DNA of 64,000 nt from positions 3,648,001-3,712,000 of the forward strand of contig OY970296.1 in assembly GCA_963716175.1 (NCBI GenBank), in the 5' to 3' direction. Positions 1 to 64,000 of this stretch are shown piece after piece. This DNA is from an uncultured Armatimonadetes bacterium (GTDB taxonomy: Bacteria; Armatimonadota; Hebobacteria; Hebobacterales; Hebobacteraceae). Position 1 is the stretch's first letter; each line of letters starts with the position of its first letter. A program made the position numbers and the translations under genes. The notes under the pieces were generated by a model that did no database searches, was not told where the DNA came from, and worked only from the letters and a program-made list of their open reading frames with translations.

Positions 1-1
1 T

Positions 2-1222
2 GCGCGGCTTTCGCTGCTTCCCTTCTTAGCGGCAGCGATTCTCGTGCTGACCGTCGCAGGGTGCAGATGGCCGCGCTCGGACCAACCTCGAGGCGCCACG
101 ATCAAGACAGGGGTTGCATCGTCGCGTACCAGGTGGCGCATGCTTGTCGGCGTTACCGAGCAGGGCAGCGATCAGACCAGCGTGTGGGCATGGGATTTCC
201 TCTCGGACGCCGCCCCGATGTTGCTGCTCCGCGATCGGAATATCAAAGGATTCTGGTGGTCCAAGCCGGCCCAGGCGCTGGTTTACGAGGTTTACGCGGG
301 CGGCGACAGCGACTACTTGTGTGTTGTGCGACCGTTCTCGGGTCAGAAGCCGACGCGCAGTAGGATCACGAATGCGCGCATCTCTCAGCTTACGGTCTCG
401 GGCCGGCGGCCAGAGATCGCGTACTTCCTGAGCCGGCGACTACAGGGGGCATGGACGCGGGGCGACGGAGTTGTCTATGTTCGCGACCTCGCGTCAGGGG
501 CAACGCGGCGCATTGAATGGCCGGGGCATTTCGTTGAGGTGGCCTTCTACTCACCTAAGGAGGACTGCCTGGCAGTCCGGGCCAAACGTGGGGAGTATTT
601 CCAGTTGGGGCTGATGTGGACTGACGGAAGGCCTCCTCGCTGGCTGACTGACACGGACCATGACGAGATGCCCATGGGCTGGTCTCCTGACGGCACCAAG
701 ATCCTAGCGGTAACCATGTTGAGGGAAGTGCCGACGCGGCGCGGGCTGCCAATGTGTGACTCAATCTATGATCTGCGCACAGGGCGGTACCTGTCCCTCA
801 CGCGCTCACAAGTCACGGATCTGGGCGGCTCCTGGTCCCCAGACAGTAGATGGGTGGTCTTATCCTCAGACAGGGACGGGCCGTTTCAGCTCTACCGCCT
901 CAATGCGACCAGCGGGAAGCTCTCACTTCTCCACCCCAGTCGAGAAGACGCAAGGGATGCGTCTTGGTCGCCGGAGGGAGATATTATCGTGTTCGGGCGA
1001 GTATCCAGTGGAGGGAAGCGTGAGGTCTGTCTGATCAATGGGAACGGGTCTGGCTTCCGCCCAGCCGAGCGCCAACCTGAGGGGTCGTTTTGGCTGTCGG
1101 GCACCTGGGTGCAACTGCCATCGCGTACAGCGACGATGCCAATGAGAGCACCCAGAGCGCGAACGCCGACGGCTGCCTCAGCACTTACCCCCGCGACATC
1201 GAGAAGCGCGCGACTGAAGTAG
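2..1222 (+). CDS. TolB-like/PD40 beta-propeller lipoprotein (5' end outside window)
   Basis: Frame is open from base 2. Hydrophobic leader ends in lipobox VAGC; repeated WSPDG/WSPDS/WSPEG blades follow. Confidence 0.75.
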   Translation, partial: ARLSLLPFLAAAILVLTVAGCRWPRSDQPRGATIKTGVASSRTRWRMLVGVTEQGSDQTSVWAWDFLSDAAPMLLLRDRNIKGFWWSKPAQALVYEVYAGGDSDYLCVVRPFSGQKPTRSRITNARISQLTVSGRRPEIAYFLSRRLQGAWTRGDGVVYVRDLASGATRRIEWPGHFVEVAFYSPKEDCLAVRAKRGEYFQLGLMWTDGRPPRWLTDTDHDEMPMGWSPDGTKILAVTMLREVPTRRGLPMCDSIYDLRTGRYLSLTRSQVTDLGGSWSPDSRWVVLSSDRDGPFQLYRLNATSGKLSLLHPSREDARDASWSPEGDIIVFGRVSSGGKREVCLINGNGSGFRPAERQPEGSFWLSGTWVQLPSRTATMPMRAPRARTPTAASALTPATSRSARLK

Positions 1223-1285
1223 GGCTGGCTGCAGGCAGGGTCAACAGCATGGCACACTACAGGAATGGCAACTCGTGCTGCGTAG

Positions 1286-1462
1286 CGGCGGAATCAGAGG
1301 GCTGCTGTGAGCATCAGCGGATGGTCGGGGGACGGGACGGCGTTTGCGTACACGCTCGGCAGGAAGGAGGTGAGCCGCATCTACGTCGCTGCCGCGGATG
1401 GCTCCAACTCCCATCCCGTCTCGCCTGCCGATGCGAACGACTTCCTGGCGAGGTGGTCACGC
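1286..1462 (+). pseudogene. Remnant 3' end of a TolB-like paralog
   Basis: Encodes ISGWSGDGTAFAYTLGRKEVSRIYVAAADGSNSHPVSPADANDFLARWSR, which aligns by eye with the C-terminus of the next gene. An in-frame TAG lies at 1283. Confidence 0.5.
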
Positions 1463-2575
1463 ATGAACAGAAGGGTTCCTGCACCTCTGGTCCTGGCATG
1501 CAGTTTGCTCGCCGCCCTGGGCTGCTCGGCTCGCGTAGCGCGTACCGGCAGTCAGGGAGGGCCGGCGCGGTATAACTCACTCCTTTTCGTTCAGAGCGAT
1601 ACCGCTGGCGGACCTGCCGACAGGGGCTGGCGTCTTGCGCTCATGAATGAGAAGGGCGAGGAGAGGCGGCCTCTGGAAGGCACTGAACACGGCATCCCCA
1701 TCGGGTGGAGCCCGACGGGTGAGTCTTTCGCGTACTCCGTTGACGAAGGCGTCCACCTCTACTACCCCAGCACGGGTCGGCGTCTAGCTCTGAACGTGGG
1801 GAAGCGTGTTCTCGGAGCGCTGTCTTGGTTCCCTGAAAGAGAACGGATTGCATTCGACTGGGGACGGCGCTCGCGACGGGGATATCCCACTGAAGCAGGC
1901 CTGTCGGTGATCGACATCGAGAGTGGACAGATCAACGACCTGCTGGTACGAAGAGAGGTGATCACGGTTCCTGTGGTTAGTCCTAATGGGAGGCAGGTGG
2001 CCTTTGGGGACGACACACGTGGCCTCGCCTCGGTGGACTTTGGTCGCCGAGGCGGCCCGATAAGGCTACTCGCGCCACTGGACGGCCAGCAGCGAGTAAC
2101 AGGCATATCCTGGAGTCCTGACGGCCAGTTCGTCCTGTTCAAGCAGAGCACGATCTTGCCTAGCCCTATCAGGGAGTGCTTGCATGTCTGCGACTTAGGC
2201 ACGGGGCGAGTATGGGAGCTTGCCAAAGCTGAGGAGGGCGTCACTATCAGCGGGCTCATTTGGCATCCGAACTCCGGCAAAGCAGCCTTCGCTCTGGTGG
2301 ACTTCGGCAGGCACCATTCCGGGCTGTACTTCGCCAAGCACAGCAAGGCTGCATGGGAAGTGTCGTCGGTTGTGCTGCCCTCCGGGTTCCTGAGCGGGCT
2401 CGCTGGTTGGTCTCCCGATGGCCGGCTATTCTCCTACTCGCTCTTCCGCGGCGACTCGGGCCGGGTTTTCGTCTGCGATGATGAAGGTTTGCATCCGCGT
2501 CCGATCTCGCCCGAGGACTCCATGGACTCGATGCCGCAGTGGCGGCCTGGGTCGGCGCAAGGGAGTGCCAAGTGA
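1463..2575 (+). CDS. TolB-like beta-propeller lipoprotein
   Basis: ATG at 1463 after GAGGTGG; signal peptide with lipobox ALGC; WSPTG/SPNG/WSPDG repeats. Confidence 0.75.
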   Translation: MNRRVPAPLVLACSLLAALGCSARVARTGSQGGPARYNSLLFVQSDTAGGPADRGWRLALMNEKGEERRPLEGTEHGIPIGWSPTGESFAYSVDEGVHLYYPSTGRRLALNVGKRVLGALSWFPERERIAFDWGRRSRRGYPTEAGLSVIDIESGQINDLLVRREVITVPVVSPNGRQVAFGDDTRGLASVDFGRRGGPIRLLAPLDGQQRVTGISWSPDGQFVLFKQSTILPSPIRECLHVCDLGTGRVWELAKAEEGVTISGLIWHPNSGKAAFALVDFGRHHSGLYFAKHSKAAWEVSSVVLPSGFLSGLAGWSPDGRLFSYSLFRGDSGRVFVCDDEGLHPRPISPEDSMDSMPQWRPGSAQGSAK

Positions 2576-4164
2576 TCCCGGAAAGGATCCGCAGTGGGCG
2601 TCTCAGGGTCCTCCTGGTGCTGCCCCTGGTGGTGTCGGTGGGATGCAGCAGCCCGGCCGGCCGGCACTCACCGGCGTTTCGCGAGACGCGTCTTGGGTCT
2701 GTTCCGAAGGGATTTGTGGCCCCGGCAGTCGGTGATCGCCGCGGCTGGCACGCGGCTCTACGCATCGTCGCGGAGGATGGGAGCCAGAGCGTGTGGTTGG
2801 ATGGGCAAATGGGCGCGAGCTACGGTCGGCTGGACCCGGCCAGCCTCATCTTCAGCCCTGACGGCCGGCGGCTTGCCTTTGTTGCCAGCGGCCAGTCCCG
2901 CCGAAACGGGGCCACGTGCTTTGTGGTCGTGGATGGGAGACAGGGTCGGCAGTTCGATGTCATCCCGGGGGAATCGCTGGTCTTCACTCCCGATAGCGAG
3001 CATCTCGCCTATGTTGGAGCGAAAGCAGGAAAGTGGTTTGTTGTTGTGGACCGCCGGCCGCGCTTCCAGAGCTCGAATCCGCTAATGGGCAGCCCCGAGG
3101 GCCGCACCCAAGACCGGTCAAGCTACCTTGTGTTAAGTTCCGACGGGCGCCACATCGCGTGTGTCGCTGAGAGGGGCGGCAAGGCATTCCTGCTGCTTGA
3201 TGGGAAGCTTGGGCCGGGGTATGACGAGGTGTTCCTGAGTGAGATCGTGTTCAGCCCTAATAGCAAGCGGCTGGCCTACCTGGCCAGGGAGGGCGCGAAG
3301 TATCTGGTAACGGTTGATGGTGAGCCAAACGGGGTGTTTGACTCCGTCGCGGCGGGCACACTTGCATTCAGCCCAGACAGCCGACACGTGGCCTACATCG
3401 CGAGCTCGGGGGCGGGCTGGGTCGCGGTGCTGGATGGCCGGCCGGGGCCCAGGTACGATTGGGCGGGCGGGCTGCGTTTCACTGGGGACGGCCGACGCTT
3501 CGTCTACATTGGTAGACGGGGCGGAAAGTCCTCGGTCATCACTAACCGAGTGCCTGGGCCAGAGTGGGATAACATCATGGAGGAGGGAGTCATTGCCGGT
3601 GGCGACGGCCACCTCGCATACGCGGCAAAGCGAGGCGGCAAGTGGGTTGCCGTGGTGGATGGGGTGGCAGGGCCAGGGTACGAGGGGGTTGGGAAGGGCA
3701 GCATGTGCTTCAGTCCGGACGGGAGGAGGGTCGGGTATGGAGCACTGAAGGAGGGCCGGTGGGTGGCGGTCGTGGACGGTCATGAACGGGGGTCCTACGA
3801 CGGCATCGCTGACCTGGTATTCAGCCTGGACAGCAAGAGCTGGGCATACAGTGCCATGGACCGCGGCAAGTGGCTGGTGGTGTGGAACGGGCGGGCCGGG
3901 CCGGCGGAGTTCACAGGGATAGGGGACCTGCTGTTCAGTCCGGATAGCCGTCACCTCGCCTACGCCGCGGGCAAGGGGGGCAAGCACACGGTGGTCTTTG
4001 ACCAGCAAGAACAGCAAGAAGGGCCCGAGTACGCCAATCTAGTGCACGCCCCCTCATTCCATCCCGATGGCATCCTGGAGTTCCTGGGGATGCGAGGCAA
4101 TGGTCTGTACCGGGTGCGTGTTCGGCCCAGCTCGTCGAGTTCGCGCGGAAGAGGTGGTGGGTGA
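2572..4164 (+). CDS. WD40-like/PD40 repeat lipoprotein
   Basis: GTGA overlap with upstream stop; lipobox SVGC; many FSPDGRRLAYxA...VVDG..G..YD repeats. Confidence 0.8.
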   Translation: MIPERIRSGRLRVLLVLPLVVSVGCSSPAGRHSPAFRETRLGSVPKGFVAPAVGDRRGWHAALRIVAEDGSQSVWLDGQMGASYGRLDPASLIFSPDGRRLAFVASGQSRRNGATCFVVVDGRQGRQFDVIPGESLVFTPDSEHLAYVGAKAGKWFVVVDRRPRFQSSNPLMGSPEGRTQDRSSYLVLSSDGRHIACVAERGGKAFLLLDGKLGPGYDEVFLSEIVFSPNSKRLAYLAREGAKYLVTVDGEPNGVFDSVAAGTLAFSPDSRHVAYIASSGAGWVAVLDGRPGPRYDWAGGLRFTGDGRRFVYIGRRGGKSSVITNRVPGPEWDNIMEEGVIAGGDGHLAYAAKRGGKWVAVVDGVAGPGYEGVGKGSMCFSPDGRRVGYGALKEGRWVAVVDGHERGSYDGIADLVFSLDSKSWAYSAMDRGKWLVVWNGRAGPAEFTGIGDLLFSPDSRHLAYAAGKGGKHTVVFDQQEQQEGPEYANLVHAPSFHPDGILEFLGMRGNGLYRVRVRPSSSSSRGRGGG

Positions 4165-4212
4165 GCCGTGGACGATTGCGCGGTCGCTCCGAGGGGGCAC
4201 CGACCGATGCCC

Positions 4213-6541
4213 TCACCGCAGCGTCAGCAGCACCACTGACCGCCCTGGCAGGCGGCCGCTGATCTCGCTGCCCGAGGCGCGGAGGGTGGCGGCGGGGACG
4301 TCGCCGTCCTCGGAGAAGGTGCGGCCGATGAGCTGGATCGGGAGCTTGAACCCCAGCCGGCTGGAGCGAAGGCGAGTGGCGAAGTCCACCGGCTGATCGT
4401 GAACGTTGATCAGCACCAGCGCCAGCCCGGCCCCGGGCGTGCGCCAGGCCGATGCCAGGACCGGAGAGATGCTGCGGCGCGTGGCATGCCGCTCGGCGGG
4501 AGCGGACTGGGACGGGTTCACCAGCAGGTCAACTGCCAGCTCGTCTGACTCAATCCCCAGCAATCCCATGAACTGCGAATAGGGCAGCAGCGCTCCCACC
4601 CCCCAGGCCTGCGCCCGCAGCACGGTGGAGAGGAAGGAGAGCTTGCGGCGGCCGCTGTCATCGCGGGCCTGCTCCGGAGCGAAGCTGGCGAGCATAAGCT
4701 GCTGGCCCCGCACCGCGGCGCGAGCCACCTCGAGGCAGAACTGATCTGTGAAATCACGCGCCATCAGCGGCACCGGCAGCCGCGCATCGCTCACCGCCTG
4801 AGGCAGCATGGGATCTTGAGGCCGGGCGTTCAGCAGCGAGGAGCCAGGGCCGATCAGCGTGGCATAGCCGTGGTACACAGCAGAGAATAGCGGAATGGCC
4901 GACCAGCGGCTCCCGAAGCGGCCGGAGAACAGGCCCTCCCGCTCGGCCGCGGCGTGGCGGGAGACGAAGGCATCCACCACATCGAGATAGGGCTCGGCCG
5001 GGCCGTCGGTGGCGAGATGCACACCGGCGCCCACCTCGGCCTTCACCTCCTCTAACGCCATTCTCACCCCGGCCGCCCACGAGCCGGGGCCGGAATGCGC
5101 GCCTGCATGATCCGGGTCGGTGCAGTCGCGGGGCGCCGACTCGCCCAACTCCTCCAGATAGACCCCTTCCACTCCCCGCTGCACCGCCTCCCGCGCCAGG
5201 GCGACGAGCTTCCCGCGCCAGTAGTCCGCGCCGGGGCACATGACCGCGAGGCCGGACCCCGGGTCTGCTTCATCTGCGGCGAGGGCGTAGCGTTCGGCCC
5301 CCTCCGCCGCGCCAGGCCTCTGATTGCGGGCTGGCGCGCAGGCCATTGAAGCTGATCTGGGTGAGCACTCCGGCCTCCGCCAGCCGGCCTTTGGCCTCGG
5401 CGAAGGCCTGCTCCCCATCGCGCGGAGGGAAGTAGTCGGGATAGGCGCCGCCGCAGGCGCAGCGATGCCAGCAGTGCCAGTCCAGCTTGATCGGGACGTT
5501 GACCGCCCGCTGCAGCTCGCGGGCGGCGGCCACCGCGTGGCGAGCGTCACCCCAATGGGAGAGCCAGAGGCCGTAGGAGCTGGTGAGGGCCGGGAGGTTC
5601 CGCTCTCCTCCCCTACCCCGCGCGCACCAGGGCTGGTGAACTGCCCACGCCCGATACTCGCGGGCGGCCTCCAACCAGTCTCCCATCACCAGACCCAGAC
5701 TGATGGGATATCCAGGGTCCCAGAGGCCGTCATCCCTGCGAGCCGGATAGTGTGTGATCCACAGTGCCAGGCGACTGGAGCCGGGCAGGCCGGCTGCGAC
5801 CAGAGTCTTACGCGCACCAGCAGGATCTTCGGCGCCCAGCCAGGCCGTCGTCCTCTCGGCGAGAGAGAACCCCAGCATCTGCAGGGAGGCGGGGCCGGGA
5901 TAGGCGGCCTGCCAGGTTGCACTCTCCCCGAGCACGGCCAGCGCGGCGCGGGGCTCGCGAATGAGCAGGCCTCCGGAAAGAGGCAGGAACAGCGATTCCT
6001 CGACCAAGCGATCGGCCGCGCCCAAAGCGCAAACGCAGGGGAAGTCCAGCTCCTGCAAGGAGACCTGCTCGGCGAGCTGGGCCTCAAGCTGGAAGCGGCA
6101 GGTTCCAGAGTCTGGCGGAAGGGTGATGACAGCAGTGACCCGGCCTTCCACCTCGGCCGCTCCCACCCGCGGGTTGGCCCAGGCGAGCCGGAGCTGGAGG
6201 CTCCCGTCGGAGGTCGTGGTCGCGGCATGGCCGAACTCGCCGCAACCGCGATTGGTCACCGCGGCGAGATCGGTACCCTCGCGCGTGATCTGAAGCCGCC
6301 AAAGCGCGCCGCGTGCGGAGGCCTCGGCCGAGTCAACCAGCTCGACCTGGGTGCGGCGATGGTAGACGGATAGCAAGGAGCCATCGCTGGCGGAGAAGCC
6401 CAGACTCACCAGCGCATTGCTCAAGACCAGGCGGTCGGCCTCCTGCCGAAAGACCGCCCGGCGCCCCGCGCCGGCCGAGGAGGCGGAGCGGCCCTGGCTA
6501 TCGCCGCCGCTAGCTGTCACCAGCATCCCCACTCGCTGCAA
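4213..6541 (-). CDS. DUF6259-like putative glycoside hydrolase (one frameshift near 5308)
   Basis: ORFs 5270..6541 and 4213..5550 join as ...SEAWR/AEGAERYAL. Motifs GDWLEAAREYRAWA, YPDYFP, MCPGADYW, IPLFSAVYH. Confidence 0.6.
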
Positions 6542-6556
6542 GCATGAAGCTGGCCC

Positions 6557-6919
6557 CTAAAGTGGGCCGGACTCGGCTGATTCGCTTCCTCGCAACGCCT
6601 CTCGCACCAACCGAGCGCGGCTGGCCCGGTCGCAATGGTACCGCGCGTGCAGCATCTGCAACAGCTCCTGCACGTGCCGGTCATCGCTCGGGCCGTACAT
6701 GATGTGCCGGCCGCTGCCCAGGGCGAAGCGCTCGATCAGGCCGGCCTGAGAGAGCTCCTCCAGCGCGAGCGTCACCTCCTCCACGGCCCGCCTCAACTGC
6801 AGGCCCATCTCCCGCGCGCTGCGTATCTCACCGGGGCGCTCATAGAGGTGCAGCAGTATCTCCAGCTTGGCTAAGCTGTCAATGGCCTTGGCCAGGACCA
6901 GGTTGAGTTCGCCCTCCAT
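6557..6919 (-). CDS. Winged helix-turn-helix protein, hypothetical
   Basis: KLEILLHLYERPG..SAREMG..L....EEVTLALEELSQAGLIER pattern. Confidence 0.65.
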   Translation of the reverse strand: MEGELNLVLAKAIDSLAKLEILLHLYERPGEIRSAREMGLQLRRAVEEVTLALEELSQAGLIERFALGSGRHIMYGPSDDRHVQELLQMLHARYHCDRASRARLVREALRGSESAESGPL

Positions 6920-6936
6920 TGCGGCTCCCCTGTCCG

Positions 6937-7655
6937 TTATGTCGCCATCTCGCGGAGGATACGGGCCAGGGCCTGACGCGGGTCATCCCGCGGGTCACAG
7001 GCCGGCCTATCACCAGGTAGTCGGCCCCGGCCTGGAGAGCGGCGCGCGGGGTGCCCACCCGCACCTGGTCTCCCCGCTCGGCCCAGGAGGGCCGGATGCC
7101 TGGCGTGACTGTCAGGAAATCCTTTCCACAAACGCGCTTGATCTCAGGCACTTCGTGCACCGAGGCGACCACACCGTCCAGCCCGGCCTGCTTCGCCATC
7201 AGCGAGAGACGAATGACGGCTTCGGCTGCCGGCTCCCTGATACCTAGCTCATCGCCCAGCTCCCGGTCGCCAATGCTGGTGAGGAGGGTGACTCCGATCA
7301 CGAACGGGGGTGGGAAGCCAGCTTCGGCCGCGCCCCGCGCGGCCGCCTCCTTGGCCGCTTCCATCATCGCGCGCCCGCCCAGCGCGTGCACGTTCAGCAT
7401 AAAGACGCCGAGCCGGCCCGCGGCAGCGGCGGCGCCGGCCACGGTGTTGGGGATATCGTGGAACTTGCTGTCGTAGAATACCTTCGCCCCCAGCTGTCGC
7501 AGCGCGGTTATCGCCTGGGGCCCGGCCGCGTTGAACAGCTCCAGTCCCACCTTCAGCATCCCCACCTCAGACACGATGGCGCGAGCGAGATCAAGGGCGG
7601 CGTCAGGCGTGGGGAAATCGAGGGCGATGATCAGGCGGCTGCGGGCATCGGTCAT
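6937..7655 (-). CDS. pyrF: Orotidine-5'-phosphate decarboxylase (frameshift near 6990)
   Basis: IIALD, KVGLELF, DSKFHDIPNTV, TPGIRP, YLVIGRPVT. The true C-terminus DDPRQALARILREMAT is in another frame ending at 6937. Confidence 0.95.
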
Positions 7656-7665
7656 GGCAGGTCTG

Positions 7666-7674
7666 ATTATAGCA
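7666..7674 (-). promoter_or_regulatory. Extended -10 (TGcTATAAT) of pyrF
   Basis: Perfect TATAAT with TG in GC-rich DNA, 10 nt above the ATG, with no SD. Confidence 0.65.
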
Positions 7675-7754
7675 CAATCGGATACTGATTGACGCTATGC
7701 TGCAGAGCGGCCAACCCCATGCCCGCCCGTACCCGCCTGCCGATTCGCCGGCCG

Positions 7755-10460
7755 CTAGCCCGGGTAGTGAGTGCCGATCTGACGCAAGAACTCCGGATCG
7801 GTGATGCTGTCGTCGTGGCTGAGGGCGAGGATCAGGCCGAGGATGCGGGCGGTGAACGAGTCCATGCTCTCAGCCATCAGGGATTCCACGGGCCCGCCAA
7901 GCAGCAGACCGAAGTCGAGGTGAAGGCGGCTCTTCTCCAGCAGCACGGATCCGCTCCCCAGGTGCACCCGGTAGATGGCCCGCTGGCCCTCTACGATGGC
8001 ATGGGCTTCGTCCTCACTCACGTAGACCGTGGTCAGCCTGAGCGCGCCGCGAGGTAGCGGACCAGAGTGCCGCGCAGGCGGCGCGTCTCCGCAGAGCTGA
8101 ACCCCAGCTCGCCCGCGGCCGCGCGCGAGACCAGCAGATCGGCCTCCCGTAGCGTCTCGCTGAGCACGAGGCTGGAGACCGATCCCAGCGGCAGCGCTTC
8201 GCCGGCGTCGCTCTCGAACCGGACCGCTCCACTGGTGACCGGATCGGCCTCATCCAGGCCTCCCAGCCTCCGGCCCACATCCTCGCCTGCCTTCGCCCAG
8301 GAGATGTGGGCGCGGAGCCCCTGGCGCGGCCATTGCTTCACGGCGTCTCCACTGCCCGGAGCATAGCCGCAACTCCGCAGCAGAGCGAAGGCCTGGCGCG
8401 CGAGCAGCGGGCGTTCTGCGAACCGCAGACAGGAGCGCTCCGACCGCTCGCCCTCCCCCAGTAGGTAGAGCTCGCGGAAGACCTGTTTGAAAGGCTGCGC
8501 GATCCGCCCCTCGATCACGCGCTCCTGCCATTCCTCAAGTCGGCCGCCGTGCAGCAGATCAACCGGATGGGCGACGGTGATGCGAGTGGCGGTGGCGATC
8601 TCCCGCGGCGGCTGGCAGTCCGCGAGCGGGTCCTCGGGAGACCACTGGAAGGGGTTGCCGTCCACGGCCAGCACCAGCCGCGAGGCGAGCGAGCGCACGA
8701 CCGGGTTGGCGAGGAGAACCGCCAGATCGCCTCCCGAGTATTCCAGACCCTCCACCATGGCCTGCTCGAGCCGACTGCGGAAGTAACGGTAGCTCTTCGC
8801 CAGTTGGGCGTGGGCCTGGCGGATCTCCTCATACTGGGGATGGCCACGCAGTTTCGCCGGGACAGAGGCGAGACGGCGAGCCCGGGAGTACACCTCAAGC
8901 TGCACCTTGCCGGCTGCCACCGCGAGTCGCAAATGGTAGCCGCCCACGTCCCACCAGGCCCGCGCCGGCCTGCCCTCCAGACCCGCGTCGGCCCAGGCCG
9001 AGGCCAGATCCACGCGTCTCTCAAGCTGCTCCAGATCGCCGACACCGGTGTGCGCTCGCACTACCTCCAACGCCTCCCGCGCCGCCTGGCGAGAGGCACT
9101 GGTGCCCTCTCGACTCAGGCGGAAGAGCACCGGGGCGGACGCTTCCGCCTGCTCCGGCCACAGCGCGAGCGCGCGCAGGGCGGTGGGCAGGCCTCGGGCC
9201 GCGCGTTGGCAGATGAGAGGGAAGTACTGTTTGCGCAGGGCGTGCACGTAGAACAGGTTATCCATCACTCGGTCGAACTCGGGCACCAAGTGTTGGCGCA
9301 GAAAGGCGCGGCGGCGCACGGCCTCGGGCTCGGGCCCCTCGAAATCGGCCGGCGGGTCGGTGGAGCAGAGGGCGCCGGCAGCCAGCGTGATCTCGTCGCC
9401 CAGGCGCTCCACCCAGGGCGCAAGCACTTCCCCTATCCACCCGACATCCAGCGGGGCCGCTGGGCTTGCCGTCTTCAGCCAGGAGATCGCCTCCTGGTGG
9501 CGCGCCAGTTCCAGCACCTGGCCGACGGCGGCCACCAGATCGGGGCGAATCAGGGACAGCAGACTCAGCACCGGGCCGGAATGGCCCCTGAGCCGGGCGA
9601 TGGTGCTCTCGGCCTCAGGAGTGGCCAGCGAAACCCAGCGCACGACGTGCAGGGGCCACCAGGAGTCTGGCTTGCGCTCCAGCTCCTCGAGCGCGCTCCA
9701 CAGGTAGTCCTCACCTGGGAAGTCTCTGATCCACCCTCCGGTCTGGAACGAAAGCCTGGCGTCCGGTTGGTGGCTGATCTCATACACGGCCTGACGGTAC
9801 CATTTGGCGAAGCCGGGATGAGAGCGGAGGCCGAGGCGATCGAGCGCGGGCCGGTAATCCCCGCGGGGCCCGGCGGCCGCCAGCAGCTGACTCGCCAGGC
9901 AGTCGTGGAAGTCAGACCACTCCAGCCAGCCACCAAGGAACGCCCGCGCGAAGGCAAACCAGGCCGCCTGCGCGGCTTCGACCTCGGGCGAGGCCGCCCA
10001 CCGCCGCAACTGGCGCACCGAGGCCGCGCCGCGCCTCCGCGCTGTCGGTTCCGGCCAGCGCCACCAGCAGCCAGAGCCGCGCCTCGCCAGGGCAGAAGCT
10101 GAGCGCCCGCAGCAAAGGCTCCGGGCGGCTCAAGGGCCGCCGCGCGAGCAGCGCGGCAGCGCGCTGGAGCTGCGGGTCAAAGGCCTGGCCCCTCGCCTCG
10201 GCGATCGCCCCAGCGGCCAGCTCGGTCCAACCAGGGAGGGCGCGATCGAGCTCGGCTGCGGCACGGAGGAGCTGAACGCGATAGCGGCCGGGACGCAGCA
10301 GATCCACGACGCAGGCCGGCAAGCCCGCGATCTCGCGGACCGGCAGCCGCTGGGGCCAGACCCGCTCCAGGCAAGAGAGGAGCCGCGCGCTGCGCGCAGG
10401 TTCAGCCTGCAACCCAGGCGCGGCTGGTTTCGGGTTCAGCTCGCGGGAGACCTCGCCCAA
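7755..10460 (-). CDS. DUF4132-domain protein (frameshifts near 8047 and 10030)
   Basis: Three ORFs (9912..10460, 8033..10018, 7755..8021) join. Motifs RLEQAM, VAHPVDL, QPFKQVFRELY, VLSETLREADL, YRVHLGSG, DDSITDPEFLRQI. Confidence 0.75.
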
Positions 10461-10512
10461 TCTCGCCCCCTATGGGCGGTCCCGGCGGCGCGCCGGAGGC
10501 CGCAGGCCGCAG

Positions 10513-12190
10513 CTACATCTGCTCCGGCGCGGAGACACCCATGATACCCAGCACGATCCGCAGCACGGTGCGGGTGGCCTGCACCAACGCCAGCCGGGCC
10601 GCGGTCAGCTCCCGGTCATCGCCCAGCACGCGGCAGTTGGTGTAGAAGCCGTGGAAGACCGCGGCCAGCTCCCGCGCGTAGCGGGTCATGCGATGGGGCT
10701 CGTAGCGGGCTGCCGCCTGATCCACCTCGTCGGGCAGCTCGGCGAGCTTGCGCATCAGCGCCAGCTCATCCGGTTCCCCGAGCCGATCCAGGCTGGCCCG
10801 CGCGACGTCCGCGCCGGCCATCCCGCGCCCCTCGGCCTCCCGCAGGATGCTGCAGATGCGGGCGTGCGCATACTGAACGTAGTAGACGGGATTCTCGGCC
10901 GCCTGCTTCTTCGCCAGCTCCAGGTCGAAATCGAGGTGGCTGTCCATGGACTGCATCAGGAAGAAGAAGCGCGCGGCATCGTGACCCACATCATCCAGCA
11001 GCCCGGCGAGAGGAACGATGTCGCCGGCGCGCTTGGACATGCGCACCATCTCCGACCCGCGGAAAAGGCGCACGATCTGGTGGATGAGGATCTCGAACCG
11101 GGAGGGGTCATAGCCCAGGGCCTGCACCCCGGCCTTGGTCCGCTTCACATGCCCCTGGTGATCCGGCCCCCAGATATCTATCAAGTGCTCGAAGCCGCGG
11201 TCGAACTTGTTCTTGTGATAGGCGATATCGGCGGCGAGGTAGCTGGGCCGGCCGTCATTGCGCACCAGCACCTGATCCTGGTCGTCGCCCAGGGCAGTGG
11301 CGCGCAGCCAGAGCGCGCCATCCGCCTCATAGGTGTACCCTCTCGCCTTCAGCATCTCCAGGGCCCCGGTCACTTCATCGCTGGCGTAGAGGGAACTCTC
11401 CGCGAACCAGGTATCGAAGTGAACCGCGAAGGCGGCCATGTCCTGCTGGTGACTCTCGACGATCTTCTGCAGCGAGTAGTGGTAGAGCGCCGAGAGCCGA
11501 TCCTCCTGCGACATCGCCAGATACCGGTCGCCCTCGGCCTGCACCAGCTCTTCTGCCATCGTGATCACGTAGTCGCCCTGGTAGCCGTCCTCCGGGACCA
11601 CCGCCGGCCGCCCCAGGCGCTGTAGATAGCGCGCCTCCAGCGTCTCCGCGAACCGGCGGACCTGGGTGCTATTGGTGGCGTCGTTCACATAGTACTCGCG
11701 GGAGACCGCCCAGCCGGTGCGGGCGAAGAGGTGGGCCAGGGCGTCTCCCAGCGCGGCGGCGCGGCCCTGCACCACCGCCAGCGGCCCGGTGGGGTTGGCG
11801 CTCACGAACTCCAGCAGCAGCCTCCTGCTTCCGCCCACATTGGAGCGAGCGTAATCCTCGCCCTGCTCGCCGATCTGCCGTACCACTGCTCGCAGCCAGC
11901 TCGGGGCCAGAGTGAAGTTGATGAATCCTGGGCCGGCCACCTCAACCCGCTCCACCACTCCCTCAGGCAACTGAAGATGGCCCACGAGAGCTTCCGCGAT
12001 CTCCCGCGCTTGGCCTCCGGTCTGGCTAGCGACCACCATGGCAAGGCTGGTGGAGAAATCTCCATGGCGAGCGTCCCGCGGCGCCTGCAGGTCCACTGGC
12101 ACCGGCTCGGAGCCACGGGGTACCCGGCCCGCGGTCTCGCGCGCGCTCCAGCGCCTGGCCCAATGCTGTGGTGAGCAGCTCTCTCGCCAT
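10513..12190 (-). CDS. argS: Arginine--tRNA ligase (frameshift near 12139)
   Basis: HGDFST, EFVSANPTGPL, REYYVND, MSKRAG, NPVYYVQYAHAR, terminal SAPEQM. Natural N-terminus MARELLTTALGQALERA starts at 12190 in another frame. Confidence 0.95.
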
Positions 12191-12191
12191 T

Positions 12192-13373
12192 CTATCCTAT
12201 CCAGCGCGACCAAAGCGCGGCCAGCACAGGCCACCCATACTCGGCCAGGGCCGCCACCACCATGAACCCAGCGGCGACCTGCACGAAGCCAGCATTCCAG
12301 ACGCGCCGCATCGTGGTGCTGCGCACGGCCGGCTGGCTCCTGACCTGCGCCAGCAGCGCTTCCCCTGTCTTGATGGCCCCCTCTAACTGGCGATCAGTGG
12401 GGGGCCTGGTAGTCACCCAGCGCTGCAGCCCGGCCCCCACTCGCCGCCAGGTCAGCAGGATGATGGTCACCAGCGCCACCAGCGCCAGCGCCCGAGTCGC
12501 TTCGTCCACCGCCGAGTTCATGGAGGAGAAAAACTGCTCGCTGATCAACAGCAGAATCAGCAGCGCCATCAGGTTCGTCCCGCAGCGGGGGTGCACCCGG
12601 GGCATCGCCCTCACCTTCTCCGGAGTCAGGTCCTCTCCTTCCTCGATCGCATGCACCACCATGTGCTCGGCCGCGTGAATGCCGGTGAGCGGAGACAGCC
12701 GCAGCAGCAGCAGGAAGACCGCCATTTGCATGACGTAGGCTGTCAGCACTGCCGCCATCCCGGCGCTGCCGGGCGCTGCCACCCTTGGCGACGGCGCTGA
12801 AGCCAGCCACGCTCCGGCGAACTTCGCCAGGCCAAAGATGATGCTATAGGAGATCAGGTTGATGATCATCAAGGCCGCGCCAGTGGAGGCGAGGGAGAGG
12901 TTGCTGGCGCCTGCGCGGAGCGCACCGGTGGTGAGGTGAACTCCGAAGGGAGTGGCGAGGCCCGCAATGGGCGGAGGCGGGGGCTCTCCCACCAGCGCCG
13001 CCAGCAGGTCCCGGCGCAGCGCGATGCCCAGGTAACGGCCGTCCGCAGCGGTCACCGGGACGAAGCTCAGGTGCGTCTCCTGCAGGGCGCGCGCGATGCT
13101 GGCGATATCCTGGTGCTCGCTCACCACCAGCGCCACAGGCCGGGCCACCTGTCCCACCCGCACCTGGCTCGCCAGCGTCCCCGGATCGGGCGCTCCCGCC
13201 GCCAATGCCAGCAGATCGTCTTCGTACACCATGCCTGCCAATCGCCCCTCCTGGGCCACTGGAAGCGCGGGCAGGCCGCGCGCACGAAGCAGACGAATGG
13301 CCTTGGCGACGCTATCGTCCGCCATCAGCGGCGGTGCCGATCTGATCACATCCGGAAGCTCGCGGAGGGTCAT
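12192..13373 (-). CDS. CBS-pair + DUF1385 membrane protein fusion
   Basis: N-terminal CBS motifs ([16 protein letters not shown]); C-terminal [12 protein letters not shown] and RVHPRCGTN motifs; TM helices. Confidence 0.8.
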
Positions 13374-13506
13374 CGGGGTGGTTGCTCAGGCTGTCATATG
13401 TGTGCTATCATACCATACCGCCGGGCAGCGCAGGTCCGCGACCTGCCACAAGCGGGCGTTCCTTGTCTGCCTCGCTGGGTGTGAACACCAATCGGGAGCT
13501 GTGCTA

Positions 13507-13698
13507 ATGGCCAGACGCTGTGAGATCTGTGGTAAAGGTCACCAGACCGGGATGAACGTGAGCCACTCCCACCTCCGCACCAAGCGGAGGTGGCTCCCGA
13601 ATCTGCAGCGGGTGAAGGTGATCCGGGAGGGGCGCCACATGACTCTGCGCGTCTGCGCAAAATGTCTCAAGGGCAACAAGGTGGTGCGCGCAGTCTAA
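13507..13698 (+). CDS. rpmB: 50S ribosomal protein L28
   Basis: [10 protein letters not shown]...[18 protein letters not shown]...CAKCLK. Confidence 0.97.
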
Positions 13699-14483
13699 GG
13701 CTGTCTCCCACACCCTCGCTTCGACCTCTGCTTTCGGTCCTCTGCGGCGCTCGCTCCGGTGCCGGCGGCGTTTTCGACCTCCCGCCACAGGCTGGCCAGC
13801 TCGCCCTGGGTTAGCTCCCGCCATTCGCCCGGCCTCAGGCGGCCAAGCGTCAACGGGCCCACCCGCGTCCTCACCAGGGACACCACCGGGTGGCCCACCG
13901 CCTGCAGCATTCTCCGCACCTGGCGCTTGCGTCCCGAGTGAATGCTGAGCTCGACTCGCGAAGTCTGACCACCCGAGCGCAACACTCGCACCCGGGCGGG
14001 CCCGGTGGGGCCGTCTTCCAGCACCATCCCCTGCCGGAGCTGACTCAGAGCGCGCTGGGAGGCGCGACCTTTGACCTCCGCTTCGTAGACCTTCTCCACG
14101 CCATAGCGAGGATGGGTCAGCCGCAGCGTGAGGTCGCCGTCATTGGTGATGATGAGCAGCCCCTCGGTGTCTGCGTCCAGGCGCCCCGCAGGGTAGAGGC
14201 GCTGCCTCGGATTGCCGATCAAGTCCAGGACGGTCTGCCGGCCGCGACGATCCAGCGCGGTAGACAGCGGCCCTCGGGGCTTGTTGAGCAGCAGGTAGAC
14301 CCGAGGCTGTATCCGCAGAGGCCGGCCGTCCAACTCAATGCGCGCTACCTGGGGATCCACCGGCAGCGCGGGATTGGTCACCACCTCGCCATCAACAGAG
14401 ACTCGGCCCGTTCGGACCAGTTCCGTTGCCCTGCGGCGGGAGGCGGCGCCGGCGACGGCGACGATTTTTGACAAGCTTGGCAC
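13695..14483 (-). CDS. rluB: rRNA pseudouridine synthase (RluB/RsuA family)
   Basis: S4 domain, [27 protein letters not shown]; linked to scpAB. Confidence 0.85.
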
Positions 14484-15660
14484 CAGCTCTAACCCCTACT
14501 GCCGCGCCTGCGAGAAAGGCCACCACCGGGACCGCCCAGGTCGCGGCCACCACCAAGCGCGATCGCATTACCTGCTCGCCAGCCAGCAGCTCCGACCTGG
14601 CAATTGCTTTTCCACCCGCCAGGATTCTTGCCTCTCCCACCACTGCTCGTCGGGCTACAGGCGCCGTCATGGGCTTCAGGCTGATCTGAAGCTGGCCGGC
14701 CGCGGGCAGGCCCGGCCCGACCACCTGGGCCAGCCCCTGCTGGCAGACGGCCGGAACCGAACCCTCTCGCCCGAATCGCACCGGGGCACGGCCCACCGCG
14801 TCCCCGCGCCGCGCGAACACGCGCTGCCGGTAAGCGGAAAAACCATAGTCCAGCAGGGCCAGCGCTTCCCCGTAGGTATCGGGGCTGTCGAGAACCACCG
14901 CAATGAGCTGCCATCCCTGCCTGGTCGCCGAGGCCACCAGGCACTGCCCGGACTCCCGGACATAGCCGGTCTTGACCCCGTCCACGTAGTCGGCGCGCCA
15001 GAGCAGTCTGTTGTGGTTCTGCAGGGTCTCCTTGCCGTTGACATCGGGCCGCGCCACCTCTGCCGTCTTCCGCCCCACCAGCTCGCGGAAGCGGTCGTAG
15101 TTCATCGCCTCTCGCGCGATCAGGGCGAGGTCATAGGCCGAGGAGTAGTGATCCGGGGCGTAGAGGCCGTGCGGGTTCACGAAGTGGCTATCCGCGGCGC
15201 CCAGTGATCTGGCCCGCTCGTTCATGAGCCGGGAGAAAGCGGTTACGCTTCCGGCGACGTGATCGGCGATGGCGACCGCGGCCCCGTTCGAGGATTTGAG
15301 CAGCAGCGCCGCGAGCAGGTCATCCAGAGTCATGCGCTCACCGGGCTGGAAGTCGAGGCCCGGGGATTTCACCTCGGTTGCGTCGGCGCCGATGGTGGCG
15401 TAGTCATTGAGATGGGCCGACTCGAGCGTCACCAGCGCGGTCATGATCTTGGTGGTGCTGGCCACCGGACGCCGCTGATGCATCGCCCGATCGCAGAGCA
15501 CAGCGCCGGTGGCCGCGTCCATCAGCACTGCGGCACTGGCACCAACAACCGGGGGCTGGCCTCGCGCCGGCGCCGCGATCGCCAGCGCGCAGAGCGCAAG
15601 CGCGAACGCCCGCGCGGTTGCCCGCCAGACGGCCGGCGGGCAGGCCTGCACCTGCTTCAT
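14392..15660 (-). CDS. D-alanyl-D-alanine carboxypeptidase (peptidase S11)
   Basis: Signal peptide; SxxK (STTK), SxN (SSN), NPHGL and KTG motifs; C-terminal TM. Confidence 0.92.
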   Translation of the reverse strand: MKQVQACPPAVWRATARAFALALCALAIAAPARGQPPVVGASAAVLMDAATGAVLCDRAMHQRRPVASTTKIMTALVTLESAHLNDYATIGADATEVKSPGLDFQPGERMTLDDLLAALLLKSSNGAAVAIADHVAGSVTAFSRLMNERARSLGAADSHFVNPHGLYAPDHYSSAYDLALIAREAMNYDRFRELVGRKTAEVARPDVNGKETLQNHNRLLWRADYVDGVKTGYVRESGQCLVASATRQGWQLIAVVLDSPDTYGEALALLDYGFSAYRQRVFARRGDAVGRAPVRFGREGSVPAVCQQGLAQVVGPGLPAAGQLQISLKPMTAPVARRAVVGEARILAGGKAIARSELLAGEQVMRSRLVVAATWAVPVVAFLAGAAVGVRAGAKLVKNRRRRRRRLPPQGNGTGPNGPSLC

Positions 15661-16346
15661 CCTGCCGACAGCTCCTGCGCCTCCGATCCAGTAGGTTCCT
15701 CGCCGCTCTCCGGCTCCCTGTCCGAGCGCAGCGATTCCGCGCCGGCGCGGGCCTCGGCCTCATCCACCGGAATGGTATCGAGCCGCGGCAGGTCCTGAAT
15801 GGTGTTCAACCCGAACTTGCCCAAGAAGTTGTCGGTGGTGCGATAGAGCACTGGGCGACCCGGCGCCTCTTTGCGCCCGGCCTCCTGCACCAACTCATAC
15901 TGAAGCAATGTGTCCAGCGGGGAGTCCGAGTTCACGCCCCGGATGGCGTCAATCTCCGGCCGAGTAACCGGCTGCTTATAGGCCACGATGGCCAGCGTTT
16001 CCAGCGCCGCGCGAGAGAGCCGGAAGCGCTCGGGGCGGTGCAGCCGGGCCACGTAACGGCCGTACTCCGGGCGAGTCGCCACCTGATACCCGCCGGCCAC
16101 TCGCTGCACCTGAAGGCCGCGATGGGCATAATCAGCCTCCAACTGCTGGGCGAGAGCGTCGGCCTGCGGTGGGGTGATGCCCAGAATCTCGGCCAGATCC
16201 TGGGCCGAGAGGGGTTCGGCGGCCACGAAGAGCACCGCCTCCAAAGCGCACAACTCTGCGGCAGGGCAGGGATTCCCGTTCCCACCACTTGCTGCCTCGG
16301 CGGGCATAGGCATGCCCGCCCCACAGTCCGGCCCTGGGTTGGTCAT
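15657..16346 (-). CDS. scpB: SMC-Scp complex subunit ScpB
   Basis: LEAVLFVA, LSRAALETLAIVAYKQPVTR, IRGVNS, GRPVLYRTT, DLP. Confidence 0.95.
   Translation of the reverse strand: MTNPGPDCGAGMPMPAEAASGGNGNPCPAAELCALEAVLFVAAEPLSAQDLAEILGITPPQADALAQQLEADYAHRGLQVQRVAGGYQVATRPEYGRYVARLHRPERFRLSRAALETLAIVAYKQPVTRPEIDAIRGVNSDSPLDTLLQYELVQEAGRKEAPGRPVLYRTTDNFLGKFGLNTIQDLPRLDTIPVDEAEARAGAESLRSDREPESGEEPTGSEAQELSAG
16299..16324 (-). repeat. REP hairpin variant in the scpB 5' end
   Basis: GTGGGGCGGGCATGCCTATGCCCGCC on the minus strand. Confidence 0.75.
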
Positions 16347-16388
16347 TCCGCCTCGGATACTCCCTCCGACTCGTGCTATGTGACGAAA

Positions 16389-17207
16389 CTACTCGGCAGG
16401 GCAGCAGTAGACTCGGATCTCTCCGAACGACCCCTCCTGCGCCACCCGCAGCCGCCGCAGGCGGATCAGCTCGAGCAGGGCGAGGAAGGTGACGATCACC
16501 TCCAGCCGAGTGGCGCTCTCGACGAACAGGTCCACAAACCTAATGCCTTCCTTCGCCCACCGAAGACGGGCCGCGATGGCCGCGATCTTCTGCGCCACCG
16601 TGAAGCGAGGGCGCGTCAGCTCCCCTGGACGTGGCTCCCTGACCCGGTTCAGCACGCTCTGGAAGGCCGCCCACAGGTCGAAAGGTGAAACCTCGTTCAG
16701 CATCAGGTAGGGGCGCTCGTGGCCGTTCCCATTCCCGTTTCCATTGCTCAACTCGCCGCGGGAGAACATCAACCGCTGGATCTCGGCCCGGGCGCGCAGC
16801 TCCTCCGCCACCAGCTTGAAGCGGCGGTACTCGATCAGCCGCGCCACCAGGGCCGCACGGGGATCGCCGACCTCCTCCTCTTCCGGTTGCGGCTGCTCCT
16901 GTCTCGGCAGCAGCAGGCGCGACTTGATCTCCAGCAACTGCGCGGCCATCACCAGAAACTCGCCGGCAACCTCGATGTTCAGGTGCTCCAGGCCGGCGAG
17001 ATAGCTCAGATACTGGTCGGTGATGTGCTCGATGGGGATATCGAAGATGTCGATCTCTTCCCGTTCGATGAGGAAGAGGAGCAGGTCGAGCGGCCCTTCG
17101 AAGATGGGGAGCTTCACCGGATGGCCGGTGAAAACCCGCTCCGGCGCGGTCGGCGTCGCCGCCCAGCCCTGGGCGGCGATCTCGGGGGCAATCATGGCCT
17201 TCTCCAC
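16389..17207 (-). CDS. scpA: Segregation/condensation protein A
   Basis: FEGPLDLLLFLI, EFLVMAA.LLEIKSRLLLP, FLALLEL. Confidence 0.95.
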   Translation of the reverse strand: MEKAMIAPEIAAQGWAATPTAPERVFTGHPVKLPIFEGPLDLLLFLIEREEIDIFDIPIEHITDQYLSYLAGLEHLNIEVAGEFLVMAAQLLEIKSRLLLPRQEQPQPEEEEVGDPRAALVARLIEYRRFKLVAEELRARAEIQRLMFSRGELSNGNGNGNGHERPYLMLNEVSPFDLWAAFQSVLNRVREPRPGELTRPRFTVAQKIAAIAARLRWAKEGIRFVDLFVESATRLEVIVTFLALLELIRLRRLRVAQEGSFGEIRVYCCPAE

Positions 17208-17318
17208 TGCCGCGATTTGTGTGGCTAGGCCCTTCGGGCCGCCACCCCGGCTGCCGTAGGCAGCCTAGGGGCTGTGAAATCTGCTTTGCTCGCTGCTGCT
17301 GGCCCCCAAGGGGGGCTT

Positions 17319-17422
17319 CTAATGATGTTCGCACCACGAAGTAATGTGCGAACATCGCCCTGTGCCTGTCTGGCCCGCTTCTTGAGCTTCGCCGTGTTAC
17401 TTCATTCGGCGAAGCTCCTTAG
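17319..17422. repeat. 104-bp double-hairpin element, copy 1
   Basis: Near-identical to 24192..24295; two perfect 11-bp stems; CTAA...TTAG ends. Confidence 0.9.
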
Positions 17423-17533
17423 ATATGCCTCATTCCGGCTGCGCTCTCCACCCCTGTAGGCCGGGCGTCCAGCCTTCGTAGCCGAAAGCACCTCGGCTGC
17501 TTGGGCGGAGTACACTACCCGTCCCCGCCGCGT

Positions 17534-18532
17534 CTACCGCAGCTTCATCGCCCGCCAGACCAGGTCCATCGTCTCCTCTGTCTTCTGCCGGGCGCGGCGC
17601 GCGCCTTCCTCCACGATGGCGTTCACCCGCGCTGGGTCGGCCGAGAGCGCGGCCCGCCGCTCCCAGAGCGGACCCAGGGCGCGGATCACGCTATCGGCGA
17701 GATGCTTCTTGTGCTCCACACAACCCAGTCGCCCGCCCTCGCAGTCCACCTTCGCCTGGGGTGCGTCTTCGGCCGAATAGGCGACATGATAGGCGTAGAC
17801 GGGGCACTCCAGAGGATGGCCCGGGTCGGCCTTGTGAATCTTGGTGGGATCGGTGAACATCCGGCTGACCTTCTGCCGCACCACCTCCGGCGTGTCTGCC
17901 AGGTAGATGCAGTTGCCATAGGACTTGCTCATCTTGCGCCCGTCCAGCCCTGGCAGCACGGCGAACTCGGTGAGCAGGGCTTCGGGCTCCGGGAACGTCT
18001 GCCCATAGAGCTGGTTGAAACGGCGCGCGATCTCCCGGGTCAGCTCCAGGTGGGGCACCTGATCCCGCCCCACTGGCACGGCGTGGGCGCGATAGACCAG
18101 AATGTCGGCGGCCATCAGCACCGGGTAGCCGAGCAAGCCATAGGAGGGGCTGACGATATGGAGTTGCTCTTTCTTCTCCTTGTAGGTAGGGACGCGCTCC
18201 AGCCAGCTCAGCGAGGTGATCATAGAGAGCAGCACGTGCAGCTCGCAGTGCGCGGGCACGTGAGACTGCACCACCACCGCGGTCTTCTCCGGGTCAATGC
18301 CCGCCGCCAGGTAGTCAATCGCCACCTCTCGCACGTACTCCAGCACGTTGCCGGTGTCCTCGTAGGCGGTGGTGAGGGAATGCAGATCCACGATGCCGGC
18401 ATAGAACTCGTATTCGTCCTGCAGGCGCACCCAGTTGCGCAGGGCCCCCTCCAGGTTGCCAAGGTGCAGCAATCCCGTGGCCTGCATGGCGCTGAAGATG
18501 ACCCTTCGCTCGCTTCTCGATCCGGCGGACAT
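17534..18532 (-). CDS. trpS: Tryptophan--tRNA ligase
   Basis: HLGN (HIGH), YPVLMAADIL, VPVGRDQ, KMSKS. Confidence 0.97.
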   Translation of the reverse strand: MSAGSRSERRVIFSAMQATGLLHLGNLEGALRNWVRLQDEYEFYAGIVDLHSLTTAYEDTGNVLEYVREVAIDYLAAGIDPEKTAVVVQSHVPAHCELHVLLSMITSLSWLERVPTYKEKKEQLHIVSPSYGLLGYPVLMAADILVYRAHAVPVGRDQVPHLELTREIARRFNQLYGQTFPEPEALLTEFAVLPGLDGRKMSKSYGNCIYLADTPEVVRQKVSRMFTDPTKIHKADPGHPLECPVYAYHVAYSAEDAPQAKVDCEGGRLGCVEHKKHLADSVIRALGPLWERRAALSADPARVNAIVEEGARRARQKTEETMDLVWRAMKLR

Positions 18533-18542
18533 GGCGCTGCTC

Positions 18543-19199
18543 TCAGCCGCCTCGCTTCCCCAGGTCGGCCTCGAACTCTGCCAGCGCGGCCTCCAGGTGC
18601 TGCTGCCGGATGGCATTGGTGAGATCGCCGCGGGTGCGCTCGATCAAGGATCGGGTCACGTCCGCAGTGCGCTTCAGACCGCCGGAGATAGCGGTCGGGT
18701 AATCGAAGGACACCATGGCGTAGTAGATCTCGTCCATCGCTCCCAGCAGTCCCTCTCCCCAGTGCATATCATTGGCGCGTATCCGATCGAGGGCGTGGCG
18801 CCGCAGCTCCCCCACCGCCTCGCCCATCCCGTTGAGGTAAGCCGCGTACCCCACTTTGATCTCGTCCGGGTCGGGCAGCGGTTCGCCGCGAATCAGCGCG
18901 TAGGTGATGTGAGCCTCCGCGTGCTCCTTCTGCGAGTCATGCACGAACCCGGCGTAGTAGACATCAGGGTGGTCCTTGAGCGCCCCGTCCACCTCCCGCA
19001 GCAGGCCGGCGCTCTGGTCCATCAGCCCCATGGCGTCCTCGAACTCGGCGCGGTGCACGGCCCGGATGGCGTTGGCGCTGTTTCGGATCACCTCCCGGGC
19101 GAGGACGAGAGCGCGCTCCCGCGCCGCATCCTTGGCCTCGAAGTTCTGGCGAATCCTCTCGCAAATGCCGCTCAGCTCTCGCAGCGCGCGCTCAGGCAT
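18543..19199 (-). CDS. Translin/TRAX-family protein (COG2178-like)
   Basis: DAARE..L..AREVIRNS..AI..VH, QKEHAEA, YLNGMGEAVGELRR and LKRTADVTRSLIERTRGD match the helical translin pattern. Confidence 0.85.
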   Translation of the reverse strand: MPERALRELSGICERIRQNFEAKDAARERALVLAREVIRNSANAIRAVHRAEFEDAMGLMDQSAGLLREVDGALKDHPDVYYAGFVHDSQKEHAEAHITYALIRGEPLPDPDEIKVGYAAYLNGMGEAVGELRRHALDRIRANDMHWGEGLLGAMDEIYYAMVSFDYPTAISGGLKRTADVTRSLIERTRGDLTNAIRQQHLEAALAEFEADLGKRGG

Positions 19200-19245
19200 C
19201 GTCTTACCTCCCGGGAATCTCCCACTAAAGGTGGTATCCCGCGTC

Positions 19246-20034
19246 TCAGGCGAGGTCGAGGCGCTGCAAGGACCGGAATCCCTCGCGCGCCACCACCACT
19301 GAGTCTTCCTGCCAGTAGCCCTCGTTGTGCAGCTCCAGGCAATAGTACCCGGAGTAGCCCTTCGACCTCAAGGCCGCCAGCAGCTCCTCCAGCGGCAGCA
19401 CCCCGGTGCCCGGGTAGACCCGGTGACGATTCTCCATCTCGTAGCGGGGCAGGGCCATGCAGTCGCTGAGCTGCACCAGTGATATCTTCTCCCCGGGCAG
19501 CGGCTCCAGCATATCCAGGCTGGAACCCCCCTGGTAGAAATAGAAGCTGTCTATCACCAGTCCACTGTTCTCCGCCTCCGCCACCTCCACGATCTCCCAG
19601 GCCGCGGCCAGGGTGTTCACCTGCTGGAACGAGCCCACGAACTCCAGACCCACCCTCACCCCATAGGGATGGGCGAGGCGGCACAACTCGTGAAACTGAG
19701 CGGCCGCGGTCAAGGGCTCGATCTCCCCGCTGGGAGGACAGGCGATCACCACCGCGCAGTCCAGGTTGGCGGCCAGCTCGAAGGCCTGCTCCGCCCGCGC
19801 CAGGGCCATCGTGCGCCAGGTGCGGTCCGGGTCCATCCATCCCGACAGTCCCGACAGGTCGGATACCCGGATGCCGCTCAGCCTCACCTCCTCCACCCCG
19901 GCCTCGCCTTGCTCCGCCATCTCGTCCCAGATCAAGCCTACCGCGCCAAACCCCGCGGTGCGAGCCGCGTACAGCTTCGCCTCCAGGGAGGCGGGCTGGA
20001 TGGTGGCGAGATGAAGGGAAGCCTTATTCGGCAT
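19246..20034 (-). CDS. Sugar phosphate isomerase/epimerase (xylose isomerase-like TIM barrel)
   Basis: GLEFVG, GLVIDSFYF, LVQLSD, RVYPGTG, GYYCLEL. Confidence 0.85.
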   Translation of the reverse strand: MPNKASLHLATIQPASLEAKLYAARTAGFGAVGLIWDEMAEQGEAGVEEVRLSGIRVSDLSGLSGWMDPDRTWRTMALARAEQAFELAANLDCAVVIACPPSGEIEPLTAAAQFHELCRLAHPYGVRVGLEFVGSFQQVNTLAAAWEIVEVAEAENSGLVIDSFYFYQGGSSLDMLEPLPGEKISLVQLSDCMALPRYEMENRHRVYPGTGVLPLEELLAALRSKGYSGYYCLELHNEGYWQEDSVVVAREGFRSLQRLDLA

Positions 20035-20650
20035 GCCTTCCCTTCTCCGTGCCGGCCCCGAGTTCCTGGTCGAGGATGAGCCGAAGCTGGCGCATGTCCG
20101 CCTCCAGCTCATCAACCACGCGGGCCTGATGCAGCGCCGCGGCCGGGTGATAGACGGGGACATAGAGGATGCCGCTCATGCGCCTGGGCTTCCCGTGCTC
20201 GCGGCTGATCGAGAGCTTCGGGTCAATCAGCGATTGGGCGGCGAACCGGCCCAGGGCGCAGATCACCTTCGGGGTGATGAGCGCGATCTGCGCGATCAGG
20301 TAATCGTGGCAGGCGGCGATCTCCTCAGGGCGAGGATCGCGGTTCCCCGGGGGCCGGCACTTCACCAGATTGGTGATGAAAACCTGGCGCCGATCGATGC
20401 GGATGCCACGCAACAGGTTAGTCAGCAGCTTCCCCGCAGTGCCCACGAAGGGCCGGCCTTGCTGGTCTTCCTCAGCTCCAGGGGCCTCGCCCACGAACAT
20501 CACCTGGGAATCCACCGAGCCTTCGCCCGGGACCGCGTTGGTGCGACTGCGGCAGAGCGCGCACAGGGGGCAGCGCCGGATCTGCGCATGCACCTCCTCC
20601 AGCGCCGCTTCCCGTTCTGTAGGGCGGGCATGCCCATGCCCGCCAGCCAT
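20024..20650 (-). CDS. Uracil-DNA glycosylase family 4
   Basis: [36 protein letters not shown]. Confidence 0.95.
20619..20644 (+). repeat. GTAG-type REP hairpin in the UDG 5' end
   Basis: GTAGGGCGGGCATGCCCATGCCCGCC. Confidence 0.85.
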
Positions 20651-20651
20651 G

Positions 20652-21533
20652 CTAGAGCAGCCCAAGCCCCCCCAGCTCCTCTCGCAGCACCGCGCGGCAG
20701 CGCTCCGTGGCCGGCAGCAGCGGCAGCCGCGTGCTTCCGCCCACCAGCCCCAGCATCTCCATCGCCGCTTTCACCGGGACCGGGTTGGTCTCCAGGAACA
20801 AGGCCTTGGCGATGGGCAGCAGGCGAAAGTGAATTTCGCGCGCCGCAGCCAACTCACCGGCCGCGATCAGGTCCACCATCCGGCGCCACTCCCCGGGGAG
20901 AATGTGAGCATCGGCAAGAATGCCTCCCACCCCGCCCAGGCAGCAGATGGCGAAGGTCATGTTGCCATCGCCGCTCAGCACCGCGAACCCCGGCGCCGTC
21001 AGGCGCAGGATCTCGTTGACCTGATTCAGGTCTCCGCTCGCCTCCTTGATGCCGGCAATGTTGGGCACCCGGGAGAGGGCGGCCACGGTCTCGGGCTCCA
21101 TGTTGACGCCAGTGCGCTTGGGGATGTTGTACATGACGATGGGAAGCGAGCTCGCCGCCGCCAGCCTGGTGAAGTGCTCTACCAGCCCGCTCTGCATGGG
21201 CCGGTTGTAGTAGGGGCAGATCACCAGCGCCCCATCCGCCCCCGCTTGCTCGGCGTGCTGCGTGAGGGCGATGGCCTCGGCGGTGCTGTTGGACCCCGTG
21301 CCGGCGATCACTGGCACCCGGCCCGCCGCGTGTTGCACCGTCAGCTCCACCACCCGGCGGTGCTCATCATGAGTCAAGGTGGCAGATTCGCCGGTGGTGC
21401 CACAGGGCGCCAGGCCGCTCGCCCCCTGCTCGATCAGGTAATCCAGGAGCTTGCGCAGCCCTGCCTCATCCACCCCCTGCGCCGAGAACGGTGTGATATT
21501 GGGAACGAATACGCCTCGCAGGTTCAAGGCCAT
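20652..21533 (-). CDS. dapA: 4-hydroxy-tetrahydrodipicolinate synthase
   Basis: [32 protein letters not shown]. Confidence 0.96.
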
Positions 21534-21595
21534 TCCTCTGACCCCCTGGTCGCCACTGAAGGCGGGCGTCGGCTGCCCGCCGACTTGATCGCGGG

Positions 21596-22849
21596 CTACA
21601 GCACCAGCTGCTGGTGCAGGCAGTCCACCGCCTGTTTCCGGTCGCGCTCGGCAACGAGGTAAGACAGGCTGATCTCATCTCGGCTGGCGCCATAGGTCTT
21701 GATGCCGGCATCGGCGAGAACGCTCTCGGCCTGCGCCGCCCAGGCATCCACGCGCTGCCGCAGCGCCTCCCCTACCAGGGAGACGAGCGCGAAGTCGCCG
21801 CTGCTGACCTCGGCCTCGATCGCCCGCGACGCCATCACCTCTCGCACCACCCGCCCTGCGTCCCAGTACTTGAAAGGTCTGACCGCGAACCGCACCCCAG
21901 CCGCCGCGGTGGTGACCTGGTAGAAGGTGACACGCCTGCGCTCTATCCGTTCCGCGATCTGCAGCGGGATCCTGTCCGCGGCACTGTCAAGATCGAACAC
22001 CAGCAGGTGAGGCTGATCCACCACCGCCGTGACCCGATCATCTCTCCCTACCCCCGACTGCGCGCCGATCTGGGTGCTGGGGCGCTCGGTCCCACGGAAG
22101 TTCCTCACCACCAACGGGACCCGGTACTCGCGCGCCATCTCGGCTGCCTGCTGCTGGAGCACCTCGGCGCCCAGTCGGGACATGGCCACGCACTCGTCAT
22201 AGGACAGGTGTGCGATGGTGCGCGCGGCATCCGGCTCCGCCAGGCTGTGGGGATTGGCGGTCATGATGCCATCCACTTCCTTCCAGATCTGGAGCGGAAC
22301 CACCTCCAGCTCCTCCCCAAAGGGCAGCTTGGGCGTTTCGCCGATGACGCGGGTGAGAGCCACCGCGGTGTAGTCGCTGCCGCCAGCGCCCAGGGTAGTG
22401 ATCTGGTGTTCCGAAGTGATGCCCTGAAACCCGGCCACGAAGACCATGTAGCCGTCCTGGAGGGAGGCCAGCAATTGGTCGGGCACAATCTTGACGATCC
22501 GGGCGTGACCGTAGTGCTCGTCTGTGATCAGCCCCGCCTGCCCGCCGCTCAATGCGATCGTCTCGTAGCCTTTGGTCCTGAGCAGGTGGGCCATGGCGAC
22601 CGTGGAGATGATCTCGCCGCAGGACATCAGCAGATCCAGCTCCCGCGGCTCTATTGCCGGGTCAATCTGCCGGACGGTTTTCACCAGGTCCATAGTGGAG
22701 TAGGGCTGACCCTCTCGGCCCATGGCCGAGACCACCACCACCGGGTGGAGGCCGCGATCCCGCGCCTCCATGATGCGCTCGGCCGTGACCAACTGGTTGG
22801 CCTCGGACTCAACGCAGGTGCCGCCGAACTTCTGCACTACCACCTTCAT
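21596..22849 (-). CDS. Aspartate kinase (DapG-like)
   Basis: [36 protein letters not shown]; lies between asd and dapA. Confidence 0.88.
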
Positions 22850-22862
22850 CGCGTCAACCGCC

Positions 22863-24015
22863 TCACTTGCGGGCGCGCGTCGGGTGCCCGCCCCTTGTCC
22901 GTCGCTCCACCAGCCCCATCGCGATCATCTGCTCCGCGATCTGCACCGCGTTCAGGGCCGCGCCCTTGCGCAGGTTGTCCGACACGATCCATAGATGCAG
23001 CCCATAGGGCACGGTCGGATCCTCTCGGATCCGCCCCACGAACACCTCGTCTTTCCCGGAGGCATAGAGCGGCATCGGGTACTGGGCCTTGGCGGGATCG
23101 TCCATCACTACCACGCCCGGCGCGCGGGAGAGGATCTCCCGCGCCTCCGCGGCCGAGATCGGGCGCTCGAACTCCAGATTGGCCGCCTCCGAGTGGGCAT
23201 TGAAGACCGGCACTCGTACCGTGGTAGCGGTGATCCGCAACTCCGGTTCGCCCAGGATCTTGCGGGTCTCGTTCACCAGCTTGGCCTCTTCCTTCGAGTA
23301 GCCATCATCACGGAAGCTGGAGATCTGAGGGATGACATTGCCCGCGATGGGATACGGGAACAGGCTGGGGTCGGTGACTGCCGAGTCGGCCTCCTCTGAG
23401 GCCGCCGTGACTAGGGAGTGCAGCCGCTCCTCCGGCAGCCCGTGCTGCGCCACGCGGGCCAGCCTCCGGTCCATGGCCTCCATCTCCAGACGGAGCTGCT
23501 CCACCGGATCGCCGCCCTGCTTGGAGGTGCCGCGGCCGGAAACCGCCTGGTAAGTCGCGACCACGGCCCGCTTGAGGCGGGCCGCGTCGTGCAAGGGCTT
23601 CAGCGCCACCACGAACTGGATGGTGGAGCAGTTGGGATTAGCGATCAAATTGTGGTGCTGTCGCAGCGCCTCCGGATTCACCTCCGGCACTACCAGGGGC
23701 ACCCCGGGGTCGAGCCGGAAGGCGTCGCCGTTGTCAATCACCACCGTCCCGCGCCGCGCGGCAACCGGCCCGAAATGCCCCTCCCGCTCGTCGCCCCCCG
23801 CGAAAAAGGCCAGGTCCAGATCGCCGAAGGCCTCCTCGCCGATCACCTCGACATGGTAGGTGCGGCCGTCCACCCCGATGTCGCGCTCGCGGGTAGCGAA
23901 CACGCGCACGCTCTCCGCCGGGAAGCTGCGCTGATCGAGCAGGCGCAGCATCTCCCCGACCCACGGCGCGGGCCCCGACCACTGCCACCCGGTAGCCCCC
24001 AGACGTGCCAGACAT
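22863..24015 (-). CDS. asd: Aspartate-semialdehyde dehydrogenase (frameshift near 23956)
   Basis: N-terminus GYRVAVVGA..VGR is in a different frame from VPEVN, NPNCST, YQAVSG, DNLRKGAALNAVQIAE. Confidence 0.95.
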
Positions 24016-24046
24016 CCCACACTGCTCCCAAATCAAGGTTGCGGCG

Positions 24047-24076
24047 ATGATAGCATCCGCTCTTCGCCGCTGTCAA
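24047..24076 (-). promoter_or_regulatory. sigma70-type promoter of the asd operon
   Basis: TTGACA-18-TATCAT with extended TG. Confidence 0.7.
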
Positions 24077-24191
24077 GCAAACGCGAAGGGGGATACCACA
24101 AGCTTGCTTGACAAGCAACCAAGAGGGGACTGCGCGCGTCTGGGCCCTGGCCCGGGTGCGGCCAGCCAGCAGGCAGGCTATGAAATGCGCT

Positions 24192-24295
24192 CTAGTGATG
24201 TTCGCACAACGAAGTGATGTGCGAACATCGCCCTGTGCTTGTCTGGGCCACTTCTTGAGCTTCGCCGCGTTACTTCATTCGGCGAAGCTCTCTAG
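24192..24295. repeat. 104-bp double-hairpin element, copy 2
   Basis: CTAG...CTAG ends; the right CTAG contains the topA stop codon. Confidence 0.9.
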
Positions 24296-26430
24296 TCAGG
24301 CGGGGACGCGGCGACCTTCGGCAGACGCTTGATGCCCTTACACTCGGGGTAGCCGGTGCAGCCCAGAAAGGCGCCGAAGCGGCCCCGCCGCATCGCCATC
24401 GGCCGGCCGCAGAGATCGCACTTCTCATTGGCGGCGGCCGCCTCGTCCTCCGGGAGCGGGCGGGTATTCCTGCATTTTGGATAGGCGGAGCAAGCCAGGA
24501 AACGCCCTCGCCGGCCGGTGCGGATCACCATGGGGCTGCCACACTTGTCGCAGACCTGATCGGTCGGTTCGGGCGGGGCCTTCGCCGGCCGGCCCTGCTC
24601 GGGCGATCCGGGGGCGGGGCGCGTGTGCTTGCACTCGGGATAGCCAGAGCACGCGAGGAAGGGGCCTCGGCGGCCTACGCGCAGCAGCATGGGCTTGCCG
24701 CAGACCTCGCAGACCTCATCGGTCTGCTGAGGCTGGACGGAGATCCGCTGCATGTTCTGCTCGGCCTGGGCGAGGGATTCCGAGAACGGCGAGTAGAACT
24801 CGCGCACCGTCGTCACCCAGTCCGCCTCTCCCTCCTCCACCCGGTCGAGCTTGGTCTCCATGCCGGCGGTGAACTCTACATCCATGATGCCCGGGAAGTG
24901 GGCCACCAGTTGGTCGGTGACCGCGAACCCGAGATCGGTGGGATGGAACTTCTTCTCCTCGAGGTAGACGTATCCACGCTCCTGGATGGTGCCGATGATC
25001 GGGGCGTAGGTGCTGGGCCGCCCAATGCCTTTCTCCTCCAGGGCTCGCACCAGGCTGGCCTCGCTGTAGCGGGGAGGGGGCTCGGTGAACTTCTGCTGGC
25101 TCTCCAGGGCGAGCAGGTCCAGCCAATCTCCCTCCTTCACCTCCGGCACCGCCACCTCCGTGTCCCGCGTGGGGTAGACCACGGTGAAGCCGGGGAAGAT
25201 GACGCGCACACCCCGGGCCCGCAGCACGTAGGGGCCGGCGGCGATGTCAATCACGGTGATCGCCAGGCGCTGCTCGCGCATCTGGCTGGCGATGAAGCGG
25301 GACCAGATCAGCCGATAGAGCTTCACCTGGGCCTCGTCCTTGAGCAGAGCCGCCACCGCCTCGGGAGTGCGGGCGGGGACGGTGGGGCGGATCGCCTCAT
25401 GCGCCTCCTGTGCGCCTCGCCGAGAAGCGTACTGCCGCGGGGCCTGGGGGAGGTAGCCGTCGCCGAAGGTGCTGGCGATCACCTCGCGCGCGGCCGCCTG
25501 CGCCTCGGCGGCGACGCGGGTGGAGTCAGTGCGCATGTAGGTGATCAGGCCCAGATGCTCGCCCTCCAGCTCCACACCCTCGTAGAGTGCCTGGGCGACG
25601 CGCATGGTCTGGCGGGCGGAGAACCCCAGCCGGTTGGCGGCATCCTGCTGCAGGGTGCTGGTGGTGAATGGGGCCTGCGGTCGGCGGAGCTGCTCGGTCT
25701 TCTTCACCCGCGCCACCTGCGAGTGTGAATCCCAGATCTCCTGCGCCGCCTGGCGCGCCTGCTCGACGTTCTCGATCTTGAGCTTGCGGCCCTCCTTGGT
25801 GACCAGCTTCGCCGAGAAGCCGTCCGCTGCTGAGCCCGGAGTAGCATAGGCGGTGATGTCCCAGTACTCTTCAGCCACGAAGGCCTGAATCTCGCGCTCC
25901 CGGTCGCAGATCAGGCGGACGGCTACCGACTGCACCCGCCCGGCGCTCAGCCCGCGCTTGTGCATCTTGCGTTGGAGCAAGGGGCTCAGAGTATAGCCGA
26001 CTAGGCGATCGAGCACCCGGCGCGCCTGCTGCGCGTCCACCCGGCGCATGTCAATAGCCCGCGAGTGGCCCAACGCCTCTGTCACCGCCCGCCGGGTGAT
26101 CTCGTTGAACTCGATCCGGTGCGGCCTCGGGATCTTCAGCGCCTCTGCCAGGTGCCAGGCGATCGCTTCTCCTTCTCGATCAGGGTCAGTAGCGAGGTAG
26201 ACCTCCTTCGCCTTGGCGACGGCTTCCCGCAGCCGCTTCAGCACTGAGGCTCGCTCTTTTATGGCCAGGTACTTGGGCGTGAAGTCATGCTCCACATCCA
26301 CGCCCAGGGCGCTCTTGGGCAGGTCGCGGACGTGGCCCATCGAAGCCGCCAGTTCGAACTCTTTATCGAGGAACTGCCCGATGGTGCGCGTCTTCGTCGG
26401 AGATTCCACTATGATCAGGGACTTAGCCAT
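24292..26430 (-). CDS. topA: DNA topoisomerase I
   Basis: IVESPTK, ATDPDREGEAI, SAGRVQS, ITYMRTDS, GIGRPSTYA; three C4 zinc ribbons. Confidence 0.98.
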   Translation of the reverse strand: MAKSLIIVESPTKTRTIGQFLDKEFELAASMGHVRDLPKSALGVDVEHDFTPKYLAIKERASVLKRLREAVAKAKEVYLATDPDREGEAIAWHLAEALKIPRPHRIEFNEITRRAVTEALGHSRAIDMRRVDAQQARRVLDRLVGYTLSPLLQRKMHKRGLSAGRVQSVAVRLICDREREIQAFVAEEYWDITAYATPGSAADGFSAKLVTKEGRKLKIENVEQARQAAQEIWDSHSQVARVKKTEQLRRPQAPFTTSTLQQDAANRLGFSARQTMRVAQALYEGVELEGEHLGLITYMRTDSTRVAAEAQAAAREVIASTFGDGYLPQAPRQYASRRGAQEAHEAIRPTVPARTPEAVAALLKDEAQVKLYRLIWSRFIASQMREQRLAITVIDIAAGPYVLRARGVRVIFPGFTVVYPTRDTEVAVPEVKEGDWLDLLALESQQKFTEPPPRYSEASLVRALEEKGIGRPSTYAPIIGTIQERGYVYLEEKKFHPTDLGFAVTDQLVAHFPGIMDVEFTAGMETKLDRVEEGEADWVTTVREFYSPFSESLAQAEQNMQRISVQPQQTDEVCEVCGKPMLLRVGRRGPFLACSGYPECKHTRPAPGSPEQGRPAKAPPEPTDQVCDKCGSPMVIRTGRRGRFLACSAYPKCRNTRPLPEDEAAAANEKCDLCGRPMAMRRGRFGAFLGCTGYPECKGIKRLPKVAASPPD

Positions 26431-26529
26431 GAATAGCTTCCGGTGGCCTAGGTGTTGACACTAATACCACAAACCGGGGGGGAGTGATGAATGCTTCTCT
26501 GCCGGGCCCTGCGGCTGCTCTGACAACGA

Positions 26530-27624
26530 TCACCGCACCCGCATGAACATGTTCCCAGGAAGACGCCGCACTAACCCCTTCAACTCCAGCATCAAGAGGC
26601 CGGCGCTGGCCCGGGAGGAGGGCAGCCGGCACTGGTCCAGGATCGCATCCACGTGCTTCTGCTGCAAGGTCAGGGCATCGAGGAGGGAGCGTTCGTCCCC
26701 GGTGAGCCCGAGGTCCGCTTCCTCCACCTGGGCCGCCGGCTCCTCCGCCGCAGCCACTGCGGGCAGGTCCAGCTCGTCCAATATGTCCTCGACGGACTCC
26801 ACCAGGCGGGCCCCATCCCGCAGCAGAGCATGCGTGCCCCGGCTCAGCTCGCTGTTCACGCTCCCCGGCACCGCGAACACCTGCCGGCCCTGGTTGGCGG
26901 CCAGCCCGGCCGTGATCAGGGCTCCGCTTTTCTCCGGGGCCTCCGTGACGACTACCCCCAGGGCCAGCCCGCTGATCAACCGGTTGCGTGCAGCGAAGCG
27001 CTGCGCCCGCGCGGGCGTGCCCAACGGCAGCTCCGAGACCACCGCGCCGCTGCGCACTGCCTGCTCCCGCAGCTCCATGGTGTCGCGGGGATAGGGAACA
27101 TCAATGCCGCAGGCCAGCACGCCAATGGTACGGCCGCCCGCGGATAGCGCCCCCCGGTGCGCGGCGGCGTCTGCCCCCACTGCCATCCCGCTCACTACGG
27201 TGATGCCCCGCGCTGCCAGGTCGCGCCCCAGGGTCTCGGAAACCAGCCGCCCGTAAGGCGTGGCTCGCCGTGTCCCCACGATCGCCACACACCTCTCATC
27301 CTCGGCGCGCAGGCCGCCGCGCACGAATAGCACGGGCGGCGGGTCGTAGATCTGGCGCAGGTTAGCCGGATACTCCCGGTCGCGAATGGTGACCAGCCGC
27401 GCGCCCAGGTCCGCCATCTGCTTCACCACGGGCTGGTAGTCGCGATCGCGCACCTCCACCAGCCGCGCCACCTCGGAAGGGGTGAGCCGGACGGCCGCCG
27501 AGAGTGCAGCAGGAGAGGCGGACGTCACCGCCTCCGGCGAGTCGAAGTGGTGGAGCAGATCGAGCGTGGTCCGCGGAGGAAGCTCCGCCGCGTTCAGCGC
27601 CAGCCAGGCGCGTTCCTCAGTCAC
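26530..27624 (-). CDS. dprA: DNA-processing protein DprA
   Basis: DPPPVLF, AIVGTR, VSGMA.G.D, RNRLISGL, KSGALITA, C-terminal wHTH; GTG start after SD. Confidence 0.96.
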   Translation of the reverse strand: MTEERAWLALNAAELPPRTTLDLLHHFDSPEAVTSASPAALSAAVRLTPSEVARLVEVRDRDYQPVVKQMADLGARLVTIRDREYPANLRQIYDPPPVLFVRGGLRAEDERCVAIVGTRRATPYGRLVSETLGRDLAARGITVVSGMAVGADAAAHRGALSAGGRTIGVLACGIDVPYPRDTMELREQAVRSGAVVSELPLGTPARAQRFAARNRLISGLALGVVVTEAPEKSGALITAGLAANQGRQVFAVPGSVNSELSRGTHALLRDGARLVESVEDILDELDLPAVAAAEEPAAQVEEADLGLTGDERSLLDALTLQQKHVDAILDQCRLPSSRASAGLLMLELKGLVRRLPGNMFMRVR

Positions 27625-27680
27625 CCTTCCCTCCGCGTCACCACGGCCATACCCAAGGCCACACGCGTTGCGCCAGGCCA

Positions 27681-29348
27681 TCAGCCCATGCGGCCGCCGC
27701 GGCCTCCTCCGCCCCGGCCTCCGCCGCCGCGCCCACCACCACCGCGGCCTCCTCCACCACGGCCGCCGCCGCCTCGGCCTGCTCCGCCCGCACCTCCGCC
27801 GCCTCGGCCAGCCGCAGCTGCACCCTGAGTGCCACCGCGGCCGCGGGCAGTGCCGGCGGCCGGCCGCTCGGCTGCGGGCGGCTTGATGGTGATGTCACTG
27901 AGGAAACTCCACTCGGTGGAACCCGAGTTGCCCCGATAGTCCTTCGCCGACACCTTGAGGATGTGTGAGCCGTCCTTCGGGGACGGGATGCTGAAGCTGC
28001 CCTCGCCGGTAGCGACATCGTAATATACCTTCATCGCCTGCCCGTCATAGGTGGCCTGAACCGAGTCTGGCTCCACCCCGCTCCCCTCGTCGGCTGAGGC
28101 GAAGCTGACCACCACCGCCTTCTTCCCGGGCAGAGCGCTGCCCGGTTCGGGCTTCAGCTCCCCGAACACGGGCCCGGCGCTATCGGGCGCGCCGGCCGAG
28201 AAGCAATACAGGTTGCCGTCGCCAGTGAGGCAGTAGAGCGACCCGCCCGCGCTCACTATGGGCGCGTAGATGCCATAGGTGGTGGCCCCACTGAGGCCTT
28301 GGTCCGGTGACAGGCAGCGGTAGGTCCAGATCACCCGGCCGGTGCTGTCGTCCAAGGCGTAGACCAAGGCCTGGCCGGTGCCGGCATAGAGCAGCTGGCC
28401 GGTCAGCAGCGGGGGCGCGGTGGCGGCCCCGATGACCCTCAGCACGGCGCTCGGGTCCGCGCTGCCCGAGCGTGCGTAGAGGCTGTAGATCTCGCCTTCT
28501 GTGGGAGGCAGATGGTCCATGGCCTGGTACCGCGGCCGCTCGGGATTCCCCTGCCCGCTCACACAGGGCACGTAAAGCGTGTCGGCCACTACTGTGGGCC
28601 GGCCGCCGATGCCGACCGGCATCTCCCGACTCCAAACCACGGCCCCACTGCGGCTAACCGCGACCAGGGTCTTGCCACCGGCCACGATCACTCGCCTGTC
28701 CGCTACCACAGGTGGGAAGGCATTGGGTCCGGTGTGAAGGATAGCGGTCCAGCGATAGCGGCCCTCGGCCGCATCTACACTCTGCAGGGTGCCGTCCTGG
28801 CAGAGGAAGTAGAGCATGGAGCCATCTGTCACCGGTCCGTCCGCCACCGGCGAACGCAGGGAGCAGATCCATTTTACCGCGCCGCCATCCGGAACCATGG
28901 CGTATACCATGTCCTGCGCCGCGAACATCAGCAGCTTGTCGAGGATGATCGGATCGCCGCCAACGGGACCGGCGCAGGCCTGCTCCCAGACTTGCTTGCC
29001 ATCGCTGATGCTCAGCCCATAGATAGAGGAGTCGTCGGCGCCGACGATTACGGTTTTCTCCCACACCGCGGGAGCGGTGGTGACGCGCACCCCCTTGGGG
29101 GCGAATTTCCATTGCTCCGCGCCGGTGACCGCGTCCAGGCAGCGCAGCTCCCCATCATAGGTGATGTAGACCTGGCCCGATTCAACCACGGGCGCTGTGG
29201 TGCCGCGTCCGCCCGGGCCCATCGAGTAGATCCACTGCACCGTAAGGGGAGGCTTCACCTCCGGAGGAGCCACACCTCCGGTCGCGCTGTAGCCGAGCAG
29301 CCAGCAGAGCGCGATCAGTGTCACCCAATAAAGCGATCTCGCTCCCAT
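27681..29348 (-). CDS. Secreted PQQ-like beta-propeller protein with Ig-like domain and RGG tail
   Basis: SD AGGAGG, signal peptide, LDA.TG...W repeats, DGSHILKVSAKDYRGN, then a GGGGR-repeat tail. Confidence 0.85.
   Translation of the reverse strand: MGARSLYWVTLIALCWLLGYSATGGVAPPEVKPPLTVQWIYSMGPGGRGTTAPVVESGQVYITYDGELRCLDAVTGAEQWKFAPKGVRVTTAPAVWEKTVIVGADDSSIYGLSISDGKQVWEQACAGPVGGDPIILDKLLMFAAQDMVYAMVPDGGAVKWICSLRSPVADGPVTDGSMLYFLCQDGTLQSVDAAEGRYRWTAILHTGPNAFPPVVADRRVIVAGGKTLVAVSRSGAVVWSREMPVGIGGRPTVVADTLYVPCVSGQGNPERPRYQAMDHLPPTEGEIYSLYARSGSADPSAVLRVIGAATAPPLLTGQLLYAGTGQALVYALDDSTGRVIWTYRCLSPDQGLSGATTYGIYAPIVSAGGSLYCLTGDGNLYCFSAGAPDSAGPVFGELKPEPGSALPGKKAVVVSFASADEGSGVEPDSVQATYDGQAMKVYYDVATGEGSFSIPSPKDGSHILKVSAKDYRGNSGSTEWSFLSDITIKPPAAERPAAGTARGRGGTQGAAAAGRGGGGAGGAGRGGGGRGGGGRGGGGRGGGGRGGGGRGGRMG
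27690..27810 (-). repeat. Degenerate 15-bp tandem repeat encoding (RGGGG)n
   Basis: Read directly from sequence and translation. Confidence 0.85.
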
Positions 29349-29367
29349 CCGCTCCTCCTGTAGCGAG

Positions 29368-29376
29368 ATTATAGCA
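29368..29376 (-). promoter_or_regulatory. Extended -10 (TGcTATAAT)
   Basis: Perfect motif just upstream of the SD of the PQQ-repeat gene. Confidence 0.6.
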
Positions 29377-29514
29377 TAGCCCGGAGCAGGGCGGTAGCCC
29401 GCCTGCCCAGGCTCTCCCGTGCCCTCAGAGCCGCCAGACCCATGGGCGCTCGCGATCACCTGGCCCGCAGCGCGGGCGCTCGCCGGCTCCACGCCTTCGC
29501 CCGCCGCCGAGGCC

Positions 29515-30858
29515 TCAACCTCGCATGAACAGCACGGCCCCAACGGCCAGGCCCACCGCCGCCGCAGGCCACACGTATACCAAAGTGCGACGCAGGACTT
29601 GCTGCACGTCAACTCCCACGTAGTTGGCAATCCACACGTTATGCGTGTTCGTGGGGTCGCACACGCCCTGGATCTGTCCCACCGAGAAGAGGGCGGCCAT
29701 GATCGCGGCCGGGCCCATACCAGGAGCAGCCGCCATCATGCTGGCCAGCCCGAAGCCCATGCCCCAGACGTTGAGCGGCCCCCGGTAGAGCGCCAGCGGC
29801 GCCAGCACGGCAAAGACTACTACATAGCCGACGCGCGACCCTGGCAGGATGGCGGCCAACAGCGGCCTTACTTGTTCCAGCACCGCGGGATGTGTCACCG
29901 CCTTGATCAGCATGCCGATGCCCAGCATCAGCGCGACGGCCGGCGCCACCGCGCCAATGCCGTCAATGGTGCTTCTCGCCAGCAGTTGCACTCGCCCCTG
30001 CGCGGGCCGAGGGCAGGCGATCAGCCCATAGGCAATACCTATCACCATGGCTGTGACGATCGGGAACTCGAAGGGAGGCTGGGAACTCGCCCCGGCCGTG
30101 CCTGCCGGCCGGTAGCCCAGGCTCCCGGCCTGGGACAAGTTGTAGAGGCCGAAACCCAGCACCGGCAGGAGCGGAACGATCGGGGTGAGCAGGGCATACC
30201 AGGGTGCGAAGGCGGTGCTGGCGGCCGGCGCTGGGTTGGCCCAGTAGCGGCGCAGTCTGCTCGGCCGGAGCTGAGTGACGGCGAACACGATGGTGGCGGC
30301 GGCCATCACTGCGGCCAGCGGAAGCGCATAGGACAGTATCGTCCCGGTGCTGAGATGAAGCGTTTCCTTGTAGAGCTGCCAGTTGGTGAGGTTGAAGATT
30401 CCGCCCAGACTCATGCCGAACAGGAACAGGCTGCCAACCGTGATCCCCGGCACGCCCAGGGCCAGCAAGATCGGAAACACGATGGTGGCGACCATGATCA
30501 CCGCGCCCAGCCCGCCCAGTGTGGTGAACAGCAGCGCCACCACGGCCGTCAGGGTCAGGGACAAGGCGAGTGGCCGGTCGCCGCCCAACTCCGCCGCCTT
30601 TTTCACCATGGTCTCGGCCACGCCGGTCCTGGCCACGATCTCGGCCAGGACGGCACCCAAGATGGCGGTGGCATAGGCCTTGTGCAGGTAGAAGGCCCCG
30701 TCACTGATGATGTTCGCCAGGTCCGCCCACGGGACGCGGGCGGTGAGCGCGATCGCGATCGCCATCACGGGCAGGGCCACAATCGCGGGCAGGCGATTGA
30801 GGTACATCAGCACCGCCATGATGGCGAAGATCGCCAGCAGCGCCAGCGCCATGCCCAC
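29515..30858 (-). CDS. Multi-pass permease (IT superfamily, GntP/citrate transporter-like)
   Basis: About 12 hydrophobic segments; TGVAETMVKKAAELGGD and QGVCDPTNTHNVW motifs. Confidence 0.7.
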   Translation of the reverse strand: MGMALALLAIFAIMAVLMYLNRLPAIVALPVMAIAIALTARVPWADLANIISDGAFYLHKAYATAILGAVLAEIVARTGVAETMVKKAAELGGDRPLALSLTLTAVVALLFTTLGGLGAVIMVATIVFPILLALGVPGITVGSLFLFGMSLGGIFNLTNWQLYKETLHLSTGTILSYALPLAAVMAAATIVFAVTQLRPSRLRRYWANPAPAASTAFAPWYALLTPIVPLLPVLGFGLYNLSQAGSLGYRPAGTAGASSQPPFEFPIVTAMVIGIAYGLIACPRPAQGRVQLLARSTIDGIGAVAPAVALMLGIGMLIKAVTHPAVLEQVRPLLAAILPGSRVGYVVVFAVLAPLALYRGPLNVWGMGFGLASMMAAAPGMGPAAIMAALFSVGQIQGVCDPTNTHNVWIANYVGVDVQQVLRRTLVYVWPAAAVGLAVGAVLFMRG

Positions 30859-30909
30859 GCCGCGTCGCTCCTCCCCTACCCCCTCAGAATGTGTGACAGA
30901 ACCCCGTAT

Positions 30910-30958
30910 CGGGCTGTATCAGAGTCAATGTAGGCTCGCGAGATTCTGATACAGCCCG
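30910..30958. repeat. Perfect 14-bp inverted repeat (terminator or micro-MITE)
   Basis: CGGGCTGTATCAGA-N21-TCTGATACAGCCCG directly after the apgM stop. Confidence 0.7.
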
Positions 30959-32252
30959 TCAGGCCCCGAATTTCTCCTGCACTCCCATCAGGTTGGTCAG
31001 GATCGGCATCACATCGAGGCCGCGGATGCGCGCCAGGGAGCCGGTGGCGGCGGCGCGCTCACCGAAGCGGTCCACCGCGTCGGGCCTCACGGCCGGGCCG
31101 CGGATCGCGATGGGCACGGTGTCCCCGGTGTGGTCGCCGAAGCTCACCGGGGTGCAGTGATCGGCGGTCACGGCCAGATGCAGATCGGCCGGACCGTGAG
31201 CGAGCAGATGGCGGGCGAGATTGTCCAACTTCTCGGCTGCGCGCATCTTGCCGGCGGCATCGCCGTCGTGCCCGCCCAGGTCGGGGGCCTTGAAGTTACA
31301 GAGCACGAAGTCATGGCTTTCCAGCATCTCCAGCACCGCCCTCGCCAGGGCGAGCTCATCGCTGTCCACTCCCCCGGTGGCGCCCGGCACCTCGGGCACG
31401 GTCATCTCCAGGTAGCGGCCAATCCCCGCGATCAGGCCGGTCTCCACCACGCAGGCGCCCGCGATGCCATAGCGCTTGGCAAAAGGCTCGAGGTGAGGGG
31501 CGATGCCCCCTCCCCGAGGCAAGACCACATTCGCGGGCAGCCGGCCTGCCGCCTCCCGCTCCTGGTTGACAGGGTGATCCTTCAGCATCTGCCAGGAGAG
31601 CAGCACGAATTCGTTGAGCGCGCGCGCCGTGATCTGCGAGGCCTCGTCCCTGCCCACCGCGGCGTGGGGTGGCAGGCCGTCGGCGTGGGGGTCAACATCG
31701 CTCACTTCGTGCCCCAGCCCAGGGCCGCGCAGCACCAGGGCCGCCCGATGCTCCACCGATTCCTTGATGAAGCAGGTCACTTCCCCGATCTTCATCCCGT
31801 TCAGGGCCGCCGCCAGGTCGCGGGTCCCCTCGGAGATGCGCTGCGCCGCGCCGGTCCACCACGGTGGCCCCGCTGAAGGCGCCCTCGCGGAGCTGAAGCT
31901 CCCCCTGGAGGCTGGAGAAATTGCAGCGGAAGCAGATGTCTCCCCCGCGCACTTCCATCCCAATGCCGAGCGCCTCGAAGGGCCCTCGGCCGGTGTAGAC
32001 TTTGAAAGGGTCGTAGCCCAGGATGGCAAGATGGGAGGTGTCGCTACCGGCGCGGATGCCAGGGGAAATGGGGTCCATCTGGCCCGATTGGCCTTCATCC
32101 GCGATGTGGTCGAGAGCCGGTGTGTCGGCCGCCTCCAGGGGAGTGCGGCCGTTCAGCTCGGGTACCGGCCGATCGGCCAGCCCGTCGCCAATCAGGATGA
32201 CAGCTTTGGTGCGGCAACCCGTCGGCGTCGCCGCCTCGGTGCCTGTGCTCAT
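30959..32252 (-). CDS. apgM: ApgM-type (archaeal-like) cofactor-independent phosphoglycerate mutase (frameshift near 31847)
   Basis: [48 protein letters not shown]. Confidence 0.9.
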
Positions 32253-32281
32253 GGTTGGTACCTCGCCTTCGTTGAGATCCG

Positions 32282-33493
32282 CTACCCAGCAGGCACGATC
32301 TTGCCCAGGATCACGGCGCGGCTTGCCCCGGTCACCTGGGGCAGGTTGGCGGGCTGGCCCAGCACGGTCTCGTTGCCCAGGATGGCGAAGGCCAGCGCTT
32401 CCTTGGCGTCGCCGCGCAGGCCGAAATCCTCATGTAGGAAGATGGGCGTTCTGGGGCCGCCTGCTGTCCCGCGGGCCGGCAGGCGCTCCTGGAGCATGCG
32501 CCGCAGTGTGAGGTTGTAACTTCCGCCTCCTCCCAGGATCACCTCGTCGAGTTGATAGCGAGGAACGACAAAGTCGCGGTAGGCGGCCGCGATGCACTCG
32601 GCAGTGAAGGCGGTGGTCGTGGTCAGCAGGTCCTCGGCCGAGACACCCTGCGCTTCGGCTCGCGCCAGCAGCTCCCCCACGAACTTGCTCCCGAATTCCT
32701 CCCGGCCGGTTGACTTGGGCGGCTGACGGCGGAGGAACTCATGCCCCATCAACCAGAAGAGCAGGCCCTCGTCCACCTTGCCCAGCGCGCCCAGCTCCCC
32801 ATCTCGGTCGAAGCGCATTTCGCCTTGCGAGAAAGCGGTCACCAGGGCATCAATGATCATGTTGCCAGGGCCGGTGTCGAAGGCCACCACGTCGTCCAAC
32901 CCGCCGCCGGCAGGCAGCACGGTGACGTTGGCGATCCCGCCGATGTTCTGGACGGCGCGGGTCTTCTCGGGATGGCGGAAGAGCGCGAAGTCCGCATAGG
33001 GAACCAGGGGCGCGCCCTGTCCCCCCGCCGCTATATCGCGAGGCCGGAAGTCCGCCGCCACCGTCACTCCTGTCAGCTCGGCGATCACCGCCGGCTCCCC
33101 GATCTGAAGGGTGGAGCCTCCCACCGCCGCCTCATAGGGGCCGCCAGGAGGAAGGTGGCAGATGGTCTGCCCATGTGAAGCTATGAGATCAACCTCCGCC
33201 GGCCTCAGCTCGCGCCCGCCGATGAGCTCCAGGGCCGCCTGCGCGAACAGCCGGCCCAGCGCGAAGTTCATCCGGCAAACATCAACCACTGGGGCCTCGG
33301 GAGAGAAGAGCGCGAAGATGGCGCGCCGCACGCTGCCCTCGTAAGGGAAGTCTCGGAAGGCCACGAGCGAGGCCCTGATGCTGTCACCGCTGCCCGAGAT
33401 GCGGGTCAGAGCCGCGTCAATGCCGTCGGCCGAGGTGCCGGACATGAGGCCGACGACGGTGCGCGTCTCCTTGCCGGCATAGTCAGCGATCAC
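32282..33493 (-). CDS. anmK: Anhydro-N-acetylmuramic acid kinase
   Basis: [54 protein letters not shown]. Confidence 0.96.
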
Positions 33494-34803
33494 GTCGCGC
33501 GTAGGTTGACCACCTCTGCACCGGGGTAGTAGGCGGCCAGGATCTCGGCTGCCGTCTGTCCGGCCTCCGCGCGGCCGCGGGCTCCCCACTGGCAGAGGCC
33601 GATGCCATGGCCATGCCCTGTCCCGCGGAACACGAAGGCTTGCCCGCCGGCCGTGTGGTGAGCGCGGGGCCGTCCCCGGAGATTCTTCTCCACCGTGAGA
33701 TCGAAAGCGGTGCTGGGAAGCCCGCCCGCGCCCGGTCTGCCCGTTCCGAAGAGCCAGCGAATGGCATCGCCCCGCACCCGGTAACTCCCGGCGCTGGCCG
33801 TGATCTCGAGCCACTCCACCCGGCCGCCCTGGCGGCCCGCGATGTGCAGCCGGTTCAGCCGCCCCGGCCGCAGGCCTGGCTGGCCCAACACAGTTCCCAG
33901 GTTCCTGGCCACCAGCCGCTCGGTCTGGGCAAGGGTGAACCGCCGCGTCCAGTTCAGGCCCCGGTCGAGGCGGCAGTAGGGTGGTTCCCCATAGCCGTCG
34001 CGATCGCTGCTTCGGGTCAGGTAGGGCAGAAGCTTGCCCTGCCTTACCTCCCACGGGGCAGCGGTGGCACCCCCGCAGGCCGAGTGGTAGAGCGCGTCCA
34101 CTAGCAGACCGTTCCAGGCCAGGACTTGGCCGGCCGTCCTGCGCGTCGCCTCTGCCGCCGTTGAATCTCCGGGCGCCACGCCCGCGTAGGCCTGACAGTG
34201 CACCTGCGCGCAGAGATCAGCGCCCTCGGTGGCGTGATCGCCCAGGTGGTAAAGAGCGTAAGTGCGGGCCGCGATCGCCTGCGCCTCCATGGCCTCCAAG
34301 GGAAAGTCTCTGGGCAGCTCCGCGGCGACCACCCCGGCCACGTAGGCCTCCAGGTCAACCTGCGCGACCACGCGGAGGCCACTCTCCGCAATCGTGATCT
34401 CCAGTGCGCCGGGATAGGAGCCGCGCCGCCTCCCCGGCAAGCCGCCCCGGGCTGAGACCGTGATCCCCCCGGCGGCGGAGAGGGTGCGAATCCGCAGCGC
34501 TCTCCCACTCAGGCGGGCCGACCCCGCTCTCAGGGCGACTTGGCCTTGCCAGCGGCCGAGGACGGCGGCAGCGCCGCCACCGAGAGTGGCCAGGCGAGCG
34601 CCATCTCCTGCGTTCTCGACGGCAACGGCAGACGCGGAGCGCACCACCAGGGCCTCCGCCTGGTCGAGCATGAGAACGCGGATCTGCCGCTGGCCGTTGG
34701 CCCAGGGTACCACCTGGGCGGCCGGCACTTCCTTGGGCAGGCCTCCGGCGACGCCGAGGTGCCAGCAGAGCAGGGCTGCCAGCGCCCAGGGCGCGCCCGT
34801 CAC
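33490..34803 (-). CDS. SpoIID/LytB domain lytic transglycosylase
   Basis: LEAYVAGVVAAE, AQAIAARTYA, CQAY, GHGIGLCQWGA, ILAAYYPG; signal peptide. Confidence 0.92.
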   Translation of the reverse strand: MTGAPWALAALLCWHLGVAGGLPKEVPAAQVVPWANGQRQIRVLMLDQAEALVVRSASAVAVENAGDGARLATLGGGAAAVLGRWQGQVALRAGSARLSGRALRIRTLSAAGGITVSARGGLPGRRRGSYPGALEITIAESGLRVVAQVDLEAYVAGVVAAELPRDFPLEAMEAQAIAARTYALYHLGDHATEGADLCAQVHCQAYAGVAPGDSTAAEATRRTAGQVLAWNGLLVDALYHSACGGATAAPWEVRQGKLLPYLTRSSDRDGYGEPPYCRLDRGLNWTRRFTLAQTERLVARNLGTVLGQPGLRPGRLNRLHIAGRQGGRVEWLEITASAGSYRVRGDAIRWLFGTGRPGAGGLPSTAFDLTVEKNLRGRPRAHHTAGGQAFVFRGTGHGHGIGLCQWGARGRAEAGQTAAEILAAYYPGAEVVNLRAT

Positions 34804-35546
34804 GGCTCGCACCCTGCAGGGCCGACGTCTCCCCGCATCTCCGCGGCCTGCCGCTTCTGCAGCCAATCCGGCAGATCGGCGAGAGAGTCGAGTACTACGT
34901 CCGCGCCGGCCTTAAGCAGGCTGCTATCCGCGCTGCTGCCAGTGCGGACGCCGATGCACACCTGGACCCCTGCCGCGCGCCCGGCCTGCATGTCGAAGTC
35001 GTGGTCTCCCACCATGGCGGCGTTCGCCGGATGGCGACCCAGCACGGCAAGGCAGCGGTGCACGTGATCGGGGTCCGGCTTGGGCCGGGGCACATCATCC
35101 CGGGTGAGCAGCAGATCGTAGTGGGCAGTCTGTAGGGCGGGCCTGCCCATGCCCGCCGTCCCCGCTCCCGCTGCGCGCAGCTCCCGGAGCACGATCTCGG
35201 AGGCGGCCCGGCAGTTACGGGTGATCAGCGCCACGGCCAGGCCCCGCTTCCGCAACTGCGAGAGGGCCTCGGCCGCGCCCGGCAGCAGGTTCGCCTCTCG
35301 CGCCGCCTCCAGTTCGATCGCCACCACCGCCTGCGTCGCTTCCTCGCGGAACTCCTGCCCGCTCTCATGCAGGCCGGCCGCCTGCTCGATCTGCTCGATG
35401 ACACCGCGGGCCCGGAGCTGGTCAAGATCGAAACCCCGCCGGCTCGCAATGACGGCGACGGCTTCTCGCATCGCGCGGAAATCAATGGGACAGGTCGCCA
35501 CCGTCCCATCCACATCCAGGATGACGACATCAACTGGGATCACCAC
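34800..35546 (-). CDS. HAD-superfamily phosphatase (subfamily IA)
   Basis: DVDGT, ITRN, KPDP, MVGD..FDM.AG. Confidence 0.9.
   Translation of the reverse strand: MVIPVDVVILDVDGTVATCPIDFRAMREAVAVIASRRGFDLDQLRARGVIEQIEQAAGLHESGQEFREEATQAVVAIELEAAREANLLPGAAEALSQLRKRGLAVALITRNCRAASEIVLRELRAAGAGTAGMGRPALQTAHYDLLLTRDDVPRPKPDPDHVHRCLAVLGRHPANAAMVGDHDFDMQAGRAAGVQVCIGVRTGSSADSSLLKAGADVVLDSLADLPDWLQKRQAAEMRGDVGPAGCEP
35132..35157 (+). repeat. GTAG-type REP hairpin inside the HAD gene
   Basis: GTAGGGCGGGCCTGCCCATGCCCGCC, one mismatch to the copy at 20619..20644. Confidence 0.85.
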
Positions 35547-35622
35547 CGCTCACTCCTGGTTGGCCGGTCGCCGATGGCCGGGCTCTGCCGCCACCGCGGC
35601 CCAAGGGGCTTAGCTGCCTGCT

Positions 35623-36861
35623 CTACTGGAAGGCGCGCACGATCAGAATCGCGTTGTGCCCGCCGAAGCCAAAGGAGTTGGACATGGCGATGCGGACTGG
35701 CATCGCCCGCGCCTGGTTCGGGACGTAGTCGAGGTCGCACTCCGGGTCCGGGTTCTCCAGGTTGATGGTCGGAGGCACCACCTGGTCCCGGAGGGCGAAC
35801 AGGCAGGCGATGAACTCGATGGCGCCGGCCGCCCCCAGGGTATGCCCGGTCATGGACTTGGTGGAGCTGCACGGCACCGCCCCTGCTCTCTCCCCGAACA
35901 CCCGCTTCAGGGCCAGGGTCTCGGCCACATCGCCCACATCGGTGGAGGTGCCGTGAGCGTTCACGTAGTCAACCTGGTCTGGGCCAATGCCAGCATCGCG
36001 CAGCGCTACCTCCATCGCCCGGGCCATGCCATCGCCGTCCGGGCAAGGTTGCGTGATGTGGTAGGCATCCGCGCTCATGCCATAGCCTATGATCTCCCCG
36101 TAGATGCGCGCGCCGCGCTTCCGCGCCGACTCCATCTCCTCCAGCACCACCGCCCCCGCTCCCTCTGCCATTACGAACCCGTCGCGATCGCGGTCGAAGG
36201 GTCTGCTGGCGGCCTGCGGGCGCTCGTTCTTGCGAGATAGCGCTCGCATGGCACAGAACCCAGCTACCGCCAGTGGGGAGACCGAGGCCTCGCTGCCTCC
36301 CGCGATCATCACCTCCGCATCGCCCCGTTTGATCACCTCGGAGGCCTCGCCAATGGTGTGGGTACTGGTGGCGCAGGCGGTGGCAATGGAGAAGTTCGGC
36401 CCTTTCGCCCCCAGCATCATGGCGATGCGGCCGGCGGCGATGTCGAGAATCAGCATCGGGATGAAGAACGGGCTGATCCGGCCCGGGCCTTTCTCCAGCA
36501 GCACCCGGTGCTGGTCCTCCCAGGTCCAGGTGCCGCCGATGCCGGAGCCGATCAGCACGCCCACGCGAGTGGCGTCAACCGCGCCCAGGTCCAGTCCGGA
36601 GTCGTCGGCCGCCATCTTGGCGGCGCCGATGGCGAACTGGGTGAAGCGGTCGCAGTGGCGCGCCTCCCTCGCCTCCAGCCAGACGGTGGGGTCGAAGCCC
36701 CTGACTTCGCCCGCGATCCGCGAGGGGAAGGCGGAGGCGTCGAACAAGGTGATGCGATCTATGCCTGACCGGCCCGCGCGCATCCCCTCCCAGCTAATCT
36801 CGGCCCCCAGTCCCAGGGGGGTGAGCGCGCCCACGCCGGTGACGGCGACGCGTCGTTCCAT
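35623..36861 (-). CDS. fabF: 3-oxoacyl-ACP synthase II
   Basis: RRVAVTGVG, TACAT, NAHGTST, KSMTGH, NSFGFGGHN. Confidence 0.97.
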   Translation of the reverse strand: MERRVAVTGVGALTPLGLGAEISWEGMRAGRSGIDRITLFDASAFPSRIAGEVRGFDPTVWLEAREARHCDRFTQFAIGAAKMAADDSGLDLGAVDATRVGVLIGSGIGGTWTWEDQHRVLLEKGPGRISPFFIPMLILDIAAGRIAMMLGAKGPNFSIATACATSTHTIGEASEVIKRGDAEVMIAGGSEASVSPLAVAGFCAMRALSRKNERPQAASRPFDRDRDGFVMAEGAGAVVLEEMESARKRGARIYGEIIGYGMSADAYHITQPCPDGDGMARAMEVALRDAGIGPDQVDYVNAHGTSTDVGDVAETLALKRVFGERAGAVPCSSTKSMTGHTLGAAGAIEFIACLFALRDQVVPPTINLENPDPECDLDYVPNQARAMPVRIAMSNSFGFGGHNAILIVRAFQ

Positions 36862-36942
36862 GAGCACTCCCGGAGGCAAAGTGGCTGCGGCCCCCAGTCC
36901 CAGCACCGCGCCCGAGCTGCCGCAGCCTGTCGGCCTGGCCGG

Positions 36943-37191
36943 CTAGCCCGCGGGTCGCTTCGCCTCCACGTAGTTCACCACGTCCGCCACCGTCTTGATC
37001 TTATCCGCTTCCTCCTCGGGGATGTCAGGCAGCTCGAATTTCTCCTCCAGGGCCATCAGCAGCTCCACCAGAGTGAGCGAGTCCGCCCGCAGATCCTCCT
37101 CGAAGGAAGCATTGGTGGTAACGATGGCCTTGTCCACCCCCAACTGCTCGGCCACCAGAGTACGGACTTCCTCAAGAAGAGCTTCGTCCAT
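36943..37191 (-). CDS. acpP: Acyl carrier protein
   Basis: DLRADSL..VEL.MALEE; SD GGAGG. Confidence 0.96.
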
Positions 37192-37329
37192 TCCTACCTC
37201 CCAAGGGTTCTACCATCCTGGCTCGGGTGTGACCGGTCCCTTCGGGACTGTTACCGCAGCAGGACGCCCGCCGGCAGCGGCCCGCCTTTCACCCAGACGA
37301 TGCGATCACACCAGCCGGGAAGCTCTTTA

Positions 37330-38061
37330 TCACATATGCATTCCGCCGTCAACCGGCAGCACCTGTCCGGTGATGTAGCGGGCCCCGGGGGAGGCGAGAA
37401 AAGCCACCACCTCTGCCACATCCTCGGCCGTTCCCAGCCGGCCCAGCGGGATGCGGCCCGCCAGCTTCTCCCGCGCCTCCTCGCCCAACGCGTCGGTCAT
37501 GGGAGAGATGATGAAGCCCGGCGCGATAGCGTTCACGGTGATGCCTCGCGGGGCCAGCTCGCGCGCCGCCGCCTTGGTAAGACCGATGAGCCCGGCCTTG
37601 GAGGCGGCGTAGTTAGCCTGCCCCGCGTTGCCCATCATCCCCACCACGGATGCCATGTTGATGATGCAGCCCGAGCGCTGGCCGAGCATGACTTTGGCCG
37701 CCGCGCGGGTGCAGAGGAAGGCGCCGGTGAGGTTGACGTCCAGCACCATCCGCCATTGCTCATCGCTCATCCGAAGCAGGAGCCCGTCGCGGGTGATGCC
37801 GGCGTTGTTCACCAGGATGTCCAGTCGTCCGAGTTCGGCCACCACCTGCTTCACCATCTCCTCCACCTGCCCCCCGTCCCGGACATCGGCCGTGACCACC
37901 AGCGCCCGTCCCCCCAAGGTCTGCACCTCCCCCGCCACGGCCTCCAGCTCGTCCCGTCCCTCGGCGATGTCATTGAGGGCGATGTGCGCCTCCCGCGCCA
38001 GCCGCAGCGCAATGGCCCTGCCGATTCCGCGCCTGGCCCCCGTGATCAGAGCTACCGCCAT
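37330..38061 (-). CDS. fabG: 3-oxoacyl-ACP reductase
   Basis: TGARRGIG, NNAGITRD, GNAGQANYAASK. Confidence 0.96.
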   Translation of the reverse strand: MAVALITGARRGIGRAIALRLAREAHIALNDIAEGRDELEAVAGEVQTLGGRALVVTADVRDGGQVEEMVKQVVAELGRLDILVNNAGITRDGLLLRMSDEQWRMVLDVNLTGAFLCTRAAAKVMLGQRSGCIINMASVVGMMGNAGQANYAASKAGLIGLTKAAARELAPRGITVNAIAPGFIISPMTDALGEEAREKLAGRIPLGRLGTAEDVAEVVAFLASPGARYITGQVLPVDGGMHM

Positions 38062-38091
38062 TTCATCATCTCCTCGACCTGTCTCCGGCCG

Positions 38092-39040
38092 TCACTGGGC
38101 CAGCGTCTCCATCAGGGCCGCGAGCTCGCCGGGCGTTCCCACGGGAAGCGCACGCACATCAGAGGAGATCCGCTCGCTCAGCCTGGTGAGAACCTGCCCC
38201 GGCCCCACCTCCACGAAGAGCCGCGCGCCATCCGCAATCATACGCCGGACCGAGGCCGCCCACAGCACCGGACTGGTCATCTGGCGGGCCATGGCCAGGC
38301 GGGCCTGCTCCGCGTCCCGCACTGGCTCGGCAGTGACATTCGCCACCACCGGGATGCGCGGCGCCTGCAAGGGCAGCCTGGCGACCAGCTCCCCGAAACG
38401 CCGGGCCGCGTCCTCCATCACGGGGGCGTGAAAGGCGCCGGACACGCGGAGCGGGATGGCCCGGCCCCGCGCCCCCTTCACCGCCTCCTGTACCCGGTCC
38501 AGCGCCGCCGGCTCGCCGGACACGACCACCTGGCCGGGCGAGTTGATGTTGGCCACCACTGCCACGCCCGCTGCTTGCGCCTGGAGGCAGATCTGCTCCA
38601 CTTGGGCCTCGGCCAGGCCGATCACCGCCAGCATGCCTCCCGGCCGCCGTTCGGCCGCCTCCTCCATCAGCTCGCCCCGCCGCCGCACCAGCCGCACCGC
38701 GTCGTCGAATCCCAAGACCCCTGCCGCCACCCAGGCCGAGAACTCGCCCAGGCTGTGGCCGGCCGCCAGCTGCGGCTCCACGCCGCGTGCTCGCAGCACC
38801 TCCAGCCAGGCCACCGAGGTCGTCAGCAGCGCCGGCTGGGCGACATCGGTGCGCGTGAGCAGGGCGTCGCTGCCACTGGTGCAGACCTCAGCCAGGTCCA
38901 GCCCCAGCACCTCGCCCGCCCGCTGAAACAGCGAGCGCGCGGCCGGCTCCTGCTCCAGCAGCCCACCGGCCATGCCGGCGCGCTCGAGAGGCCTGTCCCG
39001 GGAACACGAAAGCCAGGCCCGGCCGGGGCTGAGTCACCAT
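38092..39040 (-). CDS. fabD: Malonyl-CoA:ACP transacylase (frameshift near 38985)
   Basis: AFVFPGQAS is in a different frame from QPAL, GHSLGE, SGAFH, EVGPG. Confidence 0.93.
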
Positions 39041-40044
39041 GCCATGACCATCGTGCCCCAACTCAGGCCCGCGCCGAAGCTGGAGAGCATGACGTGATCC
39101 CCCGGGTGTATGCGCCCGCCGCGCGCCGCCTCGTCGAGGGCCAGGGGGATGGAGGCAGCGGAGGTGTTGCCGTAGCGATCCACATTGCAGACAAACCGCT
39201 CATAGGGGATGTTGAGCCGTTTCGCCGCCGCGTCTATGATCCGCAAATTGGCCTGATGCGGGACCACTATCTCGATGTCGCTCATGGTGAGGCCGGCCTG
39301 ACTCACCGCGCGCTCGGACGACTCCACCATCGCTCGCACTGCGAACTTGAAGACCTCGCCACCCACCATGGTGAGATAGTGCTGGCGATTCGCCACCGTT
39401 TCGGCGCTGGCCGGCAGCCGGGAGCCTCCGGCCGGGACCTTCAGCGCGTCCGCGTTGGTGCCGTCATTGCCCAGGGAGTAGCTCAAGATGCCGCGGCCCT
39501 TGGGCATCGGGGCCACCAGCGCAGACCCGGCCGCGTCGCCGAACAGCACGCAGGTGCTGCGGTCCTGCCAGTCCGTGATCCGGGACAGGGTCTCCGAGCC
39601 GGTCACCAGCGCTCGCCGGTAGGCGCCGGTGCCCACCATCTCGTGGGCCACCGCCAACCCGTAGATGAATCCGGTGCATCCCACCAGCAGGTCGAAGGCC
39701 ACGGCATTCGTGGCGCCCAGGGCATGCTGGACAATGGCCGCGGTGCAGGGGAAGAGCGTGTCCGGGGTGACGGTGGCGACGATTACCAGGTCAATATCGG
39801 CGGGGGTGAGATGAGCGTCTGCCAGGGCGGCGCGAGCACTTTCCAGGGCGAGATCGGAAGTGGCCACGTCGGGGTCGGCAATGCGCCGTTGCTCAATGCC
39901 GGTGCGGGTGCGGATCCACTCGTCAGAGGTGTCAACCATCTTCTCCAGATCGAAGTTGGTCAGCACCCGCGAGGGTGTGTAGGAGCCTGTGGCGACGATC
40001 CCAGCTGGAATGGGCGCGGGTCTCAACCTTGCTGCTCGCCTCAC
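39034..40044 (-). CDS. fabH: 3-oxoacyl-ACP synthase III
   Basis: DTSDEWIRTRTGI, GCTGF, PHQAN, YGNTSAAS, FGAGL.W. Confidence 0.96.
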   Translation of the reverse strand: MRRAARLRPAPIPAGIVATGSYTPSRVLTNFDLEKMVDTSDEWIRTRTGIEQRRIADPDVATSDLALESARAALADAHLTPADIDLVIVATVTPDTLFPCTAAIVQHALGATNAVAFDLLVGCTGFIYGLAVAHEMVGTGAYRRALVTGSETLSRITDWQDRSTCVLFGDAAGSALVAPMPKGRGILSYSLGNDGTNADALKVPAGGSRLPASAETVANRQHYLTMVGGEVFKFAVRAMVESSERAVSQAGLTMSDIEIVVPHQANLRIIDAAAKRLNIPYERFVCNVDRYGNTSAASIPLALDEAARGGRIHPGDHVMLSSFGAGLSWGTMVMAW

Positions 40045-41078
40045 TGGCCTGAATCTCTGGCCGCCGCGGCCTCCGCCGGAGAGGCCATCATCTGCCGGAA
40101 AGACGAGGCCAGCTCTGCTACCACGCCCTGCTGGGCCAACTCCCCGGCCACCCGGACCGCGCTCTCAATCGCCAGCGGGGACGACCGGCCGTGGGCTATC
40201 ACGCAAACGCCGTTGACCCCCACCAGGAGAGCACCGCCGTGGGAGGCATAGTCCAATTCGCGGCCCAGGGAGCGCAGCCCCGGCCTCAGCAGCCATGCCC
40301 CCAGTCGGTAGCGCCACCGGCTGGAGAGCCGCTGGCGCAGCATATGGAAGAAGAGTTCGGCGTAGCCCTCCACCGCCTTCAGCAGCACGTTGCCTGCGAA
40401 GCCGTCGCAGACCACCACCTCCACCTCGCCCAGAGGCACCTCTTTGCCCTCGATATTGCCCACGAAGTTGATGGGGGCCCCCTGCAGCAGAGCAAAAGCC
40501 TTCTTGGTCAGCGCGCTGCCCTTCGACGGCTCTTCCCCGATGCTGAGCAGGCCCACCCGCGGCCGTGCCACGTGCAGCAGACAATGGGCATAGATGGACC
40601 CCATGATGGCGAAATCACGCAGGTGCGCCGGCCGCGGGTCCACGGTCGCTCCTACGTCCAGCACCACCACGCTCCCGTGCCGGTTGGGCAAGAGCAACGC
40701 AATGGCCGGCCTCTCCACCCCGGAAAGCATGCCCAGCCGCAGCACCGCTGCCCCCATCACCGCCCCCGAGTTGCCGGCGGAGACCACTCCGCAGGCCCGC
40801 CCCTCCTTTACCAGCTCCGTCGCCACCACGATGGAGGCGTCTCGCCGCCGCAGCAGCGCGGGCCCGGGGGACTCCCCCATCCCGATGGCGTCAGCCGCGT
40901 GCACGATCTCCAGTCCGGACGGCAGGGGCCGATGGCGATCCAGCTCGGCCTTGAGCTGGCCCTCGTCTCCCACCAACAGCACTGCTCGGCCCAGACTTCG
41001 CGCTGCCTGCACCGCGCCGGCCACGGTCGTCTGTGGGGCGTGGTCTCCTCCCATCGCATCCAGGGCCACCGGGATCAA
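40041..41078 (-). CDS. plsX: Phosphate acyltransferase PlsX
   Basis: ALDAMGGDHAP, SAGNSGA, DVGA.VD, CDGFAGN, HGRS. Confidence 0.97.
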   Translation of the reverse strand: MIPVALDAMGGDHAPQTTVAGAVQAARSLGRAVLLVGDEGQLKAELDRHRPLPSGLEIVHAADAIGMGESPGPALLRRRDASIVVATELVKEGRACGVVSAGNSGAVMGAAVLRLGMLSGVERPAIALLLPNRHGSVVVLDVGATVDPRPAHLRDFAIMGSIYAHCLLHVARPRVGLLSIGEEPSKGSALTKKAFALLQGAPINFVGNIEGKEVPLGEVEVVVCDGFAGNVLLKAVEGYAELFFHMLRQRLSSRWRYRLGAWLLRPGLRSLGRELDYASHGGALLVGVNGVCVIAHGRSSPLAIESAVRVAGELAQQGVVAELASSFRQMMASPAEAAAARDSGQ

Positions 41079-41119
41079 GGACGGATCGCCTCCATCTGCG
41101 CTATCACGGGCCGGCCTCC

Positions 41120-41320
41120 TCAGGTGCGACCACGATGCAGGTGCGGTTTGATGGTAAGCACCGTCTCGCCGCCATAGTTGCCGCAGGCCGGGCAGGCCAC
41201 ATGCGGGAGCTTCAGCGCCCGGCAGTCGGGGCAGGGAACCAGGTTCAGCGGCTTCAATCTCCAGTGAGCCCGCCGCTTCTGCTGTCGGCTGACAGAATGC
41301 CGCCTCTTGGGTAATGCCAC
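41120..41320 (-). CDS. rpmF: 50S ribosomal protein L32
   Basis: ALPKRRHS...CPDC...PHVACPACG.Y; GGAGG SD and GTG start. Confidence 0.96.
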   Translation of the reverse strand: MALPKRRHSVSRQQKRRAHWRLKPLNLVPCPDCRALKLPHVACPACGNYGGETVLTIKPHLHRGRT

Positions 41321-41349
41321 TTCACTCGCCTCCGCGTGCAGGGGATTCC

Positions 41350-41379
41350 GTAGGGCGGGCATGCCTCCGCATGCCCGCC
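41350..41379 (+). repeat. GTAG-type REP hairpin (intergenic)
   Basis: GTAGGGCGGGCATGCCTCCGCATGCCCGCC. Confidence 0.85.
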
Positions 41380-41388
41380 GCCCTTCGC

Positions 41389-41910
41389 TCACCCACCAGT
41401 CTGTCTGCCCAGCAGCTCCCCCAGCTTCGACCACCGCTCATCCGCGGTATCTGCTGAGCAGCCGCACGGGCCTTCGTTCAGGTTCTTGCCACAGCTTGGG
41501 CAGATGCCGCGACAGTCCGGTCTGCAGACGAACGCCATCGGGACGCTGAGGGCAACCTGCTGGCGCACGGACTCCCCGGCGTCCAGCACATAGTCCGCAA
41601 TCGCCGCCTCCTCCGGCGCATCGCGATCTATGGTCTGCACATCTGGCGCCGTGCCTTCCGACGCGAATTCCTCCTCTACCTCCGCCTCGACCGGCTGCTC
41701 CACCTCCGTCAGGCACCGCACACAGGTGAGCTTGAGCACTGCCCTCAGCCTCCCCCTCACCAGCAGCAGGGAGCCGGTGTTCTCCACGGTCAACTCGCCA
41801 ATTACCGGCCCGACGCAGGAATATCCTTCGCCTGGAGCTACAGGTTCGGAGATGGGGTAACGGCCGCGCTCGCCCGGCGTGCCTGCAATGTCGGCTAGAT
41901 CGATCTTCAC
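41389..41910 (-). CDS. DUF177 (YceD) protein
   Basis: CVRCL, CRPDCRGICPSCG.NLNEGPC.C, DERWSKL; canonical position upstream of rpmF. Confidence 0.93.
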   Translation of the reverse strand: MKIDLADIAGTPGERGRYPISEPVAPGEGYSCVGPVIGELTVENTGSLLLVRGRLRAVLKLTCVRCLTEVEQPVEAEVEEEFASEGTAPDVQTIDRDAPEEAAIADYVLDAGESVRQQVALSVPMAFVCRPDCRGICPSCGKNLNEGPCGCSADTADERWSKLGELLGRQTGG

Positions 41911-41968
41911 TTTGGTGCCCAAGGGGCGCTGGTGAGGCCAACAGCACCCGCGCTGACCGCTGGGCTCT

Positions 41969-41996
41969 ATCATACACCGCGGTGAGGGCTTGTCAA
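41969..41996 (-). promoter_or_regulatory. sigma70-type promoter of the yceD-rpmF-plsX-fab operon
   Basis: TTGACA-16-TATGAT. Confidence 0.65.
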
Positions 41997-42080
41997 GCAT
42001 CGCCCCGAGGCGATCCGGAAAACGGGCAGCCAGCCCATTCGGGCTGGCTGACGAGGACCGGGCCGTCGTATCGGGGCCGG

Positions 42081-42530
42081 CTACTCGCTTTCGCCCTCCG
42101 CTGAGGGCTGCACCTCGCCCTGCTCCTGAGCTTGCTTCTGCAGCCGCGTGAAGAACCGCGTCTGATCCGGCGGGAAGAGCTGCTTGTCCACGAACCATTT
42201 CTGCGACCAGGCCGGCGCCGACCGGCGCATGTAGCGATCCGGCTTCCAGCGTGCCAGCAGCAGGCAATCGCCGGCCTCGGTGCGGACGACGCGTTGCTTG
42301 AAGATCAGGCCGTCGCAGATCGCGTCTGGCAGGTCCAGGGTGTGGTCAATGGGTAACACCTTTCGCCCGAAGTAGATCATGGCCGTGTTGTCTACATCGC
42401 TCACGCGATACGACTCTATCTCTTGCTTGACCGTGTTCTCCTTCCGCGTCAACCTGCGAGCGGAGAACCGATGCATGGGATGTCCCTCTCCCTCTGCCAG
42501 CATCCGCTTGATTGCATCCTGTGCGCTCAA
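42081..42530 (-). CDS. Hypothetical protein (149 aa)
   Basis: Strong SD AAGGAGG before TTG; protein-like composition; no family recognised. Confidence 0.75.
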   Translation of the reverse strand: MSAQDAIKRMLAEGEGHPMHRFSARRLTRKENTVKQEIESYRVSDVDNTAMIYFGRKVLPIDHTLDLPDAICDGLIFKQRVVRTEAGDCLLLARWKPDRYMRRSAPAWSQKWFVDKQLFPPDQTRFFTRLQKQAQEQGEVQPSAEGESE

Positions 42531-42885
42531 GAACGAGCCTCCTTTGGCCCCCGGCCCTTAGCCACGGCGGCAGCCAGCCCTCAAGGCGCGGCCGGCAAGC
42601 CCCATGGCCGAGCTGCCCGGCCAAGGCTGAGTGTAAAAGATCGTGCCGATCCGGCCCGACAGGCCTCGATCCAGCACCGTGTGCTCGTTAGGCAGAACCG
42701 CTATCCCCCCTAGCGTCCCCCTGGCCCGGAATGGCCGCCTATGCGGCCCGCCATCATAGGGTGAATTCGCCGCCGGCCCACACGAACCCTTCTCTCATGG
42801 GGTCAAGTGTGTGCTAGTCGCCGCCAGGCCTGTTCAGCCCGAAGTTCCGCCTGGCCTCCTGCAGGCAAGGGCTGTCTATGCCCGG

Positions 42886-44172
42886 TCACTCCGTCGGCAT
42901 GGTTACCGCTAGCACGAAATGGCGCAGCGCCTGCTGCGCCGCGGCCTGCACCCCGGCGGCGGCGACTGCCTGCACTGCCGCCGCGTAGCGCTCGCCGAAC
43001 CCCGCTCCGAGGCCCAGGACCTCGTACCAGGCCAGCGAGTAGGCCTGGTCTTTCATCCGCTGATGCGATAGGGCGTAGCTCCCCAGCAGATAGCGCTTGG
43101 CCTTTGCCAGCTCCTCGGGCGATACGGGCTCGCAGGCGATCGTGACGAGGGCATCGCGCAGCTTGGTCCTGACGAGCTCAATCTGACTGGGGTCCGTCAC
43201 CACGTAGACCGCGAGGTGGCTGGGACCCGCCAGCGTAGGGTAGAAGGTTGACACCTCATAGGCCAAGCCAAGCTCGTCGCGGAGCAGCCTGGGCAGGCGC
43301 GCGCTGGATCTGCCGCCCAGCAGGCTGTCGATGATCTGCATCTCGTAGTAGCCGGGTTCGCCTGCCGCGGGGGCGGGGAAGGCCAGCATCAGGTGGGCGC
43401 GCCGCACCGGCAATTCCCGAGCCACCACCTGTGACGAAGACAGAGATAGCGCCGGCTGCGGAGGACGGGGGCCTGCCGTGTTACCGGTCCAGTCGCCAAA
43501 GGCCCCGCGGACCGCCCGCGTCACCCGGGCCGAGGCGATCCCGCCGCACACCGCGAGCACCGCTCTTTCCGGCTGGTAGTAACGCTGGTGGAATGCCACC
43601 AACTCCTCCCGCGTCATGGAGGCGAGCGAGCTCGGGTCTCCGAAAACCGAGCGCGCGTAGGCATCGCCTCCGTACAGCGCCTGACGCAGCGCCAGATAGG
43701 TCTCCTGGAAACCATCCTCCTGGCCTGCTCGCGCCGTCTCCACGGCTGCCTGCCGCTGTCTCTCCACCTCCTCTGCCAGGAAGGCTGGGTGGCGAACCAT
43801 CTCCGCGACCATGCCCAAGGCCAGCTCGAATCCATCAGACGGCACCAGCGCGTAGATCTCGACATAGTCCAGGCCCAGCGAGGTGTCGGCCACCCCGCCG
43901 GCAGCGGCCAGCCGGCTTCCCATGCTGTCCCCGGTCTCGCTCACTGTGCCTCGCAGCAACAGCCGCTGCACCAGGCAGCGGACGCCGTTCCTGTCGGCAG
44001 GCTCGTCGCGGGCCGAGATGTCGAGCAGCAGATCAACCGCGACGATGTCGGTGCCAGGGTCATGGCGCGTCACGACTCGCAGGCCATTGGCCAGCGTGCC
44101 CCGCTCCACTTCCTGGCCGAGAGCGGCCGGCGCGGCGAGCGCCAGCGCGAGCAGCACCAGCATCCGCCTCAT
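42886..44172 (-). CDS. M16 peptidase, non-catalytic subunit
   Basis: TLANGLRV, LRDELGLAY; HxxEH replaced by CLVQR; signal peptide. Confidence 0.88.
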   Translation of the reverse strand: MRRMLVLLALALAAPAALGQEVERGTLANGLRVVTRHDPGTDIVAVDLLLDISARDEPADRNGVRCLVQRLLLRGTVSETGDSMGSRLAAAGGVADTSLGLDYVEIYALVPSDGFELALGMVAEMVRHPAFLAEEVERQRQAAVETARAGQEDGFQETYLALRQALYGGDAYARSVFGDPSSLASMTREELVAFHQRYYQPERAVLAVCGGIASARVTRAVRGAFGDWTGNTAGPRPPQPALSLSSSQVVARELPVRRAHLMLAFPAPAAGEPGYYEMQIIDSLLGGRSSARLPRLLRDELGLAYEVSTFYPTLAGPSHLAVYVVTDPSQIELVRTKLRDALVTIACEPVSPEELAKAKRYLLGSYALSHQRMKDQAYSLAWYEVLGLGAGFGERYAAAVQAVAAAGVQAAAQQALRHFVLAVTMPTE

Positions 44173-45497
44173 GGTTCTGACGCCCCGGGCCGCATCACCA
44201 CCCAGACCGGCTCGCCCGCGTACCAGGCTGCCACCCGGTCCATCTCCTCCGCGGTCACGCCCTGCACGTGAGGCAGGTACTGGGAGGCAGTGCGATAGCT
44301 GTCAATGGCCTCGTAGAAGCCCAGGGCCGCCGCGCGGTCAGGGGCGGTCTCGTTGGCGAAAGCGTACTCTCCCGCCAGCAGCTGCTTGGCTGCGGCCAGC
44401 TCCGCCGGGGCCACAGACTGCGAAGCGAGGCGGGACAGCTCGGCCCTGATCGCCTGCTTGACCTCGGGCAGCTTGTCCGGGTCGCAGATCGCCCACACCC
44501 CGAAAAGCCCCCGGTCGCGCTGAGTGAGGAAATCCACCCCCACACCCCTCACCAACCCGCGCTGCCCTTGCAGCTCTCGCACCAGGCGACCCACTTGGGG
44601 GTGTCCGAGGATGGTGGCGAGCACATCGCTGCCGCACACCCCCATCGGCTCCGAGACCGCGGGGCCAACGAAAACGGCCATCACATACGCCTCCCGCAGT
44701 GCGGTCTCGGCGACCTGCTCTCTGCCCGTCGGCGGCCTGGCGACTGTGGGCCAGCTACGCGGCGGCAGGGCCGCCGGCCTGAGCCCTGCGAAGATGCTCT
44801 CGACCTCCTGCAACGCGGCCCCGAAGTCCATCTTGCCAGTGACGATCACGGCCATGTTGTTGGGGACGTAACAGGTCTGATGGAACGAGGTGAGCTGGGC
44901 GCCGGTGATCTCTGACAGCGCGCGCTCATCCCCCTCAATGCGGCGGTGGTAGGGATGAGAGCTGCCATAGAGGGCCTCGAAGGCGAGGTCATTGAGCGCG
45001 GCGCGAGGCTGGTCCATCCGCTCGGCCGCCTCCTGCAGAATCACCGCTCGCTCCCGTGAGATCACCGCCTCGTCGAAGCTATCTCGCAGCACCATGGCGG
45101 CCAGGGCGTGCAGGGTGCGGGCAAGGTCGGAGGGCGGAACGGTGGCGTAGAAGCGCGTGAAATCGCGCAGCGTGCCGGCGTTGGTGACTCCGCCCACCTC
45201 CTCGATGGCGGCGCGAGGGTCACCCTCGTCGCCGCCCACCCAGCAGACGTGCTCCAGCAGGTGAGCCATGCCGGCCTGGTCGGGCGGGTCATCCGCGGAT
45301 CCGGTGCGCACCACGATCTCGACCGACACCACCGGCGCGGCCTCATCCTGACAGAGCACTACCCGCAGCCCGTTGCCCAGGGTCACTGCGCGAATGGCGC
45401 GCGGATCCAGCGCCTCGGCGCGGGCGGCTGCCGCCAGCAGCGCCAACCAGAGCGCGCCCAAGAGCGCACGCGGAAGGGAGCGGCCGATGCGGCTCAC
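44169..45497 (-). CDS. M16 zinc peptidase, catalytic subunit
   Basis: GMAHLLEH, NAGT, ERAVILQE, YVPNN; signal peptide. Confidence 0.9.
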   Translation of the reverse strand: MSRIGRSLPRALLGALWLALLAAAARAEALDPRAIRAVTLGNGLRVVLCQDEAAPVVSVEIVVRTGSADDPPDQAGMAHLLEHVCWVGGDEGDPRAAIEEVGGVTNAGTLRDFTRFYATVPPSDLARTLHALAAMVLRDSFDEAVISRERAVILQEAAERMDQPRAALNDLAFEALYGSSHPYHRRIEGDERALSEITGAQLTSFHQTCYVPNNMAVIVTGKMDFGAALQEVESIFAGLRPAALPPRSWPTVARPPTGREQVAETALREAYVMAVFVGPAVSEPMGVCGSDVLATILGHPQVGRLVRELQGQRGLVRGVGVDFLTQRDRGLFGVWAICDPDKLPEVKQAIRAELSRLASQSVAPAELAAAKQLLAGEYAFANETAPDRAAALGFYEAIDSYRTASQYLPHVQGVTAEEMDRVAAWYAGEPVWVVMRPGASEP

Positions 45498-46507
45498 GCT
45501 AATCGCGCAAGCTGGTCGGCCGTGACGGCCCCCGGCGGCGTCTTCCCCGCGCAGACCAGGCGGATGTTTCTGACTGCGCCCAGCGCCATCTCCCAGTATC
45601 GCTCCCGCACCGGCCCCGAGATGTGGGGAGTGAGGATGACATTGGGGAGCTCCCGCAGCGGGTGGTCGGAGGGCAGCGGCTCCTGCGGGTCGAAGACGTC
45701 GAGCGCGGCGCTGAACCGGCCGGTCCTCAGCTCCGCCACCAAGGCCTCGGTGTCAATCAGCGCGCCGCGGGCGGTGTTCACGAGCACACTACCCTCGGGG
45801 ATCAGGCGCAGGCGCTCCGCGTTCAGCAGATGGCGCGTCGAGGGGATGCTGGCGGCGTGCAGCGAGATCACCCGGCAGGTGGTCAGGATTTGCTCCAGGG
45901 AAGCCGCCTTGCCGCCGAACTTCGCCATCACCGCCGGCTCCACATGGGGATCGTGGATGAGCAGGGTCGCTTTGAAAGGCCTCAGCAGGCGCGCGAATTC
46001 GCGGCCGGTTGACCCGAAACCAATCAGCCCCACCCGCTGTTCCAGCAGCGTTCGCGGGGACCCAACACTGGGGTCATTCCAGCCATGGCCCTCCTTCAGC
46101 ACGCGGTCGTGACGCGCCAGGTCGCGCAGGGAGGCCAGGGTCACCGCCAGCGCCATCTCGCCCACGTAACGGGCGATCACCGGGGCCGCGCTGGTGACCA
46201 CGATCCCGCGCTCGAACACGGCCTCGCTCACAAACGGCTTCACCGTGCCCGCGGCGTGGGCGATGATCTTCAAGTTGGGAGCAGCGGCCACCACCTCGGG
46301 CGTGAAGCGCGGCGACCCCCAGGTAGTGATGCAACCGACCGCCTCGGCCGCTCTCTCCCGCAGCTCGGCCTCCGTCAGATTACGGCCGAGGTCGTTGTAG
46401 CGCGCATCTGCGAACCTCGCCAGCTCCCGCCGCACGCGGTCGGTGAAGAGGTCCCGGAACAGCTCTCCATGGGCCAGCACCAGCACTTTCGGTTTGATTC
46501 GTGGCAC
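45494..46507 (-). CDS. D-isomer-specific 2-hydroxyacid dehydrogenase family protein
   Basis: GLIGFGSTG, VNTARG, LDVFDPQEP, TPHISG. Confidence 0.92.
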   Translation of the reverse strand: MPRIKPKVLVLAHGELFRDLFTDRVRRELARFADARYNDLGRNLTEAELRERAAEAVGCITTWGSPRFTPEVVAAAPNLKIIAHAAGTVKPFVSEAVFERGIVVTSAAPVIARYVGEMALAVTLASLRDLARHDRVLKEGHGWNDPSVGSPRTLLEQRVGLIGFGSTGREFARLLRPFKATLLIHDPHVEPAVMAKFGGKAASLEQILTTCRVISLHAASIPSTRHLLNAERLRLIPEGSVLVNTARGALIDTEALVAELRTGRFSAALDVFDPQEPLPSDHPLRELPNVILTPHISGPVRERYWEMALGAVRNIRLVCAGKTPPGAVTADQLARLA

Positions 46508-46815
46508 TTTGGTATCCTATCGGGGTGGAATGTAAACCGCTCCTCTCGCCGGACACCGGGCCCTCTCGCGCCTGGTCAGGAAGGGAGACCGTTCGAGCGG
46601 CGCGGGACCGGCCCGGGGTCCCTGGCGTCGCTCCGGTCTTCTGCAGCCCCTCTCCTCTGTCCTCTCGAAAGCGCGAACACGGCAGGAAAGGCCGCCTTCC
46701 CGGCCAATGCTAGACAGGTGATGAACGCTGGCGTGCCCACTCGCGTCAGCAGGCGGCCGCCCTCTTGCCGAGCACAGGCCTGGCGGGTGGACGCGGGGCT
46801 GCTTGAGAGGTCTCT

Positions 46816-47547
46816 GTGAGTCGGGTTTCCAGGTGCAAGTTCTGCGGCGCCTTCATTCAGGAGGAGGACCACTTCTGCTGGTCCTGCGGGTCAGCGCTCC
46901 AGCTTCCAGAGGCGCCCCCGCCCGGCCGGCCAGGCCCGCCCCCGGAGCTGAGGCCTGACCTCCAGCTCACGTTGCGCCGCGCCTTCCTGGCCCAGCGCCG
47001 CGGCCACCCCGACGAGGCCGAGAAGCTGGTGCGGGAGGCGCTGGCCCGGGAGCCGGACAACGTCTCCGCGCTGGCTATGCTGTCGGAGATGCTGCGCGCC
47101 AGGGGCGACCTGGTGGGCGCGGTGGATGCCGTTCAGCGCGCCACTGAGGCCGCCGCGGCCGGCGGCGCGGCACCAGAGGGCGCGCTGCAGCGGGCGAGAG
47201 AGGAGCGGACGCAGATCGAGCGGGACGTGCTGGGCGATCTGGGCGAGCTCTCCGACGGGGACTGGAACCCCCTCACTTTGTTCACCGCCACTGGCCTGGT
47301 CTGGTATCAGTCCGGGCGGTTCTACCTGGCGCTGGCGGCGATCGGATTCGTCGGGCTCTTGCTGGCGCTGGTGTCGCTGCTGCGCGGTGGAGCTCTGGGC
47401 TATCTGTGGTTCGGGGTGAGCTTGGTGGCGGCAGGATGGTGCTACTATGACGCGGAAACCCGGAGGGAATCCGGCCTCTTCTGGGGCCCGTTCGTGCTCT
47501 GCCTGGGCCCCTTCGGCCTTGCCATCTATCTGCTGGTGAGATATTAG
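46816..47547 (+). CDS. Zinc-ribbon + TPR membrane protein
   Basis: CKFCG...FCWSCG; TPR-like helices (EALAREPDN); three C-terminal TM segments. Confidence 0.75.
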   Translation: MSRVSRCKFCGAFIQEEDHFCWSCGSALQLPEAPPPGRPGPPPELRPDLQLTLRRAFLAQRRGHPDEAEKLVREALAREPDNVSALAMLSEMLRARGDLVGAVDAVQRATEAAAAGGAAPEGALQRAREERTQIERDVLGDLGELSDGDWNPLTLFTATGLVWYQSGRFYLALAAIGFVGLLLALVSLLRGGALGYLWFGVSLVAAGWCYYDAETRRESGLFWGPFVLCLGPFGLAIYLLVRY

Positions 47548-47591
47548 GGCGCGCGGGCACGAGTCGCGCCCGCGTCCTGCGAGGGTAAGGG

Positions 47592-48560
47592 ATGCAGACC
47601 ATCGGTGTGTTCACCAGCGGCGGAGATGCCCCCGGCATGAATGCCTGCCTCCGGGCGGTGGTGCGCACCGCCATCCATGCCGGCTGCCGGATGGTGGGGA
47701 TCCGCCGCGGCTATGCCGGAATGCTGGCCGGCGAGTTCGAGGAGATGCCGGCCACCGCGGTCTCGAACATCATCCAGTTCGGCGGCACCATCCTCAAGAC
47801 CGCGCGCTGCGAGGAGTTCTTCCATCCGGAGGGCCGGGCGATGGCGGCGGCGCAGGTGCGCCAGGCCGGCATCGAAGGCCTGATCGCCATCGGCGGCGAC
47901 GGCACTTTCCACGGGGCGCACGCGCTCTGGCTGGAGCACCACATTCCGATCATTGGCCTCCCCGGCACCATAGACAATGATGTCTACGGGACTGATTGCA
48001 CCATCGGTTATGACACTGCGGTGAATACCGCACTGGACGCGATTGACCGTATCCGCGATACTGCCACCAGTCACGATCGCCTGTTCTTCGTGGAGGTGAT
48101 GGGCCGGCGCGCTGGCTTCATTGCGCTCACCGTGGGCGCCGCCGGTGGCGCCGAGCTGATCTTGATTCCGGAAACCAGGGTCCTTCCCCGGCAGATTTAC
48201 GATACCATCGCCGCGGGCCTGGCCCGGGGCAAGACCAGCAGCATCATCGTGGTGGCGGAGGGAGATGAGCAAGGAGGGGCCCTGGAGATCGCCCGCAAAG
48301 TGGGCCAACTCGGCGGCCTGGACATCCGCGTCACCATCCTGGGCCACGTGCAGCGGGGCGGCAAGCCCACCGCCCACGATCGGGTGCTCGCCAGCCAGCT
48401 CGGAGCGGCCGCCGTGCACGCTTTGCTGGAAGGGGATTCGGACAAGATGATCGGTCGGGTCAACCACCAGATAGTGCGCACCGCGCTGCCCGAGACCTGG
48501 GAGAAGAAGAAGACGATTGACCGGGGCCTCTACGACCTGGCCGCAGTGCTCGCCACGTGA
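47592..48560 (+). CDS. pfkA: 6-phosphofructokinase
   Basis: TSGGDAPGMNA, GGDGT, PGTIDND, EVMGR, LGHVQRGG. Confidence 0.97.
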   Translation: MQTIGVFTSGGDAPGMNACLRAVVRTAIHAGCRMVGIRRGYAGMLAGEFEEMPATAVSNIIQFGGTILKTARCEEFFHPEGRAMAAAQVRQAGIEGLIAIGGDGTFHGAHALWLEHHIPIIGLPGTIDNDVYGTDCTIGYDTAVNTALDAIDRIRDTATSHDRLFFVEVMGRRAGFIALTVGAAGGAELILIPETRVLPRQIYDTIAAGLARGKTSSIIVVAEGDEQGGALEIARKVGQLGGLDIRVTILGHVQRGGKPTAHDRVLASQLGAAAVHALLEGDSDKMIGRVNHQIVRTALPETWEKKKTIDRGLYDLAAVLAT

Positions 48561-48566
48561 TGCGCT

Positions 48567-48643
48567 GTAGGGCGGGCATGTGGCTAGGCTTGGGCCGCCA
48601 TGGCGGTCGCCTCCGGCAACCTAGCCATCCGCGCATGCCCGCC
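48567..48643 (+). repeat. GTAG REP with a second palindromic element nested in its loop
   Basis: GTAGGGCGGGCATG-[TGGCTAGG...CCTAGCCA]-..GCATGCCCGCC. Confidence 0.75.
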
Positions 48644-48662
48644 GTGCGAAAGGAGATCTCGC

Positions 48663-49562
48663 ATGCTGGTAGCATCCAAGGAATTGGTGGGGCCGGCCCG
48701 CGCCGGAGGCTATGCGGTGGGGGCGTTCAACGCGGTGAACATGGAGAGCGCCCAGGCCATCTTCGCCGCCGCCGAGGAGACGCGATCCCCCTTCATCATC
48801 CAGATCACGCAGACCACCCTGAGCTACACCGAGCCCGAGGAGCTGTTCGCGTTGATTGCGGCCCAGGGTAAGAAGGCGAAGGTGCCCTTCGCCGTTCACC
48901 TCGACCATGGGCGAAGCTTCGACGTCTGCATGCGGTTCCTCCGGCTGGGGGTCACCTCGCTGATGATAGACGGCTCCCTCCAGGAGGACGGCAGGACGCC
49001 CCGGTCATATGAAGAGAATGTGGAGGTGACGCGCCGGGTGGCCGCGGCCGCCCACGCCATGGGGGTGACGGTGGAGGCGGAGATCGGCCGGCTGGGCCAG
49101 GTGAGCACCGAAGCCGACGCCGCCGAGCACCTCACCATCGCGGACGAGGCGGTCCGCTTCTTCAACGATGCCGGGGTGGACATGCTGGCGGTGGCCATCG
49201 GCACCACCCACGGCCTGTTCAAGGGCCGGCCTCACATCGCCCATGACCGCCTCCAGCAGATCGCGGCCCGCGTCCCCATCCCCCTGGTGATGCACGGCGG
49301 CACCGGCGTCCCGGACGAGGATGTGCGCAAGGCGGTCTCGCTGGGCATCGCCAAGGTCAATATAGACACGCAGATCCGCGTCGCCTTCTATGAAGCCGTC
49401 ATCGAGCAGGTGCACCGGGTGGAGAAAGAGTTCGCCGACACGGATGCGGCCGGCGGGGTGAGGAGATACGATGTCCGTAAGATCCTGGCACCCACCCGGG
49501 AGGCGATGCGGCAGGCCGTGATTGGCCGCATGACCGTCTTCGGCTCGGCCGGAAAGGCATAG
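48663..49562 (+). CDS. fba: Class II fructose-bisphosphate aldolase
   Basis: GAFN, HLDHG, MIDGS, EAEIG, AIGTTHG, MHGGTG, KVNIDT. Confidence 0.93.
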   Translation: MLVASKELVGPARAGGYAVGAFNAVNMESAQAIFAAAEETRSPFIIQITQTTLSYTEPEELFALIAAQGKKAKVPFAVHLDHGRSFDVCMRFLRLGVTSLMIDGSLQEDGRTPRSYEENVEVTRRVAAAAHAMGVTVEAEIGRLGQVSTEADAAEHLTIADEAVRFFNDAGVDMLAVAIGTTHGLFKGRPHIAHDRLQQIAARVPIPLVMHGGTGVPDEDVRKAVSLGIAKVNIDTQIRVAFYEAVIEQVHRVEKEFADTDAAGGVRRYDVRKILAPTREAMRQAVIGRMTVFGSAGKA

Positions 49563-49565
49563 CTC

Positions 49566-49591
49566 GTAGCGGCGTGATTCATCACGCCCAC
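49566..49591 (+). repeat. Single REP hairpin (second GTAG family)
   Basis: GTAGCGGCGTGATTCATCACGCCC. Confidence 0.65.
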
Positions 49592-49603
49592 GTGGAGGAG
49601 CGT

Positions 49604-50290
49604 GTGAGTCTGGGGCTCGCGGTGGTGATCATCGGCCTGGATCGCGAGCCCACCGCCAGCCTCGCGGCCGACGTGCGGCGGCTCGGCTACCGCGCGGAAG
49701 TAATCGCCTGGCCCTTTCCTCAGCCCTGGAGGGCGGGCATACCTAGGCCCGCCGCGGTGCTGGTGGATTTCCGCCTCCTGGGGGCGGAGGCGGGCCGGGC
49801 CTGTCAGGCGGTACGGGAAGACCCAGGGCTGCGCCAGGCGCCGCTGGTCGCGGTCGTCCCCGAGCAAGAGGCGGCGCGGCTTGACCTCTCCCTCGGCTTC
49901 GATGACCTGATTCTGTCCCCCTATCGGCTGTCCGAGCTCGCCTCCCGCCTGAGGCTCGTGCGATGGCGCACCGAAGGCGACTCCTCCAACCAGGTGATTC
50001 GTGCCGGCAGACTCAGCCTCAATCAGGTCACCTATCAGGTGGCGATCGCGGGCCGCGCGGTTGAGCTCACCCTGAAGGAGTACCAACTGCTGCTGTTTCT
50101 GATGCGGCAGCCGGGTCGTGTCTTCACCCGGGAGGAGCTGCTCTACCATGTCTGGGGCGACTCCTACTTCGGGGGCACACGCACCGTGGACGTCCACGTG
50201 CGCCGCCTTCGGGCGAAGACCGAGCAGGCCGGCAACCTGATCGAGACCGTGCGCGGGGTGGGCTATCGCTTCACCTCGCCGGAAGGGTAG
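49604..50290 (+). CDS. OmpR-family orphan regulator, GlnR-like
   Basis: Atypical receiver lacking the N-terminal acidic pair and Lys (DDLILSP); LTLKEYQLL, GGTRTVDVHVRRLR, TVRGVGY; adjacent to glnA. Confidence 0.8.
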   Translation: MSLGLAVVIIGLDREPTASLAADVRRLGYRAEVIAWPFPQPWRAGIPRPAAVLVDFRLLGAEAGRACQAVREDPGLRQAPLVAVVPEQEAARLDLSLGFDDLILSPYRLSELASRLRLVRWRTEGDSSNQVIRAGRLSLNQVTYQVAIAGRAVELTLKEYQLLLFLMRQPGRVFTREELLYHVWGDSYFGGTRTVDVHVRRLRAKTEQAGNLIETVRGVGYRFTSPEG

Positions 50291-50338
50291 GGACGCAGTT
50301 CATGGCGCCCCACGGGGCGTGGTGAATAACGCCCCTAC
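50287..50338. repeat. REPIN (inverted REP pair), copy 1
   Basis: GTAGGGACGCAGTTCATGGCGCCCC...GGGGCGTGGTGAATAACGCCCCTAC; its GTAG supplies the regulator's stop codon. Confidence 0.85.
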
Positions 50339-50351
50339 ATTTCTCGCCTTC

Positions 50352-50383
50352 GAAACATGCCGGAAACATGGCCCTGTTATCAT
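50352..50383 (+). promoter_or_regulatory. Putative GlnR box and extended -10 of glnA
   Basis: GAAAC-n6-GAAAC direct repeat (11-bp period) followed by TGtTATCAT. Confidence 0.6.
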
Positions 50384-50391
50384 GGGTCGGC

Positions 50392-50443
50392 GTAGGGGCG
50401 CAGTTCATTGCGCCCCACGGGGTGTGACGAATCACGCCCCTGC
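50392..50443. repeat. REPIN, copy 2 (in glnA leader)
   Basis: GTAGGGGCGCAGTTCATTGCGCCCC...GGGGTGTGACGAATCACGCCCCTGC. Confidence 0.85.
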
Positions 50444-50479
50444 AAGGACCACACACCTCAACAGACAAGGAGCAGCACC

Positions 50480-51821
50480 ATGGCCAGCCATCCGGAGCAA
50501 GTGCAGTATGTGCTCAGCAAGGCGAAGGAGCACGACGTCAAGTTCATACGCTTCTGGTTCACGGATATCCTCGGCTTCCTGAAGAGCTTCGCCATCACCG
50601 TCGAGGAGCTGGAGCTCTCCCTGGTGGAGGGGCAGGGGTTCGACGGGTCATCCATCCAGGGTTTCGCCAGGATTGACGAGAGCGATATGATCGCCATGCC
50701 AGACCCCAGCACATTCGCGGTGCTGCCCTGGCGACCGCGGGAGGGAGGCGCGGTGGCGCGCATGTTCTGCGACATCCTGGAGCCCGATGGAACCCCCTAT
50801 GTCGGCGATCCCCGCTATGTGCTCAAGCGCGCCCTGCAGCGTGCCGCCGATATGGGGTTCACTTACTATGTAGGGCCTGAGCTGGAGTACTTCTACCTGC
50901 GCGATGCCGAGCGCGTCGCCCCAGACCCTCGACCAGGGCGGCTACTTCGACCTCACGCCGCTGGACGTGGCCAGCGACCTGAGGCGACAGACCGTGCTCA
51001 CGCTGGAGGAGATGGGGATCGGGGTGGAGTACAGCCACCACGAGGTGGCGCCCAGCCAGCACGAGATCGATCTGCGCTACACCGACGCCCTCACCATGGC
51101 CGACAATGCCATGACCTACCGCCTGGTGGTGAAGGAGGTGGCCATGAAGCACGGAGTTTACGCCACCTTCATGCCCAAGCCCATCTTCGGCCAGAACGGA
51201 AGCGGGATGCATACCCATCAGTCCCTGTTCCGCGGCGACAAGAACGCCTTCTTCGATCCGCAGGCCGAGGCCCATCTCTCCCAGACCGCGCTGCAGTTCA
51301 TCGCCGGATTGCTCCACCACGCCCGTGAGATCACCCTGGTCACCAACCAGTGGGTGAACAGCTTCAAGCGGCTGGTGCCGGGATACGAGGCGCCGATTTA
51401 CCTCTCCTGGGCGCGGCGCAATCGCTCCGATCTCATCCGGGTGCCGGTCTACAAGCCCGGCAAAGAGAAGGCCACGCGCATCGAGTACCGCGCCCCGGAC
51501 CCGGCCTGCAATCCTTACCTGGCGTTCGCCGTGATGCTGACGGCCGGGCTGGAGGGAATCGAGAAGGGATATCAGTGCCCTGCCCCGGTGGAGCGGAATG
51601 TCTACGAGATGAGCGGGGAGGAGCGCCTCCGCGCGGGCATCGGCCAGCTTCCCGGCGACCTCTTAGAGGCGATCGAGGTGGCCGAGTCCAGCGACCTGGT
51701 GCGGCGTGCCCTGGGAGACCACGTTTTCGAGAAGTTCATCGCCAACAAAACGATCGAGTGGAACAACTATCGCTCCCAGGTCACGGCCTACGAGCTGGAG
51801 CGCTACTTGCCTATCCTTTGA
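50480..51821 (+). CDS. glnA: Glutamine synthetase type I (frameshift near 50909)
   Basis: FTDILG, FDGSSI.GF, GPELEYF, then in the next frame [31 protein letters not shown]. Confidence 0.96.
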
Positions 51822-51838
51822 ACCAGGGGGAAGCCCGG

Positions 51839-52646
51839 ATGCCCGTCGCTCTGCGCATTGATGCCGAGCAGGCAGCGGCACGGATCAAGACCTTCGTCCA
51901 CGCCCGGGTCACCCGCGCCGGCGCGGCCGGCGGGGTGTTGGGGCTCTCCGGGGGCCTGGACTCGGCGACGGTCGCCTACCTCGCGGTCGGGGCCCTGGGC
52001 CCGGACCGCGTCTCGGCCTCTCCTCCTCCCCTATCGCACCAGCAGCGCGGCCAGTGCGGCCGACGCGCACCTGATCGCTGACATGCTTCAGTTACCGCTC
52101 ACTGTGCTCGATGTCACGCCGCAGATAGAGGACTACTTCCGCGAGATCAGACAGCACACTCCTCTGCGCATCGGCAACAAGGTCGCTCGCGAACGCATGA
52201 GCATTCTCTACGACCAGGCGAAGGCCCGCGGTGCTCTGGTGCTGGGCACAGGGAATCGCAGCGAGCGCTTGCTCGGATACACCACCCTCTGGGGAGACAT
52301 GGCCTGCGATCTCGCGCCATTGGGTGGTCTCTACAAGACCCAGGTGCGACAGCTCGCCGTCGCACTCGGCGTCCCGGCTCAGATCGTTGACAAGGTGCCC
52401 ACAGCCGACCTCTGGCCCGGCCAGACCGACGAGGCGGAGTTGGGCATCAGCTACCAGAGAGCGGACGAGCTACTGCATCTGCTGGTGGAGCGTCGCTTGA
52501 GAGAACATGATGTCGTAGCTCTCGGCTATCAGCAAGCAGAAGTCCGCCAGGTCCGCCGGCTGATGCGAGCAAGCACCCACAAGCGGCGCCTGCCGCCCTC
52601 TCCTCCTGCTGGAGTGCAAGTACTGCCAGGGGAAGCCGAGCGCTGA
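51839..52646 (+). CDS. nadE: NH3-dependent NAD+ synthetase (frameshift near 52013)
   Basis: GLSGGLDS, then in the next frame [39 protein letters not shown]. Confidence 0.95.
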
Positions 52647-52692
52647 ACGGGCGCAGCCTGGTGGTGTCAATCAGGCAGGACGCCGGCCAGGG

Positions 52693-55197
52693 TTACCGCG
52701 AGCTGTCGGTCTGGCCCCCCCGAGAGACGGAGCGCCTGTTGGTCGGCTTCGCGCCCTCGGCGTCCACTGGCGGGAGCTTGCGGGGACCTGGCCCACCGAC
52801 GGGGGCTTCCACCGCAGCCAGTGCCTGGCCGGGTGCGCTGGGCGAGGCTTCAGCGGCGGCAGGCGGGGGCTCGGGCCCTGCTTCCCGAGGGGCCGCGGTT
52901 TGGCTGAGCAGAGCGGCCTGGCGGCTGAGATTCTTATCGGAGTACATAGCGCGGTCGGCGAAGGCGATGAGGCCATCGGGGTCCTTGGCATCGCCGGGGA
53001 AAGTGGCTACCCCGAAGGAAGCGCTGAGGGCGAGGCCGCGGCCGCCGGCCTGCAACCCGGCCTCTCGCAGGCCGCGCTTGATGCGATTGGCGGTTTCCAC
53101 CGCCTTCTGGTTCGTCGTGTCGGGCAGGATGATGAAGAACTCGTCGCCAGCATAGCGGACCACCGTGTCATAGTCCCGGACGTACCGTTTGGAAACCTCG
53201 GCCATGGTGCGCAGCGCGCGATCCCCTTGCTGATGGCCGAAGTTATCGTTGATCTGCTTCAGGTTGTTCAGATCAATGGCGAGCAGGGACACGGGAGTCT
53301 TGTCTCGCCGGGCCCGACTCAGTTCCTGATCGAGATGCATGAAGAAGTAGCGAGCATTGGCGAGACCGGTGAGCTCATCGGTGAGCGCGGTTTGCCGGGT
53401 CTGCTCTTGCTGTCGAGCGTTGTTGATGGCGCTGCTGGCCTGGCCCGCGACGGCGACGATGAGGCGGGCGTCGTCCTCGGTGAAGGGCCGGTCGCTGGCT
53501 CGGTAGAGAGTGAGGGCCCCGATGGGCCGCGAACTCACAGCGGGCGCCTCCCCTTCCTCCCCGCCGGCCGCGGAGGGCGGGCCCTGGTCTGGGGAGAGGG
53601 AGGATTCCCCGAGCCCCTCCGCCGCGGCCTCGGCCTGAGCAGGCTCGGCCTCGTCATCGCAGCCAAGAGGTGCGGAGAGCACCTCGGTGAGGGCGCACTT
53701 GAGGGCGGTGGGCCCCAGCAGCAGCACGAGATCGTCGCCTGCGGCGGCGCCCAACCCGGAGGACACACCTTGCTGTGCCACCCGGCCGCTGACTCCACTG
53801 CCCATGGGCAGGCGCCGGCCCAGGATGAGATTGGAGTAAGGCCCGGAGGCGGCCATCGCCTGCAGGTTGCCATTCTCCGTGTGCCGGAGGAAGATGACGC
53901 AGGTGGCGAAGTCTATGATCGGCTTGGTCTTGGAGATGATGAGGTCGAGCGTCTCCTGGACATTGAGGGATTGGCCCATGGTCTGAACGATCTCGTAGAG
54001 CGCGAGCAGCTCCTGATGGGCTTGCCTGATGTCCATAAAGATGGCGCGCCGCCCTGGCGTGTCTTGGGCCGCCTGGGGGAGAGAGCTGGCATCGAAGATG
54101 AAGCCGAACCGGTTGCTGGCCTGCTGCGCGGCCAAGACGCGGAAGCAGGTGTTCAGAATATCTGCATCAAACTGCGTGCCGGAACGCTCGCGAAGGAAGG
54201 TGACCGCGTCCTGAACGGTCATGGCCGGACGGTAAGGACGATGGGAGAGCAGGGCATCGTACACGTCCGCCACTGTCAGGATGCGAGCGGCAAGCGGGAT
54301 CTGGTCCCCGGCGAGGCCATCCGGATAGCCTGTGCCGTCGTACCATTCATGGTGGCTGCGGATGATGGGGATCACCGGCCAGGGGAACTGGACTGGCTCC
54401 AGGATGGCTGCGCCCACCAGGGTGTGAGTCTCGACCTTCTTCATCTCCTCGGGGGTGAGGTGACCGGGCTTGGAGAGGATGTAATCCGGGACCGCGAGCT
54501 TGCCGATATCGTGGAGCATGGCCGCCGTCTCCAGCGCCTGCAGCTCATCGTCGGAAAACCCGAGATCCTCCCCCATCAAGCGCGCGATCTGGCGGACGCG
54601 TTCGGTATGCCCGTGCGTGTGCTGATCCTTGGCATCTATCGCCATGGCAAAGGAGGCGATCACCGCGGAGTTGATCCGGGCCAGCTCGTGCGCCCGTTGC
54701 CAGTCCTGAGTGAGGGCGATGACGCCTCGGCGAGCGCGGTACTGGCAGAAGGCGAGCGCCAATAGCACCACCAGGGCAAAACCAAGCAGCAGCCCCGCGG
54801 GGAGATTGAGGGATGACTTCGAGCCCAGCAGAAGCAGAGCAGCTCCGCCGGCGGAGGCACCAGCGGCCGCCAGCACGAGGGAGAGTGCGGTCAAGAAGAC
54901 AGGAGAAGCGGCTTCACCGGGGCGCTCCACTCGGTGATCGGTCCGGTGCGCGGCGGAGGGATCGGCTTGAGTCGGCCCAGGCCCGGAGCGTGGGCCAGCC
55001 AAGCCGGTCTTATCGTCGCGGCCGCTGAGCTGCTGCAGCTTTTCACTCATCTGCCGACTCCGCTCGTGCCCGGGCGCGGGCCCAGCCCGCGCTTCCTCAC
55101 CCCCATCTGGCGGCACGTACGAGGTTCGCTCGTTCTCGCCCGCGGGGGTTTGGTGGCCTCCCGGCAGATTCTTGCTTGCTCGGCGCTCCCTCGCCAT
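52693..55197 (-). CDS. Membrane-anchored HD-GYP + GAF + GGDEF protein (start may be 55050)
   Basis: Two TM helices; HDIGK and HHEWYDGTGYP; GAF; DELTGL, NDNFGH, YAGDEF. Confidence 0.9.
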   Translation of the reverse strand: MARERRASKNLPGGHQTPAGENERTSYVPPDGGEEARAGPAPGHERSRQMSEKLQQLSGRDDKTGLAGPRSGPGPTQADPSAAHRTDHRVERPGEAASPVFLTALSLVLAAAGASAGGAALLLLGSKSSLNLPAGLLLGFALVVLLALAFCQYRARRGVIALTQDWQRAHELARINSAVIASFAMAIDAKDQHTHGHTERVRQIARLMGEDLGFSDDELQALETAAMLHDIGKLAVPDYILSKPGHLTPEEMKKVETHTLVGAAILEPVQFPWPVIPIIRSHHEWYDGTGYPDGLAGDQIPLAARILTVADVYDALLSHRPYRPAMTVQDAVTFLRERSGTQFDADILNTCFRVLAAQQASNRFGFIFDASSLPQAAQDTPGRRAIFMDIRQAHQELLALYEIVQTMGQSLNVQETLDLIISKTKPIIDFATCVIFLRHTENGNLQAMAASGPYSNLILGRRLPMGSGVSGRVAQQGVSSGLGAAAGDDLVLLLGPTALKCALTEVLSAPLGCDDEAEPAQAEAAAEGLGESSLSPDQGPPSAAGGEEGEAPAVSSRPIGALTLYRASDRPFTEDDARLIVAVAGQASSAINNARQQEQTRQTALTDELTGLANARYFFMHLDQELSRARRDKTPVSLLAIDLNNLKQINDNFGHQQGDRALRTMAEVSKRYVRDYDTVVRYAGDEFFIILPDTTNQKAVETANRIKRGLREAGLQAGGRGLALSASFGVATFPGDAKDPDGLIAFADRAMYSDKNLSRQAALLSQTAAPREAGPEPPPAAAEASPSAPGQALAAVEAPVGGPGPRKLPPVDAEGAKPTNRRSVSRGGQTDSSR

Positions 55198-55216
55198 GGC
55201 TTCGGAGCGTCGGCAA

Positions 55217-55309
55217 CTTTCTTCGGCGGCCTGGCAGTCAAGGCCCTAGTGGGCCATAGACCCATGGCTTTGCGTCCGCGTCTTTCGGCGCGTTTGCCTT
55301 TTCGGAAAG
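55217..55309 (-). ncRNA. c-di-GMP-I (GEMM) riboswitch
   Basis: Minus strand reads AAAGGCAAACGCGCCGAAAGACGCGGACGCAAAGCCATGGGTCTATGG...TGACTGCCAGGCCGCCGAA, matching the GEMM-I consensus (GGCAAAC, GAAA tetraloop, GGACGCAAAGC). Confidence 0.85.
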
Positions 55310-55554
55310 CATCCAGCAGGAATCGGGCGCTGCTGTCGTCCTCCGCTTTTGGGTCACTACCTATGATCATTGTTCCACAGTGCGTCGGCCCAGATGAGAT
55401 GGAGACCAGCGGGATCGGTGCTGCGCCTCGCAGATGCCACAAGACGTGTCCCCAGGGGGACGTGTGACGAGCCCAGACGCAAGCAGCGTCTTGCGCTTGC
55501 GCCGCCTCGAGCCGGGCCGAGACTGACTCGTGAAGCCACTCACGAGACGGCACA

Positions 55555-56469
55555 TCAGTCCCGACGCCGATCCATCACAAACTGGTTGCCCTCCAGCGCC
55601 TTGGCATAGCCCTTGACCTCGGCCGCAATCTCCGTGAGGTGAAGGTAGCCGGAGATCCGCCTCAGGGCGCTGTTCACCCCACCGATGGAGACCGTCATGA
55701 GCGGGTAACGGGTAGGCTCACCGCGCCGGCTGGGGGCCTCGATGTAGCCTCGCGCCGCATCCTCTTCCGAATACAGCGTGGGCACCTGGGCGGCCAATCC
55801 CGAGATGATGCGGCGGGCCAGCTGGGCGTGGTCGGAGGCGGTGGTGACAAGGGCGAAGTCGTCACCTCCGATGTGGACGCACAGATCGCTCGGCGTCCCA
55901 AACTCCTTCGCCGCCGCCACGACTTCCCGACCCAGCAGGCGGATGGCGATATCGCCTCGCCCGAAACCATAGACATCGTTGTAGGGCTTGAAGTTGTCCA
56001 GGTCGAGGTAGAAGAAAACGAAGCGCTCGCCGGCAGCAAGCCTCCGCTCCACCTCCTGGCGGAGCACTGGGCTGCCGGGCAAGCCAGTCAGAGCGCTGAC
56101 GGGCGTGCGGGCCTGGGCGAAGAGAACGGCCTGCATGAGATGTCGCAGCAGCGCCTCCGGGCCCAGGCTCTTGGCGCCTTGCGGCAAGGTCACCCGCACC
56201 TGGCCGGGATCGCTGCTCGGCTCCTCCCCGGCCGGGGTGATCAGGAAGATGGACTGGGCCACCCCCAGCCGCCGTAGCTGGTCCGCCAGCGCCTTGGCGG
56301 TGTCAGTCTCCCCCGTGACGGCCACCAACTCCGGCCGCGCGCGGGCCAGCCGCTCGGCCAGCTCCGCGGTGCCCGTGCTCCACAGAGTCTCGCCTCGCAG
56401 TTCAATATTGAAGTGAGTGAGCTGCGCCTTCCCCGACTCCACGATCAAGACCGCAAACGTTTCGGCCAT
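55555..56469 (-). CDS. GGDEF-domain protein with degenerate receiver-like N-terminus
   Basis: LTGLPG, YLDLDNFKPYNDVYGF..GD, HIGGDDF. Confidence 0.88.
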   Translation of the reverse strand: MAETFAVLIVESGKAQLTHFNIELRGETLWSTGTAELAERLARARPELVAVTGETDTAKALADQLRRLGVAQSIFLITPAGEEPSSDPGQVRVTLPQGAKSLGPEALLRHLMQAVLFAQARTPVSALTGLPGSPVLRQEVERRLAAGERFVFFYLDLDNFKPYNDVYGFGRGDIAIRLLGREVVAAAKEFGTPSDLCVHIGGDDFALVTTASDHAQLARRIISGLAAQVPTLYSEEDAARGYIEAPSRRGEPTRYPLMTVSIGGVNSALRRISGYLHLTEIAAEVKGYAKALEGNQFVMDRRRD

Positions 56470-57120
56470 CGGGCCACCGCCTTTGTGCGTTATTCCACGA
56501 ACAGAGGCCAAGCCCGCCGGCCTTCCGGGACCAGCCGGCGCTCCGGTCGCCCTCTCCTGTCACGGCATCCGCGCAAGAACCACCGGCCTTTGATCGTGGA
56601 CCCTGGCCCAATCGTGGAACGAGACTCTCTAGAGTACGGTGGAGGCTAAATCCGCTTCGTCCTGGTGAGGCACGGCCGGGAGAGGCGGTTTTTTGTGACG
56701 CTTGGCTCCAAAGGAAAGGCCGGAGCCGTTGTGCCATAGCAAGCCTGGTCAAGGCCTCACTGGCGCTTGCGGCGAGGATGGCAGAGGCATCTCACAGTTC
56801 AGGGATCTGTGGGCCGAAGGCCTGCTCACTGCTGTCATCCTCGCCCTCACCCAACGAGGCCCGCTAGGCGGCTCTCAGGCCGCACTGATTCTGCCCTCTC
56901 GAGGTCCGGCGCCTCTTGTAGGTCGGGCAGGTTAGGCTTCACTCCGAGCGCAGCCCGGACGCCTGCCCGCCGCTGGCAAGCGCAGGCACGCTCGGCCTAC
57001 GGAAGCCACACCCAGCCAGGCTCCTCTTCCCGCAGCGCCCTCGTTTTCTGCTATACTTGGCTGCCAGCGGTGGCATGGAATGGTCTTCGCCGCGGCCGCG
57101 GCGGGCGAAAGGGGTTCCGC

Positions 57121-57801
57121 ATGAGAGCTCACCAAGTCGAGATACCAGTGAACCTGCGTTCCGCGGTCGGCAAGAGCGCCGCCCGGCGGCTGCGGGCAGC
57201 GGGCCAGATCCCCGCGGTGATCTACGGTCGCGGCATTGGAAGCCAGCCGGTGTCAGTGGATGCCGCCACCTTCAGCCGGGCCGTGCCCGAAGGCGCCTGG
57301 TTCTCTACTCTGCTTCAGCTTCGCGTGGAGGGAGAAGAGGACGCGGCTGCCAGGCCCTCGGTGATGATCGCCGAGGTGCAGCAGGACCCGGTGCGGCAGC
57401 GGCTCCTGAGCATAGATTTCCACCGGATTTCGCTGCGGGAGAAGGTGCACACCCATGTGCCCGTCATCCACGTGAAGCAGAGTCCGGGGGTGAGGCGGGG
57501 AGGCATTCTGGAGCACATCAGCCACGAGGTGACAGTGGAGTGCTTGCCGGCTGAGATCCCGGATCACCTGGAGGCCGATATCTCCGGGCTGGAGATCGGA
57601 GACGCCATCCGGGTCAAGGACCTGGAGCTCCCACCCGGGGTCCGCATCCTGTCCCCGTCGGATGACATCGTGTTCCTGGTGGCTCCACCGGTGCGGATCG
57701 AGGAGGTGGCGGCGCCGGCGGCGGAAGAGGGCGCGGTGGTGCCCGAGAAGGCCGAGCCAGAAGTGATCCGCGAGCGGGAGTCTCGGGAGTCAGAAGGGTA
57801 G
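57121..57801 (+). CDS. rplY: 50S ribosomal protein L25/Ctc
   Basis: GKSAARRLR..GQIPAVIYG, IDF, acidic tail; TGcTATACT upstream. Confidence 0.96.
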   Translation: MRAHQVEIPVNLRSAVGKSAARRLRAAGQIPAVIYGRGIGSQPVSVDAATFSRAVPEGAWFSTLLQLRVEGEEDAAARPSVMIAEVQQDPVRQRLLSIDFHRISLREKVHTHVPVIHVKQSPGVRRGGILEHISHEVTVECLPAEIPDHLEADISGLEIGDAIRVKDLELPPGVRILSPSDDIVFLVAPPVRIEEVAAPAAEEGAVVPEKAEPEVIRERESRESEG

Positions 57802-57871
57802 GGGGCAGCCCTTCGCGGCTCAGAGCAAAGGATACCAGCCGGCCCGCGTGGCGGTCGGCGGAGAGGGCCGC

Positions 57872-58000
57872 CTAGCCCAGGCCGGGCCGCTCTTGCTGTT
57901 CCTTCTCACGCTTCTCTTTGCGCCGGTCCTTGATGCTCTTCTTGGGCTTCTTCTTCTCTTTCTTTAGGTGCCTCTTGTCGCCACCCCTGAAGCTGCCCAT
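57872..58000 (-). CDS. Small basic protein (42 aa), absent from ORF track
   Basis: SD GGAGGT; MGSFRGGDKRHLKKEKKKPKKSIKDRRKEKREKEQQERPGLG. Confidence 0.65.
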   Translation of the reverse strand: MGSFRGGDKRHLKKEKKKPKKSIKDRRKEKREKEQQERPGLG

Positions 58001-58030
58001 CTGGCCGCACCTCCAAGCGGTAGGATACCA

Positions 58031-58996
58031 CTACTTCTTGTCATCTTGCCAATAGTGGCCGAACAGAGTTGACACCGAGACCTGTTCATGCACCCTGCGG
58101 ATCGCCTCCGCCAGGACGGGTGCGATGGACAGCACGCGGATCTTGGGGCGCCGCTTGCTCTCCGGCAGAGGAATAGTGTCGGTGACCACCACCTCCTTGA
58201 GCGGCGAAGCCTGCAGGCGATCGGCTGCATCTCCGGAGAAGACGGCGTGAGTGGCGTAGGCATAGATCTCCGAGGCCCCCCGCTCGGCCACTGCTTCCGC
58301 GGCGGAGACGATGGAGCCGCCGGTGTCGATCATATCGTCCACCAGCACCGCCCGCTTCCCGGTCAGCTCGCCGATCAGCTGGAGAATCTCGACCCGGTTG
58401 ATGTCCGGCCGGCGCTTGGCGATAATGGCCAGGGAAGCGTTCACCCGGTCGGCCAGCGCCGTCGCGGTGGCCACTCCTCCCACGTCCGGCGAGACCACGA
58501 CCGTGTCCGGCCCGGCCAGCGAGCGGCGCATGAGATCTTCCGCCAGAATCGGGCCTGCGGGAAGATGATCCACCGGGATATCGAAGAACCCCTGGATGGC
58601 CTGGGCGTGCAGGTCCACGGTCAGGATGCGGTCGGCGCCGGCCACCGAGATCAGATCGGCCACCAGCTTGCCCGTGATGGGCTCCCGGGGCTTGATCTTC
58701 TTCTCCTGGCGCGCATACCCGTAGTAGGGGATCACCGCCGTCGTCCGGCGCGCCGAGGCCCGTTTCAGTGCGTCCAGGATGATCAGCAGCTCCATCACGT
58801 TCTCGGAGCTGGGAGGGCAGGTGGGCTGGATCACGAAGACGTCCGCACCCCGTACGCTCTCCTCGATCCTCACCCAGATCTCGCCGTCCTCGAAGCGCCC
58901 CACCTCCATCTTCGAGGGAGCCAGGCCCAGGTGAGCGATGATGGCCTGGGCCAGGCCAGGGTTAGCATTCCCGCTCAGGATGCGCAGCTCGTCCAT
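58031..58996 (-). CDS. prs: Ribose-phosphate pyrophosphokinase
   Basis: FEDGEI, PYYGYARQ, DLHA..IQGFF, SPDVGG, VDDMIDTGGS. Confidence 0.97.
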   Translation of the reverse strand: MDELRILSGNANPGLAQAIIAHLGLAPSKMEVGRFEDGEIWVRIEESVRGADVFVIQPTCPPSSENVMELLIILDALKRASARRTTAVIPYYGYARQEKKIKPREPITGKLVADLISVAGADRILTVDLHAQAIQGFFDIPVDHLPAGPILAEDLMRRSLAGPDTVVVSPDVGGVATATALADRVNASLAIIAKRRPDINRVEILQLIGELTGKRAVLVDDMIDTGGSIVSAAEAVAERGASEIYAYATHAVFSGDAADRLQASPLKEVVVTDTIPLPESKRRPKIRVLSIAPVLAEAIRRVHEQVSVSTLFGHYWQDDKK

Positions 58997-59119
58997 ATGC
59001 TCCCCAACACGGCCCGCAACCATGCGGGCCGTCCACCTCGCCTCCCGAAGCTCGAGAGCCCGCCGGCCCGCCCAGTCCGCAGGGCCCCTGGGGCCTCTGG
59101 GAGCGACCCGGGCGCAGCC

Positions 59120-59923
59120 CTAGCTGAAGTAATCGTGCGCTGCCGATATGTCCTGGGCGCGCGCGAGGTCTTCCGCCGTATCCACGCCCATCCCCGCCTC
59201 CCACGCCTCGACGGCCACGGCTTCCACTCGTTCTCCCCGCGCCACCAGCAGGCCAATCACATCCGTCAGGTAGTACTGCCCCTGGGCATTATCGTTCTTC
59301 ACCTGGGCCAGCATTTCAAACAGCAGCGGGGCCTCGAAGCAGTAGACCCCGACGTTGATCTCCCGGATCTGCAGTTGCTCCGGGCCGGCATCGCGCGCCT
59401 CCACGATGCCCGCCACCCAGCCCTCCGGGCTCCGCAGGATCCGGCCCAGGGTGCCTGGATCCTGGAAATGCGCGGTGAGCAAAGTGGTGGCGGCCCCGGT
59501 TGCCATGTGGCGCTCCACCAGCCGAGCCACGTCGTGTTCCCGGAGCAGTGGGAGATCGGCATAAGCGACGATCACCGGGCCGGTGTAACCCGCCAGGGCA
59601 GCGGCCGCGCAGCCCACAGCATGGCCGGTGCCCAGTTGCTCCTCCTGCACTACGTACTCGACATCGTTGCCGATGGCCGCCTGCACATCGCTGGCGCGAT
59701 GGCCTACCACCGCGATCACGCGGGAAGCCCCTGCCTTGCGCACAGCCGCGATCACCCGCGCCGCCATCGCTCGGCCGTTCACGGGGACGGCCGCCTTTGG
59801 CTGAATGGTCTTCATGCGGGTGCCCTTGCCAGCGGCCAGGATTACTGCGGGGATATTCCGCGGACGGAGCGCCCTGGGCCGGCGCTCCTTGGATGCTCTT
59901 GCTCTGACTTGTCCTGTGCTCAC
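59120..59923 (-). CDS. glmU: GlmU N-terminal uridyltransferase domain only
   Basis: ILAAGKGTRMK, QLGTGHA, EINVGVY, NAQGQYYLTD; stops at 267 aa with no hexapeptide domain. Confidence 0.85.
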   Translation of the reverse strand: MSTGQVRARASKERRPRALRPRNIPAVILAAGKGTRMKTIQPKAAVPVNGRAMAARVIAAVRKAGASRVIAVVGHRASDVQAAIGNDVEYVVQEEQLGTGHAVGCAAAALAGYTGPVIVAYADLPLLREHDVARLVERHMATGAATTLLTAHFQDPGTLGRILRSPEGWVAGIVEARDAGPEQLQIREINVGVYCFEAPLLFEMLAQVKNDNAQGQYYLTDVIGLLVARGERVEAVAVEAWEAGMGVDTAEDLARAQDISAAHDYFS

Positions 59924-60194
59924 CCAAGAACCTTTCTGTTTGCGAGGCGCGCCCGACGGCGATCCTGATTCACAGAGCCGCCTGGCACTCCCCCTGACTG
60001 TAGCTGCGGCGACAATCTTCCCTGGGCACCGCGCCTCAGGTCGCCCCTCCCTGGCTGCGACTGCGATGCCCAGCCCTCCCGTGCCCTGCTCCTAGTCCGT
60101 TCGCTGCCTCTCCCTCCGCGCGTTGATCTGACCGCGGCCTGACCTCTCAGCGACCCTGGCGTCCATTGCCCTGGCCCTGCATCCTCCGTCGTCC

Positions 60195-60269
60195 TGGCTG
60201 CCGGGCCAGGACTCGAACCTGGAAGGGCGGCTCCAAAGGCCGCTGTGTTGCCAATTACACCACCCGGCA
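60195..60269 (-). tRNA. tRNA-Gln (TTG)
   Basis: 75-nt cloverleaf: TGCCGGG acceptor stem, GCGGC-CTTTGGA-GCCGC anticodon arm, GGTTCGAGTCC T-arm, encoded CCA. Confidence 0.97.
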
Positions 60270-60315
60270 GGACTGCCCCGGCCGCCTGGCACCGCGAGGC
60301 GAGCTGTCGGCCCTG

Positions 60316-60345
60316 ATTCTAACAAGCTACGCGGCGGCGCGTCAA
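60316..60345 (-). promoter_or_regulatory. sigma70-type promoter of tRNA-Gln-glmU-prs
   Basis: TTGACG-18-TAGAAT with extended TG. Confidence 0.7.
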
Positions 60346-60353
60346 TGCGCTTC

Positions 60354-60380
60354 CGGCATGCCTTGGCCGGCATGCCCTAC
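60354..60380 (-). repeat. GTAG REP-like hairpin variant
   Basis: GTAGGGCATGCCGGCCAAGGCATGCC. Confidence 0.55.
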
Positions 60381-60416
60381 CTCGTCCAGGCCGTTCGCGC
60401 CACGACGCCGCCTGGC

Positions 60417-61061
60417 TCACGGCTGCAGCTCTACCATCTGCGCCCTGACTTTCACAACTCGCCATCCGTCCAGCAGAGGCCCGAAGGCCTCAGCGGAGAG
60501 CGCGCCAGAGGCCTGGCTGACAAAGCGATTGCCGTGGGCCAGCTCTCGCAGCATGGCGCGCAGTCTCACCAACGCCGGGTTGCTCGCGGCGTCGCTGGGC
60601 CCTCTGCGCCCGCCGGTGTTCTGGTTCGACGAGAACTGAGGCCTGAACGTGCGCTGATGCAACACCTCCAGGACGTACCCCTCGAGCTCGCCCTTGGTCT
60701 TCCCGACTAGCTTCCCGGTAGCGATCTCGCGAATTGAGTACACCAGTCCCTCGGTAGCCTCCCCGACTCCCGCCAGCCGCGCGTCATAGCGACCGATCCG
60801 GTTGGGCTCGCCGCTGCGCAGCAGCACCGCGTCGCCTACCGTGACCACCGGTGGGGCTTGTGCCCGCTTGGTCTTCCGGCCAGCTCGCACCTTGGGCCGC
60901 GGCCGTGCCGCGGTGCGCCGAGGCGGCTTCCGTCGCCCTCCATCGGCGCCCTTGCGGGCGCGCTTCTGTGTCGCCACCCTTGCTCCCGTGCCGTTCCGAG
61001 ATGCGCCTGCCAGCCGCCCACCGGGCCTTCGTCCGGCGCTGGCCTGTGGCGCTGCCGCCAA
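60417..61061 (-). CDS. Hypothetical protein with basic disordered N-terminus
   Basis: 214-aa ORF co-oriented with its neighbours; start uncertain. Confidence 0.55.
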   Translation of the reverse strand: MAAAPQASAGRRPGGRLAGASRNGTGARVATQKRARKGADGGRRKPPRRTAARPRPKVRAGRKTKRAQAPPVVTVGDAVLLRSGEPNRIGRYDARLAGVGEATEGLVYSIREIATGKLVGKTKGELEGYVLEVLHQRTFRPQFSSNQNTGGRRGPSDAASNPALVRLRAMLRELAHGNRFVSQASGALSAEAFGPLLDGWRVVKVRAQMVELQP

Positions 61062-61138
61062 TGCGGCTCAGCCTGCTACGGACACTCGGCCCCTCGCGGC
61101 GTGAAGCCGCTAGTCCGCGGCGAGCCGGTTGCTTGCTC

Positions 61139-61777
61139 TTATGCTGGTGCTCCAGGTTCCACCACTCCGCTCGCAGCCAGGATGGCGCGGGCGACATCCA
61201 CTAGCTTGGTCTTGGAGCAGGCGGCTTCTTTCTGCATCCGCCTGCGCGCCTCCTCTTCGGTCAGGCCGTGCTGGTCCATGAGCACCCCCTTGGCCCGCGC
61301 CACCAGCTTGCGGGCCTGCAGCAACTGCTCCAGGTGAACGGCCTGATCCCGCAGACTCTCCAGCTCCGTAAAGCGCGTCCTCGCCAGTGCCAGGGCGGCC
61401 TGAAGCTGATCAGAGGTCGCCGGCTTCAGCAGGTAGGCGAGACCGCCCGACTCGCTCACGCCGGCCAGCAGGTCCCGGTCAAAATGCCCGCTCAGAAAGA
61501 GCACCGGCAGGGGCCACTCCATGGCAATGCGCTGCGCCGCCTCGATCCCGTCTCCGTCCGGCATCTTGATGTCCATGATGATGGCTTCCGGGCGCCTCTC
61601 GGCCGCCAGCCGCACCGCCTCCGCGCCGCTCGCCGCCTCGCCAATCACCTCGTGCCCCAGCGCGCGCAACTGCGCGGCGAGCGAGGCCGCCACTGGCAGA
61701 TCGTCCTCCGCCAGCAGGATCCTCAGCCCTCTGGTCTCACCCGGAGCACGGATGCCCTGTACTAGCGATTCACTCAT
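61139..61777 (-). CDS. REC-ANTAR response regulator (PdtaR/EutV-like)
   Basis: LAEDD, MDIKMP, LKP; RKLVARAKGVLM..HGLTEEEA...MQK.A. Confidence 0.93.
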   Translation of the reverse strand: MSESLVQGIRAPGETRGLRILLAEDDLPVAASLAAQLRALGHEVIGEAASGAEAVRLAAERRPEAIIMDIKMPDGDGIEAAQRIAMEWPLPVLFLSGHFDRDLLAGVSESGGLAYLLKPATSDQLQAALALARTRFTELESLRDQAVHLEQLLQARKLVARAKGVLMDQHGLTEEEARRRMQKEAACSKTKLVDVARAILAASGVVEPGAPA

Positions 61778-62643
61778 TCTTCTCCCACATCCGACAGCGG
61801 AAATGCTACGCGGAAGCAAGCCCCCTCCGCATTCCAGGCCCGCACGGAACCGCCCAGATCGGAGGCGGCCAGCCGCTCCACCAATTGCAGCCCCAGGCTG
61901 TGGCCTTGCGTCGGATCGAACCCGGCCGGCAGCCCTGCACCGCTGTCATGCACCTCCAGGAAAGCGTGCCCGCGGTCGCACCCTGCACGGACCGCGATCT
62001 TGCCCTTACCGCCGCCGGCAAATCCATGCTCGATGGCGTTGGAGAGCAGCTCGGTCAAGATCAGCACGAAGGAAGTGGCCTGGCGCTCGGAGAGCTTGAT
62101 GGCGGCGACTTGGGTCTCAACTTCCAGGCGCTCGTCCGCCCCGGCCTGACAGAGAAGCTGCTGGGCCAGGCGGCGCGCTATCTCCGGCAGGTGAAACTGG
62201 TCTGAGCCGGCCTCCTGTGCCAGTAGGTCGTGGATGGCGGCAATGGAGGCGAGACGGGCGATGCTCTTCCGCAGCGCCGGCCGGGCGGCCGGCGACGCCT
62301 CCGTCAGCTCCTGGGCCGACAGCCATCCGATAAGGCCCTGCAGGTGGTTTCTGACCCGGTGGTGGATTTCCTGGAGGTGAGTGGTGCTGTCCTCCAGTTG
62401 CCGCGCCAGGCGGTCATTCTCCTGGGAAGCACGATCGGCGCGGGCGGCTCGTGCCAGCAGCTCCGAGACCAGACGCCCCTGCTGCTCGGCCAGCCGGGCC
62501 AGCAGGTTGGCCTCGTCGCGGCAGAAGCTTGACTCGTCGCCCAGGCCCTGAGGAGCCAGTAAGCTGCTCCCCGGCCCAGCCGGGACGAGCGCTGACCTAC
62601 CCCGCCTGAAGGATTCAGGCGGCTCCGACTGCTCCTGTCTCAT
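61774..62643 (-). CDS. HisKA_2 histidine kinase (PdtaS/EutW-like), no evident sensor domain
   Basis: EIHHRVRNHLQ, IAAIHDLL, ELLSNAIEHGF, DSGAG, SLGLQLV. Confidence 0.9.
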   Translation of the reverse strand: MRQEQSEPPESFRRGRSALVPAGPGSSLLAPQGLGDESSFCRDEANLLARLAEQQGRLVSELLARAARADRASQENDRLARQLEDSTTHLQEIHHRVRNHLQGLIGWLSAQELTEASPAARPALRKSIARLASIAAIHDLLAQEAGSDQFHLPEIARRLAQQLLCQAGADERLEVETQVAAIKLSERQATSFVLILTELLSNAIEHGFAGGGKGKIAVRAGCDRGHAFLEVHDSGAGLPAGFDPTQGHSLGLQLVERLAASDLGGSVRAWNAEGACFRVAFPLSDVGEE

Positions 62644-62804
62644 CCCCCCTGCCCCCTAACAGCTTAGCGCAGATTGCGCTGCACCTTGCCCCTGCTTGCC
62701 GCTGTTCGCAAACCCTCTGTTCCGCCCGGAGAACGATTCTCCTGCTCGGTTCGCGGCGGCCCCGTCTGCTTCTGCTTCGCCATTGGGCACACCGCCTCTG
62801 CCAG

Positions 62805-63635
62805 TCAGGGTTTCTGCATCTCCTTGGCAATGACCGCAGTCGCGTGCACGATGTGGCTGAAGCGTGAGGCGTCGAGGCTGGCTCCCCCCACCAGGGCCCC
62901 GTCAATCTCGGGCTGGGACATCAGTTCGTGGGCATTGGCGTCGCTCACGCTTCCCCCGTACTGGATGCGAACCGCGGAGGCGGCCTCCGCGCCGAACTGC
63001 TTCCGGACCGCGCGCCGGATCACGCCGATCACCCGGTTCGCCTCGCCCGCATCGCAGGCCTGCCCGGTGCCGATCGCCCACACAGGCTCATAAGCCAAGA
63101 CCAGGCCCCCTACCTGGTCGGAGGTGACTTCCGCCAGACCGGTGTTGACCTGATCGGTCACAACCTCGTCCGTGCGGCCCGCCTCCCGCTCCGGCAGAGT
63201 CTCCCCTATGCACATGATCGGCACCAGGTTGTGCTTGAGGGCGGCTTTCACTTTGAGGTTGACGCTGGCGTCGGTGTCGCCGAACACCCGCATCGCCTCC
63301 GCGCCCAGCGACTCATCCGGTCGCCCGAAACGCCCCCTCCGCTCTGAGTGCCCGATGATGGCGTACTTGCATCCCAGGTCCACCAGCATCAGGGGGCTGA
63401 TCATACCGGTGAAGGCGCCGGAGTCAGCCCAGAACACGTCCTGCGCGCCCAAGGCAATCTCCGACCCCTCCAGGGCCTGGGCCACCGCGCTCAAGGCCGT
63501 GGCCGGCGGACACACCGCCGCCTCCACCCGCTCGATCCCTTGCACCCGCGGCATCAACTCCTTGACGAAGACCACGGCCTCGGCCACGGTCTTGTTCATC
63601 TTCCAGTTTCCCGCGATCAGCGGCGTTCGCGCCAT
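62805..63635 (-). CDS. tpiA: Triosephosphate isomerase
   Basis: AGNWKMN, GHSERR, AYEPVWAIGTG, YGGSV, LVGGASL. Confidence 0.98.
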   Translation of the reverse strand: MARTPLIAGNWKMNKTVAEAVVFVKELMPRVQGIERVEAAVCPPATALSAVAQALEGSEIALGAQDVFWADSGAFTGMISPLMLVDLGCKYAIIGHSERRGRFGRPDESLGAEAMRVFGDTDASVNLKVKAALKHNLVPIMCIGETLPEREAGRTDEVVTDQVNTGLAEVTSDQVGGLVLAYEPVWAIGTGQACDAGEANRVIGVIRRAVRKQFGAEAASAVRIQYGGSVSDANAHELMSQPEIDGALVGGASLDASRFSHIVHATAVIAKEMQKP

Positions 63636-63658
63636 AAGTCTGACATCCTCCCAACACC

Positions 63659-63684
63659 AGCGGACGTGGAAGTGCCCGCCCTAC
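63659..63684 (-). repeat. Degenerate GTAG REP
   Basis: GTAGGGCGGGCACTTCCACGTCCGC between pgk and tpiA. Confidence 0.65.
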
Positions 63685-63691
63685 CGCGACG

Positions 63692-64000
63692 TCAACGGTC
63701 CTGGAGGGCGGCGATGCCGGGCAGCTCTCTGCCCTCGAGGAACTCCAGCGAGGCCCCGCCGCCGGTGCAGACATGGGTCATCTTGTCCGCAAACCCCAGT
63801 TGCTCTACCGCGGCCACCACGTCGCCGCCGCCCACGACAGTCATCGCCTTCGACTCCGCCATGGCCTGGGCGATGGCGCGGGTGCCCTCGGCGAACCGCG
63901 GGATCTCGGTAATGCCCAACGGGCCGTTCCAGACCACGCGCTTCGCCTGCTTGATCTCGTCTGCGTACCGCTTGCGCGTCTCGGGGCCTATGTCCACGCC
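63692..64000 (-). CDS. pgk: Phosphoglycerate kinase (3' part)
   Basis: [32 protein letters not shown]. Confidence 0.96.

What the first reader, a model, noticed from the sequence alone, without database searches (positions are those of the whole stretch)
35125..35175. GTAG REP hairpins inserted in frame in protein-coding genes
Seen: a 26-30 bp palindrome (GTAGGGCGGGCATG-n-CATGCCCGCC) occurs between genes (41350, 48567, 63659, degenerate near 7710) and also inside CDSs. In the HAD phosphatase it lies mid-gene within a roughly 14-aa loop (RAAGAGTAGMGRPALQTAH) between the ITRN motif helix and DLLLTRDD. It also forms the N-terminus of UDG (20619, GGHGHARPT) and of ScpB (16299, CGAGMPMPA). The three copies give different peptides, so the DNA rather than the peptide is conserved. 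Established: GTAG+hairpin REPs are substrates of RAYT (TnpA-REP) transposases and are normally extragenic; coding insertions are best known from Rickettsia RPEs. Inference: this lineage tolerates REP insertions that create new peptide segments.
Basis: partly seen in the sequence, partly recalled or inferred. Interest (0 to 1): 0.72.

Follow-up and report, generated by a model that had tools for sequence, protein, structure and literature searches.

The report
REP hairpins translated inside genes
A small mobile DNA hairpin that normally sits between genes has also landed, without breaking the reading frame, inside working genes of this uncultured bacterium, adding short floppy loops to the proteins; this is real but has been described before in other bacteria.

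Summary
The motif is a GTAG-headed REP family: unit (C)TGTAGGGCGGGCATG-loop-CATGCCCGCCG, 213 strict and 319 loose copies in the 4.56-Mb genome. Five REP-associated tyrosine transposase (RAYT) genes are present, and three of them are flanked by REPs.

In the HAD phosphatase the REP lies in a 51-nt (17-aa) in-frame insertion at window 35127-35177. All 13 orthologue alignments that span the site lack it. AlphaFold2 models it as a low-confidence coil between a helix and a strand. Contigs from two other metagenomes carry it.

The UDG copy follows a Shine-Dalgarno/TTG start conserved in 4 of 4 orthologues, so it is probably translated. The ScpB copy lies in a variable N-terminal tail, and its start is less certain.

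Genome-wide, 35 of 213 strict copies lie inside predicted genes, against 3984 of 5000 random sites. Hosts include single-copy AlaRS, EPSP synthase, PyrR, RibF, TruB, PriA, RecG and one RAYT gene.

Intragenic GTAG REPs are already in print (Di Nocera 2013; Quentin 2018), and this scan has noted them in other genomes and noted this REP family in this genome. It is a new member of a known kind, here in an Armatimonadota-like lineage.

The parts
34800..35546 (-). HAD-superfamily phosphatase gene (248 aa) that hosts the insertion
   Evidence: Pfam PF00702 (E 3e-20) and PF13419. Catalytic-motif residues D11, D13, T109, K156, D181 and D185 are invariant in alignment A1.
35127..35177 (-). 51-nt in-frame insertion encoding RAAGAGTAGMGRPALQT (residues 124-140)
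   Evidence: Absent from all 13 orthologue alignments that span the site and from 12 of 12 in A1. AF2 coil with pLDDT below 50 at residues 132-137. Carried by contigs of runs X2 and X3.
35130..35158 (+). REP unit inside the HAD insertion (GTAG head on the strand opposite the gene)
   Evidence: One mismatch to the 14-mer head. Hairpin -9.4 kcal/mol. Unit boundaries from the consensus of 126 short-loop copies.
20024..20665 (-). Family-4-type uracil-DNA glycosylase gene
   Evidence: Pfam PF03167, E 8e-37. TTG start with an AGGAG 10 nt upstream, conserved in 4 of 4 orthologues.
20617..20648 (+). REP copy within codons 6-16 of UDG ([11 protein letters not shown])
   Evidence: Exact 14-mer head. G000 has 12 residues more than the orthologues between the conserved start and ALxEV.
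15657..16346 (-). ScpB gene
   Evidence: Pfam PF04079 over residues 34-189. The MTNPGP start resembles the orthologue N-termini.
16296..16326 (-). REP copy in the N-terminal tail of ScpB (CGAGMPMPA); whether it is translated depends on which start is used
   Evidence: One mismatch in the head (GTGG). Hairpin -13.3 kcal/mol. The N-terminal tail varies in length among orthologues.
41348..41381 (+). Intergenic REP copy (4-nt-longer loop variant)
   Evidence: Exact head. Hairpin -16.1 kcal/mol. Lies between predicted genes 40041-41078 and 41389-41793.
48565..48647 (+). Intergenic long-loop REP (about 60 nt nested between the two arms)
   Evidence: Exact head, with the reverse arm at 48634-48647. 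Fold -28.6 kcal/mol. Lies between predicted genes.
63659..63684 (-). Degenerate intergenic REP copy
   Evidence: Two mismatches in the head. Lies between predicted genes 62805-63635 and 63692-64903.
7705..7731 (-). Degenerate REP remnant (one arm only)
   Evidence: Exact 11-mer GGGCGGGCATG on the minus strand, with no matching second arm. Lies between predicted genes.

Best explanation
The palindrome is a REP (repetitive extragenic palindrome) of the GTAG-tagged super-family. It is a non-autonomous hairpin element, most likely spread by the genome's own RAYT/TnpA-REP tyrosine (HUH-Y1) transposases acting on single-stranded DNA.

New copies land anywhere. Selection removes nearly all that hit genes. 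The survivors add a multiple of three bases, carry no stop (one of the six frames reads G|TAG) and fall in surface loops, inter-domain linkers or terminal tails.

There they are transcribed and translated as short Gly/Ala/Pro/Met/Arg-rich peptides that the fold tolerates. In the HAD phosphatase the result is a 17-residue disordered loop between the helix that follows motif II and the next beta-strand. That places it on the side of the Rossmann-like sheet away from the active site.

Shown: the element family, its RAYT genes, the insertion relative to orthologues, the open frames, the loop position in a model, and the presence of the insertion in other samples.

Inferred: mobilisation by RAYT, translation of the insert, retained enzyme activity, and the loop lying away from the active site.
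For: Family and transposases:
- 213 strict and 319 loose copies.
- Conserved unit (C)T-GTAG-stem-loop-stem-G; GTAG positions are 94-100% conserved in 126 short-loop copies.
- Five RAYT genes exceed the NF047646 cut-off. They carry the HUH (PDHVHFF) and Tyr (YVxxNPVRAGLV) motifs, and three have REPs alongside.

Insertions relative to orthologues:
- HAD: +17 aa, absent in 13 of 13 spanning alignments.
- UDG: +12 aa, 4 of 4.
- EPSP synthase: +22 aa, 5 of 5.
- PyrR: +7 to 10 aa (+9 to 10 in the two closer orthologues), 3 of 3.
- AlaRS site 2: +6 to 9 aa, 4 of 4 genomes.
- TruB: +19 to 20 aa, 5 of 5.

Position within genes:
- REPs lie inside single Pfam domain envelopes of PS_pyruv_trans, DUF1848, E1_dh, EPSP synthase, AlaRS (2), flavokinase (2), radical SAM, PRTase, TMEM260-like and TruB-C_2.
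- AlaRS is single-copy and open.

Selection:
- 35 of 213 strict copies are inside predicted genes, against 3984 of 5000 random sites (odds ratio 0.05).

HAD specifically:
- AF2 mean pLDDT 90.4. Inside the chain, only the insert (residues 132-137) falls below pLDDT 50; the C-terminal residues 245-248 also do.
- Contig X2 record 8 (34796-35244, no gaps) and contig X3 record 16 span the insert. No contig skips it.
Against: - No RNA or protein data exist. No run on record as RNA holds the stretch, so translation of the insert is not shown.
- Only 29 of the 51 inserted nt in HAD are REP. The origin of the other 22 nt is unexplained.
- AlaRS site 1 carries a perfect GTAG palindrome with no change of length against 4 orthologues. 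That fits replacement, or insertion plus deletion, better than simple insertion.
- The gene census rests on my own crude gene caller (3606 genes, 81.5% density), which picks starts poorly.
- Loose hits include false positives. Four of the first 27 candidate ORFs looked like chance matches, and the response-regulator hit is native sequence.
- The genome seems to carry frameshift errors (LeuRS G-run).
Confidence: 0.85

Rival explanations
1. The UDG and ScpB copies are not coding. Translation starts downstream of the REP, which then sits in the 5' untranslated leader, as Di Nocera et al. argue for many N-terminal REPs.
For: - ScpB has an in-frame TTG just before the conserved ALEAVLF, and its N-terminal tail is unconserved.
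- UDG has an in-frame GTG (EEV) downstream of the REP.
- My gene caller chose downstream starts for both.
- Di Nocera 2013 (passage read) warns that most REPs at the NH2 terminus may be extragenic.
Against: - UDG: the AGGAGCT...AGC TTG start that overlaps the end of dapA is conserved in 4 of 4 orthologues and in G000. The residues ALxEVHxQIRRC downstream of the REP are conserved as protein. The GTG has its GGAGG only 2 nt upstream.
- ScpB: MTNPGPD matches the orthologue starts MSDQGPE and MTN..SPGPE.
- This rival does not touch the HAD case or the other mid-gene cases.
Confidence: 0.25
2. The intragenic copies have been co-opted. The hairpin in the mRNA (pausing, stability, RNase protection) or the encoded peptide serves the cell or the element, and the copies are kept for that reason.
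For: - Intragenic copies are no more decayed than intergenic ones: mean mismatches 1.89 (35 deep copies) against 1.84 (200 intergenic), Mann-Whitney p 0.91.
- Hosts again include DNA replication and repair genes (PriA, RecG, DnaE, RecJ, Lhr, UDG), tRNA synthetases and TruB. These are the classes named by Di Nocera 2013.
- One RAYT gene carries a REP between its HUH and Tyr motifs, as Quentin 2018 reports for subclass 2.4.
Against: - Sites, frames and host proteins are unrelated to one another.
- Orthologues work without the inserts.
- Equal decay also fits recent insertion.
- Long multi-domain proteins offer more tolerant sites, and I made no length-corrected enrichment test.
Confidence: 0.07
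3. The REP-bearing genes are inactivated pseudogenes that happen still to be open.
For: The genome has apparent frameshifts (LeuRS; DnaE split into three ORFs), so some genes may be broken.
Against: - All mid-gene REPs examined keep the frame and lack stops.
- AlaRS, with two REPs, is the only AlaRS in the genome.
- HAD catalytic residues are invariant.
- The HAD insert persists, with single-base differences, in other samples.
- 80% of random sites but only 16% of REPs are genic, which shows that selection acts.
Confidence: 0.04
4. Chance resemblance or an assembly artefact: the palindrome in HAD is native sequence or was introduced by the assembler.
For: - One window look-alike (49728) and four loose genome hits proved to be native or chance sequence.
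- Repeats can mislead assemblers.
Against: - The HAD copy has 2 mismatches in total to a 26-nt consensus.
- It is absent from 13 of 13 orthologue alignments.
- It is present in independent contigs of runs X2 and X3.
Confidence: 0.01

Closest known systems
GTAG-tagged REPs with RAYT 'REPtrons', including intragenic REPs (Di Nocera, De Gregorio & Rocco 2013, BMC Genomics 14:522, PMC3733652; passages and supplementary file 3, part 1, read)
   Same: - GTAG foot, G+C-rich hairpin, hundreds of copies, mostly extragenic.
- The TAG of GTAG often serves as a stop codon (36 of 213 here).
- RAYT genes are flanked by REPs.
- A minority of copies sit in frame in known proteins, sometimes twice per gene. 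Hosts include DNA replication and repair genes, tRNA synthetases, TruB and DnaE.
   Different: - Different stem sequence.
- The host lineage is Armatimonadota-like (titles of relatives). That phylum is not among those the paper lists for GTAG repeats (Proteobacteria, Cyanobacteria, Chloroflexi, PVC).
- A search for 'Armatimonadetes' with 'repetitive extragenic palindromic' found 0 papers.
- Many copies here have long nested loops.
Rickettsia palindromic elements (RPE), 'selfish DNA in protein-coding genes' (as cited in PMC3733652, passage read; the original papers are recalled, not read)
   Same: Palindromic repeats inserted in frame in functional genes. The DNA rather than the peptide is conserved. 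The inserts are tolerated in loops.
   Different: - Di Nocera assigns RPE-4 and RPE-6 to the CGTC super-family, which has no dedicated transposase.
- RPE-1 is much longer.
- Rickettsia is a reduced intracellular genome; this one is 4.56 Mb.
REP insertions inside tnpA-REP genes of TnpA-Y1 subclass 2.4 / RAYT group 4 (Quentin, Siguier, Chandler & Fichant 2018, PMC6006769; passages read)
   Same: The RAYT at genome 3132 kb carries an in-frame GTAG REP (+11 aa against three paralogues) between the HUH and Tyr motifs. The paper describes exactly this.
   Different: - I did not assign these RAYTs to a subclass.
- Only 1 of the 5 RAYTs here carries an insert.
E. coli REP/BIME and TnpA-REP (PMC3479197 seen in a search listing only; PMC8266576, abstract only)
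   Same: A GTAG-tagged hairpin recognised by a Y1 HUH enzyme. The dissemination mechanism is still poorly understood.
   Different: - Different REP sequence.
- E. coli has a single RAYT gene (recalled).

Membership tests
GTAG-tagged REP (repetitive extragenic palindrome) | Conserved GTAG (or GTRG) tetranucleotide at the 5' foot of the hairpin | tested here: met
   GTAG positions are 94-100% conserved in 126 short-loop strict copies. The preceding T is 90% conserved.
GTAG-tagged REP (repetitive extragenic palindrome) | Short (20-40 bp) G+C-rich imperfect palindrome able to form a stem-loop | tested here: met
   The commonest lengths are 26 nt (106 of the 329 raw hits) and 30 nt (38). DNA folds run from -9.4 to -16.1 kcal/mol, z -2.7 to -4.5. 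A subset has long nested loops.
GTAG-tagged REP (repetitive extragenic palindrome) | High copy number (more than 100 per genome), dispersed | tested here: met
   213 strict and 319 loose copies, found in each of the nine 500-kb bins up to 4.5 Mb. The 14-mer head with up to 1 mismatch occurs 226 times, against 0-1 for the reversed control.
GTAG-tagged REP (repetitive extragenic palindrome) | Predominantly extragenic | tested here: met
   141 of 213 strict copies are intergenic, 37 overlap a gene end and 35 are inside. Of 5000 random sites, 838 are intergenic and 3984 inside. Gene calls are my own crude ones.
REPtron (RAYT gene with cognate REPs) | Y1 HUH transposase of the RAYT/TnpA-REP type encoded in the genome | tested here: met
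   PF01797 finds 5 places. All 5 pass NF047646 at 92-104 bits against a cut-off of 80. The HUH and Tyr motifs are aligned.
REPtron (RAYT gene with cognate REPs) | RAYT gene flanked by REPs, typically in inverted orientation | tested here: met
   962 kb: a forward REP upstream of the gene and an inverted long-loop REP downstream. 4050 kb: REPs of the GGCGGCCATGC variant on both sides. 3625 kb: three REPs on the 3' side only. 1199 kb has none. 3132 kb has one REP 337 nt upstream.
REPtron (RAYT gene with cognate REPs) | RAYT binds, cleaves and mobilises its REP | not testable with these tools
   This needs biochemistry or a mobility assay.
Intragenic (coding) REP in the sense of Di Nocera 2013 | REP lies wholly within an ORF encoding a known protein, the frame is kept, and homologues lack it | tested here: met
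   HAD, UDG, EPSP synthase, PyrR, AlaRS site 2 and TruB, each compared with 3-13 orthologues. Pfam envelopes span the REP in 11 genes.
Intragenic (coding) REP in the sense of Di Nocera 2013 | The REP-encoded residues are present in the protein | not testable with these tools
   No listed holder is on record as RNA, and there is no proteome.
Rickettsia palindromic element (RPE) | Sequence and size of an RPE family (CGTC-tagged RPE-4/6 or the long RPE-1) | tested here: not met
   The element is GTAG-tagged and about 29 nt long. It works like an RPE but is not a member.

The most novel reading that the evidence does not exclude
Insertion into genes is not merely tolerated noise. In this Armatimonadota-like lineage REPs are an ongoing source of loop and linker insertions in essential enzymes: 9 of the 35 deep intragenic hits match the consensus exactly. 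DNA replication and repair genes, tRNA synthetases, TruB and the RAYT gene itself are hit again, as in Opitutus, Xanthomonas and Rickettsia. That recurrence would reflect a real insertion bias or a benefit to the element or the host, not just the length and modularity of those proteins.
Probability: 0.1. Interest if true: 0.6.

Novelty: new member of a known kind. Interest (0 to 1): 0.36.

Why it matters
The case shows cleanly, with orthologue controls, that a RAYT-associated REP family can write short peptide segments into essential, single-copy enzymes without destroying them. The host phylum has no such elements in the papers I searched.

It has two practical uses. Annotators should not treat these segments as conserved protein features or as sequencing errors. 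Protein engineers get a natural map of insertion-tolerant loops: the HAD helix-to-strand loop, the EPSP synthase and AlaRS sites, and the TruB PUA-like domain.

It adds no new mechanism. The open question of how REPs insert stays open.

Tried and rejected
- **RNA evidence.** The look-up of sequencing runs listed no holder on record as RNA, so nothing can be said about expression.
- **Presence/absence polymorphism of the HAD insert.** No contig in four runs joined across the insert. Cover was partial in X1 and X6, so absence of the insert-free form is not shown.
- **Source of the 22 extra inserted nt in HAD.** No other genomic copy at 2 or fewer mismatches. A possible short direct repeat (CGGGAGC) at the border was seen by eye and not tested.
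- **Replication-strand bias.** REP orientation does not flip at the GC-skew extremes. Rejected as an explanation of the strand excess.
- **Orientation bias inside genes.** 17 opposite against 5 same among the deep strict copies is not significant against the 60% expected from open frames (p 0.13).
- **Decay of intragenic copies.** No difference from intergenic copies.
- **First census, by flank coding score.** It recovers only 43% of random sites as genic, so I replaced it with a gene-caller census.
- **Loose hits dropped as chance.** L027 (DUF6785), L034 site 299-324, L044 and L045 (HflX); L073; and the window response regulator at 49728.
- **A 17-mer I put together for the second repeat family** found nothing. 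A 15-mer did.

Full report
**What is at the site.** Window 35130-35158 (+) reads CTGTAGGGCGGGCCTGCCCATGCCCGCCG. It lies inside a 248-aa gene on the minus strand (34800-35546) that matches the Pfam HAD families (PF00702, E 3e-20).
- The 14-mer head GTAGGGCGGGCATG with up to 2 mismatches occurs 10 times in the window, against 1.09 expected. None of 100 shuffles reached 10.
- The window is G000:C1:3648001-3712000 of a single-contig genome of 4.56 Mb and 66% G+C.
- Genome-wide the 14-mer has 387 hits at up to 2 mismatches, 87 of them exact. REP-derived 12-mers are the most frequent 12-mers of the genome.

**The element.** I required the head (up to 2 mismatches) plus a reverse-complementary arm (up to 2 mismatches) within 120 nt.
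- This gave 329 hits: 319 after merging double hits of the palindrome, and 213 with at most 2 mismatches in all ('strict').
- The consensus of 126 short-loop strict copies is (C)T-GTAG-GGCGGGCATG-loop-CATGCCCGCC-G. GTAG is 94-100% conserved, and the flanks beyond the unit are not conserved.
- The commonest lengths are 26 and 30 nt. A minority carry 20-90 nt nested between the arms, such as window 48565-48647.
- As single-stranded DNA the copies fold into hairpins of -9.4 to -16.1 kcal/mol (z -2.7 to -4.5).
- Sister heads (GTAGGGCAGGT 66, GTAGGGCGGCC 51, GTAGGGCGGGT 36, GTAGGGCGGGG 34) show several sub-families.

**The transposases.** PF01797 (Y1_Tnp) finds five places in the genome.
- All five ORFs pass NCBIfam NF047646 'REP-associated tyrosine transposase' at 92-104 bits against a cut-off of 80.
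- They carry the HUH (PDHVHFF) and Tyr (YVxxNPVRAGLV) motifs.
- The 962-kb gene has a forward REP just upstream and an inverted long-loop REP downstream. The 4050-kb gene has REPs of the GGCGGCCATGC variant on both sides. The 3625-kb gene has three REPs on its 3' side.
- This is the published 'REPtron' layout (PMC3733652, passages read).
- The head with up to 1 mismatch occurs 226 times in G000, 1-73 times in 14 genomes of the same family, and at background level (0-7, against 0-8 for the reversed control) in most genomes of other families. So the family is shared by the bacterial family and expanded here.
- Titles of the nearest public relatives are Armatimonadota MAGs.

**The HAD case.** tblastn of the protein against orthologous loci from 14 related genomes gave 13 alignments that span the site.
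- Eleven alignments (51-64% identity; all of the same bacterial family) show a gap of exactly 17 residues opposite RAAGAGTAGMGRPALQT.
- The two most distant (42% and 39% identity) show 16.
- A MAFFT alignment shows the same gap in 12 of 12 other sequences. The catalytic residues (D11, D13, T109, K156, D181, D185) are invariant.
- The insertion is therefore 51 nt (35127-35177). Of these, about 29 nt are the REP unit. The other 22 nt match nothing else in the genome at 2 or fewer mismatches, and their origin is unexplained.
- AlphaFold2 on that alignment gives mean pLDDT 90.4. Inside the chain, only the insert falls below pLDDT 50 (residues 132-137); the C-terminal residues 245-248 also do. The insert is a coil (128-144) between helix 121-127 and strand 145-147.
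- By the topology of Rossmann-like folds, a helix-to-strand loop lies opposite the catalytic face. This is inference.
- Contigs from other metagenomes carry the insert with a few base differences: X2 record 8 (34796-35244, no gaps) and X3 record 16 (34845-35650). No contig joins across it. It is not an assembly artefact.

**UDG and ScpB.**
- In four orthologues, UDG starts at a TTG that overlaps the end of dapA, with AGGAG 10 nt upstream. G000 keeps both, then has 12 extra residues (REP-encoded [10 protein letters not shown] and neighbours) before the conserved ALxEVHxQIRRC. The downstream GTG has its GGAGG only 2 nt away. I put translation of this REP at about 75-80%.
- ScpB orthologues have unconserved N-terminal tails of about 30-45 residues before ALEAVLF. 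G000's MTNPGPD resembles two orthologue starts, but an in-frame TTG just before ALEAVLF cannot be excluded. I put it at about 65%.

**Genome-wide.** A home-made gene caller (codon log-odds, greedy selection; 3606 genes, 81.5% density) gave this census:

| Set | Inside a gene | Overlapping a gene end | Intergenic |
|---|---|---|---|
| Strict REPs (213) | 35 | 37 | 141 |
| Random 27-nt sites (5000) | 3984 | 178 | 838 |

- The odds ratio for 'inside' is 0.05, p 1e-82.
- 22 strict copies lie at least 150 nt from both gene ends.
- 36 of 213 supply the TAG stop of a predicted gene.
- Pfam scans of 27 + 12 host ORFs put REPs inside single domain envelopes of PS_pyruv_trans, DUF1848, E1_dh, EPSP synthase, AlaRS (two REPs), RibF flavokinase (two), a radical-SAM methylthiotransferase, PyrR, TMEM260-like and TruB-C_2.
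- Other REPs sit between domains in PriA (two), an Lhr C-terminal protein, a MiaB-like enzyme, a double GNAT, a GT1-GT2 protein, a double ABC ATPase and DnaE. Others sit near the N-termini of RecJ and RecG.

Orthologue checks of the inserts:

| Host | Change against orthologues | Orthologues |
|---|---|---|
| EPSP synthase | +22 aa | 5 of 5 |
| PyrR | +7 to 10 aa (+9 to 10 in the two closer) | 3 of 3 |
| AlaRS site 2 | +6 to 9 aa | 4 of 4 genomes |
| TruB | +19 to 20 aa | 5 of 5 |
| AlaRS site 1 | no change of length | 4 of 4 |

- At AlaRS site 1 the REP replaces an unrelated segment of equal size.
- AlaRS is the only AlaRS of the genome, so the REP-bearing gene must work.
- The peptides recur by frame: [47 protein letters not shown]. 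One frame is closed by G|TAG.
- Intragenic copies are not more decayed than intergenic ones.

**False positives.**
- Four loose hits (L027, L034 site 299-324, L044, L045) and L073 look like chance.
- The window look-alike at 49728 in a response regulator aligns without a gap to 4 of 4 orthologues.
- Counts from loose hits are therefore upper bounds.

**Comparison with what is known.**
- Di Nocera et al. 2013 (PMC3733652; passages, supplementary file 3 part 1) define the GTAG super-family and the REPtrons. They note that the TAG of the foot often serves as a stop.
- They list intragenic REPs for several species, with about 70 rows for Opitutus terrae. The hosts include DNA repair and replication proteins, tRNA synthetases, TruB and DnaE/DnaE2. 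They argue that the inserts sit in linkers or loops.
- Quentin et al. 2018 (PMC6006769, passages) report in-frame REPs inside tnpA-REP genes between the HUH and Tyr motifs. The RAYT at 3132 kb shows exactly that (+11 aa, a GTAGGGCGGGGCAT... palindrome).
- Rickettsia RPEs work the same way but belong to other families.
- The phyla listed for GTAG repeats in the 2013 paper do not include Armatimonadota. A full-text search for 'Armatimonadetes' plus 'repetitive extragenic palindromic' found 0 papers.
- Earlier notes of this scan describe the same REP family in this genome, and coding REPs in at least seven other genomes.

**Verdict.** What remains unshown is translation of the inserts, activity of the decorated enzymes, and the insertion mechanism, including the extra 22 nt in HAD and the length-neutral case in AlaRS.

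Noticed in passing
L017:1345-1917 (G000:C1:3132006-3132578): One of the five RAYT genes carries an in-frame REP of the GTAGGGCGGGG sub-family (+11 aa against three paralogues) between its HUH and Tyr motifs. Quentin et al. 2018 describe this for TnpA-Y1 subclass 2.4.
   Followed up: partly
L043 and upstream (G000:C1:4065757-4068374): LeuRS carries a head-to-head REP dimer encoding about 42 residues just before its anticodon-binding domain. The gene also changes frame at a run of G near the KMSKS region, which looks like a homopolymer error of a long-read assembly.
   Followed up: partly
L072 and downstream (G000:C1:3073189-3079550): DnaE appears split into three consecutive minus-strand ORFs (627, 686 and 777 aa by my gene caller). 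A REP (RRACGDMPALQ) sits between the PHP and polymerase domains. I did not resolve whether the splits are real or assembly errors.
   Followed up: no
genome-wide, e.g. G000:C1:178912-178950: A second, A+T-richer dispersed palindrome family, GCTGTTTCATAACCT-(about 9 nt)-AGGTTATGAAACAGC. It has 83 arm hits, mostly as pairs 24 nt apart, and is unrelated to the GTAG REP.
   Followed up: partly
window 48565-48647 and many genomic copies: Long-loop REPs carry recurrent inner modules between the two REP arms (e.g. GTGGCTAGGCC...GCCGCCATGGCGGTCGCC...CCTAGCC, or GTCGGAGTTTACCCTGAGCG.AGTCGAAGGG). This suggests nested or composite elements.
   Followed up: no
L036 residues 362-370 (G000:C1:3377662-3377687): AlaRS site 1 is a perfect GTAG palindrome that occupies a variable segment with no change of length against 4 orthologues. 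This is replacement rather than net insertion.
   Followed up: partly
genome-wide: 36 of 213 strict REPs supply the TAG stop codon of a predicted gene through their GTAG foot.
   Followed up: yes
genome-wide: REP heads show a strand excess (126 minus, 87 plus among strict copies). It does not switch at the GC-skew minimum (about 1.15 Mb) or maximum (about 3.58 Mb).
   Followed up: partly
window 49726-49755: A REP look-alike (GGAGGGCGGGCATACCTAGGCCCGCC) inside a GlnR/OmpR-type response regulator (49574-50290, +) is native sequence. Four of 4 orthologues align there with at most a 1-2 residue difference in length.
   Followed up: yes
window 35180 and 35472: The contig of run X3 that spans the HAD gene lacks 1 nt at 35180 and 2 nt at 35472 relative to the window. 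This is either strain variation or read errors, and it was not resolved.
   Followed up: no
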